From positions 1,922,001-1,986,000 of the forward strand of contig CP089281.1 of the NCBI GenBank assembly GCA_023920165.1: a DNA stretch of 64,000 bases. The letters run 5' to 3'. Below the pieces are notes generated by a model. It was given only the letters and a program-made list of their open reading frames with translations. It was not told the DNA's origin and did not search any database. A program made the translations under genes and the position numbers. This document shows, in pieces, positions 1 through 64,000 of the stretch. Positions within the stretch are counted from its first letter, which is position 1. Every line of letters begins with the position of its first letter. This DNA comes from Curvularia clavata (Eukaryota).

Positions 1-1
1 C

Positions 2-265
2 CTAAGCAACGGCGCCGTCATCAACGCAGCCGACAAGGAACACTCCCGCCAACAGGCCAGGGACAAGGAAGTCCCCGCTGCCAAGGCATGGGACCTTATT
101 CAGTCGCATACCCTCGTCAAGCAAGGCCTCGTAGACGTGGCCGACGTGTGTGAGCGGCTCAGAGGCTCCGCCAAGTGTGATGGCCATGGCCCCGTCTTTG
201 AAGAGAGCGCCATCTGGCAAGCCATCGATGAGTCGCGGCGCTGTGGAGGCGATGAACTAATATGA
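2..265 (+). CDS. 3' end of a Yap/Fcr3-like bZIP transcription factor (partial, runs off the window start)
   Basis: Frame +2 is open from base 2: ...AKAWDLIQSHTLVKQGLVDVADVCERLRGSAKCDGHGPVFEESAIWQAIDESRRCGGDELI* (TGA 263-265). The WD-I..H / VCE.L...AKCDG.GPV pattern is typical of the C-terminal PAP1-like domain of fungal AP-1-like factors. Not in the ORF track because it has no start codon. Confidence 0.75.
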   Translation, partial: LSNGAVINAADKEHSRQQARDKEVPAAKAWDLIQSHTLVKQGLVDVADVCERLRGSAKCDGHGPVFEESAIWQAIDESRRCGGDELI

Positions 266-2809
266 TTATCAGTCACGCACACTTGATGCCTTCGTTTCTC
301 CTAATACCCCCTTTGCCCTGTTTCTTTTCGTCCCAACTGCGTGGACTGACACGATGATTCTGTTGCTTCTGGTGTTTGGCGTTGGGCACATGGGTAATTG
401 GTTGGCTGCTCGGTCGGTCGTTCGGTCGGTTGGGTTGTCTGCTGTGCTGACCCACACAAAATTGGGCACTCATGTATCACGAAAAGTCACATTTTCGGAT
501 GGGTTTGTTCATACTGCGACAGCGAATAGTGGCAAGCTCAGGCCCTCGAGATTCTGCATACACTCACCACAATCAAGCAAGTCCGCATTTCTGATCGGTA
601 CACCAACCTCTCCCCCGTCTCATTCTCCGTCTAGCCCACAAACACGTGTCGCACTCTGACTGCTATGGTGGCTTTTGTTCCCCCCTAGGATCCTGCAAGA
701 AACATCCGAGCAAGTGAATCTGGATTAACGCGTGTTCACACAGCGAGCTGGAAACGGTCAAGGCACGGCTCTTGGAGCCATATCTGGTCGTCGGAACGTG
801 TCTGCATCACGATCTCGCAGGTCGAAAAAGTATTCACCACGATCCTGATGAAATGAAGCAAGGATGGGAGAATGGCGTTCCGAGACATTGATCCATGATA
901 AATGCACGATATTCTCTTGGTAGGCATGACATGATCCCTCGTCGCAAGCAACATCCGAAAAAACCCGCAACCACTCTGTACACGCATCCTGTGTCACTAT
1001 CAACTTCTTTCCAAAAAGGGTAGTAGAAGCTAATCAGTCTCGCTTGTACAAGGCCTGCTAGGGGATTGCTACCATCCAATGACATTACAACATGGACATG
1101 ACACGCTTCCACCGTTGGTACGGCAGGCGGGCCGACTCAACTGTCTGTTGTTGACTGCACAGGAAGCCAACAAGGGAATTTCGGCCGCAATAACGGAGCC
1201 AATTGAGCTGTAGGAGGCCTGTGGCATACCTAGGAGGAGGCCTTGACATCATGGTTTCTGGGAAACACCCATCATTTCTGATGCCAAGGCCCATGTTCTA
1301 CACTACCCCCCAAGAGGCAGCAAGCCTGCCGTGCAGAATCGAACCATGGAAGTCTCAACATCCTTACGCAAACCTGCTCAACCCCGATTCGTGGACGGAG
1401 AAAAAGAAAAAAGCCCGAGTAAATGACGAACACAACATGTCAAGTCCCAAGCCCACTATCCCTTGATAACCACGACAAACGCTCTTTCAAGCATGCCGAA
1501 GGTACATGCCTCCCCAAGCGACCTTTGTACCTAACCTCCCAAACCCCCTTCACCCGTGGCCCCCAAATCTCCAGCACATGGCCCCAGCCCAATCCCCCAC
1601 CCACATCGTGCCCTTCCCAATCTGCACCTGCAAGCCCACAGCACTCATCCCAGCCCCCCATCAACCGCACCTGCACGCACCCCTTCCCCATCCCAGCACC
1701 ACGAAGAACAACACAGACACACCGGAGCAGCAGAGCTGCAAGGCGCGCGGGTGGCCTAGCCTAGTCAGCAAGCCCACCTGCCCCGCGCAACATGTGTCAC
1801 CTCTGCGAGCCGGCAGTACAAGAGGTGACATAAGCGACCGAGGCAGTGCCCGCTGGATGACATGAGCGAGTGAAAAAGGATGCGCGACCGGGGTGAAAAG
1901 AGAAGGTCTAGGTCGTCGGATAAGTGCTTGGGTGGTACCGATGCTGCAGCTACGGTATAGCTGCAGTTGAGCAGGTTAGCAGGGGTGGGGGTGTGTGAGA
2001 GAGTGATGATGAGGGGGGGAGGGCTGTCAGATCGAGGCTATGGCCGCTGGGTTGGGCTGAGACATGTTTGGGTATGTGGGTATGTATGAGGTAGAAGGCT
2101 GGATTTTAGTCGAGACGTCGATAAGTCTTTGGCCGATGTGAATGAGGGGTCTAAGGGAAGGATGACTATTCCCGTCTTACTTCACAGGGCATGCGTATCA
2201 AGAACTTCTCCCCCGTGCGAGAAGAATACATGTGCACAAGTTGCGCTGCATGCACCCTATTCCTTCCTATTGACTCAAGAAGGAAAAAAGTACGCAGAAA
2301 GGAAAACAGGGCTGGTTACATTCGACGCCCATTTTCCTCCCACCCCCCCTCATTCTCATTCTAGTGTACTCTGCGCCTCTTCCTCCTCGCACCTCCTCCC
2401 TTTTGAGCAATGTAACATTCCACCCCCACCCTTTCCCCCCCTCTAGCTTTCTGCAAAAAACGTACGTCGGCAAAAAAAAAACAAGCCAACACCCTTCCCA
2501 CCTCGGCTAATTGGGCAAGTTCTCGTGCTTTGCATTTGGCACCCACCCACCCACACATATATATACGCCTGCATATCTCGCAACATGACTCCTTGTCTAG
2601 AAGGGCGGGCCGTTGGATATCGCAACCAGCGCTTGAGCCTTTTCTCTGCGTTTGCAGCATGTGCTTTGAGATGCGAAAAACAAGTTGAAACAGTGGGGTA
2701 GGTAACACTTTCGCCTACCTACCTGCCCCCTCTCCCCCAAAAAAGAGTGCATGTTTGGGGGAGGGGAGGCCTTTGGGGGGGGAGGGAAGGGGGATCTCGG
2801 GTATTGCCC

Positions 2810-3693
2810 TCAATCCCAATCACTGTCGTCATCGTCGACGGTGGCCGTCTTGCCTTGTCGAATCTTGTTCGACGTCTCGTCTTCGTCGTCCTTCTTGCGC
2901 TGTAACCGCGAGTCTCCAAGTTTGACGGCTCCAACGTCCACTAGCAATTTTTCTACATCTGTGGTTTTGCAAAATCAGCATAACTCTGTCTCTGCTATCA
3001 GGAAAAAAAAAAGGTCCTCAAACTCACCTTGCAAACTTGTCCTTGGCCCCGCCAACTGCATCAGCGTCACAATCTGCCTCTTGATATCGCCGTCCTTGTA
3101 GATCAGAATCGTCGGCGTGTTCTTATCCGGGTACCCTTCTATACACAAATCTGCCCTCATCTGGCAAAACTTGACGTCTCCGAAGCGCTTCGCTAGCTCC
3201 CGCCAGTGCTCGATCATGACCCTGCTTTCGGTGTTCGTCCCCATGGAACTCGTCAGCAGCACGAGCACATAGGCGTCCTTGCTCGCTTCGGTCACGTCAC
3301 GCGAGTAGTCGGGCTTTTGGAGGTGGTAGACTTGGTTGTAGACAGAAGAAGTTTTGATGCTAGACAGCTCGGCCATGCGCTTCTGACGGTATGACTCTAG
3401 GAAATCGTCGTCTTCGTCGTCTTCGAGTTCAGCCAGCTCGTCGAGGTCCTTGCCTTCGAGTCGGTTCTCGTGCGCTAGCTGTCGCGCCTGTTCGAGCGCT
3501 TCTTGGATCATGGGCGTTGGCGACGGAGGCTTCTCGGGGATGACGCCATGTTTGCGGAGGATATCGTTCCTGTGCAATATGTGTTAAATGTGGTTTTTAT
3601 CTCGACATCACTGTGCGGTAGACTGGCTGACCATTCGGTATCGGCGTTGGGGTCGTCCACAGGGACATTGACTGGCATATCTGGCATCTGCAT
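2810..3693 (-). CDS. PLP2: Phosducin-like protein (Plp2/PhLP2, thioredoxin fold, CCT co-factor)
   Basis: Three exons (3693-3632, 3569-3028, about 2958-2810) with canonical introns. Motifs DPNADTEWNDILRKHGVIP and CIEGYPDKNTPTILIYKDG; acidic tail DDDDSDWD*. Confidence 0.9.
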
Positions 3694-4188
3694 GGCTGCG
3701 GTTGAAGTGATACGATATATAGAGGCCGTGTATCGAATTGAGTAAACCAGAAGATTTTATCGTACTGTCAAAAAGTGTCGGTGTCGTGAAATGTTGATGC
3801 CTGCAAACTGTCAAATCTTTCGGGCAATGCGAAGCTCCGTCATGAACCCTGTCGATCTGCCCCGCCCCCACTTCAACTCCACGGCGCCAATCTTTTTGCC
3901 AGTACCTCTGTTAACAATACTGTGAAACCACAATCTTCTACTATTTTCTCTACTTCGACATCCATTCCAGAAATGCGACTCGTCGGCCAATGGCAATTTA
4001 AAGAGTTATACTGGTAGCGCAAAAGAGTGTTTCAATTTTGGTTTGCTCAAGTCCTGTATGTATATCCATCCGTTCTTATATCCATCACCATCACCAAATC
4101 GTTGTATTACCCAGCACCTCTATCCATCCACCTTCATATATTGCGAGAGCACTCTCAGATGATTGGTCGTAGTTGTTGTTCCTCAGTC

Positions 4189-6504
4189 TCAAAAGAACGT
4201 TCCCTTTTGACCAGCACGAAGACTGCTGTTCTCAAGAACAGCATCAGCATCGTGGTCGTCAATCGCCCCAGGCCGGTCGATAGACCGGGGAATGGGTCGG
4301 TCGAAAGCGTCAAAGCGACGGCCCTGAACCTTGGCCATGACCCAGAGGAAACTGATGCGAAGAGCGCAAGCGCCAAAAGCCCACAAGAGACCGCCAAACG
4401 GCGCGGCCACGAAAGCTCCTGCCCAGAAGTTAGCAAACACGTACGATAATCGAATGGGACCAGCATTGACTTACCAAAAGCGCTCCAGTCATTTGCATAC
4501 AGTCCGCCCTCAAGTAAAAGCAATTTACCAGCAAGGGTGGCATCGCCATCATAGTACACAAGACCAAATAGAAAGATGGTGAAGATACCTCCAAGGCCTC
4601 CGACCACAAAATCAAAGCCACGGTACCAGTAGAACCTCTCACTCAAGCCAATGACCAAGCAGGGAACAACAGCCGCACTGACCAAATCACTGATCAAGAA
4701 GATTTGCAGAATATCCGGGCTGCGTAGTGCGACGACAACGACAGGGAAGATGAGGGCCACAACGCAGGCGCGGATGATCCATATGTTCAACTTGTTGCGG
4801 AAGAAGTCGTTGCTTCCCGTGCTAATCATGGCGGACTGGAAGGAGTCGAACGCAGCGGTTGAAAGCGAGACTGTCATGACGAGTACCACGCCTACAACCC
4901 AAGCAGGTAGCTTTTCAAGAAGAAGAAAGAAGGCGAGGGAGCCATTCTCTTCATCACCAATAGTGTAGGCACCGGACCATGCAGCGAGCATGCCCGCGAC
5001 GCCAAGCAGCGTGAGAATGATGAGTATGCCCATGCTTGCGAGTGAGACTCCAATCCACAAGTCCTTGTCTGTGCGAGAGGCAAAGGTGCGCATCCAGAAT
5101 CCTGAGAGGAAAAAGTCGTTGGTGAGGATCGCGACAGGGAGAATGTAGATGAGTTGCCATCCTAGCAGACTGGACTCAAGGTAGCCAGATTTGTCGATCA
5201 ACGAGCGGTCAATGTCGGTTTCAACGCCCACAGCAATCACTCCCAAGATGATGAGACCGATGACCATCACACCCTGGATATTGTCGGTTATAAAAGAGAC
5301 TTTGAAGCCACCAAGCGCTGTCGCTGTTAGTTGATCATCCCTTTGCTTTGACAAAATCACCCTTACATGTATAAATGGTAGTGACGGCACACTCGACGAT
5401 GACAACGGGAAGCCCATTCAATCCCGTCAGCAGTGTGACGATTTGTTGCAATGCAGACAGCTCGGCAACCATGTACAGAAACATGGTTATGAGTGTGCAA
5501 GCACTGAGGAATATGCCTGCAACTACCCCGTAACGCTGCCTGGTCCATTCAGTCAGGACAAAGCCTTCGGGGCATTTGCGTCTAATGATGGGTCCCAGCG
5601 CGCCGAAGACAAGAAGCGGCAGAGAGGAAGACAAGGCGTATACCAGTAAGCCCTGAACGCCAGCAATGGTGGCGATTTGAGGGTACGTGAATAGAATACC
5701 CGATCCGAGAGCTATGAGTTAGGAAAGCCTAGGTCAGCGTCAAGTCAATGAGGGGGAGGAAGGGGAAGTGTAAGGGGGAGTAGCGGCAGCACGTTCCTCA
5801 CGCAAGTATTATCTTGATCGAGTTCTTACGGTACTTCTCAGCTTCCCCTTGGCTGGAGTCAATACATCTCAGATGCATGGACCCAGCCTCAGTTCGGCGC
5901 CCGCAGTGTAGCCGCACAAAAGACTGACCTCATACCAGACGCGCAAGAGTAACAACGACTCTTGTGCGTAGTATTTTTTTGAAGCCAGCTTCTGCGAGAG
6001 ATCTCAATACGAACCTAGAGGATTTCAAATTGCCTCATACGAGGACATGCGCTCCAAACGACGACATGATCCTACTGACGATAAAAAAAAGTCGCCGATC
6101 ATGGTGGAATACCGATACTGCCGCTGCCTCTTCATGTGCAAAGCACAGGTGCACGAATGCACTCACCCGATGCGATGAAATTGAAAGCGAGCGGGACGCC
6201 TGTAACAATGGTCAGCTGATCTTCCTTTTCACTAAATACAAGGAAGAATTATTTTGCGCAAAAAAGGCGCAAAGCCGGGGAAGACGCTTATGCTGACCCT
6301 TCTGTGTGCGGTTGCTAGACAGCCACTCCGTCTTGGACTGGTGTCGCAGTCGCCATGCAACGAAGCATCCCAGGACCCTGAATCGTACATTGGTTAGGAC
6401 AAGTCCACAGGTCGCCAAAAACAAACTATGACGTCTACTCACAAAAAAGAGCCAAGGGTAAGGTAGATGATGGCGTTGGACGCCGGCTGCGATGGCATGC
6501 CCAT
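4189..6504 (-). CDS. Sodium:solute symporter family (DUR3-like) transporter, TPP-riboswitch-associated type (Neurospora NCU01977-like; probably thiamine or precursor related)
   Basis: Six exons splice in frame: 6504-6443, 6377-6298, 6199-6167, 5711-5367, 5317-4475, 4418-4189. Product MGMPSQPASNAIIYLT...NRTQKGVPLAFNFIASALGSGILFTYPQIATIAG...CPEGFVLTEW...LGGFKVSFITDNIQG... with many transmembrane segments. Confidence 0.9.
5783..5915 (-). ncRNA. TPP (thiamine pyrophosphate) riboswitch aptamer inside intron 3 of the SSS transporter
   Basis: The minus strand reads GCGGGCGC...GCUGAGAAGUACCGUAAGAACUCGAUCAAGAUAAUACUUGCGUGAGG. It has the conserved UGAGA junction, P2 GCGG/CCGU, P4 CUC/GAG, P5 CAAG/CUUG closing AUAAUA, a long P3 hairpin (GGCUGG..GUC..AUGCAUC/GAUGUAU..GAC..CCAGCC) and closing pairing GCGGC..CAC/GUG..GCCGC. 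Confidence 0.95.
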
Positions 6505-7059
6505 GGTGTGAGAATAGTCAAGATGCGAGGCGGGCGATCAAAGGCAAAATGGTGGATAGCTCTCGAGGATGCAGGTAAATCAGAGCCGCGAAGTTAAGAA
6601 CATTGGGCAGGCAGGGTTAAGGTAATAGTTCGCCCCAAAAACTTTTTTGCTCGTACTAGATCCCACGCCTTGCTTGTTGCATCACTAGCGCTGCACGGAG
6701 AAACTGGCCGCGGGTGTTAGACATGGGGGTTTCTCGTGGGGTGATGAGCACGCTGACTGCTACAAGGTTTTTGCTACGGCCCATTACAAGTCATACTAGA
6801 GGACTGTTCACGCAAGAGTAGGTTTAGGATATTATTGCATTCTCTGACCGAGTATCCGTTGTGTTCCTCCATAACTTGAAAATCGAGTACCAAATAGTTT
6901 CTCCAGAACGCCTCGTCGCTCCATCGCGCAGCAAATGCGGCATTATCGAAAGTAACATTTTCTCCGTCACCACCACCCCCCAAAACTATCGACTTAGACC
7001 TGCCTGTAGAAAATAATTTTGCTGGCGGTTCCTTGGTAGCATGACCTGCCCTGGCCATT

Positions 7060-7659
7060 CTACCATGCGTGCCTGTCCCAATTTGGGTCTGCCAAAATAT
7101 CAGTCGACGCTTTGAATATCCACTGCATATGGACTCACCCTGCACAAATGCCGCAAGCACCTTGCTGCCGGTTTGCAGTAGCGGATGGCCGACCACTATT
7201 TGCAGGAAGCGCTGAAGCCCTTCCCGTCGGTGCTCAATCACATCGTCGGAGAAGCGGTTGGTAAGGACCTTGCCCGGCAGCGGTGGTATGGTGACGCGCG
7301 CCGACTCTCGTTCGAGAATATCACGGAAGGCTTCGAATTCGCTGTACCGGCGGCGGACTGTCGACGACTTGAGCTTGAAGGCGGGGATGTTGGTGCGCAT
7401 GACGATTTCGTAGGTTGTGTACATGCCACGGCCGACTCCTAGCACCCTGTTAGTGAAGCTTGCTAGACACTCGAAGCGCTTGCACTTACCGTGTGTCATA
7501 GGGTTTCTAACCTGTGCACGCGACAAATGTGAGCAAGGCTGCAGGTTCACACAAGGGTACGGGAGCTCCAGATCAGCCTACCTCTATCTCCAGGAAGTTC
7601 TCGGGAGGGCCATACAGCTCCTCAAAGCTCTGCGATCGCGCATCGGGTAGGGACTGCAT
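7060..7659 (-). CDS. SNX3: Sorting nexin-3 (PX domain)
   Basis: Four exons: [45 protein letters not shown]...[12 protein letters not shown]...IPPLPGK...[12 protein letters not shown]. Confidence 0.95.
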
Positions 7660-8439
7660 CGTGGGCGTAGAATGTGGACGTGGAAGCTGGACAGAGGTTG
7701 GTTGCGCGAGAGTTGGACATCAATGGCGGGGCTATCGCGAACGAACTAATGGCCCGGCGCTTTGGTTGCTCTTGGTTTGGCGAGCTGTTGGCAACGCACC
7801 ACGTGCATGCAACCGCCCTGCATGAACACCAGCCAAACTTATTACAGATGTGATGCAATGCCAATGGTTGTTTGCTGTAGCAGGATAGAGAGCTTAGGCT
7901 GTGGGTTTGCCTCTGATTGCTTTTGCGGAACATGCTAGAATGGTGGCCGTTGATGTCATTCGTGAATTTATCATCACGAGACAAATATGCACATCAACAG
8001 AACGGGTTATCCGTCGGCTGAACTACTTCGCGAATGTAGGCCTGTACAAGTGCAATAGTCTCTTGTTGACTACAGCCATGTCACATTGTCGAAACAGTAC
8101 TGAACAACGGGATGAAGAGATGATATGACATCATCAGAACGGTAGTCATCCGGGTTTTCTTATCTAAACCCTCACCTTACGGCTAAGTCACGATAGTAAC
8201 ATTGCAAAGTACGAACAACCAAGATCCGAGGTCGTGAAGAAAAGTTGAAATGTATTGGCAAAAAAACAAAACTACACACTGTGGGCGCATGTTCGTAACC
8301 GCTCACTCTAAGAACAAGTAGTAGAAGCACAAACTCCCAGCCCATGCCTTGATTTTCGTCCTGTACCCGCTTTTGACCAGTCGTCAATCGTGAAAAGCGT
8401 AGAAACAAAACGAACGCCTAGCTTTTAAATTGCCATTTT

Positions 8440-11400
8440 CTACTGGCGATCCCTCAGGTGACGAGGCACCCACTTTCCGGTCGACGAGGCCGGAGCTTCG
8501 GTGGTAGGCCTCGACTCACGCTCGCCCTCACCCTCACGAGCTGGGGCATCACGGCGTGCACCAGGAGGGACGTAGCCACCAGTGGCGGCAGGGGATGCTT
8601 TCCTGTCTCCCCATCGATCTCCCCCACGAGGAGCCTCGAAGCGGCCACTGCCAGCAGCGCTGCCGCTGCCGCTGCCGCTAGCCTCGCGTTCGCGCCATCC
8701 GCCACCTGGGGCGCCGCCACTTTGACGCAGCGCCGGTGGGACATAGCCAGTCCTCTTGGGCGCCTCCGCCTCGGGGGCTGGAGAGGCGGCGGGAGCAGCA
8801 GCAGCAGGGGCTGGAGAGGTACTGGCGGCTGGGGGAGCCTGACCAGCGGCCTTCATAGCCTCACGCTCACGCCAGCTGGGCTTGCCGCCAGCCAGTTGCA
8901 GTCTTGGAGGACCGCCGGCTGAAGGAGTATCGGCAGCCGGCTCACGAGCGAAGGGGCGGCTAGCACCAGCTCCAGCACCGGCCCTTCGCTTGGCCATGGC
9001 CTCCTCCTCACGCTGTGCTTGCAGGCGAGCCTTCTCAGCAAGAGCACTGGGATATGTTAGTGTGTGGTTACGAAGCAGACATGGTAATACTGACTTGCGC
9101 TCTTCCTCCCTCTTCGCCTTTTCTTCGGCCAGTCGTGCACGCCTCTCCTCATCAGCCTTGGCCTTGGCCTCGGCTTCAGCCCTCTCACGCTCCTCTTCCT
9201 CGCGTTGGCGGCGTTCAGCCTCCTCACGCTCCCTCTTCTCCCTTGCGATGCGCTCCTTGACCTCCTTGACACGAGCGGCCTTTTTGCTTTCAAGCTCCTT
9301 CTGTGCAATCTTCTGGCGCTTCTCAAACTCAGCCTTGCGCTGTTGCTTGACAGTAGAAACGAACTGCTGGTAGGGTGACACCAGTCTTGACAGACGGTGC
9401 TTGAGGGCAACGTCCTCTTTGTGCTTTTCTTCGGCTTCCTTGAGCTCCTCAGCCTTGGCCTTCTCGTAGGCTGCAAGGTCGGCCTCCTGTTGCTTCTCGT
9501 AGTCAGTCTTGAGGTGCTTGATCTCCTCCTTACGGTAGGCTCGCTCCAAGTGGTCGATACGCTTGCCGGTGATGCGGAGCTGTTCGCCAAGTTGGTTCTT
9601 CTCCCTCTCAAGAGCTTGAAGCTTGAGGATACGGATCCTCTGGGAGTCGAGATCATCCAGATCTTCCGGAAGCTCAATGTCAACCTTGGTGGTGGCCTTG
9701 AGTTCCTTGATCTGCTTCTCCATTTCCTCGCGCTGGATACGCTTCTGCTCAGCCTTCATGCGTTGCTCAGCACGCTGCTTCTGCTCCTCGGCCAGGCGGC
9801 GAGCCTCCTCATCCTTGATCTGTTGCTGGCGGATGAGTCTCTTAGTTTGCTCCTCATTCTCCTTGGCCTGCTGGGCCTTGAGGGCAGCCTCCTTCTTTTG
9901 CGAGATGATGTCGCGGCGGGTGAGAATGTCCTGGTGTTCCTTCTCGGCACCTTCCTTGGCACGGGCAAGTGCAGCCTCCTTGGCGCGCAGACGGTCTGCG
10001 TTGAATGAAGGGTCAACATACTGGCAGGTGACAAACAGAGACTTGGCAAGGCGGGTAAGTTGAGAGCGCACAATCTCGGCAGGGGTGCTCTGCAGACGCT
10101 GCACGGAGCGGGACTCAGTCTCGGCTGATCCCGCACCAGAGCCAGGGTGCATGGCCTTTGCTGACGAGAAAACGTCCGAGTCGAAAGTAAGGACACCCGT
10201 AGCGTGGTCAGTGCGGATGGCGAGATCGCCCTTCTTGCAGCCGTTCATGATGAACTTCTCAATAGTGCCGGCGCTAACGTGGAAGGGCTCAGGGAACTGT
10301 GCAAGGCCGAGCACAAACTTGATCTCGACCGAGTCGTAGACTTGAGAAAGCTGCTGGAAGAGACGGGTGAGGATGACCTGCTGGAGCGGGCCAACGTACT
10401 TTTGCATGTCCTCATCAGCACCAATTTGAGACAGGATTGGCGAGATCTTCTTGCAAATGGAGAGGGGGTGGAAGTCGACCTCGAGGATGTTGTAGAGGTC
10501 GCGGATCTCGGGACGGACACGCTTGAGCAGGCCCTTGCTGAGAGCATCTTTGAACAGAATAGCACGTGTGGGGGCCTGGGACATGCCGAGCAGGTTGGTA
10601 AGACGCGAGTTCTTGTTCTTCCTGGCCTCGTCAACGTCGACAAGAGCACCACGGGAGCGCGAAGTGCTGATGACGGGAATGGCAAGAGCGGACAGCAGGA
10701 CAAACGAGGCGGCCTTGGTCATGTCGGCGTCGGTGACAGCTGGGTTGTCCTTCTTAGGGCTCTGTCCAGAGGCAACGGCAGCGGCGGACTGGCGGAGGAG
10801 GTTGTAGTAGCGGCTGTATGCAGCAGCGTGGAACAGGTAGTTCTCACTGACCAAGAAGATGCGAGTCAGCTTCTCGAAGTAGTTGGCCATCATGATGTTC
10901 TTGGCTGGGCGCTTGCTCAAGCTGAGCAGGGTGTGGATGTCCTCGACGCTGCGGAAAGCCTCCTGCCAGAGCTCGAGCTCGACAGCCACGTTGAGCTGCT
11001 GGAAGCGTGTGTCAAGGTGGCGCTGCAGCGTGTCTGGGTCGGACAGGTTGATGGCGTGCATCTGCGAGGAGAACTTTGCGGCATTCTGGAGATGGTTGCG
11101 GAGCAGCTCGCAGAGACGGCGGAACTCGGTCTTGCGGGCGTACTTAGAGCAGAACTGGAAGGCCTGGTGGGCGGTCGACTGGTACATGAGCTCCAGGCGG
11201 GCATTGTTCTTGAAGATGTCGAGGACGGTGCGGTATGTCTCCCACAGGAACTTGAGCCATGGGGTAACAATGGCCCGGTCGGTGCGGTCGCGCGACTGCT
11301 CGCCCGAGACGGTGGAGAGGAGGATGGACTCGGGCGTCTCAGAGGCCTCGAGGTCGTCGATGTTCTTGTCGTCCGAGGGCTCGAGCGAGGACTGAACCTC

Positions 11401-11801
11401 GTCGGCCTTGGCCTGGGCCTCTGTGACCTTTTGCTCGGCGAGCTCGATGAAGCGCTTGAAGACGGTCTCGATGGTGCCGACGTTTGTGTTCTGGGCCGTG
11501 TTCTTGTACTGGTAGAGGCCGTCCTTGGCGAGCTTGCCCTTGCGCAGATCGACGCAGAGCTCGACAAAGAGGATCATGACGGGCTCCAACGAGGTGATTG
11601 GGCTGTTGCGGGTGCGCTTGGAGGTGACATGTTCGTGGAGGAGCTGGAGGGCAGCCTGGTGCTGGTCGACTCCGATGAGTTCCTGGGCGCGTTTACTGCG
11701 TGGTATTAGCTGGGGGGTGCTGGGTGCGTGGTGGGTGTGTGATTGTGAAGCGGGGCGGCGCACAGAGTGTTCTCGGGCTTGGAGTGTGGTGGTGGCGCCA
11801 T
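8440..11801 (-). CDS. TIF32: Translation initiation factor eIF3 subunit a
   Basis: True start [13 protein letters not shown] at 11801, then an intron, then KRAQELIGV...[20 protein letters not shown]...[10 protein letters not shown] (PCI region), a long coiled coil and an R/G/D-rich tail. A second 48-nt in-frame intron lies near 9048-9095. Confidence 0.97.
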
Positions 11802-12225
11802 GCTGGGCAGATTGATGTCGCAGATCCAACGGCTCGGGTCGGATGGGCTTTACAGCAAGCGGGCGACGCAGCCAAGGGCGTTGGAGGTTGAGAGGCGGTT
11901 GCGGGTCTCGCTCTCTCTCACAGGCGGTGGTGGGAAAGTCAGGGCGTTGCAAAATGGTTGTGCTAGGCTGAGGTAAGCGAGCTCGCGGCGGACGCGGCAC
12001 ATGAGCCCCCGCACAGAGGCATGCATGGCCAGGCCAAACACGGCGCCGCACCGTGCAGGGCAGAGCAGTGCAGGCAGCGAGCCAGCGAGCGAGTGGGCCC
12101 CGATAGCGACTGAAGCCATGGAGCGCTCGTCTGGGCGAGCCAACGCGATTGCGTGGGCGGGCGTCTTGTTTTGATGTTGCTGGGCTGCTGCACTGCTCGC
12201 TACGCTCTGGGCCGTGGGTGGCATG

Positions 12226-12254
12226 GCCAAAGCCAAAGCCAAAGCCAAAGCCAA
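12226..12254 (+). repeat. (GCCAAA)n hexamer microsatellite in the divergent eIF3a / G-gamma promoter
   Basis: About 4.8 tandem copies of GCCAAA read directly from the sequence. Confidence 0.85.
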
Positions 12255-12690
12255 TGAGGCGCTATGCCGCAACCGAACGGGGCCCGAACCAGCCCAGCAC
12301 CAGGCCCGTCCATCAAGGGGATGGGTGGCCCGTCTTCCAACCACCTCTCCTTGCATCCCGTGCTTCACCTGTCGCCCTTCTCTGCACCCTTTGCCAGCTC
12401 TCCTGTTACAGTCGCGGCAGCAGCAGCTACAGCTCCGGCTCCAGCATCCAGCATCCCTCTCGCGCTCATCTCTGGCGGCAGGCTCACACCCGGCTGGCCG
12501 TCTTCGCTCCTTACCCCCTCTCTTCCCTACCCGTCTCCTGTCCACGCCGCCCACGACCACGACGCCACCACCACCACCACTACCACCATCAGCTCCATCG
12601 CCATAATACCCAGTGACGCCCGTCGCCATCTCTCCTCTTCCCTTATAGCCTAATACTTTTCCCACGCGCACCATGCACGCCATGTCGACC

Positions 12691-13113
12691 ATGATGGCCG
12701 CCGCGCCCTACGAGATACGAACCGGCGGCGACGGCAAGACCAAGAAGCAGAGCATGGCCGAGCTCAAGCTGCGACGCCTCACCGAACTGAACCAGCGCCT
12801 GCGCGAGGACCTGGAGCGACGCAGGATACCCGTTTCCGAGGCTGCTCTTGAGTATGTTGTCCGATAGATTAGGGGGACGAGGCAGTCGCGCGACAAGGCA
12901 GCTAACAAGGCATTGCAGTCTCATTGCATTCACGGACAAGGAGCCCAAGGACTGGATGGTGCCCTCGCGATGGGGAACAGTAAGTGGGCGCGCGTTTGAT
13001 TGCGCACTTTCCCCGTGTTTGTTTGGCGAGATGCTAATGCGAGGATGCAGATTGACAAGCGCGACGACCCGTACGCGCCCCAGCAGAGCAACGGCTGCTG
13101 TGCCGTCATGTAA
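12691..13113 (+). CDS. STE18: Heterotrimeric G-protein gamma subunit
   Basis: Three exons: MMAAAPYEIR...KKQSMAELKLRRLTELNQRLREDLERRRIPVSEAALD|LIAFTDKEPKDWMVPSRWGT|IDKRDDPYAPQQSNGCCAVM*, ending in a CCaaX prenylation box. An alternative upstream ATG is at 12673. Confidence 0.95.
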
Positions 13114-14679
13114 ACAACGAGCAAGATGCAAATGGGTCATGTCCATTCACGGCGTTTCTGCGGGGTCGGTCGGGCTACGGCAGAGTGATTTTCTTTTCCC
13201 ATGTTTTGGAGAAGGTCGATAATACCCAAAGGAACCCGCCAACGTGTTGTCGCATTGGCCTGGCAAGCACAACAACTGTCGGACGGGTCTCTCATGTTCA
13301 TTTCACCCCATGTGTAAATTAGGCTTGGATGCGGAGCTCGCTGCTGGCTGCTGGCTGCGGAGGGTCGGACACGGCAGTGCAGCGCAGCGTAGCGTCTGTT
13401 CGCTTTCTTTTTCTTTTTTTCCAACTTCTCATCGGCCACGCTGGCTAGCTAGGGGGGAATCTTTTTTATTTTATTTTTCTTATATCACGAGATGAGAGCG
13501 CTCGCGTAATTACAAGTTTGGCCGGTGGAGCTTTTTAGTCTTGTTATGAAATGCAATTGCAGTGTGCCCAATTGTTTTGATACTGGACCGCAGAGGTTGC
13601 AAATTGGCGCGCCAAAGTTGCCCAAAGGGGCAGGTGGATGAGGTTGCGCTTGCCCGAGAGATTAACAGGGCGCGCCCTCTTGTTGCCCACTGCATTACCC
13701 TAACCCTGCGCTACCAGAGACACAGCCGAGCCGGGCGGCACACAACCAACCACGGTCGCATTGGGCCTACGTACCACGCACGCAGACTGGACAAGGACCA
13801 AGAGCATCGGTGCGGGCGCAGACAAGCCTCGCTGGACCGACCGAACGTGCCTTGATTATTACACCCATGCTTGCTGCAGCTGCACATGCACATTACCGCT
13901 ATGGGTGCCAGCGCCGCGGAGCAGCTGGCGCCAGGCGGCGCGCTATTGGCCAGCTCATCCCGCGCGTCGAGATGGGCAGCGCACTGCAAATGGCCAAAAT
14001 ACACATGCGGTGCTGCAGCAGCAACAAAAGCGTCCTGTTGCGAGTGGCCGAGTGAGACGAGACCCTGCAATCTATAATTGCATGTGTGCGCTCGCCATGG
14101 CCGCAGCGAGTCATTTCTGGCAGTCACGAACCACAACCACGAGCTCGCCAAACACGACAAAGCCCTCGACATAGTTGTAGTAAAACCCACCAGCACCCTC
14201 GTCAGGTGCGCGCGCCCTGTCTCTCGTCCTGCACCCTCGCCGCCGGCACATGGCGACGATAATAGGCTGACGTCGCCAGCCAGGTCGTCGCAGACCGGCC
14301 TTTGCTGGCCATGACCCACGCCCAAGTCGACATGCGCGCGCGGAACATGCCCCCCATTTTATCAAATTCCCGTGGGGGTCCCTCTCCACCCGGCCTCTTC
14401 TCGTCCACCCTCGCCGGCCACGACAGGTAGACCGACCTCAGACCTGTTCCTGTTCCTGACCCTGTCCCTAGCCCAACACCTGCTCCAGCTAGAGTCCAAG
14501 AGGCCGTGTGCCTTGCTCCCACGACGGCACCAACAACGTACGCCGGCGGCCCTCGACAAGCGGCACATGCTGCTAACGTGTAGGCGCAACCATCCCGGTC
14601 CCAGTTCCGCCCCAGCCCCACCCACCTGTCTTCGCAACACCAAATTTCTCCCTTCTCTCTGCTCCTGCGCGCAGACGAC

Positions 14680-16830
14680 ATGAACAATCCGGCTGCGCAG
14701 TCCTGGACGGCACCAGAGCAGTACACCATGGACACCTCCACCGACAACTTTGCTGGCGCAGAGTTCATCGACTTTGACAATCTCGATCTTGACTTCAATA
14801 TGGACGGGTACAACAGTCACGGACCCGCCTCGACTGGGAACCAACTCGCCGATCTGACCGACTCACTCAACGTCCACCACCTCCAGAACCAGTTTCCCCC
14901 GCAGCTTGCCCCAGACTATCCCAATGGCTCCAACGGTCCCCAGGAAGCTCACAATGTCGATGCTCATCATGGCCTATCCCACTCGGCCAACAACTTCTTC
15001 GACTATGCCATGTCCCAGCACTCTCAGCCTAACACGCCAGCCTTCTCCCAACCGCCAGACCAACTATATCGCCCACACCAGCGTGTTCCCCCGACACCAA
15101 ACAGCACAGAGTTGCACGGTGACCCCGGCCGCTATCTCCACCACCAAGTCGAGTCGCATCAAGCCATCTTCGACCAGCGCTATCACATGCCCAAGGATGA
15201 CACAGTATGTTAGACCTGGGAAATGCCATCTCTGACCTTGTGCGACTGACGCTATACAGACATTTACTCCACTCGTCTCACCTGCCGTCACACCGCATGA
15301 TGCGAGATTCCAGATCCCGGACTTCAACATGGGTGGCTCCTACTTCAGCCCTCTCACTTCTCCCGCCTTGACGGCTCAGAGTCACCAACATGCACACCAA
15401 CCATCGCAAACCACAACCTCGGGAAGCTCCACAGGCCATTCACCCATTGACGTCGACATGGACATGCTGGGGGAACCTGCCATGGGCACACAGGAACAGG
15501 CGAGAAGGACCCGGAGGGCCTCGACCAAAAGAACTATGCCACGCGCCAGCGCCAGCACCCGCGTACGCCAGTCTCCTATTGTCAAACCAAACAGGCGGAA
15601 AGCGACCGTTTCCTCACTGATTCCGCCAAAGGATGTCACTGACCTCATGCAAGAGGCGCGCTCGCAACGTCCATTCTCAAATGGCCTGGATGCACCCCGC
15701 ACTCGCGAAAGTTCAGAGACGGATTCCATCTCACCTGAGCCCATGTTGTCAGAAATGCGCCCGCCGCCCAAGCCTGGCTCTTGCACAGCTTCGCCTGCCG
15801 TCCTGGCCCAGCGCAGCAGCCAAAGCAGCACTCCAGCGACTCCAGCCTCGCTCATGCGCATACAGCCATCACCTGACTTCAACGGATCGGAGCAGGCTCT
15901 ACCAGTACTGGACGATCTTACCCTGCCCGAGGCCTCTCTTGACAGACCAAGCCTGTCAAGGTCAGACACGGCAATTCGCGATGCTGACGCTGATACGCCT
16001 CGCTTATCTGCGCGAAAGACACCGAAACTGAACCCTCTAAGCACACCTGGTGCATCCATGTCGAGTCGACCAAGCCCCATGCTCGATGCCATGTCTACTC
16101 CAACAAGTCCAGCTTTCTCCATGACTTCCAGCAAGAAAGACACAAAGCTGTCTCGCAACCCCAAGAAGCGGAACAGCGTCAGCTCGCACCTTGTCAGCCC
16201 TGCTTTGATGCCCAAAATCTCTCCGAGCATAAAGCCTCTATTGCCAGACGGCGGTGGTGGTAAGCATACCACTGACATTGACCAAGAATTTTGAACTGAC
16301 ATTCAGTAGGTTCTACTGACAACACCCATGCTCTCCTGCTTGCGTCCAAGTCAAACTACCAAAACATTCTCGACGGTACTACTGTTCCTGGCGTGGTCTA
16401 CCCCACGTCTCTATCAACCAACCTCACTTCAAAACGTACCTCGCACAAGATTGCCGAGCAAGGTCGCCGAAACCGTATCAACACCGCTCTCCAGGAAATG
16501 CAAGCTCTCCTTCCCTCGCCACGCTTTGGTTCCACATCCGACGCCAAAAGCCCAGAGACGAGCGCACAAAATTCAAACAATTCAAAGGCAGCCAAGGTCG
16601 AAAGTGCGATTGAGTACATCAAGCAGTTGAAGCAGGAGGTGTCGGAGCGGGATGAACTGCTGAGCAAAAAAGACAATGAGATGGATGCTCTCAAGAAGGA
16701 GTTGGCTGAACTGAAGCGGAGTCGTTCGGAGAGCTCAGTACCGGAGGCAGCAACGGAAGCAGCAACAGAGGCAGCAACGCAGCCAAAGGCGGAACCGTCA
16801 CCCAGTCCAACGGACGGCAATGAGACTTGA
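14680..16830 (+). CDS. nuc-1: Phosphate-acquisition bHLH transcription factor (Pho4/NUC-1/PalcA-like)
   Basis: Three exons. Motifs FTPLVSPAVTP, YFSPLTSPAL, PKISPSIKPLLP, HALLLASKSNYQNILDG; bHLH KRTSHKIAEQGRRNRINTALQEM...SKAAKVESAIEYIKQL followed by a zipper. Confidence 0.9.
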
Positions 16831-17329
16831 AGAGACGCGGCACATGGATGAGATTTTGATCATTACACCTGATACCCACCCTGTTCTAGGGGAAAATACA
16901 TGGCACAAATCAGCTTGTGCTGTTTTTCCACCAGCAAATCGTTTGCGGTTTCCAGCTCTAGCTCTAGCAACAAGAGAGTCACCCAGCCACCACGCCCGTC
17001 TTGCTTGTCAAATTCTCGATCTGGACACGTAGCAGATTCGCAACTAGGTTGCTATTGCGTTAGCAACGCAGGCTTACATGTTTTTTTTTCATGTCAGCTT
17101 CATTGATGGAAACTACCTAATGTAGCCGGAACTTCTTCTTGGGGACAAGAACAGAGCTTGGGAATATACGATTGATGTGCCACGCTTGTACTGCAAACGA
17201 ACGCATACTAATTTCTCTGAATGAATGCTATAAATGATGCGCCATTGACCTCTCCTTTTTTTTCCCCCTTCTATTGGTTTTCGTCTTCTATCAGAAAGAG
17301 AGCCAACTGTTTATTCTTGTAGCTCCTAC

Positions 17330-17780
17330 ACTAGCTGTAATACTCATGTCTAATCTTATGGTAGAGAGGCAATAATAATTTTTTGGCAATCTATCAAAAG
17401 GAGTGATAGGTACTGCGTGTTCTGTGATCCAATTCCTTTCTCTTTAGTGTCGATTATTTGAAGAGGAAAAGTATGGATGATATTCCTCTTTGTAACATGC
17501 ATAACTAACTAGTTAACTGTAGCTTTCAGAATATTAATATTTTGTTATTCGTCTGATTTTTTAATCTTGGTGTTGCCCGAATAAGATGATGAGTTTTTAA
17601 TGATGAGAAATATTTTTGAGGAGAAAAAATATTAGTTGTTAGTTAGTTACAACTAGTTAAATTTAGTCTAAATAGAAAACAATTCTTCTACCTAGTGATA
17701 CCAAGGTATATTCATACATTTTCTGTTAATAAATAACTATAGAGTTTTTGAGTGGCTGTTTATAACATTTTATAGGCAAA
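17330..17780. other. AT-rich, TpA-rich tract, probably a RIP-degraded repeat relic
   Basis: Abrupt drop in GC against the flanks, runs such as taactaactagttaac and ttagttagttacaactagttaa, and no ORF through most of it. Confidence 0.45.
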
Positions 17781-18779
17781 CCTGCTTTCACAAGAAATGT
17801 TAATATCCATCTTTGGCCAAGACGAGACTGTCCCTCCAGACAAGCCTCGACGGATCTTCCCGCACGGTGGGGCCATCGGACATCGAGGACGATGCGAAGC
17901 GCACTAATAATATGCTGAGCGCACATGTTTTCCCTGTAGACGACGGGTCCAGGGGCCTGAAAAGGTGAATGTAGATCGGGCTCTGCAGATGCAGCACCAT
18001 CAATCTCATACAATACCCGGTATCGAAAGATGTGCTGCTAGACGGTCGCAAAGATGCTGAGATGTCAGATCTTGGCTACCTCGGCCGTCTTGTTTTGGTA
18101 GTAGTGGGGAACCCGGACGTGCACAGGCCGGCGGCAGCCTCACAAGCCATCACCGTCCTGTCTCTTTTTGCGTCGGACCTGGCATATTATTTGCCCAGAC
18201 AATCAAAACTTGTACTAGTGCGTTTGCGAATCACACCGTGCATAGTGAAATACGACATGACATGCTACATCTGCCATCTTCTCCTTGGGCAGACCTTGGA
18301 TAATTTCTTTCACCCCTTGGTAGCGACCAGCGCCCATGTACTCTTGGTGCACGCCACAGGGGAGGCAATCAAACTCAATAGCGACAACTATACACAACTG
18401 CCGCTGCCATTAAGAGCCCAACAACGGACCAACGGCGGTGTGGGGTATCGGTAATATGGGCTCCGAGTGATGTTATTGTTAGTGCCCGAAACATCCGTCC
18501 CAGCCTCCCTCGGATCGCCTCAATTCCTTGAAAACGAAGCCATCTTCCCGTGCGTGGTTTAGTTTTCGCGGCAGTTGTTCGCGCCTCTTCTGCTTCACGC
18601 TATCAAACCGTGCGCGGGGTCGAGCTGTAATGACGCTGTCTGTACCCATGCTACATCATCCATGCTACATGTTTCCCCGCATTCCCAGAACCTGGTCGTT
18701 TTTTCTCTGGTTAAATACATAGGTACCTACCAGGTCTGCATATCGTTATGTAGTTCTGTCAATTCAAACCGGTCCAGCC

Positions 18780-20921
<2,142 letters not shown>

Positions 20922-21946
20922 GTCTTGCATTCCACTCAGTGTGTGTGTGTGCCAGGATTGGAGGAATCGGATAATAATAATGTGGTGAAATTCAAAAGGG
21001 GTCGGGTAGAGTGAGCTTGTTCACCATGTTGTATTGAGTCTCGAATCTCTACATGGTCCTGAGAATCAAGAGTTTGCCGGTAATTTACACAAAACTCTCA
21101 CCGACCATTGTGCAAAAAGTCGACGTTAAAATCACTACATCACATACAAACTCATTTCAAGCCAAGGTTTTCGCAAAAACATATATTTCTAAAGCAAAGC
21201 AAAACAAACGAATAAAACCACCATCACTATACTTCCACCCGGCCCCTCCCCATCTCCGAGCGCAACGGTAGCAAGCTAGATCTCCTTCTTCCCCGTCACC
21301 GGAAGCCGTCTTCTAGCCGCCCACGTATTGCATCCCTTCGAATCTACCATACCAGCCAAGCTTCAGCCATAATTTCTTCCGAGTGATACAATTTAGCTTC
21401 GTCCCCTTTGTTAAGCTTTACCTCCCCACAAGCTGGCAGCCAAATCCGAAGGGGGGAAACGCAAGGAAATGTACTTCAAAACAACCATATAAAGGACAAG
21501 GGGGCAGGGGGGGAGATGATTAATGCGAGGTGAAAATCAAACAAACATGAGTGATCAGCCCAGAGAGCAGCCCAGTGACGCTAGCTTCGCAACGGGTTTC
21601 GCATGATTTCTTGCCTCCAGTCGGGCAAGAACCGTTGAAACATGTCCGTTTGCGAATTAAAATGCTGTGCCAATTTGAGATGACGTATGGGTCAAGCCCT
21701 CCAGAGATATGAGATGATTGACAGGAACCCGTGACCATAGCAGGTGTGAGACATCAAGTGCCGCCCTAGGTCCGTATCAGGTTCTTGACGAATGTGTCCC
21801 ATGGACTGATCAATGAGCGACGCCGTCCACAATGTTGCCAGGACGGCGGTGCCGCATTTCCCATTCGTTGAACGCGCGAAGCCAAATCCAAAAGAAGTGG
21901 CCCCTCGCAAAGAGTTGAGATGACGAATCGAAAGCCGCATCAAGAA

Positions 21947-23398
21947 TCAGTAACCGGAAGCATACTGGTCCCCGCCACGCTTATTGGCCGAACGAAGCTG
22001 CCTGAAAGAAAGAACAAGGTTAGTAAGGTCTGCATCTGCCATTTCCCCCCACGCTAAGCGTTATCACACCAAACGCAAAGGAGAGGGGTCCCTTACGAGG
22101 ATCAGATATATCGAACTCACATTCCGGTGCCCTCCTGGCGTGCGTTGACCGGTCCGCGCTTGGTGCCAGCAGCGGTGCCGGCGTTGGCAGCAGCCGTGGT
22201 TGTGACGTGGCGTCCGCGACCCTTGTCGTCTTCATCGCCCTGGCCCTGGTTGGCGGCCTGGGCGATGGCTTGGGCGTTCTTCTGGTACTTGTAGACAGTC
22301 CAGTCGAAGACGTAGTCGTACTGGAAGCCCTCACGAACAAAGAGATCGCGGAAGATCTTGCGGAGGTACGAGTAGTCCGGCTTGTCGTCAAAACGCAGAG
22401 AGCGGGTGTAGTTGAGGTAGATGGCGAACTCGTTGGGGAAGCCACGGCAGAGGACCTCGGTGGGTGTGGTCATCTTCTTTTCCATGATGCGGTCGTATTT
22501 CTGCTTCTTGGTGGCCGCCTTAAGACCCTGCCACGGAAGGGAACCACGGCAGAAGTAGAGCATGACATAGCCAAGGGACTCCATGTCATCACGGCGAGAT
22601 TGTTCTGGTCATGTCAGCTGTGAAGGCCAAAATCGGGTCTATGTAAGGGATACGTACCGACACCCAAGTGAGTGTTAATACTGGCATAACGGGCGGTACC
22701 AGTCAAGTTCTTGTTCTCACGGTAAGGAATGTGGAAGTGAGTCTTTGGGTCACGGTACTTCTTGGCGAGACCAAAGTCGATGACGTTGACCTGGTTTCCA
22801 CGCTTGCCAATGCCCATGAGGAAGTTGTCGGGCTTGATGTCGCGGTGGATAAAGGACTTTGCGTGGATGTACTCGATGCGAGAGATGAGCTGATCGGCAA
22901 GCAGCAAGACCGTCTTGAGAGAGAACTTGCGGTTGCAGAAGTTGAAGAGATCCTCGAGTGAAGGGCCGAGCAGATCCAGGACCATGGCATTGTAGTCGCA
23001 CTCAGTTCCAAACCAGCGGACAAAGGGGATGCCGACACCGCCAGCGAGCGACTTGTAGACACGGGCCTCATACTCGAGCTGAGGATGCTTGGCCTTGACG
23101 CTCTCGAGCTTGATGGCAATCTCCTCGCCAGAGATGATGTTGGTACCTGTAGGGGTGGGTTAGCTCAGCTGAGCCGAGGCCGAGGCTGAGAGGGCGGCCT
23201 TTGTTACGCACCGAGATAGATGTCACCAAAACTGCCGCTGCCAATCTTGCGGCCGATTCTGTACTTGTTGCCGACGCGGAGATCCTGATGCTGTTAGCCT
23301 TGTGGTTTGCAGGAGCTGGGCTTGTCCGAGGGCATGACGATGGTGGTCATGACGAAAGGACGAAGCGGGGAGCGGCGGGAGCGTACCATTGTCGTCAT
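21947..23398 (-). CDS. hhp1: Casein kinase I (Hhp1/CK-1a/Hrr25 type)
   Basis: [29 protein letters not shown]|...[12 protein letters not shown]...DFGLAKKY...[29 protein letters not shown]... The last intron (22120-22002) gives the tail [18 protein letters not shown]; retention stops at 22117. Confidence 0.97.
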
Positions 23399-25279
23399 GA
23401 TGGAAGGAGGTTCAACCTGGAGGAGGTTGGCCTAGTGGTGAGGGTGAGGTGGTGGGTGGGCCGAGGGTGTCGACGATGGGGTGTGGTGGTGTTTTGAGGA
23501 TCAGCCTACTGTGAACGGACCGGTCAGTATGAGGCTTTTGCCTACAAAGGCGGTGAGTAAGCGGGGAGTGGGTAGCCGAGAAACGCTAGAAGACGCAGTC
23601 GAAGGCGGCGGCGACAAGGAGCAGGCCGAAGAGAGTGGAGAAGAAGGGAGCGAGGAAGAAGGGAGAGTGCAGGTGGTGCAGAGGCTTGTGGTGAGGGAAT
23701 CGAGGGCGGGCTTGGGTGCAGCGAGCGGAGCCGGGTTGATGAGCTGGGCAGGACTTACAATAGGGCGTGAATCAGCCCAACGGAAAACGGCAGCGCAGAG
23801 GCTGTGTGGGCGACGGCGAGATGGCGAGCGTCGGGGTGGATGAGAGAGAGAGAGGACGTGGTTGAGTGATGGGCGATGCACAGAGGCAGAAAGCCTGGCG
23901 GAACAAGCACCGGGCGGTTGTTTGTGCTGGCTGTGCTGTGAAAGCGCGGATGAAGAGAGAAGTGGAAGGTGCAACCACCGCATCGCACCTGCACTGCACT
24001 GCACCGCACCTGCTGGCACGGCGCCGGCTGCGGCTGGGCGGCGGCTGGCCTGGGCGCGCAGTCGTCACGTGGTCCGCTAGGTGGCGACGTCCTTCATCCT
24101 CGCCTGGCCCCCACTGCGCGTGCGGCGGTGCCCATCCATGGCATGGCTGTATCAGCCGCCGCCCGGAACCCATTGCTACCCAAAGCTTTCTTTTCTTCTA
24201 CATGCTCTCGTCGCCCTCGCCCAGCGTGTCGCCAGAACACCAGTTGCACGCTGCGTTTCAAGTGCCGCACACTGAGCCACCCGATGCTTCCACGCCGCCC
24301 CTTTATGCGTCATGCGCACTCCAGCAATAGCGCCATCATGACTTGCCCTGCCCATCGCCACTGTTACCAGACAAAACCCGCGCCCTGCCCGACATCTCCC
24401 ATGTATGGGCAAATCTGACGGCCCGAAGGAGGCTCGCTGCAGCTCGCTTCGCTTGCAATTCACATGTCTGCTCGGCAGGTACCGCTCAACCTTGCCTGTA
24501 TGTCATACTGTAAACTGGAGCATAGCACACGTACATGGCGCCCAGCACCTGCATGCTCACAATGATGCCATTGATCCCCTTTTCCTGCTCAAAACAGTGC
24601 AAATCAAGTTCTTATCGCTGTTTGGTACTCTAACCAGTCGGTTACCGAATCCAGACACACGCCTCGGCGAGGTGCATTACCCCGTGTACCCAGAGAAAAG
24701 TGCCGTTTGGGAACTGTCATCCGGCTGACTGGTTGTAACATCATCCCATTTCACACCGTATTTTAACTTTTCCTGGGCTAGCCAAATAGACGTGACCTAC
24801 ACCGTACATAATAATAGCAACTGATACTTACCAAAGGGCTTGGTCCTCGATTAGCACACACAATTCGTAAAGTGTCGTCCGAGTGTTGCCCTAGCAATTG
24901 CTCTTCTCTCCCAACGATCCAGACCTCTACTAATTCGTCCCAAGTCAGCAATACATTAGCTAATGTCAGCCAAACTATACTGCTGATTGTCTTTGAGCCA
25001 CTCATGGTCCGTGTCCCACGATAGACGCCTTTTGCAATGTTGAGCACAACTTGCTTTTCCTTACATAGAACCTGGCCCATTCCAAGCACGCACGTCATGA
25101 TCCACAAAGCAGGGGGACACGCTCAAGCTGGTTGTTGATCAGGGTCGATTGGACAAAATCTATGTGGCCGTCTCAGTGCGAGATTTCCATTCCTTTCCCA
25201 CCGCCGCGGTCTATTTTACATTGCCTCTGATAACATCCATATGCTCAAAACCCGCTTCCCGCGTCAAATGGCTTGAGGC

Positions 25280-25731
25280 TTAGTGGTTCGCCGACTGGTT
25301 CTTGACGGCGGGGTTTCGCGGGTCGTTCTTGTACTCATCGGCTGTGCCGTGTCAGCTTGCGATCAAGGAAAATTGGTCAACCTCGTGAGGTTTCCAGATA
25401 TAGGCTACGCACCCTGGGCCATGGCGTTCGCGGCAGAGTTGACTCCGTAGAGGATGACAAGGCCTGGTGATTTCCGTCAGTCCAGCGCTTCCCACATCCA
25501 TTCATTCTTCCATGCACTTCGCAAGCCGCCCACACTCCATCTCTTTCTTTGCTCCAAATCTCTGCTTTATGGGTGCATTGAGCCACGCAACGTACCGGAG
25601 ACGTAGAAAGGCCACATGGGCTTGGCTGTGATTCCTTTGTTAGCAATGGTTCGAGCTTCACAGTGTGCTATCAGTGCCATCCGAGGCGACATACCAACTT
25701 GCGCAGGGAACTTCCTTCCGAGAAGAGGCAT
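25280..25731 (-). CDS. ATP18: Mitochondrial ATP synthase subunit j (i/j)
   Basis: Four small exons: MPLLGRKFPAQV|AKPMWPFYVS|GLVILYGVNSAANAMAQ|(A/S)DEYKNDPRNPAVKNQSANH*, with the conserved P.WPF and NDPRNP motifs. Confidence 0.9.
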
Positions 25732-25981
25732 TTTGGCGTGCGTTGGAGGGGCAATGGGTTGATTGGCAGTTGCGATGAGGATGGGCGGTGATGGGGTTGA
25801 GCTGCGGGCGTTCGGCTTGCAGAACTTCGATATGCTTGGCATCGGCGCGGGTAAAGACCGACTCGTACTTGTAAACAGCACCTACACCAAGGGCGCCAGG
25901 GAACAACAACCCCGCAACCGACGACTTGGCCGATCGTTCTGAGCTCTCCACATTTGACTACAGAAACTTTAACCTTTTATC

Positions 25982-26569
25982 ATGGCCTCCCCGCTAGAAG
26001 GCTGCGTCGCCTCGCTGCGCAGTAGCATGCAACTACTTGATTCGTCAATCAACATACTGGACCACGGCGTCAGTGACTTTCCCCGCCTGGGAAAAGTACT
26101 ACAAACAACACGAGTACGTATCCTCTGCACTGTAGCTTTCTTTGCATGTTTGGAAGGCTGACATGTTGCGCAGCACTTTGAGCTCATCTCTGAATCCGAT
26201 CTCCAAGCCGCGCAATCAGGTCTCCTCTCAGAAATTCGCCCAGAAGTCGACAATCTTCTCAAGCGTGTAGAAAACTACGTGGACAAACTCGAGCGTCGCG
26301 AGCAATCCCTCATAGCCAAATGCGATCTGAATGACGGTCGACTTGGCCGAGACAACACGGACGGTTCCGGCTCAAGGCCCGCGACTAGGACTGCGCAGAG
26401 GAATGGAGGCAAGGCTATTAGTGCACAGCAGGAGCTGCGTTTCAAGGCGTTGAGAGCAAAGAAAGACAGACTCAGCTATGCTGTAGAGACACTGGAGCTT
26501 CAGGCGAAGCAACGAGAGAGACAGTTGCGAATGAGCATGGCAGCACCACAACAGTTGTATGACGATTGA
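25982..26569 (+). CDS. SPC19: DASH/Dam1 complex subunit Spc19
   Basis: MASPLEGCVASLRSSMQLLDSSINILDHGVSDFPRLGKVLQTTR|HFELISE...LERREQSLIAKCDL...KKDRLSYAVETLELQ; one intron. Confidence 0.92.
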
Positions 26570-26944
26570 GCTCGTATAGCCTCTTTCGCCTCGTTTTGGA
26601 TTCACCTTCCATGCAGTATATGCATGCAGAGGAACAGCATCATTGTCTTTAGAGAGGCGTTTTGGAATTGAGATACCCCCGCCGTACATGAATGGCATAC
26701 AATTTACATGGACTTTGACGGCCTTGAAATAAAATTTCAATTACTCTGCATTGTGAAATTTATTGATGCTTGCTCACGTCTTGTACAAGTTGAGATGGTG
26801 GGGAGCATACAACCAGTGATATCGCGCTAACCTTTTTGACGGTGCCTTATCGGCTAATCCCGAGAAGCGCAGAACTCGGCTTCGCAGAATCAACACCAGC
26901 TCCGGTAGACCAGCCATTGCATCTTCCCCACAACCCCGTCCATC

Positions 26945-27695
26945 ATGAGCGCCCTCCGTATCGCCAGAGCCGCCATCCGCGCAAGGCCCGCCGCCATTGC
27001 CCGCCCCATCCAGCGAAGGGGCTACGCCGAGGTCGCCAACGACAAGATCAAGCTCTCTCTAGCTCTTCCCCATCAGGTACGCAACACCACCAGTCATGTC
27101 TCATTTGCAGCCTGACTGTGAATGTACGGGCGCTTGAGAAACAAAGACTGACAGCAACCCGCAGTCCATCTACAAGTCCCAGGATGTGTATGTCCCGAAA
27201 TCCCGACCGATACCGCAAAACGATTACTCGATGACTGACTTGGCTTTCCGTACAGTGTCCAGGTCAACCTCCCCGCGGAGACCGGTGAGATGGGTGTTTT
27301 GGCCAACCACGTTGCTTCGATTGAGCAGCTGAAGCCTGGTCTGGTTGAGATCATTGAGGAGCAGGGCGGCAGCAAGCAGTTCTTCCTGTCTGGTGGTTTC
27401 GCCGTTGTCCAGCCAAACTCTGTTCTCAGCATCAACGCCGTCGAGGGCTACCCCATTGAGGACTTCAGCGCCGAGGTATGGACGGATACAGTGACGAGGG
27501 GAATTTGCGGCTGATATGGAAACAGGCTGTCAGGAACCAGATTGCGGAGGCACAGAAGATCGCCAGCGGAAACGGCAGCGAGGCGGACATTGCCGAGGCC
27601 AAGATTGAGCTCGAGGTATGTTTTGAAAGCATGGCCAAGGAAACGTTGCTGACAAGTTCAAGGTTCTCGAGAGCCTGCAGGCTGCGATGAAGTAA
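26945..27695 (+). CDS. ATP16: Mitochondrial ATP synthase F1 delta subunit
   Basis: Arg-rich presequence ...QRRGYAE, then KIKLSLALPHQ|SIYKSQDV|VQVNLPAETGEMGVLANHV...FFLSGGFAVVQPNS...|...EAKIELE|VLESLQAAMK*; five exons. Confidence 0.96.
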
Positions 27696-28039
27696 ACCTT
27701 GAAATAGCGTCCCTCAAGTACGGCATGGGTGGTATGTATAGTAGCTGATGCCGCGTGCTTCCTGTGCGCAAAGGATAGAAGGAACTCCAACGAGGCAACC
27801 ACAACATTCCAACTTCTTGCACTTTTGCTCTTTGCTCATGTTCTTTTCTTACCTGACGCAAGTGTACTCACCTCTGCACACAGCCCTACACCGCCTGTTC
27901 TATTCCTAGTTCCTATCATTTCATGCCCTTGCTCGAAATTTTGGTCAGCTCCTATCGCATCCCGCGGCATTCTCTGCTACGCACTTGACAGCGTCGTTCT
28001 ACTGGCGAGCACGGTGACAGACAATATTGGCAATCCTGC

Positions 28040-31000
28040 ATGCCCCACGGGCTTGAGCGATCTATATTGAATTCCACGTCTCGAGCAACCAATGGAAGGA
28101 TACACAAGCACGCCCCTCATTCTAGAACTCTACGAAAAATTCCAGGTCGCATTGAATTCCTCACATATGCGGACAAAACGAAGCAACCGTCATCGCCATC
28201 TTTGCATTGCCCATCAGTCGTACTTTTTCCGCCTTTCATACACGCTCTCAATGTAAAATCCTTGACGCGCATACATCAGTCGGCTGGCCACGCTAGTGAG
28301 GGAAGCTCCCATGCTTATAACCCAGGGGCTATGAATGATGCAGCAAAGAAGGGTCACGAAGACCAACTACTAACATCTCGCTTGGTACAATCTGTTGATG
28401 TTGCCACAATCGATCAAATTCTCCCTGGTGTTGTCGCAAGAACAGCTACTCCTCATCCTGAATCGTGGATTTTCAATTGCGAGCACAGTGAGATAGAGCT
28501 TGGACACGAAAACTTAGGTCGCAAAGGGTCAATGGGTGTCCTTGAATCTCAATCCGGTGGTGCTGCATTTCTATGTTCCGAACAACCCGCTGCAGATGGT
28601 GATTTCAAACAAAACCTGCCTTCACTAGCACCGTCTTTCCCCGGGAAAACAAGCAAACTAGCTGATCAAACACAGGAACCTGGAGCAATTGCTAGGCCAC
28701 CAATTGCACTTGAATCAATGGCAGATGCTGAGATTGATGAAGCTATGGATGCTGGACGGGACAATACTCACAATGAAACCTCTGCTGTTAGGCTTCTGCC
28801 ATTCAACACTGCCTCCAACCTGGTCGAAGCGCACCGCCGAAACATTTCGGTTCTTGATCATGTCGACAGTCGCCCAACATTTGGACGATGCATTGCGCAA
28901 AACATTAGGCTCCTAGGTGTACGTATCTCACCTCGTGGCGCAATCGCAACAAAGAGATTGCTCAAAGGCCCTGGGTATTGCGTTCAGCGGTTGTTTGGCC
29001 ACTTATCTTACATGCTGAACGATAAACTTTGTATGCAAACCAAAGCAAAGATAAATCCACAGGTCCCAGGCTGGGTTCGTCCTAGATCACAACCCAGCCA
29101 TCGACGAAAAGCACGAGGACGAACGGCGGCTAATCCTTTCACGCCCCATTTGTTCTCTTTGCAAAACTCCTCATCCGTCGGCAATCTTAATTCAATTAGC
29201 TGTTGGGCTTCTGCTCAGCGGTTATCGAGTGACCGATGCGCAGACCCACCTGCAAAGATTCTGGGTAAGACCATTTTCCCCATTCCAGAATCGTTGAGAG
29301 GATATTGAGAATCTTTGAAAGATGCCAACTCAGTAGTATCTTTACTGACCATTTGAATTTTAGGAAATTCAGCAAATTATGACGGGCACCTACTGTTTCC
29401 TATGTCAGCTCCCAAAAGTGCTGAAAGGCTCAACGTTGGATTTCCAGGTCAACTTGCTCCTAACATCAACGACCCTCTTCATAGCCTATACCAGTCTATA
29501 AAGAATGTATCAGATCTAGTGAACCTAATCAATTCGGCAGCCGATGATTGGGGTCTTGACCTGGAGCAGAGATCAGCTTTGGAGGGCGAGGTGTTCCATA
29601 GTGAATCATGCGAACGCACGCCTTGCGGTACTACACCAACACATCCGACCATGGCTGATGGAACCTCAGAAGGGAAGACTCACGAAAAAGAGACTTCCGA
29701 CACGGACTTCCAAACGCGAAAGAAGATCGAGGACTCGTGTATTCCTTGGGATGTGTGTGAGCGATTCGCCAAAAGCTTTGACTTAGTAGCGGGAGACTCG
29801 AATGCTCAGAATCAAGGCCGTGAAAAATTCGAGCGAGCTATTGACGATGCACGAATTGACCGAGAAAGAAGATTTGTTAGCCGATCGGAAGGCGCCGCTA
29901 AACCAGACGGCGATTCTATTGAGCTTGACGAAAGCATACTCGAAGCGGCCGAAGAAGAGGCTGAGGAAAGCATCGGCCACTCATCCAATTATTCCTCTGA
30001 ATGCTCAACGCCCGCCTCAGCTATTGCGAAATGCCCCCGAAGGTTTGAAAATGTACTACCCAGCGAGCCTTAGGAAAAGCTTCAGGTGGCGCGATTCGAC
30101 CTTCCGTTCACACTTAACTCCATCACAGCTTTTCTCGAAGCTCTCGAAGCACAGCCAACAGTAGAGCTCGCCTCTACTGAGATCAACGAAGATGTGCCAA
30201 AGACTGAACACTCTCAGGATCCTGTGGATGAGGAAAAATGCTTTTGTAGGCATCCAGAGGGTAGTGAGTCTGAAGGCGAAGTGCAGTACACGCAGTCCGA
30301 TCAACCACCGAAAAAGCCAATTTCATGTGATACCTACAGGCCTCCAATCAAAAGTCTTCAAAGCTACTTGAATGAGTCACGAAACCGGGCGACCCTGCAG
30401 ATACAAAGTGGTGATTTGCCCAGACAAATACTTGAGTTACGAGACGAGGCCAAGAGCAATTCTCTACCTATCAATCTCAGAGCAAAGGGGGTGATGTATC
30501 CAGATATACCTGCTCTCGGCCAAGGACCACAAACCATCACTGGCTATTTCGATATCCCCTGTCGGGCGCCGTCCGCCTTGAAAACTCGAAGAACGCCTAA
30601 CGAGATTGCCATTGATAACTGGCTACGACAGCTTCCAAACCCAACATCTCCAATGGCTTTATCACCAGTGGAATCGTGGTCGAGACACTCGTCTCTAAGC
30701 TTGCAGACTCCGGCGCTGATCCACGAACCGTCTCTAGAGCAGCTAAGGATTGTATGTGCTGTCCAAAGCCAATCGAGCGTGTCAATCAAGACACATTCTA
30801 AGAGAGAAACCGGCCAGAATAAGGAGCCAAAGACTGTCGACTGCTCTCAAAAGCCAGATGCTGTGAGATCCGCTGTTACCAGGTCATGGCCTGAGGCGCT
30901 GCCTAACAAGAACTTCCGGCTTGACTACAAGAGAACCCAGGATTTTTCGGCAGTGTGTGAGTCCCGGAAGCGACTTAAAGCACCCCTCGAGGCAACGGGA

Positions 31001-31660
31001 GAGCAATACCAAAGTGAACGCAACGTGCCTCCGGGTACAGTGGATCCTCGCCTCGAAACAACTCAAGACCATGGACCCACGACTTCTCCTTCCACATCAC
31101 TTTCCAAACGCTCTGAAAGGGTGGCGAATGACCGCGAGCAGCAGCCCTACCTAACGTGTTCTTACCGACAACGTGACGCCTCTTTGTGGGGGGAGTTAGA
31201 CTCGCAAACACGGTTCCCCAAGCCAGAAACCGAGACTCTGCCTCGCAAACGAGGATGGTTTATGCGTGTTTCACGACCCAAAGCAGAACCTCAGCATGAA
31301 CTTGGTCAAATCTCTCAGTCTCATCGAAATTACCAGTCAACCAAGCCGTTCCGAGATACAGTAATACTAGGGCTACCAGCGTGTCCTATGGGCATGCTAA
31401 GAAGAAGGAATAGTTACACCAATCATCATGGCAACAGCCAAGAAGGTGGAAAAGGCTCGGTTAACCCTGATCCAATGGGCAGCGACCACTCCCGTCTACA
31501 AGCAGCCTCTTCTAGGAGAAATGATGATTGTCTCAAACTCTGCCGAATTTTCCAAGAAAGCCACGAAGATGACCCACCATGCTGTCCCAGGCCTGTATTG
31601 AGGGAAGCTCATGAGCGATCCCGAGCTCGAACACCAACTACGCCTCTCTCGCGGCAGTGA
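28040..31660 (+). pseudogene. Large orphan, disorder-like protein gene interrupted by one in-frame TAG
   Basis: ORF 28040-29264 splices in phase (GTAAGA 29265 ... CTGAC ... TAG 29363) into the 29402 frame. That frame continues into ORF 30086-31660 across a single TAG at 30071-30073. No recognisable domain; start uncertain (28040 or 28331). Confidence 0.5.
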
Positions 31661-32360
31661 ACATGTTGTCTACCTTTTTCTTAGCATTAGCTGTAGAGTT
31701 ATCGGGAGTGTTATGGCTGCCATCAAATTCAATGGAGTAACAAATGACGCATAGTCCTGTTTATGGACATGTCACCGTTGAAGCAAAGGAAAATTGTTGT
31801 ATCAAAGGCAAAACCACCACACTTGAGACTGGTATAGCCGGCTAGAAAGTTTGCCTGGATGGAGCTTTTTCACGCAAGCAGAAACATGCCATACGCGAGA
31901 ATTAGCCGGACACTCAAGTCCTAATATCCAGAAACTGCAAGCCAAAAAGGTCATTGTTCGTATTCTTCAACGACAAGGCGCTTTCTGAGCGATTTTGCAG
32001 GGGTTTGAGACGGGTCAGAGATAATTCGGGTCTTGAGAACTAGACAAGAAGAGAAAACAAAATAGCGCCCAGGCGATCACTGGGAACATATGCTAAAGAG
32101 ACACAAGATGTGGAACTAGGCATTGAGGTTAGGAAATTACATTCGGAATGTCCTAGTCGACTGCATGCGATTGAGGATTGGAGTAATGAACTGGGTAGAT
32201 TGTAGCGTGTATCATCCTTGTCAACAAAATAGCACCTCACATAGCATCATCGCTGCAGCCAACGTGAGGCATACTGAGTTCGATTCACAAGTATCCAAAA
32301 CTCAGACTTTTCTACATGAAAATGATCATCATTCAACCAAAGGCTCATAAACTGCACATC

Positions 32361-34271
32361 CTACAGTCCCATAGCCTCCTTCGTCTCCTCCACCTTATCC
32401 GCCTCTCCCTTCTCCCTCAGCGCCACCTTCTCCACCTCATCAAACGCCTTGAGCGCCTCACCATACTGCTCAAACACCCCCTTCCTATATCCCTCGCAAA
32501 TCTTCTTAACAAAGCCCTCCTCATTCCACCTCGCCTCCAGGAAATCCTCAAACTTCTCCGTCGGCGACGAGCGCTGCACGCCCCATGCAGCTTTGTACGC
32601 CGCACCGAGGGCGCACGCATTACCTCCGATTTCGAGCTTGTAGACGCCGTCGGAGCCGCCGAGGACTTGGCCTGCGAGCTCGGCAATGGCTGGGTTTACG
32701 GCGCCGCCGCCAACCATGTAGATGCGGCGGGGTTGGGCGGGGAGATTGCCCTGAGGGGAGACGAGAGATTGCGAGCGCAGGCGAAGAGAGAGGAATTGCG
32801 ACTCGAGGATTGCTCGGGCGTCGGCTTGTGGAATGGGCCATGCCTTGTCTTCGGTTTTGCCCTGGGCGGCTTCTGGTGCTACGGCCGACAGCTGCTTGTC
32901 TTTGGCTAGGAAGCGCCATGTGCCGGCCTTTACGTTTGGCACGATTTCTGGACGGGGGAAGAAGAGTCCCAGGCGCATAGGGTCCGAAGGCTGTGCTTGA
33001 CCCAGAGCAGGAGTGGTGAGAGCTGTCTCGTTGAACTTGTCCCAGGACTTGTCGGATACACCGGAGGCTTTGTTGATTGCGTCGCGGATGTGCTCGCGGG
33101 CTAAACCGCCGTTCTTGTAGCACAGCATGAACATGTATAGGCCAGCGGTTGTGGGATGGTTCATGAAGTGATACGCGGGATCCGGCCTGTACTGTGGGGT
33201 AGACATAAGGAAAGTTGTCGACGTGCCGAGCGATACAATGGCATCTGAGGCGCGCAGAGGGAGAGCGAGGATCGTGGACGGGTTGTCGCCCGTGAATGCA
33301 ATGACTTGCGCGGATGAGGGGAACCCGAAGCGCTGGCTAAAGTATGGGGAGACGGTGCCGAAACTGGTGCCGCCGTCTTCATAGACGTTACCCAGTTTCT
33401 TCTTGAGTTCTTCGAGACCTCCGCTTCCTCCAGCTGCAAGGGCGAGCAGGTCTTCATGCCAACGTCCGTTCTTGATGTCCCACAGGTTTGCGCCCGTCAC
33501 ATCCGAAATATCCATTGGGGCCACCTTGCCCAAGAAGATGGATGCGAGGAACGACGATACAAGAGAGATGCGGGCGGTTTCTTTGTAGGCTTGGGGGTAC
33601 TTTTCCTGGAAGCGGAGGATCTGAGGGCCACTGAAGCGCTGTTGGAGTGATCAGTAAGAAACGATACAACAAGCGCGTGCGATACCTACGTGGTGAGCAC
33701 TGCTTCCAGTAGCTAGCGCTAGGTTGTTTGGGTCTCCCAGTGTTTTGTCGAAAGCGTCGCACTGCTTCTGTGTGCTTGCATCCTGCCAGTTGGGGCTGAA
33801 TGGATGGCTGAATGCACCCTTTCTCTCTCCTTTGGCACCTCCCTCGAGCTGCTCAATTAATGTCTTGCCAGCATCAAGACTGCCAAGTAGCTTCTCTGCA
33901 TCATGGCTCCAAAAGACAGTGCCATGCTGCATACCAGCGCCTGAGATACCCTGGACCTTTGAGAAGTCGGCGCCCTGCTCCTTCAATCGCTGCAGCACCA
34001 GCTCAATGGCTTCGAGCCAGAGAGCGACCGGTGCAAACACCTCGCCCTCGTCCGGGTTTGTGAGGACACCCTTTTCGATGCCATATTTCGAAAGGTCGGC
34101 GTCAAAGTCGACTTTCGCTTCGTGAATAAGTTTGAGGTCGGAACCGACAATGATTCCTAGATACCACCGTCGCGTTAGATTGTAGAGGCGGAGGGGTAGC
34201 TTGCGCGGGGTAATCTACACACCTTTGAGCTGCTGCGTGCTCAGGTCGAAGCCCAAAAATTGCTCAGCCAT
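32361..34271 (-). CDS. XKS1: Xylulose kinase (FGGY family)
   Basis: [19 protein letters not shown]...[14 protein letters not shown]...SPNWQDAST...GSSAHH|RFSGPQI...FTGDNP...SLGTSTT...[12 protein letters not shown]...VGGGAVN; two introns. Confidence 0.96.
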
Positions 34272-34832
34272 AGTAGATGTTGTGGGATGTGTTGGACTGC
34301 AGAGGCGGATCTTTGAATGTTATGACTTCACCGGGCATTGCTAAATAAGCCGTCGAGGCTCGTTGGTCTTGAGGACCCTCCTCGTGTCCCGCGATACGGC
34401 GCACCTCTGCCCCCATCACGGAAAGTACCGTCATGCACGGTACGAAACGAAAGCTGAGTTTATTGCGCAGCTCCGCTATTTTTGCGCGAGCTTCTTCGAC
34501 TTTCTATGGTCAAGTTATGTGGTGTTGAAGATTTTCTCCAGGTGTTGTTCAAATGTTGTCATGCATACAGAGCTCCTACTTTAGCCGGAGAATAAACGAC
34601 AGGGAGCGTACAAGACGGAATAAAAGGTTTGGGCTGGTGGGGCACTAGCTAAGGGCTGCAGCGATACCGAAATCATGATGAAAATAGCCTTTCGGTACCG
34701 GGCTGCACTAGTTTGGCAAGTCGAGCCGGCTGAAGTCCGCAGCCTCCACGGTTCTAGACCTTTTCTTTCGAAGTGTGATAGTCACGAGCTGTACATTGGC
34801 TTTGTAAGTTCTGAATAATTAAAGATCTTTGC

Positions 34833-37243
34833 TTAAATCATAAGATCAGATACATCCCATATCTTGAAAATGCCATCCCATGAAGCTGTTGCAATGTAGT
34901 TATCGTCTAATGAAAATGCAACGGAATTGACAGTGTGCTTGTGACCTCTCAAGTTCCGAACACATACACCAGTCTGAATGTCCCAAACTTTGGCGTCGAG
35001 ATCTGCAGAGCCTGTCAGCAAATACTTCCCGTTATGTGAGAATGCAACTGAGATGATATCCTTTTGGTGACCGAAGAATGTACGGACACATCTTCCGTTC
35101 GACATGTTCCAGAGTCTGGCGGTAGCCGGCGTTCCGTACCCGGCAGTCACCAGATGCTTACTATCTGGGGTTATGGCGATTGCGTTGATGTAGCAGTCGT
35201 CGGCGTGAATGCGGCAGACAAGAGACATAGTACTGACATCCCAAACACTCACAATCTCATCCAAGGATGCGGTGATCACTCGAGTACCGTCCATAGAATA
35301 CGCCACCGTATGGACGGTACCGGGATGTTCATGAATCGATGCAAAAAGCTCCTTGGTTTCTAGATTCCAGATCCTTGCACGTCCGTCCTTGGATGCTGAT
35401 AATATGTATTTGTTGTCGGGAGAGAATGATAGCTTGGTGGTGGACTGATGATCGAGGGATATGAGTCGGCTTTTATTGACAGTATCCCAGATGTTTATAG
35501 TCCCATTGTACGAGCTCCAGGCTAGTAGTTTTCTGTCCGGAGAAGACACAAGCCGCTCCAACAGCTCTCCATCGCCTATGAGCATTCGGCTGCATGTACC
35601 ATTTTGTGTATTCCAAAACCCAATGTTGCCATTCCCCAGTGAGCCCGCAACGCATTTTCCATCTCGCATAAAAGTGACTGAGGTGGCTGGACCGAGATCT
35701 GGCCTGATCGTCATAACAGATATGGCCTCGCTCTGAGAAGAGACTATTGAATGAGACTTCGGCTTGTGTTGCAGTTGTCCCATAGCTAGATCTCGTTAGC
35801 TGCGAAGAATTACACAACTAGAAGGCTAGCTTGAATCTTCAAAATGCATAATAATAAGCAGAAAATTACGTACAGAACCTCGCAGCAACCACTTGGGGAG
35901 CCTCTCGCTCAAACTGGGTCAGCTTCTCTCGCGCGCTGGTATACCCTGGGTGGTTCCTGAAATCAAACTTGACTATTGTTGAGTGGTCTGCGTCAACAGG
36001 GATTTTTTCTTCGATAAAGTCGGGTAGTTGAAGAAGCGCTGAATCAGTCTCGACTACAGTGACAAAGTCGCCCGTCCGCTTCCAGCGTTTACTCTCACTA
36101 TGCTGTCATGGGTTAGTAAAACCATACCACTGCATTATTCTTGAGTGAATATCCTACAAACTCAAGGCGCCTAGTCTGGCCCGTCTCATAGAAGCTCACA
36201 ATTTTCCGGTCGCGGATGAGGTTCTTGAAATCTGCCAGCTGGACTGCGAGCAGATCTGACTTTACTCTGATTTGCTTGAGCAGTGCGCTGCGCGGAGACT
36301 CTTCTTCTCTAGCCAGCATCTTTCCAATATCGTCTATCACGAGGCCCTTGTGTGGGATCCCAAAAAGAAGCATACCGTACGTGGCCTTATACAAGGACGC
36401 AATCGTCGGGTGGTCGACATTAGTGGCTTGGACCGCCTTTACAAGACACTAGTAACTTAGCCATGAACACAACAGAATACCTAGTGCTCATAACATACAT
36501 GAGCAAGGATGATGCCACCAAAGCTGTGTGCAACAAAGAACAGCGGCCTTTTCCGGAGCTGGTAAAATTATAGGGTGAGCCAAGCCCCTCATGTTGGTTC
36601 TTTTTATAACTTTGCTCACCTCCTCTGTGTTCCGCACTTTCTTCAGTTCCTCGAGCAGCCCACGTCCGTAATCCATGATGGTGTCGATACCATGGCTCAA
36701 TAGCTTCGAGTTGTACCCGTAGGTCATGGTGCGGCAAAATGGCAGGTCTTTAGACAGGAAGTCTCGCAGCCACATCCTCCCGAGGTTCCCCTTTCCTCTC
36801 CACGATCCGTACGCGTGGCCATCGAGGCCAGTGATAGCTATGACACTGCATAGGTTGTTAGTGGACATGATTTATTGAGACAGGGATACCTACTCGGCAG
36901 TAACTGGAGAGTCTGCCTTCGGAGTGTACAACTGCGTGAAGCCAAAGAAGTGCTGATCGAAGCTGATATCTGTGTCACCCATCTCCACCTGCCAGTCACC
37001 AAACGGGTTATCGTTCAACCCAGAAAGGAATTCCGGTACCCCGCCGTGGAATTCCACTAGTGCAATCTTCTCGTCATAGCGGTAGCATGAAGGGACAATC
37101 GCTATGCTGGGAACTTTCTTTGGCCGCTCTTCTTCGGTTAGGCTGTCATCGATAGCAGCCCTTAGTGAGGCAGTCAGCTCGTCGTCTAGCTGCGAGGCTA
37201 GTAAGCCTGTGACGCGGAAAACAGGGCCCTTTGCCCTAGCCAT
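34833..37243 (-). CDS. SesB-like alpha/beta hydrolase fused to WD40 repeats (NLR-related, no NTPase domain)
   Basis: Six exons splice in frame. Hydrolase motifs VIAITGLDGHAYGSW, MWLRDFL, YGYNS, FVAHSFGG (nucleophile), FGIPHKG, SFYET and DADHSTIVKF. A phase-1 intron (GTACGT...GCTAAC...TAG) then leads into about 7 WD40 repeats (GH...V.SVAFS.DG...L.T.S.D...K.WD). Confidence 0.8.
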
Positions 37244-37507
37244 GTGGGTGTTGGTGTGTATGGAGGTGTTCGCAATCGAGCGCAGCGTCTGTCGACGTCT
37301 CCAATGGGCATGGGAAGCAGGAAGGTGTCAGTTCAGCGAGATCGCGAGCTGAAGACAAGGGCTGAACTTGCATGCAGGGGTACGGAGGCGTCGACACTCT
37401 CGCTTATCGATCTCGTGCCGCTGTTGCCTATCTATATCATTTAATCTAAATGCAACATGAACTACAAGATGAGGGGTATTTCTCTGCTCCTAACCCAGTC
37501 GAGTTTG

Positions 37508-38412
37508 TTATGTGATATTTATATTCCATCTACCATTCAAACGGACTTGATTACTGATCTTGAATGCTTTACATCTCTCGTTCCGCCATGTCGCTATTAA
37601 GTGATAGCAAAACGAAACAAGCCATACCAAAGAGATTACCGTGAGACCCAACGCCACAGCAACCAAGGATGCTATGATAAGGCCTTATGAGGTTCTCTGA
37701 AATAGTATATCCCCCTGCAGTGTTGTTGTCGCAAGCCCAACCTATAGTGCCGACAAGACAACAGACAGAACAGCAAACATAGCTAGTATCCGTTTGACAT
37801 GACGGTTAAAGAAGGCTCGATACCATGTGGATCGGCTTTGATATCCTCTAATGAAATTTTGAGAAGAACAACAGGTGGGACGCACCCTGTATATAGCGTT
37901 CGAAAGGTATCTATAAAGTTCACCCAGCTGGACCACTATAAACCTTTTAGCAAGAGCCTCGTTTCTGTTGCAACCTCAAGGCCGCTTTTTTTGTACAAGC
38001 TATGCATGCGAAGTAGCAACCCGCATGCAGCGTTGTACAAGTCTTGATCTGAGGAGAACCGGCTGTTTCACGAATCCCAGTCGAAGAGGAGATCAGGCAA
38101 CGTTTTGATGAGAACCTGGTCTTTGAACCATACCGGATGCTTATCAGGATCTTTAGTAATGAGGACAGAGCGCCCTATAAACTTTGTCGGTGCAAAGGCC
38201 TTGTGGCTGTTGGTTGGCCCACGAGCCAAAGGTGATGGTCAATGGCGTTGAGTCTCTGTGTTTTCAGCTCCATAGACAGGCAAGCAATTGGGTTTGAGGT
38301 TGTCGGCGGTGGTTGCTCCAGTTGGAAAGCCATTCTAACTCTTATCGCTGCAAATCCAATTGGTGTGAGAGATGCGTCTGCGAAAGGATTGGTCTTCGAT
38401 ATTGGTGGCATG
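37508..38412 (-). pseudogene. DUF6601-like membrane protein pseudogene
   Basis: Remnants EL.T.RLNAIDHHLWLVGQP...RPLHRQ, QLGEL...LSNAIYR, RGY, VLSAL*VGLAT...FQRTS*G. Several stops and an apparent internal deletion or frameshift. Confidence 0.7.
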
Positions 38413-40427
38413 ATCTTCCCAGATTCTATGTATCTGAAGCATTTTAAAGCCTTATCAGAGTATTTAGTTGAATTCCATACTCGCTTTATACCATGACTAG
38501 CCATTGGGGAGCCGCTCGACGACTGGGACACGTCCTATGTGATGAGTATGACTGTCGAAGAGACTTTGGCTGAACCTCTCATAAAAGTATACCAGTGTCT
38601 TTTGGAATCAGGTAGCGAAAAAGGAAAAAAACGCAGACGTGAATGCAGGAGATCTTTCTTTAGGGAGGAGGAAGTGTTAGGTGTGCCAATGATTTGCTGA
38701 GGTGGTTGCCCCACTATGACTTTGGCTAGTACCTCACCTGACTTGAGTAGTTATCGCTAACCATGACTATAGAAGAGTTAGGGTATCTGCCCAACAGACC
38801 CGCAAAAAGGTTTCATCTTCCCTGCAAAACTTGTGTGTGCTGGACTTTTAGCCTCATGTCTGCTTGTATTTCAGTAACTGTGCAAGGCAGCAGGACGAGA
38901 ATAGAGAAGTCTTCATGTTAGTCCCGAAAAGGCGCGAGTGCGCCTGCTGGCAGCACACCAGTCTAGCAGTGAGTCCATCTTAGTAAGACGCGTTTCTCAG
39001 TTATACGCGATGCATGTTAGCATAACACGGAGTTACTAGTATACTTAGCTAAGAGGGTCTTCCAAAGGTGATACTATAATGGGGTTGAGCGAGGAGAGTA
39101 AGTGATACATTCTCTAGCAGACCCTTTTTCCATTTGAGAGTTACGCATGACGCATTATCTTGCTATATTCCCCTACGTTCCACCGCTAGTATGATATGCA
39201 TCGCAGCAAGGGACGGAACAAGATTGAGGGTCATCTTGTCGATATCCGTCTTCGAAAATATTTGGGTGGTTTCCTCTACAGCTCCGCTTTCGAATAGCGG
39301 TAGAGGAAAGTTACTCGTATCTAACAAAATAAATAAAACCTATGTTGTCATAGAATAATATGAAAATACGGTAGTTCGCAAATGGATATGGCGTCAACTC
39401 AGAATGGCTCATGTTGACAAATGTCCGTCGTTTGTCCGTGAACTTTAATTGACGAGGCTCCGGATGAAACGATGCCAGCGTTCTATTGGTCTACATTGTA
39501 GCTGGTAATTCATGTCAGAACTAAATGTTATAATATTACTGCCGATGACTCATTTTTGCTCATTCTGGGCTTATTCAGCTATAAGGATTCGGTCTGACAA
39601 TAATCGAGATCACTGCATTACCCCACCTTCCTTGGGTGTATTGCTTGATCAAGGTACATATACGATTCGGGAAAAAGTATTGCAAGTCCAAGGAATATGA
39701 TGCATGATCGACTCATAAGCAGTCATTATGATATTTGTTCAGTACTCGTGACTAGTATATATATCAAGCAAATCAAGCCATGATGAGAACTCATCCAACT
39801 CAATAGAGTGAAATATAAGAACAAACATGTTGGTAAGTATATTGCAAGCTTAGCACCCTCCTATTCTCAAAGATTATACCTTTTTTTGCCGAGGTGATGG
39901 CACCCTGAACAGGTGCCACATGATCATACCATCTTTCCGACATCGTCTGAAAAGAGAATACTTCCCAGAAATTTCATAATGCCTTTAGAATTCATAGATG
40001 CTAACGGATGTAAACAGTTATCATGTTTATGATTTTCTTTTCAGCCTTTTTCTCACAACCAATCAGCAGCATGTAGTTCCTACACGCGCTGCTTCCCCTT
40101 CTTCCTGCAGCCGCAAATGGACGACTACTCTTTAACGATTTTGGTTCCAGTTTTTTGTATTTTCACATATTCCTAAAGGCACGAGAAGACAACTAGACGC
40201 CAGCGTATGTGTACTCAGAAAAGCCTTTATGCAGCTCTACATTGCTTACGACAAATGGCTGTAGCGAGGAGCTTATAAACCGATTTTCTGCACATCAATC
40301 AGGACCGTCCACGCGAACGAAAAGAACAATTCATCATGTCTATGCAGTGAACGTTGGTTGTATCTACTGACTTAGACATATATAGACGAAAACGTAGGAG
40401 TTACAAACGTGTCAGCTATACGATCAA

Positions 40428-43307
40428 TCAGTGGTCCGCATCGCAGGCGAGAAAGATCTTCTCGTATTTTTCAATCATTTCCATCTCTTCAGTCATGTCC
40501 ACATCGTTTCTCCTCTCTTCCAGTCCACGACGTAGCTCCTCTAGTATCTTCACCCATAGAACAACTCTAGAGTGCTGCTGACTTGGATCAGCACCAATTT
40601 CGAGAAGCATCTGAATTATTCGTAGTTGATCCGATTTACCATCTTTGGATGTCTGCTTCCAGATAGCTGGTATAGAATTGAGAAAGTCGATCCACAAAGC
40701 AGGCAATTCTACCGTCCTCCACGCATGTGTCCTCTCGTTCTTTGACGAATGTATGAGAAGCTGGACCATAGATGGATAGTATGTCCATTTGTTCGAGAGT
40801 AGGGAGGGATTCAGTGCAGACGCTAGTAATCTCGTGATGCTTGGGAGGGCACGCTTGCCCAAAGCTAATTTTCGAGTTATATATCCGCAAAGGCCGTTTC
40901 GTACCATGCATTCATAAAAGGATTGTTGTATATCGTTTACCGGGCTATTCTTGTCGAAGCTTACTACAACGCCTTCCATTTGCCATATGGAATTTAGCAT
41001 GAACAGGGTGCGTTCAAGCTCATCAAGTGTTTCGACTTCTGGTTTCTGGAAATGCGTCTCTATGGCTCGAGCGTAGTAAATCAGATCCTCAACCAGCCCG
41101 ATAAATCGTCTGATATAGCCAATGTCTTTCATTGGTAGAGCTTTTATCTGCCCCAGAATGGCTCGACACACTGCCGAAAGGGGTTGAAAGTTACAGTCAA
41201 TTCTGATCTTGATCATGTTCTGTATCTCCTTTGTGTTGAGAAAATCTCGAACTGTCCTGTGGAGGAACTCGACCTTGTAAACTACCAAGAGTTCGGAAAC
41301 TTCCATATTGTCGAGCCTAGTCGATGAATCCCAGAAGTCGTCGATGGTTCTGCGAAGAAGTTCGCGTTTGCTTTGGTCTTCGTCATAGTTGGTAATCTCA
41401 AGCAAACCATTGCAGCGGGCATTCAGACGTCGTTTCATTGTCCTAAGTCGATATAGGACTTCTCGCAGTCCTAAAGGCCTGATACCAGCATTGATTGCGA
41501 ACCTGGGGTCTTCTTCATCGAGGTAGGAGTAAGTCATCAAAGAAAGCGGCTCAGAGGCTTGGAGAGCTATGTCGAAGGTCTCCGCTGCGCGTTCAGAGTA
41601 AGTCTCGTCAGTTGTGTTCAGGATGTGCAGAAAGTAATCTTCCAATTTCGAAGGGAGTAAACGTATCCGCCGCTGCAACTCAGATATCCGGTCACAGTTG
41701 ACAAGACCTTGGAGGAGTGACCGTAGAATAAGAAAAACCCAGAGAAAAACTCCATCCGCCTTTTCTATGATTTCCTCCACAAGTGCATGGTACCGCGTGT
41801 CCATTTCTCTCAGAGACAAGAATTGCGCGCTGGACTCGAGTGTATCTCGAACGAATATCTCAATGTCAGGTCTTGTCAGCTCTTCGAGGAACAATCTATT
41901 GCCATAATTCTGTCCGAATATCTCTTGGAAGATGTTCCACGGTCGACTCGAAACGCAAATTTTGAAGTCCCCGGAGTTTGCAAGACCCTGTAGTATCTCG
42001 GCGAAATCTGCATGGTTTCCCTCGTATTCATCAAGGCCATCAACGAAGAGGCAGAACTTCGCGGGTATAGTAGCTTGCTGCTGGATAAGTCGGAATGCGT
42101 CTTTCAATTCCCACTGAAGCCATGGTGTAGCCTCTGAATCGTAAAAGCAGCGTTCCTCCCACCGCATCGGTGCCGCAATAGGAATCAATGTAGGACATTT
42201 CCGCAGGATTTCAAAGAGAAGGGATTGAAGGAGGCCCTCGACAGATTTCTGCATCTCTGTTCCAGCGTTCCAGAAGAAGAAGCTTGCTGTTATCAAATCT
42301 TTGTTTCCAGCCCATTTTTCTAATTTGGATATTGTCCGTGGGTTATCGTAAAGAAACTTAACAAGAGTGGATTTGCCAGAGCCTGCTTTGCCAGCAATCC
42401 AGTAGAGACCATTTCCAGATCGCAACCACTCAGCAAACTTGAATTCTGTACAAGAGTCGTCTGGAATCGTCCGAGAGGTATACGCCCATTCGAAGGTTCT
42501 TTTATGAGCATCCGGGATTTGAGCGTGCCGTACCTTCATAGACCTAAAGCACAAACTTTTCAAGATGCGGTGTTCGGTAGCTAGTAGAGTTCCTTTTGCA
42601 GCCAACTCAGACAAGGTAGATGCAACCACGCCGAGGTTCGAGGATGTATCATTCGCTTTGTTGCCAACATCGTCTAACGAACTTTTGATGTCTCCGAGCT
42701 TCTTGATCAGGGTAGTCTTCATATCAAATAGATCTTTTGAGCACTTCTCTCCTTGCACCACGTGATCTGAAAGCTCTATCAGCATTTTCACCACATTCGA
42801 CTGGTTGTGTCTAGGCGCAATGGTTAGAAATTGAAGCAGTAAAGGTAAGAAGGATACTTGCTTCAGAATTACCAGCAGTTGAAAGGTCATTCTTGTTTGA
42901 TACTGCTTCAGCTTCTCTTTAGCAAGGTTGATATCATTTTCATTCCAGGCGATTCTAATCGCTTGCAGGAAGCTCTCCCACTTGCTCCTTCGTTCATGGC
43001 CCTTGACTTTCGCCAGTAATTGGATGAGCTCGTCTGCAAGCTTTGTACAGTCTTTTGCCAACTCTAATAGCTCTTTCTCATCATCAGAGACATTGTCTGC
43101 AGCGGTGATACCTGTCATTGAAGATGAAAGATTATGCGTGAGGTGCTTGAGACTTTTCATGGCGGACTCAAGATCCGCATGGTCTTTAGAAAACCCATTA
43201 TCGGAGCGGTGCACCTCCCGCGCTTTGGAGAACAGTTTGCCGCTGAAGTCGATGAATTGCACGATATTGGCTGCTAATGACAATGCAGCGAAAGCTTCAA
43301 GGACCAT
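40428..43307 (-). CDS. Fungal STAND/NLR-like NACHT NTPase with SesA/HeLo-like N-terminal domain
   Basis: N-terminus EAFAALSLAANIVQFIDFSGKL; Walker A WIAGKAGSGKSTL; FFFWNAGTEMQKS; Walker B LFVDGLDE; SSRP; KADGVFLWV; FLHRTVRDFL; only degenerate ankyrin-like traces at the C-terminus (LLEIGADP). Confidence 0.92.
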   Translation of the reverse strand: MVLEAFAALSLAANIVQFIDFSGKLFSKAREVHRSDNGFSKDHADLESAMKSLKHLTHNLSSSMTGITAADNVSDDEKELLELAKDCTKLADELIQLLAKVKGHERRSKWESFLQAIRIAWNENDINLAKEKLKQYQTRMTFQLLVILKQVSFLPLLLQFLTIAPRHNQSNVVKMLIELSDHVVQGEKCSKDLFDMKTTLIKKLGDIKSSLDDVGNKANDTSSNLGVVASTLSELAAKGTLLATEHRILKSLCFRSMKVRHAQIPDAHKRTFEWAYTSRTIPDDSCTEFKFAEWLRSGNGLYWIAGKAGSGKSTLVKFLYDNPRTISKLEKWAGNKDLITASFFFWNAGTEMQKSVEGLLQSLLFEILRKCPTLIPIAAPMRWEERCFYDSEATPWLQWELKDAFRLIQQQATIPAKFCLFVDGLDEYEGNHADFAEILQGLANSGDFKICVSSRPWNIFQEIFGQNYGNRLFLEELTRPDIEIFVRDTLESSAQFLSLREMDTRYHALVEEIIEKADGVFLWVFLILRSLLQGLVNCDRISELQRRIRLLPSKLEDYFLHILNTTDETYSERAAETFDIALQASEPLSLMTYSYLDEEDPRFAINAGIRPLGLREVLYRLRTMKRRLNARCNGLLEITNYDEDQSKRELLRRTIDDFWDSSTRLDNMEVSELLVVYKVEFLHRTVRDFLNTKEIQNMIKIRIDCNFQPLSAVCRAILGQIKALPMKDIGYIRRFIGLVEDLIYYARAIETHFQKPEVETLDELERTLFMLNSIWQMEGVVVSFDKNSPVNDIQQSFYECMVRNGLCGYITRKLALGKRALPSITRLLASALNPSLLSNKWTYYPSMVQLLIHSSKNERTHAWRTVELPALWIDFLNSIPAIWKQTSKDGKSDQLRIIQMLLEIGADPSQQHSRVVLWVKILEELRRGLEERRNDVDMTEEMEMIEKYEKIFLACDADH

Positions 43308-43923
43308 ATCGGCTTCGCATCAATAAGCGCTAAGACAGGAATGAAAGATATGATTTTCAGGACCGCGTAGCTCATAAAGTTAGGGCAGAAGATTAGAATG
43401 GTGAATGTTGAGCAGTTGTGTCTTCATTACGAACCGGTGAGCCGTCTATAATCACCCCCGCATCAGGCTGCAGGTTGTGGCTTTGCCAACACGTCAGTCA
43501 TGCGCCTATCAATCTGCCTCGCAGAACGCCCTGGGCTGGATCTTCGCGCTCTATTTCTATTTGAAAATGCCCATTTATCAGGCGAAGAAGTTACGATTTC
43601 GGGTACGGATAGTGTCCTTCATCTTGCGGCCGGTCATACAAATGAAGCTGCTCTTGCCTAATCTGGGCTCGTCGCATGGGCGAAGCACTTACTTTCAACA
43701 TCTGCGCAGAACCATATCGGGCACGCCACTCTGTGTTGGGAATTTTCAAGGATAGGAATACGATAGCTAATAGAAAGTCTCTACATTAGTTCCAAAAGAA
43801 AGCGCCAGTAGATCCGCTGGCAATACGCTAATCTGATAGAAAGTCTATCTTGGTGAAGAGGTTTTCTTGATAAACTCAAATTCAGAGCTCTAGATCGATT
43901 AAATTGATTGTAAGCAAGTCTGC

Positions 43924-44652
43924 TCATCGAGCATTGGCGTCGTACAGTGAGCAACTCCTGTCACGCCAGTGATTGTTGCAAGTTGCACATCCATAGTCGG
44001 TCAAGCCGCTGTTGTCACCGCCACATCTACAACAAATCCATCTCCATATCGGCGGAAGTTGTGGCCGCTGGCGGCGAGCAGGATTTGTACTTTCTAAGGA
44101 CTCTTCTAGAGCCTTGAGGGAAACTGCGCAATCATAGAACAACTGTTCAAGTCGACCGTATGAGATCCCTTTAATTTGGGGTTCCAGATACATCCATGCC
44201 GCTTCATGGCGAAGCTGGTTCCTTTGTTTTCGAACATTCCAACAGGCTTCCTCATCGATTCTGTACCGGAGACGGAGTTCGATGTTGTCAAGGTATTCGA
44301 AGAACTCGTGCCCAATTACGTTTCGAATTCGCTCACTACAGGAACGAATGGAATCCTGGGTCAGAGGAAGTCTCTTAGGAAACATGGGTTCTCGATAAGC
44401 TTGTTCCCGGATCAACTGGGACATCCAAGTAACAAGCTTGCCCAGCTCTTCTATCAAAGAACATAGCGATTGTGAATTCGATTCGGCCTGAAAATCCACT
44501 CGAGTAAAATTTGCAAGGTCAGGGTTGAAGCCTAATTCAGAGGCGATGCTCTTTAGTGAAGATCGTAACCTAAATTGCCCAGATTGGTTCGTTTTGGCGA
44601 TTTCTGTTCTGAGGTTTTCGCTGATCTCAGTGTTCTTTGTGATTCGGGTCAT
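43924..44652 (-). CDS. Hypothetical protein with C-terminal Cys/His zinc-ribbon-like motif; 5' part possibly eroded
   Basis: 242-aa ORF ending WRWICCRCGGDNSGLTDYGCATCNNHWRDRSCSLY. The frame continues upstream past a single TAG at 44685-44683. Confidence 0.55.
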   Translation of the reverse strand: MTRITKNTEISENLRTEIAKTNQSGQFRLRSSLKSIASELGFNPDLANFTRVDFQAESNSQSLCSLIEELGKLVTWMSQLIREQAYREPMFPKRLPLTQDSIRSCSERIRNVIGHEFFEYLDNIELRLRYRIDEEACWNVRKQRNQLRHEAAWMYLEPQIKGISYGRLEQLFYDCAVSLKALEESLESTNPARRQRPQLPPIWRWICCRCGGDNSGLTDYGCATCNNHWRDRSCSLYDANAR

Positions 44653-45447
44653 GTACCAAGAAACACGGAAGAGTAGAAGAAGCTACATGTGCCACCGAAT
44701 CTTGTAATCTCCGTACCTCGTGTCTGTCTCGGTGTTTACCCCAATCTCGGCAATGTAAAATATCCTAGTACTGAGACGGACGCGGACTTATAATATGCTT
44801 TTGACTCCTCCCCGCATGCATGCCTACTAACCCACCGTAAAATAGCCTTACTACTACAAAGATGTATAAGAAAAAAGAGCTTTTTGTAATCAGGCATAAG
44901 CGGTTGGACGCACTCAAGGGGAAAAGTATGTATGATCGACAGAGAAGAATGGTGGGATACTTTCTAGTTATGAATGCATGGTATGGAATCAATGACAGAG
45001 AGTCAGTCTTTTAGTTTCATCTATTGTTGCTATGCTGATATCTTGAAGTCTCTCGGTAATCTATGCAGTAATACGGACGGTGGGTCTAAGATGCAGCATG
45101 CCCGGCCCACACGGATGGCTTAGTGTCCATCAGGGTATTTTGCCGGCGGCGCCTCCCGAAAAAGCCCGTATTTGGGCACGTGTAGTCAATGGCGGATAAA
45201 TTGCAGCCGCGTCTTGTACCATATTCTTCGGGTTTCGTGTCGGTGAGAAGCCGACGGGAGCTAAGGAAGATGTGTTGTTAGCGCAAGAATGTGGGACCAG
45301 TTATGCGTGGTGTGGATTCGGTATTAGATGCGATACATGTCCAAATGGTCAAACACCTGAAATATCCTGCCGGGTAGTCTTCTTTTACCCAACGCCAGAA
45401 CGCCCAGCCATGCTTGTCTAGAAGTGCATATCTAGAGTGTATACAGC

Positions 45448-47082
45448 TCATTTTCTTCGTCTTGCATTGCCCTCTGTAGTCTTGTGCCCATGCTCATGCT
45501 CATGCTCGTGCTCGTGCTCGTGTTCATGGTCGTGATCATGCTTTGTTTCTGATGCTGGGTCTAGCGCCGCAGTGGTGTCGCCTGGTATAAACTCATCCAA
45601 AAAGTCTGGCTCCTTGGTCGTATTGCTCACGAACCGCACGCGAACCTTCTTCACTCCCCGGACTTGAGTGCCCACCTGCTCTCGAACCATGTCCTCGACG
45701 CGGCGTGTCTGGTCGACGGTCCATGCGCCAGCTACGCCAAGCTCGACATCCATGAGGTAGTTTTGGCCAGCCTTGACACCTTGGACTGCGCGGACATTGA
45801 CTGGCTCGGCCGTTGTTGTGATTTCCCGGACAGCCTTGATTGCAGCCTCGCGAACATTGTCCTTCATCTCCTGGTCTACGCCCACATCTGCCAATTCCAA
45901 CAAAGCTTGTTTAGTGTTGCCCCATCCTGCCTGAACGACCATGAGAGAAATGACCAGACCGCCGACAGGGTCGAGCCATTGAGCATTGTTGAAAACGTTT
46001 GAGCCGGCGATTAAGAGGAGAGCGACAAAAGCAGTAAGCGAGTCTACGCGATGGTGGTAGGCGTTGGAAGCAAGGACCGTGGATTTGCGCTCTTGAGCAA
46101 TCTTTAGCGCTGCAGAGAATGTTAGCAAATTAACCCAGGGCTGCTGCTACAGGTATTGCTTACTGGCTCGGTACAGCCACTCCTTGATGACGATTGAACC
46201 CGCAGCGAGCCATATGGCATTGATGTTGGGTCCTAGGTCCTCGATGCCGTGATGATGATGGTGATGTGGTAAGAGGCCCCATTGTTCAGCCACTTCGGCA
46301 GCGCCAGGGAAGAATTGCTGACAGAGGGCGATGAGAGCGGTCCAGCCCATGAAGAAGCCTCCACCGAGCAGGATGCCGCTGACACCCAGCGAGCCTAAGC
46401 TCTCGACCTTGCCGTATCCGCTGGGGAAGCGGTCAGTGGGGGGTTTGAGGGACCAGCCGACGGTTGCGAGCGTCATGATGTCGCTGACGAGATCGGTGAG
46501 ACTGTGAATGGCGTCGGCCACGAGAGCTGGGACGTGTTAGGGTATGCCACGCCGACTGTGTATAAGGGGCGGCTGCTCACCTTGGCTGTTGAAGACATAG
46601 CCGCCAAAGCCCTTGCTGACGGCCATGCCCAGGTTGACGTAGAGGCCGACTCTAGTGATGCGCACGCCGGCGTCATGCTTATTCTTGGACAGCAGGAAGG
46701 AATTGTCGTGGTGGTGATGGTGGTGGTGGTGGAGGTGGGAGTGGCCAGCGTGTCCTCTGGAGTGGGAAGGTGTCGTCATGGCGGAAGGGGAGAGGTGGAA
46801 GGTGCGATGGAGGGTGAAGGACGCAGGGGGCTTGGGGAGTAATAGGGCGGAAGCACAGGTCGTCTTTGTCTGGGTGCAGTGGACACGCGAGGCCTGGGGA
46901 CCCAGCGGCTTGTACGCGTAACGGAGAAGGGCGCGCGGTCGCAGTCGCAGTCGCACTGAGGCGTGCGTCGAGTAATACTGGAGGGGAGCACTATGCATGG
47001 CTTGGGTCGAGGACCAGACGGCGCGTCGCTGGCTAAAGACACGCATGCCATGTCCATTGCTGCCGACGGTGCGCAGTAACAT
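45448..47082 (-). CDS. MMT2: Mitochondrial cation diffusion facilitator (Mmt1/Mmt2-like metal transporter)
   Basis: Arg-rich presequence, His tract, GVRITRVGLYVNLGMA, ALVADAIHSLTDLVSD, FPSGYGKVESLG, KEWLYRA, SNAYHHRVDSLT, WLDPVGG; two introns. Confidence 0.92.
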
Positions 47083-47603
47083 GAGGCGAGGTGGCCGCTG
47101 CTGCGCCTCGTGCTGGTGCCGATGCGACTGCGGATGCGCTCTCGACGAGATTATCGAGTAGTCTTCTTCTGCGGTTGCGGTCGGCTGTACAGGCCTTGTC
47201 TTGTCCATCACCACCACGCCTTTTGCGTCAACGGCCGCAATTGTGGGGCGCCCTCGCTGCCGGGCATTCGTCTCAAGACACCACATTCAATCCACATGGC
47301 CACCATGGCCCCTTCTACCGACGCGTCCGCGCTGACATGTACATAATTTGGCCCATTGGCTTCTGTCTCGTGGCGAGCCATCACATAGAATGGATGCAGC
47401 ATGGACCCCGGAACCTTTTTTTTAACTTTACTTTGCCGACGTTCCACCAACACGTTTTGACATGGTAGGCAATATATGGACATACTAGTACGCACGTACA
47501 TCTCTGGATTTGCGACATATATATAGGTACATACGTACATGTGTACGCGCACGTCATGTTTGACACGACTCGCCAGGCTGCTTGCCTGTCTTCCTCCAAA
47601 GCT

Positions 47604-48786
47604 TCACAGCCTTGGCTTTGCGCCATCCACGCCAGCCGGGTCCGTGCACCGAGCCAGGATCCAGTTCACCACATCATCTCGGAAGGCTTCCTTGTCGGGA
47701 CTCGGCTCGTCGTGTACTGAATCTGTTAGTCTGCAGTCTTCGCCTCCAAGTGCATACGTACGGCGGTGGTAATGTCCGGCATAGGACTTGAACTCCTTGT
47801 CCTTGACTTGCAAGGCGTCGAACAGCCGCTTCGACGCTGCGTAGCTGGTGATGCCGTCCTTGTCCCCATGGGCAATCCAGATTCTCGTCACGCCACCCTC
47901 TCCAGCGTTGTCGGGGATGATGACCTTTCCGCTCGCAAGAGCACTGGTTCGGTCCAGCATGCCCGCGAGGCCCTCGAGCGTGCCTGTGTTGTGGCAGAGC
48001 GTGTCCTCCTCAAATCGCTTGCCAACTTCTGGGTCACGTGCGAGCAGCATTGGGTCCAGCTTGTTGACCAACTGGCGCTTCTTGGCCAGCTTTCCGGCCA
48101 GTCTCCCCAAGAAAACAGTGACGGCAGACGGCTTGGACTTGGGGTCAAAATCCACAAAGGGCGACTCGAGAAGATAGCCGCGAATGTGCTCGCGGACTTC
48201 GGCCGGACCATGGGCGGCGTAGCACAGCGTTTGGCCTCCGCCCATCGAGTGGCCCATGAGAAAAAGGGGCGCTGGGCTCGGAGTGCTGATTACTGTCTTG
48301 AGGAACGAAGTCATGTCGTCGAGCACCTGCTCCGTCGGTCCCGTGTCGCCTCGCTCAGATGGCTTCGACACTGAGCGGCCCCATCCTCTGCATCGACTGT
48401 GAGCCAAGTATTGGAAAAAATGGTGTCGACGCGTACGCACCGCTGGTCAAAGGTATAGACCTCGATGCCTTTGGCAGCTAGCCCTGGAAAGAAGTCGCCA
48501 TATGTGTGGACTGTAGGCCCGTGTCAGGCGTTGGAATATGTATCAATAGGCCCGGATACCCTCACCGTGCTACGCGTCGGTCAATACTGCTGCCAATGTT
48601 ATACACCAGGGTAGCCATACATCAGAGAAGCCGTGAATGAAGACAAGCCGCGCTTTTGGGGGACCGTCGGTCTGTTGAATAGATTAATGCCGATCATTGC
48701 GGTTGCTGGCTCCACCGTACTCTAAATGTCTTTGTGAACAGCTGCTTGCCGTCGGCGAGGCTATGGGTGCCTTCTTGGACAGACAT
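47604..48786 (-). CDS. Monoglyceride lipase / Yju3-like alpha/beta hydrolase
   Basis: LVFIHGFSD|H(V)|HTYGDFF...FDQR|GWGRS, GHSMGG nucleophile elbow, HGDKDGITS, YHR|LHDEP; includes a 4-nt micro-exon. Confidence 0.9.
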
Positions 48787-49283
48787 GGCGGTTGTAGGCG
48801 GGCGGAGTCGGGGCAAAAAGGCAAGGCAGCGAGGCCAATGATGGATTTGTAGTTGGGATCTGCGAAAAAGAAGCCGTCTCTATTGCACGAGCTGGGCGAT
48901 CGCTAGCATTTGCGGTCGCGCTGCGTTGCTGTCAGGATCCAAAAGTCAGCCGCTGCGCCCGAATGCGTCATAGCTTCCTTTTCGGTGCACCAGCCACTCA
49001 AGGGCATTGGCACCATAATACAGAGAGACTTTGTGAAAAAGGTCAAAGCCATGGCAATGCACCGCGCCATGGCCCAGCATGTATGAAAGCCCATGCACAC
49101 TACCAAGTACAAGTACCTATACATAGGTGCAGACCCGGCAATGCCCAAGGGGGGACAGGCTGCTAGGCTCAACGGCTGCCGTCCAAGCTCCCGCCGGACG
49201 GATCATCCTGCATACGCATTGGACCCCTCTTGCTGCATGTCCCCACCTACATTTTCCTCGTGCTAAGATACTTTCTCCCGGTT

Positions 49284-50448
49284 ATGAACTGCCTTGGCCG
49301 CCGTCTCCTGTCTCCTCATACCTGCCCTCGCCCTCGCCCTCGCCCTCGACTTCTCACTCGGCCGAGAAGCATGCTGGGCAGCATGCCTCAAACACGCTCT
49401 GCCAAAGCCATCCTCAGCCACCAAGAGCGCACCGCCCATGAGCCCCGCGAGAATGACGTGCACACGGCCACGCTCGCCAAAGTGACGCCTGTCAACGACC
49501 GTATCAAGCGCTTCAAATTCGAAATAAAGGACAAGAACGGCTTCAACGTATGACGGAATCCATCTCGCCCGCAACCTGCGCTGATGGATAAGTCAGTTCC
49601 TCCCTGGCCAATGGCTCGACGTCTTTGTGCCAGACGTAGAAAAGGCGGGCGGCTTCTCCATCACGTCATCGCCCTCTGAAGCCCTGCCGCGAGCCGACCC
49701 GGACCACACGCCCTACTTTGAGCTGGCCGTGCAAAAGAGCCCAGACAACCCGCCAGCCGCATGGCTGTGGCAGCCCGCCGAGGACATTATTGGCAACGAC
49801 GTCAAAGTCCGCGTCGGCGGGAGCTTTGTCTGGCCGCCACCGGGCCTTGACATGAAGAAGATTAAGCGCGCCATCTTCATTGCTGGCGGAGTGGGCATCA
49901 AGTAAGTCGGCCACCCTCGTCCTGTCCTGGCTCTACATGTGTCTTCGGCGACTAATTCTCGGCATAAAAGCCCTCTAATGTCCATGATGACCTACATAAA
50001 CCAGAATTACCCCAACCTCGAAGTGCGCTTCTTATACTCGACAAAGGTGCCATCGCGCGAAACCGATCCTAGCGAAGTCCTCTTCCTCCAGGATGTGCTC
50101 GACCTGTTTCGCATACCGCGATTCAAGGTGACCAAGGACCGTCTCGAGCTCTTCTTCACAGGAACATGGGACGGATCGGAAATGGGCACAAACGAGGTCG
50201 ACCTCATCCACCCGCTCATGTCGCTGACGCTGCCGCAAATCGACTCGGCTACCGAGGTGCCCGTGTGTGCATGGACGCATCGCATCGACGACATTGCTTT
50301 GTCGAGCGCAGTGGGCAACCGCAAAGAGGCGCAATCCACCGTCTTCTATGTGTGCGGGCCGCCTGCCATGGCCGACGACATGGTCGAATTTATCAAGGCA
50401 CAGGACAATGTGGATCCACAGAGAGTGTTGTGTGAAAAGTGGTGGTGA
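49284..50448 (+). CDS. FAD/NAD-binding oxidoreductase (FNR-like, OXNAD1-type)
   Basis: F|FLPGQWLDVFVP...AGGFSITSSP, ELAVQKSPDNPPAAWLW, VRVGGSFVWPP, FIAGGVGI.PLMSM, YVCGPPAM, CEKWW*; two introns; start uncertain. Confidence 0.9.
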
Positions 50449-50935
50449 CGTGGTGATGAGGGAACAGAATGCACCAAAGCTTCTTTGCATACATGAATAG
50501 GGGGTGGGCAAGGCGATCAGGACTTGGACTGGGACTGGGATTTGAATTCGATATGCAGTCGTTCGGTTGCTACGACAAGCGACATTGTATGTACGATGCC
50601 CCCCAAAGGGACCGTAATTCCGTGGGCATAATATGTAGGATAGTTTGACAGTATAGAATCGATGATGTTGACAGTTGAATCCTATAAATCTTTTCTACTC
50701 CACCATTTTTGCAACAATCTCAGACAACCGCACCAACAACCGCCTTCACCCATCTCCTCCGAACCCAGATCCAAGATGGAAGTATAGCCCCCATAGCTGG
50801 TGAAATACAAACCCACTCTAGTTTCAAAAGCAACTGTAGTTGTCGCAGTTACCTTTTACCGTATTAACGGCGTAGGTGAACTTGTTTTGATTTACCGGTT
50901 TCACTAGTTGTGGGAGAGACTAGCCTGTACAACTC

Positions 50936-51556
50936 CTAGTTGCCAGTCGCCTTAAAGCAGACAGCTGCGCCAGACAAAAATCCGGCAAATGGTGTAGAAA
51001 CGCATTGGATAAGTGTCAAAGCAATTGGTGTGTAGGCGATTTCTCCTCCAGGAATAGCAGAAGCCGCCGCAACCGCTGCATAAGCAGCGTTTGCGCATCC
51101 AGCCATAGCACCAATCGCTAGACTGCCAGCGGCGCCAACGCAGAACGAACAGGTAATTGATTTAATGCATCCGGCTGCCCCCTGGTCCGCGGCCTCATCG
51201 CTCTTCACCTGATTGTCATATTTTGCCACCACATCCTGGATATCTGCACGTGCGATGGCCCGGGTCGTGTCTGCTCGTTTCACCAAAGGTCCCGATCTCT
51301 CAACTAGTACCGTGTTCAGGAGAGAAAACATGCGATGTTTGGCAGTAGCGTCCCATGTTGCGACCTGTTCAGTAGTCTGGTTGAGGAAAGTAGCCCATTT
51401 CGTAGCGTCAATGGTTGTGAAATCCGTCGCGTTCATGAGTTCGGCAACGGCAGTTGGATGCACACCAGGGAGTTCGGGAACCGTCTACAGTGCAGCTTTG
51501 GCAGCGGCGAGCTGAGCGCCAAAGGAAAAGAGGATAGACAAGGTTGAGAAACGCAT
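50936..51556 (-). pseudogene. Secreted Cys-containing pre-pro-protein with premature TAG at codon 24
   Basis: MRFSTLSILFSFGAQLAAAKAAL*TVPELPGVHPT... continues in frame into the 175-aa ORF. LVKR Kex2-like site; Ala/Gly-rich C-terminal part with 6 Cys. Confidence 0.7.
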
Positions 51557-52291
51557 GGTGATGGTGATGATGATGATCTTCTTGCGGAAGATTGAGTGAA
51601 TGAGTAGAGAGCTGGGTCGGTGATGAGAGTAGAATCGAGTGAAGCGAATAAAGTTCCGTGATGAATATGGAGATTTCAGTAGGTAGAATGATAACCTTTA
51701 TGTTCTTCAACCATCGTGTCTATGCGAATAAAATGGTTTAACAAGGTCTATTACATTTTACCTACTAGGGAAAGCTTTAGTAGTACTCCTCTAGCTGCTA
51801 GAGCAGTCAGCGGGATGGAATTTGTATCTAGAAGATAGTGATTCAGTGAACAGTGACAGGGTCTTTTTTGCAAGCTTTTCTTTTTTCCATCTCGGGAAGA
51901 TTTTTGGTGCTGACTTGAGCCATGTAACATTTGACCGCAACCTAGTAGATGTATTTGGTGAATGTCAAGTTCTAATTCTAGTTTGGTTACGAAGCATTGC
52001 TCCGTATCTATCACACACGTCAGCATCGATATTAGCGTCGGCGTCAAAAATGTCGCTCGAACAAGCAACAGAGTTAATCTCGTTTTAGACAGGATCTGGA
52101 ATACTCCATGTTAGCGCTACGAACTAGACCTCTAGTTATAACCTGTTAAACTAGGATCATGCTGCACATGACACCCAGTCTAACTCGAACACGGCCACAG
52201 CTACTGTTCTTGATTCAGTCCTACTGAAATTGCAGCCAAACCGAAGGGGCCCGTAGTGTAGATACGATTGAGGCTATTGTAGTACACCAAA

Positions 52292-52301
52292 GTATATAAA
52301 A
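52292..52301 (+). promoter_or_regulatory. TATA box upstream of the small secreted peptide gene
   Basis: GTATATAAAA about 120 nt upstream of ATG 52416. Confidence 0.55.
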
Positions 52302-52415
52302 GCACTGGAGGTAGCTTCTAGATATCAGTATCAAACAGCATCCGCAATCACTATCGTCGCACGAACTTGTCTATCTCAATATCATCACTGATAAATTACC
52401 AAAACGTACCTCAAC

Positions 52416-52641
52416 ATGTACCTCCGATCTGTCATTCTTTTCACGCTTAGCCTTGCTATGGGTATACACGCACAGAAACAAGGTTGCAACAAGGGCACCT
52501 GGGGAGGTAAAGCTTCTCCTTTCGCTTCCTATATTTCTGCTAAATATCTACATAGAAAGCTGTGTGCTTGATCTTGATTGCTGCAGTGCCAAGTGCGACA
52601 ATAACCAGTGCACTCAGTCTGATGGGGTCTGCATTTGCTAG
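52416..52641 (+). CDS. Small secreted cysteine-rich (knottin-like) peptide, 58 aa
   Basis: Exons 52416-52506 and 52556-52641 (intron GTAAAG...GCTAAA...TAG): MYLRSVILFTLSLAMGIHAQKQGCNKGTWGESCVLDLDCCSAKCDNNQCTQSDGVCIC*. Signal peptide plus 8 Cys. Confidence 0.82.
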
Positions 52642-52944
52642 GTACAGTCTCATCTGCATACTTGGGAGAGCTCCTGGCTAACGGTACCAGAGTGGATCAC
52701 TATGGAACCACACTGAGGGTATGTAGTGCGCCGATGCACATGGTTACTGTAGCCCTAGGCTAAAGTCTAACCTTATCTTCCTGACCCTTGATAAGAGAGA
52801 GGCCTGAGAGGTGTGCTGAGGGTAGCTTTTCTATGTATGACAGATAGCAACAATTACACTACTCTCTATTCTATTCTTTCGTAAATGCATCGAGTGAATC
52901 TAGTTTTGAATCACATTGAGTACTTATCGTGACTTGACACAACA

Positions 52945-53467
52945 CAGTGCCTTGCCAAAAGTTTCGCGACGCTAGCCCCGGTCACCCCACCAAACACGAG
53001 CCCACCAACCGCGACCTTCACCACCACTTTGAACGCCCCCCACCAGTGCACCACTGCGCCGATTTGATCACCTAGTGCTAGAAAACATGCCCAAAGGCTC
53101 GAATATGACAATAGACGAGCGATATATCGCGATTGGGATGTTGCAGGGGGGTGCAACAGTCGCAGAAGTTGCCGCCAAGTTTGAGCGCAGCCGCTCTACT
53201 ATCCACCGACTTTACAAAAAGTTCTCCACCACCACTACCGCACACGACAGGCCCCGATCCGGGCGACCAAAAATACTATCAAATCGTCAGAAGAAGATTA
53301 TTTCTCGGGCTGCTCGCGCAACACCAAAAATACGATACCAGAAGCTCGCCAAAGCAGCTGTCGTGGTGCAACCCGATGGCACCTCTTCGAAGCCTCCTAG
53401 CCGCAGTACATTGTACCGGGTGCTCCGCAGTCAAAATCTATCCGCCCGCTCAATAGCAAAAAACTAG
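52945..53467 (+). mobile_element. Truncated Tc1/mariner-like element: left TIR-like end plus transposase N-terminal DNA-binding region only
   Basis: CAGTGCCTTGCCAAAAGTTT at 52945 resembles Tc1-family termini. ORF 53087-53467 has an HTH (VAEVAAKFERSRSTIHRL), an RSGRPK linker and a second HTH (SRSTLYRVLR), but no DDE domain. No right TIR was seen. Confidence 0.75.
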
Positions 53468-55136
53468 GTCGCATGAGCAACACGGGTAGAGAACGGGAGG
53501 TTTAATCTGAAGAATTTACTGTGTTGATGGCAACGTGTTCGCAACAACGTCATCTATTTTGTACCGCTAGGAGCCATCATGCTCTACCAATCTCTGTTCA
53601 CTTCATCGTATCCCTGCTTTTCATTGCATTGCCAGTGTCTGCTCTCTAGCCCTACTCCTACTTGTTCTCGTCGGAATTCTTTTCAAACACAAATTCAGGG
53701 TATTCTCAGACGATACCCTCGGATCAATTATATGTCATTAGTCTTTCTTGAATGCATCGTGTGGGACCGTTCGAATCGCTGCTTCGACTGCAGATTTACT
53801 ATTTTTTTAACTGAGATAATTTGAAAATGCTAATCGCTGTAGGCAAACTAGAGGCAAGTCGCTTGAACGAGCTGGCGAGCAATGGGTTTCTGGTATATTT
53901 GGATATTAGCTTCAATTGTGTCGTGTGCGTAGACTGCACGTCAAAACGGCCTTGGGGAGACAAGCGATAAACCAGTGAATAAAAGAGCAAGGGCAAAGAC
54001 ATTGATGGATAGTGAGTTTTGGAACTGCACAGTCAACGTCCAGACCAGCCGGTTTCTTGATGTACCAACAATGCGCCAAGCCTGTCCTTGGTCTCCACAT
54101 TGGTCGAGCGTTCGCAGTCACCTACCATGCATAATCTTCCGCGTCTCTTTCAACACCTCTTCCTATCCTCGCTAAATCACGCGCAACGTCGCCGCAATTT
54201 AATGCCGGATGTTCCGCAATGGGGTCCCAACCAATAGCTGGAGGATTAGATGCCTTTGCGTCTTTTTGGATTCTACATATCAAGATGTTGGCATTCCTGA
54301 ACCTTCTGGGCATGAAATAAAGGTATTGTGGATGTATTATTCTTTTACTTGACGATGCAGGATTCCGTATATCCACTCTCTAAATTCTTCAATCGTTCGG
54401 TCAAGCGACAAGCGCCATTGTATGTACGATGCTCACACGATTAACCGCATTTTACGCGCCCATAAAGGCCGCAAATTCCGTACAGCTCGTGATAGTCAAG
54501 CACCCACCCGCCCCGGCGGGCTCCACTCTGCATGCTCCCATCGACGCCACATGGGCGCGCTGTTGGTTGCGCGCATAGCGCCCACCTTCTGGGGCATGCA
54601 ACAAGCGATCCATCCTGTTAGGGCAGACTGCCTATATTGGAATGCCGAAAGCGTCGCAATTAACCCACATTCCAAAGACCCAAGAGCAGGGGTTAGCGCC
54701 AGGGACAGGCTCTGTAGTTCCCGCTGACGCTGCCGTCCTGCACATCTGATTCGCCATCACACTTTACTCACACTGTGATCGCGCAGCATGCGTGTGCCAC
54801 TCAGCGTCGCCCATGGCCATGTCGCCCCTCAGCCCGATTACTGCCATCGGCTAGAATGCGCCCTCTCACACCCGTTAAGAGCATTCGACGCCCCCAGGCG
54901 TGCCCTGCTGACGGCTTACCTGTGCGCTCGCCATCTCAGCACCGCCGTCCACGTACCACCGCCAGAGACTTCCGGTACACGTCTCTGATCCCCACTACCC
55001 GGTTGCGACGCCATTGCGCGACCTCTCGACGTGCGCTGCGCACTTGAGCGACTCCAGACTCGCCGTCCGCCTGTCCGTCCGCCTGGCGCCCGGCACATAT
55101 ACGCCTCCAAGACCACGACCGCACGACCCCGCAGCC

Positions 55137-56239
55137 ATGGGCTTCTTCATCTCGCGCACATGGCGGCTGCCAAAGATTGTCTGGTTCCTCATGGTCTTTG
55201 AGCTGCCCTTCACTGTCGCCAATCTCGCGCTCTTCGGCATCGCCTCACCAAACCTATATCGCACCATCTTATGGAGAGTGGGTGGAGAGAAGGGCTTCAA
55301 TTCGGAACCATCCACTGTCTTGTACTCGTATGCCAACTATCGCCCGGTCGAAACGCCGCTGGTATGGAGCAGCTTGTACGTATTACCCGGTTCTGCCATA
55401 TGGCCTCAGCTTTTACTTGCCGACCTTGGCTAACCTTACCTCACAGCAACACTCAGTACCATCTCGTAATCGGCGTTGTGTGCACCTTCTTCTGGCTCGT
55501 CAAAGTGACTCTATGGCTCCTCAAGGTCTTGTATCCAATTCTATCGCTACCCCTCCACATCGCCCTCGCATGCCTATGGGCATACGGTCTCCATGTTCAA
55601 ACCGCCCCCGACACCATCGATCCGCGTCGTGTGAACAATGGACCACCGTGGTACATTACCAAGAGCTGTGACATTGTAGAAGACAAGACCATTAGAGGTT
55701 ATTGCATGCAGGCAAAGAGTAGTTTTGCTGTTAGCATCATCATGCTGTACGTCCCTTGATGCTTACAACTGAACGCAAAGCTAACAATCCCACCCAGTGT
55801 CATATATGTTGCTTTTATCATCCTGTCTGTATACTCTCTGATTCCTACTGCTGCCCAAAAAGAGGCCCACGCCGCTAAGCAGGCGGAAAAGAAAGCCGAG
55901 AAGGAGAAGTGGGCGTCTTCACCATACGACAATGAAATGACTGCTGAAGAGCAGTGGCAGCATATGTGGGAGCTGCAGCAGTTGCCCCGTACCCCCGGGA
56001 CAGTCGGCGGTATGAAGTCGCCCATGACACCGCGCACGCTGGCCTTCAACAACTTGGGTGGTGAAGAAGCCGGGCATGGCGGCTATTACCCCCCCACAGG
56101 AGAACATGGGTACTATGGCCCACCGCAGCACGGTGGTGTGCCCGTGCAGACAGTGAGCCCGGTCATGGAGCATGATGAATATCAACATGGCCAAGACGGC
56201 AAAGGCAAATCCATGGGATGGGGTGGCAACGCCTACTAA
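55137..56239 (+). CDS. Conserved fungal integral membrane protein (about 4 TM, MARVEL-like)
   Basis: Three exons. LALFGIASPNLYRTILW..GG..GFNS.P...LY.YANYRP...PLVWS, PWYITKSC, GYCMQAKSSFAV, and a tail with PMTPRTLAFN. Confidence 0.85.
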
Positions 56240-56623
56240 GCGCTTCCTCAGAAGCATCTTCTTGTGTTTATTTTTGGGCGGCGTTTGAGCGTGTCAACTT
56301 TTGAGATACCACATGGGGCTTGGACTTCACTCATTACGGATATGAGAGGAACTGGGATTAAGGATACACATATCCCGAGATCTTTTTTTTTATTCTGTTT
56401 GGATACTTAATTGAATCATGATGTCGTCAAAAGTTTGTCGCATATGAGCTTTTTTCGTTCTCGCGTTCAGTGCAGTACAGCAGACACGTGATTTGGCGCG
56501 GACGTGCATCGTGGTCGCGGGGACCCTTGACGTAGGGTGGCTGCTCGAGCTCCACAGATCAAACTCGTTCTCTCTCAGCAGGCATCATTGGCCACCTCAC
56601 TGCTCCAGCTCGCGCGGCCTTTC

Positions 56624-57674
56624 ATGTCTACTAATCAAGAGAGCCATATTGTTTGTGTTGGCGCTGTCTACACAGACACTATCCTAACGTAAGTACCCGC
56701 CTGAGTCTTCGGGAAGTTCCGGTCAATTTACTCAATAACAAGATTCAAATAGCGTTCCACACTTTCCCATAGAAGATGAAAAGCTGCGCGCAAAGAGCAT
56801 TACGAGGCGAAGAGGCGGAAACACGGCAAACAGTCTCGAGGTGTTATCACAGCTATTACGGCACGACCCATCACCTGCACAATCACGCACTTCAACAAAT
56901 CTGCATTTGATCGCCGTGCTTCCCAATGCACAATCTCCGGCCTCGCAGTTCATCGTTGAATCGCTTCCGGATGTAAATATAGAATGTAGCCTGTTCAGAA
57001 CGGACTGCCAAGAAGCCGCCTCGAGCTACATCATCCAGAGCCAAGCGAACCGTTCGAGAACGATTGTTAGTATCAATGAGCTTCAGGAAATGCAGGTTTC
57101 CGAGTTTTCTCAAAAGGTGCTTCAAGTCGCTACAACAGATGGAGGGCTTGATTGGAAAAGAGCTTGGTTTCATTTTGAAGGCCGCATTCCAGATGTTACG
57201 CATTCTTGTGTTGAGTTCCTGCGCAAGCATCTCCCACACGCTAGAGTAAGCGTAGAGTGCGAGAAGCCCGAACGCACTGGCATGGCTTACGTTGCAAAAC
57301 TCGCGGACGTGGTGTTTTACTCCAAGATCTGGGCCGAGAAGAACGGATACGCGGATGCGAGGAGTTTCCTGGAGGCACAGTGTGCGGATAAGCGAGACGG
57401 TACGATACTGTGTTGTACATGGGGTTCGGGAGGTGCTATGGCAGTCAAGAAAGGAGCCGATGATTCTTGGGCGGATGTCAAAGCATGGAAAGACGAAACC
57501 ACAAACGTTGTCGATACGATTGGGGCTGGAGATACGTTTGTCGCCGGAATGCTTTTTTCGCTAAACAACCACGAAGATTGGCCACTGCAGCGGAAGCTAG
57601 AGTTCGCGAATGAGCTTGCTGGACGCAAGGTTCTGCAAGAAGGATTTGGCAATCTGGGTGCCAAAATGTGGTAG
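56624..57674 (+). CDS. PfkB/ribokinase-family sugar kinase (ketohexokinase-like)
   Basis: IVCVGAVYTDTILT|VPHFPIEDEKLRA...RRRGGNTANSLEVL, SRTIVS, WFHFEGRIP, VECEKPER, VVDTIGAGDTFVAG. Confidence 0.93.
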
Positions 57675-58096
57675 ATGGGTAGCCACTGGCGCAGTTCATC
57701 CAGCGGAAGCTGCTTTCGAATGCTTTCTACGGGTAGTTGCTCTAGCATAATGCAAGGCTTTACAAACACCAAATATACCGGAGCAAACATCTGCAGCGTG
57801 ATTGGCTAGTCTTTGAGAATCAGATCGATGACAAGTGCGAGAATGGTCCTGCGGAGGAGCCTCCGGTCATATCTCCATAAGCATGGCTTCAAAGAACTGG
57901 AATCGATGATCTTTTACCCCGCATTTTCATGTATTAGCCTGTCTGGACTCAAGATAGAAAACACACTATCATCGGCGAGGCGGAAGCTAACTGAGCTGCC
58001 GGACTGCCGCTAGGGCGCCAGAAGTCATTTAAGCAAACGTTGTTCCGATCCATAGATGCGAATAAAGAAATACAACCGCCAAGAGCTTAGAGAGAT

Positions 58097-59361
58097 ATGA
58101 ACGGAACAAAAGCCGCAACGTGCCCAATGGGTCACCACCGGATCCAGAACATACACAACGGCAAGCTAGCCAACGGGACTGTCAGAGCTGGTGGCCAAGA
58201 CAAGAAAGCCTGTGGGACCTTCATCAAATGGGATGCCTCAGGCGTCGAGAAGATTTCAGCTGATGAAGAACAAAAGATCAAGGATGTGTCTGCTCAGTTC
58301 AATCGCTTTCAGATGATGAACTTTAACGAGCATATGCATTGTCTGAGAGGAACACATTTGAAAACGCAAGGTGTACGTTCACGCCGTTGCTCTTCAATAT
58401 ATTCTACTGATCTCAATTATAGTGTGTTGTTGGCAAATTCACTGTCCATGACAACCTCCCGCCCTACCTCGCCCAAGGCATGTTTGCCAAACCTGGCACC
58501 TACAATGTCATCATGCGCTACTCATCTCTGACTCCCAAAATCTTGCCTGACAACCTATCCGCACCTCGGGGTATCGGCATGAAAATCTTTGGAATTGAGG
58601 GCGAAAAGTTATGGGGCGAGGACAAGAAAACGCAGGACTGGACTTTCAACAACTACCCAATACTCGAGCTACGGGATCCACAGACAACATATGACATAGC
58701 TGATTCCCTAGAGAGAAATTGGAACGACTTGCCTACATTTGCTAACGAGCAAAGTAAGAGGGTAGACGCTGATGTTGCCACGCTCGGCTCCCAGCTTCCG
58801 AGACAACACATGGTCGCCATGCCCGAGTACTCGCAATCCGCCTACCGCCATGGCGACTACGTAGCCAAATATGGCGTTTTCCCCGCCAGCAATTTTCAGA
58901 AAGAGCTCGAGAACGATGAGATCAAAGACGATGATGCAATCAACATCATTTCCCAAGCCCTTCGCAAACACCACCTCAACAACACAATTTCCTACACCTT
59001 TTGTGCGCAAATGCTGCAGGATCTGGAAGAGCAGCCTGTAGATGACATTGGCATAGAATGGGATCCGAAAAAGTATCCGTTTGAGCCTCTTGCGACGATT
59101 GAGTTTCCGCCGCAGGACTCGTGGATCCCGGCATTTCGCACATGGTGGGACGATCGCATCACCGTGAATAGCTGGCATGGATTGAAGGAACACCAGCCTC
59201 TTGGTAGCACGAATAGGATGCGTAGAGTGGTTTATGCCGAAAGTAGGAAGTTGAGGTTGAGGGTCAACGGGTTTGCAGACGGAGACTATGTTGAGCCGGC
59301 GAGTATTGGCGAAGTACCGGTCAAGGGTCCGGAGGCGCCGCAAATGCAGTTGAGGTATTAG
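58097..59361 (+). CDS. Heme-dependent catalase-like protein (small catalase-related family)
   Basis: HCLRGTHLKTQG|CVVGKFTV...LAQGMFAKPGTYNVIMRYS...PRGIGMKIFG...TQDW.FNNYP...YSQSAYRHG...WHGLKEHQPLGSTNRMRRVVYAES; one intron. Confidence 0.88.
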
Positions 59362-59751
59362 GATGTAGTGGGATGGTTGAAGTGCTTAATGTTGAGTTGG
59401 TAGCATTCGATAAATGAGTAGCTTTAGTACATCCTCTTGTATTGACATGTATGACCTGCTTTAAAGCCTAGGACACCTTTCTCTGTGGCCTTCCCATGCA
59501 CTTCAATGTGTTACATAGATCTCACCACCTTCAGAATAAATACAACTGTGTATATAGACTACAAAATTGCAACTAGCCAGCGCATCTTCGATTCTACAAT
59601 AGTGCGGCTCCCCGCACTCGGAACATCACCGTATATCTGCATCGAGGTCACATGGCTCCCTATTACGCATCAACTCCCAGATCTCAGAAAAGGAATGAAA
59701 GAAATATACAAAATAAATCTCTACAAGGGTGAGGCTACCCCGCCGCAAACA

Positions 59752-61318
59752 ATGCTAAAACTCTCCATCCTACCCCTCCTACTCTCCTCTATAGGTCTTC
59801 CCACCATTCTTGCAACACACACAACTCTCAAACCCTTACAAGAAGTCCTTCTCTCGCCGCAACCTTATCCAAGCTTCTTCTAAATACCATGACAGGAAAC
59901 CTCATCACCCATGTATCCCTTTGGGCAACCCTTCCCCGAAGCCTCAAACGGCACGCAATCCCAACAAAACGAAATTTGGAAGCAAATCCAGCATGACGCG
60001 CACAGTGATGGAATCGATTTGACTGCGCTTCCATTTGCAAAGGAAGCGATTGGGAGTATTGCAGCGCTGGCGAGCGAAAAGGTGGAGCTGGGCGCGGGGG
60101 CTTTCAATGGGAGGAGAATCGATGTGCATACGCAGTAAGTTCTGCTTCTACTTTTCTTTCATGTAAGATAACGAGGCTGCTTGGTGTAAAGAAAAAGATG
60201 AAATATTGTAGGAGTGGTTTCATACCACGGGATAAAAGCCAGAAAGTAACATGAAGGTACCAGCCCCATCCCCGATTGGTTCCGCGCGCTGGAACTCAAC
60301 GCCGCGGGACGCGCAACACCCTCATGGAGTGTAAAAGACCACCTGCAGTTCATGGCCGATCACCAAATTGCGCATTCAGTTCTCTGCGTCTCAACGCCAC
60401 AAGCCAATGCTTTTCTCACTGAGCAAAACGACGAGGTGAGGAAGCGCAAGACGCTTGCGCTGGCCAGGTTGTTGAATTGCTTCACGGCCGAGCTATGTCG
60501 AGTGTATCCAGAGCGGTTCAGCTGGATGGCGATCATGCCATTGCCGCATGTAGCGGAGTCGATCACAGAATTGAAAAGAATGTTTGGAACAAAAGGGCAG
60601 AAACCAATCGGTGTCGGCGTGCTGACGAACCACGAAGGCCTGTACCCTGGAGACGCGACATTTAATCCGCTGTGGAGCTTTTTGCAGAAGAGAGCGAGGG
60701 AAGAGGAGAGTAGAGAAGTTGTCTTTGTGCATCCAACTGAGCCGGTGATTAGGCTTGGGGATGGTCGATTCGTGAATTCTACGCCTTGTAAGGCAGCCCC
60801 CACTCTCTCTCTCTGAATAACCCAAGTCCCTTCAGACTAATGGAGAATGAAACCAAATAGCACCTCTTCGCTCCGGTCTAGGTGAATTCTACTTCGAAAC
60901 CGCCCGCGCAGTCTCCAGCCTCACGGCTTTCTCCGCCATACTCAACTACCCCAGTCTGCACTGGCGCATTTCCCACGGCGCCGGAGCCTTCCCTGACATC
61001 TCGGAACGCTTCTTGCTTGGCTTCCCTGACATTTCTTCGCGCGCACGAGAGGCGTACAAATCCCGCTTTTGGTACGATAGTGCGGGCCCCGTGTGGCCGA
61101 AGCAAGTTAAAGGCTTGACTGAGGGCATGGGAATTCCGCTGGACCAAATGGTGTTTGGTACAGATTTTCCGTATGGTATTGGGTTCTGGGACGTGGATGC
61201 AAATATCAGGGGGTTGGCGGAGGTAAAGGGGATAGCGGAGGCGGATAAGGAAAAGGTGTTTTGGGGGAATGCGAAGAGATTGTGGGGTGGGAGGAGTAAG
61301 GGGTTGGACGGAGTGTAG
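59752..61318 (+). CDS. Amidohydrolase_2 family metal-dependent hydrolase/decarboxylase
   Basis: IDVHTH|PIPDWF, SVLCVSTP, VLTNHEGLYPGD..F.PLW, VFVHPTEP, EFYFETARA, HGAGAFP, FWYDSAG, VFGTDFPY, GNA..LW. The N-terminus is uncertain (59752 with signal peptide, or 59911). Confidence 0.85.
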
Positions 61319-61918
61319 GAGAGAGGGGATGCGTGGTTTCAGTATTTACTGGAACTGCTTGCATTGTAAAGTTTAACGATCGTGCATTAGAGAAGCTACT
61401 CATGACGGCATCTATGGTTGCGATTGGTTACTCGGCTTGATGCGTGGTCACAGTGTAAAAAGGACGTTCTCATCACGTAGTCAGTCACTCAATATGCGTC
61501 CATTGTAACATCATTGGGATTTACACAAAATCACAGTTACTTCACTTCAACTGGAAATTGAGCAGCTTTAACCCCTCTCCTTACGGAAACAATTGAACTA
61601 GACATGAAAGTGATCATGAATGATTGAAAGATATTCGTATCAAGTACTCAGCTGCTGAAAAGTGGAGCACTCATGAAAAGGTTTAGTTTGAACGATGGAA
61701 CGACGCGTCTTCAGGCCTGGTATGCACATACTATGATTTTGTCAATTTCTGGCGAGGGTTGAAATCTGAATACACTCTGGCTTCATCAATCAACTGAGCA
61801 TTAGCAGAGCAGCTGTTTGATTGAAAGACTACAGCTAAACAGATAGATATAGTTCAGCTCCTAATTTTCCAACATTGAGTAACATATCTTTCGTCTCTAG
61901 TCACCTTCATTGACAGCA

Positions 61919-63225
61919 TCAAGTCGAAGTGACTTCAGGTGTGGGTGCCGCCGTGACCGTAGTTGGGGGTATCGTTGAAGTAGCTGACCACCCCTGGGTA
62001 TACCTTGGATCACCTGGAAGCGTGGTGATAGGGATCCAAGTCGCATCGGCAGCAGCCGCAGGATGAAGCTAGATGCGTTATTTCAATGCTTTATTTACAG
62101 TGCGTTACTTCAACATACCACACAACTCTTGTAACTAGCTTCTTTCTTCGCAGCCAGGTTCACCAGGCTCGTCGGCAGCAGGAGCGCTGGGTTGTAATCA
62201 TATGGGTTTATTGTTGGTGTCACACATCGCGTACTAATCATGTCAGTGCAAGTGCTTATAGCGTCGTTCCATTCACATTGCGTAATTTCCGAGCAGATTT
62301 TTGTGGCTGAAACCGGCCAGTTCAACGTGCTTAGCGCGAAAGGTTTTGGGTTCTCATATGTCGGTCTTCTTCCCCGCGACTGTCTAGTGAGTGTGGAGAT
62401 GGGCGACGGTGGAATTGAAAGCGTCAGAGACGTGAGTTGAGAACCGCAGCCAGTGAATAGATTTGTCCAAGGGAACTGTCCGTATAAGGTGGGTATTGAT
62501 ATGTAAATTGAAGGCGAGGTCATTGTGAGGCCATCAACTACTTTTACCACTGGTGATTTGGATGTGGCTGCTTCCGGTGCTGGACGGCTGATTGGCAAGA
62601 GAGTGTTTGTTTGGGGGCAGAGTGGCTGCGTGGCTGGGGTTGGCCAGTAGTATATCTTCACGCTCGATCCTGCTAAACTGCATGGGCCGCCAGGAACAGA
62701 AGAACATGCCCTATATGTCGTGCATGGGACTGGAAAGTCTGGGATCGGAGTTTCCGTTGTGTGCGCCATGTTCCAGCTTGATTGGAGTTTTGCACAATCG
62801 TTTGCATTCACCGTGCAAGTTGGTGTTGGACTAGTCATGCTCGACCACGTGGTATACGCTGCTGTTGGATACCATTCCGTAACATATGCGCTGTACTGGC
62901 GGCCGAGTAGACGAGGGATGTTGTCGCAGAAGGTCGAAGTAGGGACAGCTGGGTAGGTTGAAAATATCTCGGTAGACGTGAGAGTCGTTGTGTAAGACTT
63001 GGATGCTAGACTAGACAAGGTGGAGTAATATTGCGTCCACGAGTTGAAGCAAGCCTGAGCAGGTGGCAGAGGCGTGATAACATTCGCTATTGATGTTAGC
63101 ACAAAAGCTGCATGGCATTTTTTGAGCAGAGAGTCATCTTGCTCAGCTTGCTTGGGAAATGAATTACCAGCTGCCTGAGTGGCCAGGATCAAGCAAAGAA
63201 CTTGGAAACCAGATAAACTGACCAT
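61919..63225 (-). CDS. Secreted Thr/Ser/Cys-rich hypothetical protein
   Basis: Signal peptide MVSLSGFQVLCLILATQAAG; PTCTV...C..L, C.L....VKIYYWP, G.TMTSPSIYIS, YNP.LLLP. An intron (GTATGT...TAG) near 62118-62069 leads to a last exon ending PEVTST*. Confidence 0.75.
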
Positions 63226-64000
63226 GTTTGGCAAAGTATTTTTATGAAAACTGGGGTTAACTATAGAAAAAGAAATCTTTGTGCGCTGCTATATGAACGG
63301 AATCGAACAAATAGATACATGTGTATATGTATCTCTAAGGAAGAAACCATTCGCTATAGAAACCAACCTGGGCTCACCTGATCAGTGGTCTCTAGATTAA
63401 ATAGGTAGAAAGCCCGAACGTTGGTCTCCATTAATATCGCCGGATAATGAGCGCAAGTAAATATACGAATGGCTTTGAAGGATCAGTATGAATACGAATA
63501 TAGCGTGGATCGCCTAATTCATTATGTTCTAGAGAGTTGATTTTTTATTGCCAAGGCTGCGGCCCATCGTCAGCTAGTACGCTTATGGAGTCCGAGTGTA
63601 ATTTGTGGCGTACGACAAAGTGTGAACATGCAGGAGCTGAAAAGCACAACATGAATATTGGTAAGAGGTTTTCCAGCCTTGTGTATCTTCCGGGACTATT
63701 ACAAATCACTAGGCGCTAATTTTTTAAAATCAATACATCTATAGAGAGTAAAATGTATGAACAGCATTGCCAGATCTATACAGACACATTTGTCATGGCT
63801 ACACCTTCGTCGCTATCAAGCGAGCTATCGGAAGTGCTGTGAATCTCGTTAATGACTTTTTGCAGTACGACCATTCCTACTTGGTGTTGCGATTCTTCGA
63901 ACGCAAAATGCATTGAACAATAGAGAGTTGTCCGATGAACCCTCTGCAACAAAAAGTGTTGACTGCTACACCAAAAGCTCAGCATGCGAACTCCGAGACG

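Follow-up and report, generated by a model that had tools for sequence, protein, structure and literature searches.

A TPP riboswitch of the NCU01977/DUR31 type in a long intron of a putative thiamine-transporter gene of Curvularia clavata

The transporter gene and its surroundings

The locus described here lies in a 64-kb (64,000-nt) stretch of Curvularia clavata DNA, which is referred to as the window. The minus strand of the window encodes a 530-aa transporter in six exons, and the third intron of this gene contains a TPP riboswitch aptamer. The features of the gene and of its third intron are as follows.

4189..6504, minus strand: transporter coding sequence, six exons, 530 aa (spliced model, RNA contig joints, homology)
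6504-6443, 6377-6298, 6199-6167, 5711-5367, 5317-4475 and 4418-4189, minus strand: the six exons (in-silico splicing)
5712..6166, minus strand: intron 3, 455 nt, with the riboswitch and the expression platform (gene model; joint 5711>6167 in runs X1 and X15)
6161..6166, minus strand: S1, the productive 5' splice site GUGAGU (sequence, gene model, RNA contigs)
6132..6134, minus strand: in-frame UGA, 11 codons into intron 3 (sequence read in the frame of the model)
6115..6125, minus strand: alpha element, AGCGGCAGUAU (duplex search; fits the consensus RGCGGYRRY of PMC3597705)
6008..6016, minus strand: alternative 5' splice site AG/GUUCGUA, with its donor GU at 6014-6013 (RNA joint 5711>6015; motif in relatives)
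5906..5915, minus strand: 5' strand of P1 and its extension (GCGGC..CAC), the competitor of alpha for alpha' (alignment, fold)
5777..5914, minus strand: TPP aptamer, RF00059 match (covariance model, alignment of relatives, fold)
5782..5792, minus strand: alpha', GUGCUGCCGCU, the 3' shoulder of P1 (alignment, pairing)
5712..5722, minus strand: branch-point-like CUAAC at 5722-5718 and 3' splice site AG at 5713-5712 (sequence)

Splicing the six exons in silico produces an open frame of 530 aa. The five introns are 65, 98, 455, 49 and 56 nt long, and each has GT..AG borders. A preliminary description of the window had placed intron 3 at 6166-5712 and had pointed out that the other introns are much shorter; its borders were exact and the difference in length is confirmed. 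The spliced model is collinear with a Lojkania enalia protein (P0062, 82% over residues 1-498) and with a 'urea transporter' of Curvularia kusanoi (P0250, 85% over residues 1-530). When a 292-aa stretch of exon 5 was used as a query, the matches were Pleosporales proteins with an identity of up to 94%, and among the longer proteins a 605-aa Curvularia clavata record matched at 100%. The window protein is also 52-53% identical, end to end (over residues 1-521), to two Candida proteins (P0121 and P0128).

The assignment of the protein to the SSS family rests on homologues because Pfam searches with single exons were either sub-threshold (SSF at E 0.0025 for exon 4 alone) or, in one search with the large exons alone, without any match. 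Full-length relatives carry PF00474 and are labelled 'urea transporter'. According to Donovan et al. 2018 (PMC5997356), DUR31 is a member of the SSS family that carries thiamin in Candida; it is orthologous to NCU01977 of N. crassa and has an identity of ~12.6% to DUR3. By homology, the window gene is a member of this NCU01977/DUR31 thiamine-transporter group, its orthology to NCU01977 being established through the Candida DUR31-type proteins; the host gene is therefore not a new one. By analogy, its substrate is probably thiamine. The preliminary description had proposed a DUR3-like permease that is regulated by thiamine and carries thiamine rather than urea, in agreement with what PMC5997356 reports for DUR31, and had not recognised this permease as the NCU01977-type transporter that it listed. 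The two are one gene family, and as a result the thiamine proposal was already published and its interest had been overrated.

A metagenome scan with exon 4 recovered 65 related loci of 49-98% identity. The protein of one of them (L033) is 94% identical to a Candida orthopsilosis record (P0121) and 80% identical to a C. albicans record. The L033 intron occupies the same codon position and is 351 nt long, and read-through meets a stop after 58 aa. PMC5997356 gives the very same two values, 351 nt and 58 aa, for the DUR31 gene of C. parapsilosis.

The public annotation of the locus is misleading. The 605-aa Curvularia clavata protein P0241 ('transporter' / 'Sorting nexin-3'; window 7659-4192, minus strand) is a chimera whose residues 1-132 come from an upstream PX-domain gene (7659 to ~7140), joined to what exons 4-6 of the transporter encode. 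Exons 1-3 and the intron with the riboswitch are left out of this model, whereas the RNA contigs favour a transporter gene of its own with six exons. PF00787 was present in 8 among the 120 longer matches listed, which suggests from sequence that fusion models of a PX domain with the transporter also occur in other Pleosporales. A further record, P0268, is fused to a phosducin domain. Many annotated orthologues (389-480 aa; P0002, P0004, P0034, P0086 and P0100) start inside or just after exon 4, in models without the three short 5' exons. An early N. crassa gene model was misannotated in the same way, as noted by Li & Breaker (PMC3597705). In other words, the long intron derails gene callers.

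The gene is flanked upstream by a PX-domain, sorting-nexin-3-like gene (7439-7137, minus strand; PF00787, E 1.7e-22) and downstream by a phosducin-like gene (3583-2990, minus strand; PF02114, E 1e-8). To our knowledge, neither neighbour has a link to thiamine.

The TPP aptamer in intron 3

A covariance-model search of positions 5600-6300 matched RF00059 on the minus strand at 5914-5777 with 43.7 bits and an E of 3.3e-7, and the match extends over the full model (positions 1-105 of 105). This E refers to the 701-nt search against 4227 families and becomes ~3e-5 when scaled to the 64-kb window. The next-best Rfam matches in the same segment had E values above 3. When Rfam was applied to the whole 64-kb window at gathering thresholds, nothing was reported; the aptamer has 43.7 bits versus a gathering score of 54.3 for RF00059. 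The low score is explained by 54 nt inserted in P3 and by a missing P3a, and the gathering score is an operational cut-off and not a structural feature.

All of the TPP landmarks named in the preliminary description (UGAGA, P2, P4, P5 with an AUAAUA loop, and an extended P3 hairpin) were found. CUGAGA is located at 5841-5836, P2 is present, the P4/P5 hairpin with its AUAAUA loop spans 5822-5797, and the P3 extension forms a 54-nt hairpin at ~5896-5843. The distance from the end of the RF00059 match to the 3' splice site AG is 64 nt. Folded in isolation, the 140-nt aptamer forms the extended P1, the P3 hairpin and P4/P5 (-49.4 kcal/mol, z -2.39). The window contains the ligand-contact motifs listed for TPP aptamers in PMC5882874, namely CUGAGA, a P5 loop that contains UAAU, and a pair of G's in the P4/P5 arm with a spacing of 18 nt, and the ligand-contact columns are invariant or nearly so across 51 aptamers. 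As judged from its sequence, the intron-3 element is a TPP riboswitch aptamer and would bind TPP. Together with the family of the homologues, the RF00059 match bears out the earlier proposal of a TPP riboswitch in an intron of a DUR3-like SSS permease.

Splice sites and predicted long-distance pairing in intron 3

The splicing of the gene was checked with contigs of four sequencing runs from four studies (X1, X5, X9 and X15), none on record as RNA, their RNA origin being deduced from spliced contigs. Exon makes up 64% of the stretch used to look for such runs, and eight sequencing runs contained about 0.59 of its words. Introns 1, 2, 4 and 5 were skipped at exactly the predicted borders in all four runs, and thus the contigs derive from spliced RNA. 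The contigs indicate presence only, and carry no RNA level or growth condition.

Three kinds of RNA were seen directly across intron 3. Removal of the full intron (joint 5711>6167) occurred in X1 and X15. A second joint, 5711>6015, removed 303 nt and occurred in three of the four runs (X1, X5 and X15), and the same three runs had unspliced contigs spanning 5685-6044. Contigs covering 6015-6196 (6010-6198 in X9) read through S1. Every intron-3 joint ended at 5711, where a pyrimidine-rich tract precedes the 3' splice site, and both joints were supported by short contig sides of 27-29 nt. As far as presence in contigs goes, X9 had neither intron-3 joint and X5 lacked 5711>6167. Transcripts that do not use S1 meet the UGA at 6134-6132 and encode a 69-aa stub. 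Two overlapping donor-like sequences (GGUAUGAGGUCAGU) also lie at 5941-5925 (minus strand), directly upstream of the extended P1, at the place of the proximal site S4 in N. crassa. Contigs of all four runs left these donors unused, and no donor adjoining the aptamer was used.

The alternative donor that was used appears to be a recurrent feature of these introns. Of 50 distinct related introns, 39 had AG/GUUCGUA in the segment from alpha to the aptamer. None of the 50 had it on the opposite strand, and among 1000 shuffles it turned up in 13; the GGUUCGUA donor was absent from the yeast-type introns of L033 and L037. The motif was not found in the main texts of PMC3597705 and PMC5882874 or by full-text search. 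One tentative reading, to which we give slightly less than even weight, is that the internal donor belongs to the expression platform of NCU01977/DUR31-type introns across Pezizomycotina as a conserved component not described so far, a non-consensus 'decoy' 5' splice site inside the alpha-alpha' loop that would be used when TPP frees the donor. Separately, a pairing of the GGUUCGUA donor with conserved aptamer segments was considered; at most 5 bp could be found by eye, and the idea was dropped.

Alpha (AGCGGCAGU) starts 41 nt after S1, which is within the published distance of <60 nt, and alpha' is separated from exon 4, whose first base is 5711, by 70 nt. The two elements can form 11 contiguous bp, a length reached by 4 of 200 shuffled alpha' sequences, and alpha is the best duplex partner of alpha' within 1100 nt upstream. 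As isolated duplexes, alpha-alpha' has -24.0 kcal/mol versus -15.5 for the 5' strand of P1 with alpha'. Further evidence for the pairing comes from relatives. At least 10 contiguous alpha-alpha' bp, 208-576 nt upstream of CUGAGA, were found in 33 of 50 valid distinct loci, which are those left after dropping L015 and L019 as artefacts of too little upstream DNA. Compensating changes in the flanks were observed as well, such as CCGCUUC with GAAGCGG, CCGCUCUGA with UCAGAGCGG, and GUUGCC with GGCAAC.

A thermodynamic fold of the whole intron did not predict alpha-alpha' (pair probability ~0.1) and paired alpha elsewhere in its MFE structure; this 471-nt fold is not taken as a test of the pairing. 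In the MFE structure, the alpha region (6129-6122) forms 8 bp with CGCUG.CCU at 5739-5731, adjoining the branch-point region, and in this model the pairing may have arisen by chance.

Typical values given in PMC3597705 are an alpha' commonly <60 nt from the 3' splice site and an intron of 550-650 nt, and introns of 650-900 nt are reported by Mukherjee et al. 2018 (PMC5882874). Intron 3 of the window gene falls outside these values, with its alpha' at 70 nt and its length of 455 nt. However, related introns range from 351 to 815 nt and their distances from alpha' to exon 4 from 47 to 124 nt (581 in L037), both ranges being taken from the 42 rows with S1 located, some of them near-duplicate loci, and not from 19 rows in which the S1 pattern gave no match. 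This wide spread indicates that the published intron length and alpha' distance are typical values and not limits.

How might TPP control the splicing of intron 3? A mechanism can be proposed from experiments on NCU01977 in N. crassa (Li & Breaker 2013, PMC3597705). There, alpha', the 3' shoulder of P1, pairs in the absence of TPP with a distant alpha (RGCGGYRRY) that commonly lies <60 nt from S1, and this pairing promotes S1 use. TPP binding sequesters alpha' in P1, and internal donors are used, giving truncated products. The same paper lists this arrangement in Pyrenophora tritici-repentis and Stagonospora nodorum. By extension, at low TPP the alpha' of the window would pair with alpha and draw S1 near the 3' splice site; with S1 in use, splicing would take out the entire 455 nt, leading to the 530-aa transporter. 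When TPP is high, P1 of the aptamer would close and sequester alpha', S1 use would drop, and splicing would move to the internal donor at 6014 or the intron would be retained. Both products would run into the UGA 11 codons into the intron and encode the 69-aa stub. The window thus very probably holds an NCU01977/DUR31-type TPP riboswitch toward the 3' end of a long intron that interrupts the coding region of a thiamine-transporter gene in a Curvularia-like Pleosporales fungus.

Alternatively, a functional aptamer could act locally without alpha-alpha', like Candida DUR31 or the 'Type III' of Mukherjee et al., with TPP binding governing intron retention or access to nearby donors such as GGUAUGAGGUCAGU upstream of P1. 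The probability of only ~0.1 for alpha-alpha' in the whole-intron fold would suit this explanation, as would the yeast-type introns of L033 and L037, in which the aptamer occupies the same place but neither alpha nor alpha' is present. In the window, however, alpha conforms to the consensus of PMC3597705 and lies as far from S1 as reported there, and in relatives it co-varies with alpha'. Unspliced contigs over the aptamer and the 3' splice site (three of four runs) would likewise be expected from local control of retention, but the contigs use no donor adjoining the aptamer, and the alternative donor observed is enclosed by the alpha-alpha' loop, which is also the case in N. crassa. A TPP response does partly persist in N. 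crassa after alpha deletion (Li & Breaker, PMC3597705). On balance, purely local action is unlikely, and control of S1 through alpha-alpha' is preferred.

Conservation among relatives and likeness to known systems

An nhmmer profile of the 3' half of the aptamer matched 59 of the 65 related loci, and each of these matches is in the coding orientation and precedes the one to exon 4. Five of the six loci without a match have no upstream DNA and the sixth is L026, so that the aptamer is at the same place in 59 of 60 loci with upstream DNA. RF00059 was run on 20 of the 65 loci, picked for short length and including L026, and matched 19 of them with 29.6-53.0 bits, all under the gathering score. 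None of the 20 loci reaches the Rfam cut-off, nor does the window. This fungal TPP riboswitch lineage as a whole therefore scores below gathering, and routine annotation misses the riboswitch.

An alignment of 51 distinct aptamers showed a nearly invariant core and a P3 that ranges from almost nothing to >150 nt. Across these aptamers, the P1-P5 pairs were formed in 91.4% of 1172 cells, versus 25.6-42.7% when the partners were slid, although the tested structure was named from the Rfam alignment and derived from one aligned sequence, and so favours itself. P2, the base of P3, and P4/P5 were paired in 98-99%; P1 was weakest at 77.5%, partly because of alignment register. Nine pairs changed on both sides, versus 3.0 +/- 1.1 in shuffles. 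The covariation is modest because the core is so conserved.

In many non-Pleosporales relatives (e.g. L011, L018, L024 and L044), the variable P3 arm contains a recurring pair of motifs, GGAUCCAAC(C/U)UC ... GGAGAGAUC, at alignment columns ~110-250. Only GGGUCCAUGCAUCUGAGAUG, a loose version of these motifs, occurs in the P3 arm of the window aptamer. The recurrence in sequence suggests a conserved sub-structure inside the P3 extension of these relatives.

L026 has, at the riboswitch position, a 225-nt intron (420-645) without the aptamer and with an alpha-like GAGCGGUAGCA ~70 nt after the donor. Its protein is 62% identical over residues 56-530 and 66% over residues 1-58, and exons 1-3 are fused. 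This locus looks like a loss of the riboswitch.

Could the aptamer of the window be an inherited relic that no longer regulates, with the alternative transcripts being constitutive splicing noise? L026, in which the intron and an alpha-like sequence exist without an aptamer, lends itself to such an explanation, but the aptamer is kept in 59 of 60 loci with upstream DNA that span 49-98% exon-4 identity, and the core and alpha' are constant next to a P3 of variable sequence and length. Invariant columns among the 51 aptamers number 26, and by definition all of them are intact in the window. A relic is very improbable. A chance resemblance to the TPP motif, for which the score under the Rfam gathering threshold might speak, has practically no likelihood left, given the E of 3.3e-7 over the full length of the model, and is already refuted by orthologues that carry the same element at the same position.

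The riboswitch is therefore real and well supported, and it is of a known kind, the NCU01977/DUR31 type having been described in Neurospora and Candida; the preliminary description was right that the class is known. It resembles that of N. crassa NCU01977 (PMC3597705; 'Type II' of PMC5882874) in its host gene family, in having the aptamer close to the 3' end of a long intron within the coding region, and in an alpha that fits RGCGGYRRY <60 nt from S1 and makes 11 contiguous bp with an alpha' that is the 3' shoulder of P1. Internal alternative donors whose products have premature stops are likewise common to both. Unlike NCU01977, in which the riboswitch is reported in intron 2 of about 600 nt with three alternative donors, the window has it in intron 3 of 455 nt, with alpha' 70 nt from exon 4 and one alternative donor in the contigs. 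The NCU01977 mechanism was shown by experiment, whereas the window is known from its sequence and RNA contigs.

The window also resembles DUR31 of C. parapsilosis and C. albicans (PMC5997356), whose protein is orthologous (52-53% identity) and whose intron follows ..NF(I/V)AS, holds a TPP aptamer and leads to a premature stop on read-through. In contrast to the window, the Candida-type introns of L033 and L037 have no alpha, alpha' or GGUUCGUA donor. The substrate of Candida DUR31 was established experimentally in that report, whereas thiamine is the presumed substrate of the window transporter. Close counterparts are the Type II 'urea transporter' riboswitches of Bipolaris maydis and Parastagonospora nodorum (PMC5882874, Supplementary Data S1), which, compared by table rows, belong to six-exon genes of Pleosporales, as in the window, with an intronic riboswitch ~0.55-0.6 kb from the gene start. 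The difference from these catalogued cases is the species, the window being assigned to Curvularia clavata by the 100% protein match.

The window thus adds one Pleosporales species to a known pairing of riboswitch and gene, for which the mechanism is known in N. crassa and the substrate in Candida. The conserved alternative donor would be a small new detail of this system.

Follow-up and report, generated by a model that had tools for sequence, protein, structure and literature searches.

In Neurospora crassa the gene NCU01977 carries a TPP riboswitch in which two distant elements, α and α′, form a helix, as deletions and mutants, both disruptive and compensatory, have demonstrated (Li & Breaker, 2013; PMC3597705). 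According to the model given in that paper, the long-range helix competes with P1 of the aptamer; the distal donor is favoured in the absence of TPP and non-productive donors are used once the aptamer has folded. The same source gives RGCGGYRRY as the consensus for α, together with short distances from S1, the distal 5′ splice site, to α and from α′ to the 3′ splice site, and reports that the pairing is kept in 16 of the 18 riboswitch-bearing species, including two Pleosporales, and that the introns of NCU01977-type switches measure 550–650 nt. No single alternative donor was critical in N. crassa, and the available sections of the paper do not mention conservation of the alternative donor S3.

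Switches of the NMT1/THI4 type (Cheah et al., 2007, as described in PMC3597705) share with the element reported here an intronic TPP aptamer, a choice of one of two donors and OFF regulation, the last expected in our case by analogy. They differ in that a strand of P4–P5 masks the proximal donor in a 5′-UTR intron, whereas in our case the partner of the P1 3′ strand is a distal element adjacent to the first donor. The Candida DUR31 introns are also comparable, since they belong to an orthologous thiamin transporter and hold an aptamer within a coding intron, and thiamine represses their productive splicing; unlike the present intron they are short, and a long-range interaction was deemed unlikely by the authors (Donovan et al., 2018; PMC5997356).

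We describe here a locus on the minus strand of a 64,000-nt stretch of Curvularia clavata DNA (contig CP089281.1), which is called the window throughout and to which all coordinates refer. Bipolaris is the sister genus of Curvularia. With high probability the intron at 6166–5712 belongs to a Pleosporales gene orthologous to that of the thiamin transporter NCU01977/DUR31 and contains a Type II TPP riboswitch, the name given to the long-distance class by Mukherjee et al. (2018; PMC5882874). A urea-transporter riboswitch from Bipolaris maydis is listed in that work, and Fig. 4B of Li & Breaker (PMC3597705) has entries for Pyrenophora tritici-repentis and Stagonospora nodorum; like the window, these come from Pleosporales, concern the same gene family and are of the long-distance type. 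They are catalogue entries without RNA evidence, and the window species is named in neither source as far as their available parts extend.

The features of the Type II class found in the window are an aptamer in an internal coding intron of a predicted NCU01977/DUR31 orthologue, an α element, an α′ element that is the shoulder of P1, and an alternative donor giving a truncated product. The likeness to N. crassa NCU01977 extends to the position of the aptamer at the 3′ end of the intron, to the formation of 11 contiguous pairs by an α′ that is the 3′ shoulder of P1, and to an internal donor identical to S3 (AG/GUUCGU) with stop codons in the retained part. In contrast, the window intron is 455 nt long compared with 684 nt (nts 246–929) in N. 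crassa, which also places it below the published range, and its pairing arms are 322 nt apart compared with about 530 nt (PMC3597705). No counterparts of the N. crassa donors S2 and S4 were seen in the window.

The finding is a rediscovery of the published α–α′ element in a new member. Because it re-derives, from sequence alone, the only well studied eukaryotic riboswitch with a long-range helix, it adds a member to the class and not a mechanism. What is added is RNA evidence, from a Pleosporales fungus, of productive, S3 and intron-retaining forms, a wide set of 46 distinct introns for covariation, and an internal donor, AG/GUUCGU, that is nearly invariant wherever the α–α′ architecture exists.

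Materials and methods

RNA data were taken from four public runs (X1, X5, X21 and X22) in the form of contigs, which were mapped to positions 5200–6700. The X22 contigs are identical to the window and of shallow depth; those of X1, X5 and X21 differ from it at several positions and come from close relatives and not from the same strain. Contigs can drop rare isoforms, such that a missing joint is not proof of absence, and stretches that no contig covers, such as the greater part of intron 3 in X22, were excluded as evidence.

Metagenome contigs were scanned with the exon 4 peptide, which yielded 65 loci. Exon 3 is missing from 12 of these, five having at most 10 nt of upstream sequence and seven having 201–812 nt; the aptamer core is present in all seven of the latter. 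In two loci exon 3 is present, but the 450 nt closest to exon 4 hold no aptamer core. Both features are found in 51 loci, of which 47 are distinct and 45 have the α′ anchor GCCRY. These 45 distinct orthologous introns and that of the window constitute the set of 46 introns used below. In the MAFFT alignments A1 and A2 the α element stands three columns out of register in the window-type rows owing to a GC(A/G)GC repeat, and the pairs were therefore counted using a script anchored on the GCCRY core.

Results and discussion

Gene model and splice forms

The large exon of the host gene has its homologues in Pleosporales proteins annotated as 'urea transporter' or 'Na+/proline symporter', of which one from Curvularia clavata is the best (98% identity). 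PF00474 is carried by several of these homologues, which are up to 98% identical, and no Pfam family was matched by two single-exon translations of the transporter. The host gene is a presumptive member of the NCU01977/DUR31 family, for which thiamin transport has been shown in Candida (PMC5997356). We note that the public gene models merge the transporter with the adjacent sorting-nexin gene.

The features of the locus are collected in Table 1. The productive joint 5711/6167, which skips 455 nt, was present in all four runs, and the GT of S1 is found at the aligned columns of all 46 introns; the exon 3 peptide is kept in the orthologous loci. A second joint, 5711/6015, skips 303 nt with GT..AG ends and was observed in two of the four runs (X1 and X21), which derive from two studies and from close relatives of the window strain. 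In three runs (X1, X5 and X21) the contigs span the whole of intron 3, whereas introns 1, 2 and 4 have no cover, which indicates selective retention and not carry-over of DNA. Intron 3 is retained in X5 without an S3 joint, and X22 has the productive joint only. The statement in the first-pass annotation that retention of the start of the intron leads into an in-frame TGA, with a product of 69 amino acids on read-through, was found to be correct. The branch site in Table 1 is a probable one; GCTAAC, GCTGAC or ACTAAC occurs at the matching relative place in the orthologues.

Table 1 Features of the thiamin transporter locus and its riboswitch intron, in window coordinates and in the order of transcription.
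Feature	Position	Strand	Basis
Exon 1	6504-6443	minus	gene model fixed by RNA joints
Exon 2	6377-6298	minus	gene model fixed by RNA joints
Exon 3 (encodes ..VPLAFNFIASG)	6167..6199	minus	joints 6198/6297 and 5711/6167, 4/4 runs
Intron 3 (riboswitch intron), 455 nt	6166-5712	minus	joint 5711/6167
5′ splice site S1, distal, productive, GUGAGU	6161..6166	minus	joint 5711/6167
In-frame TGA met on retention of intron start, product 69 aa	6132..6134	minus	sequence and frame from joints
α element AGCGGCAGUAU	6115..6125	minus	pairing and published consensus RGCGGYRRY
Suggested decoy donor GTATGA (6040), no support	6035..6040	minus	no joint; GT in 1/46
Alternative 5′ splice site AG/GUUCGUAU, GU at 6014-6013, N. 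crassa S3 orthologue	6007..6016	minus	joint 5711/6015, X1 and X21
Suggested decoy donors GTATGA (5935) and GTCAGT (5928), no support	5923..5935	minus	no joint; GT in 2/46 and 4/46
P1 5′ strand GCGGC-UA-CAC, rival of α for α′	5906..5915	minus	RF00059 match and folding
TPP aptamer, 54-nt P3 insertion	5777..5914	minus	RF00059, 43.7 bits, E 4.7e-7
α′ element GUGCUGCCGCU, P1 3′ strand plus one base	5782..5792	minus	pairing
Branch site GCUGACC, probable	5732..5738	minus	inferred from orthologue comparison
3′ splice site AG, common to productive and S3 joints	5712..5713	minus	RNA contigs
Exon 4	5367..5711	minus	joints 5711/6167 and 5317/5367

The TPP aptamer

In a search with an E-value threshold the RF00059 alignment covers model positions 1–105 of 105. 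At the Rfam gathering score (54.3 bits) there was no match in the 64-kb window and none of the 20 orthologous loci reached the threshold, so that a search at this score misses the whole class (0/21). The score of the window aptamer lies below the threshold; the long P3 insertion is costly in score. The architecture is complete from P1 to P5, with CUGAGA and the core ACC..GAAC..GAUC..UAAU..GCG..AGGA, and the core is invariant in alignment A1. P1 is formed by GCGGC-UA-CAC (5915–5906) and GUG-CU-GCCGC (5792–5783). From these features we assign the element as a putative TPP riboswitch aptamer and predict that it binds TPP; the aptamer of N. crassa NCU01977 does so in vitro (PMC3597705).

The α–α′ helix

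The segments AGCGGCAGTAT (6125–6115) and GTGCTGCCGCT (5792–5782) form 11 contiguous pairs, nine of the Watson–Crick type and two G–U, exactly as the first-pass annotation had reported them in letters, coordinates and pair types. Its further claim that this helix and the closing stem of the aptamer are mutually exclusive also holds: α′ consists of the P1 3′ strand with one further base, so that α–α′ and P1 exclude each other. Between the upstream part of the intron (6166–5919) and 5800–5765 this is the only helix of at least 8 bp, the next longest having 7 bp. The α element begins 41 nt downstream of the donor GT at 6166, and the arms are separated by 322 nt. As AGCGGCAGU it matches the published consensus, and it is less than 60 nt from S1. 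Its pairing can extend to 6127–6128 after a C/A mismatch. The distance from α′ to the 3′ splice site is 70 nt, compared with a published value that is 'commonly' below 60 nt (PMC3597705).

Judged from this single sequence, the helix exceeds chance expectation by a narrow margin only. A contiguous helix of at least 11 bp to the 44-nt zone past the aptamer core was obtained in 115 of 2000 dinucleotide shuffles, and the duplex energy of −27.2 kcal/mol was equalled or bettered in 27 of 1000 shuffles. Folding of the whole intron was uninformative (z-score of −1.64 for a 481-nt fold). Unconstrained folding of a 520-nt stretch gave neither α–α′ nor P1, with pair probabilities of about 0 and a minimum free energy of −173.3 kcal/mol, which is 7 kcal/mol below that of the fold in which α–α′ was forced. 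Of the two forced folds, that with α–α′ (−166.0 kcal/mol) is better by 5 kcal/mol than that with P1 (−161.0 kcal/mol).

That the pairing is not a product of chance is shown by its conservation in the orthologous introns. At least ten contiguous α–α′ pairs, and up to 15, are formed in 33 of the 46 introns, with α located 13–79 nt from S1. Fewer than ten are formed in the other 13: nine of these have the α′ variant GUGUCUGCCGC or GUGUUUGCCGC, for which pairing needs a bulge, the helix of L001 is interrupted, and those of L049, L050 and L058 are doubtful. Across the introns the core GCGGC/GCCGC is invariant, and it is therefore uninformative on covariation. The 5′ flank of α, the pairing of which reaches beyond P1, varies on both sides, as in GAG/CUC, AAG/CUU, UCAGAG/CUCUGA and AUUAGAG/UUUAAU, and such compensatory changes support the inference of the first-pass annotation, which had named covariation of the two segments in orthologous introns as a check. 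The pair types are GC (15), AT (6) and GT (3) in column 4 of the flank and AT (10) and GC (6) in column 5. The paired fraction of the flank, 0.64, exceeds the highest value reached in 2000 permutations (0.61), and sliding the register by 1–3 gives 0.25–0.64 compared with 0.89 in register; these counts ignore kinship and are biased upwards, as α was located by its own pairing. A chance match without function, for which the frequency of 11-bp helices among the single-sequence shuffles might speak, has in our view a negligible probability, because the same helix recurs at the same place in the orthologues with compensatory flank changes, so that the conservation data already contradict it, as do the disruptive and compensatory mutants of N. 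crassa (PMC3597705).

The conserved internal donor

The donor of the 5711/6015 joint is exactly the motif at 6016–6009. In alignment A1 it belongs to a nearly invariant mid-intron block, AGGTTCGT(A); 44 of the 46 introns contain exactly one copy of AGGTTCGT, and likewise of AGGUUCGU. The exceptions are L028 (AGGTTTAT) and L049 (AGCTTCGT), the latter having a decayed aptamer as well. In the introns that carry it the motif always lies between α and the aptamer, and it is unchanged across lineages in which exon 4 is about 50–98% identical. It is absent from all four related loci without the α′ architecture; these metagenome loci (L026, L029, L033 and L037), which have neither α′ nor the S3 motif, resemble in this the Candida DUR31 introns, for which a long-range interaction is considered unlikely. 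In all 44 motif-bearing introns a stop codon in frame lies ahead of the motif, as would be expected for most random sequence of such length. In N. crassa S3 (nts 495–496) sits within ATAGGTTCGT (supplement to PMC3597705), so that the window site is orthologous to an alternative donor that has been observed in experiments.

Conservation of the GUUCGU donor was not found in the literature searched, and Moldovan et al. (2018; Fungal Genet Biol) may cover it; the near invariance of S3 is the only point of this study that possibly goes beyond published work. It suggests a constraint on S3 that the published model leaves unexplained. Recursive splicing at AG/GU was considered and rejected, as there was no 6167/6014 joint and neither a pyrimidine tract nor a branch site is conserved ahead of the AG. 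Visual inspection revealed no consistent pairing between S3 and exon 3, P3 or P4–P5.

Proposed switch and alternative outcomes

At low TPP, α′ (5792–5782) would pair with α (6125–6115), 41 nt behind S1, and open P1. The helix would loop out some 320 nt, including the alternative donor, and would favour splicing from S1 (6166) to 5712, which yields the complete reading frame. At high TPP the aptamer would keep α′ in P1 and the advantage of S1 would be lost; the internal donor AG/GUUCGU (6014) would then be used or the intron would be retained, and either outcome would reach the TGA at 6134–6132 and give the 69-residue product. It is from the N. crassa experiments that the switch direction and the causal role attributed to α–α′ are taken, and by the same analogy we infer thiamine to be the driver in this fungus. 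This is in essence the mechanism that had been put forward for the window by analogy with NCU01977. It agrees with the published model as described in PMC3597705, with the conserved pairing and with the productive and non-productive joints observed, and fails only in the donors that were named, which are considered at the end of this section.

One alternative is that the main OFF product with TPP is the unspliced intron, resulting from weaker use of S1, and that the S3 product is a by-product. The retention of intron 3 alone in three of the four runs would fit this, particularly in X5, where no S3 joint accompanies it. Mutation of S3 alone left regulation unchanged in N. crassa, where an unspliced product V exists (PMC3597705), and the OFF product of Candida DUR31 is the unspliced form (PMC5997356). 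A mere by-product is nevertheless hard to square with a motif that is letter-perfect in nearly all introns of the set and missing from the loci without the α′ architecture, and we consider this alternative unlikely.

A second alternative concerns the donor itself. In the absence of TPP the 5′ strand of the aptamer (U-R-C-G-G-G-Y, 5905–5899), once freed, might mask positions +1 to +7 of the S3 donor, and TPP would then release S3. Such masking would be akin to the NMT1-type switch, and it could correspond to what Li & Breaker call the 'other undiscovered route'. All seven positions are pairable in 39 of 42 introns and six of the seven in the remaining three; the A/G and C/U variants of the aptamer strand face U and G, and in 37 of 44 introns the aptamer 5′ strand ranks in the top three partners of the motif. 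Masking would also explain why this otherwise odd donor has an invariant +3U and +4C, and deletion of α in N. crassa leaves a residual response to thiamine (PMC3597705). Against this, the duplex amounts to only −8.2 kcal/mol and an equal or better partner was found in 215 of 300 shuffles of the remaining intron. Both partners are nearly invariant for other reasons and no double changes occur, so that covariation cannot decide the matter. Overall, masking of S3 seems to us rather improbable. We hold at the same low level of confidence the broader idea that the ancestral switch consisted of two donors, S1 and a fixed AG/GUUCGU serving as a sequence-specific part of the expression platform, with +3U and +4C maybe held by masking through the aptamer 5′ strand without TPP. 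If true, masking of S3 would be a second route by which the aptamer controls splicing.

The reading preferred here, in which competition between α–α′ and P1 governs the use of S1, with S3 use or retention as the outcome at high TPP, differs from the first-pass annotation in the identity of the competing donors. The latter had proposed GTATGA (6040), GTATGA (5935) and GTCAGT (5928) as the working non-productive sites, to be recognized in RNA data by their joints to the acceptor that also ends the productive joint. The hexamers do exist, although they account for only three of the 17 GT dinucleotides between α and P1, and the position of the N. crassa site S4 just upstream of its aptamer (PMC3597705) shows that species-specific extra donors are possible. 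The productive joint was recovered as anticipated in that proposal, whereas no joint starting at 6040, 5935 or 5928 was present among the contigs of the four runs, which rare forms can escape. At the aligned columns of these three sites GT is found in one, two and four of the 46 introns, respectively, and the decoys are not kept even in relatives in which exon 4 is 93–98% identical. It is therefore very unlikely that they are the functional non-productive donors. The site that is both observed and conserved is AG/GUUCGU at 6014, which was absent from the earlier list.

Detection and decay of the riboswitch

The gathering score of the Rfam TPP model (RF00059) is reached neither by the aptamer of the window (5777-5914) nor by any of 20 orthologous loci, and at this score the model misses the whole riboswitch class. 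Despite this miss, the N. crassa member of the class binds TPP (PMC3597705).

In one orthologue, the metagenome locus L049, several riboswitch parts are altered at once. In its decayed aptamer CTGAGA is replaced by CTGAAGG and TAAT is absent, the long-range helix alpha-alpha' is broken (GCCAC, without a matching alpha), and the conserved alternative 5' splice site S3 is mutated (AGCTTCGT). Aptamer, alpha-alpha' and S3 thus seem to decay together. The architecture differs in four related loci, all of which lack the AGGTTCGT motif: L026 has no aptamer, and in L029, L033 and L037 the aptamer either lies far from exon 4 or is without a GCCRY alpha'.

Features of the decayed orthologue and of the upstream gene
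Feature	Position	Strand	Domain match
L049 orthologue with decayed riboswitch parts	L049:1980-2444		
PX-domain protein gene, sorting nexin-3 type	window 6774-7577 (PX domain 7134-7577)	-	PF00787, E 3.3e-22

Transcript and gene models

On its upstream side the transporter gene is adjoined by a sorting nexin-3-type gene. Several public gene models, among them P0001, P0008, P0025, P0031, P0048, P0052 and P0094, join the two into proteins of 600-680 residues with PF00787, whose assigned name is either 'Sorting nexin-3' or 'transporter'. This fusion looks like an annotation artefact, because RNA contigs begin the transporter mRNA near 6584-6606. In two runs from close relatives (X5 and X21), contigs stop at 6584 and adapter-like letters follow; this position precedes the ATG (6504) by about 80 nt and may be the 5' end of the mRNA.

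Run X22 matches the window exactly; its sole listed intron 3 contig is 151 nt long and covers the aptamer only (5764-5914). This contig could come from a stable fragment that contains the aptamer, or simply reflect patchy cover.
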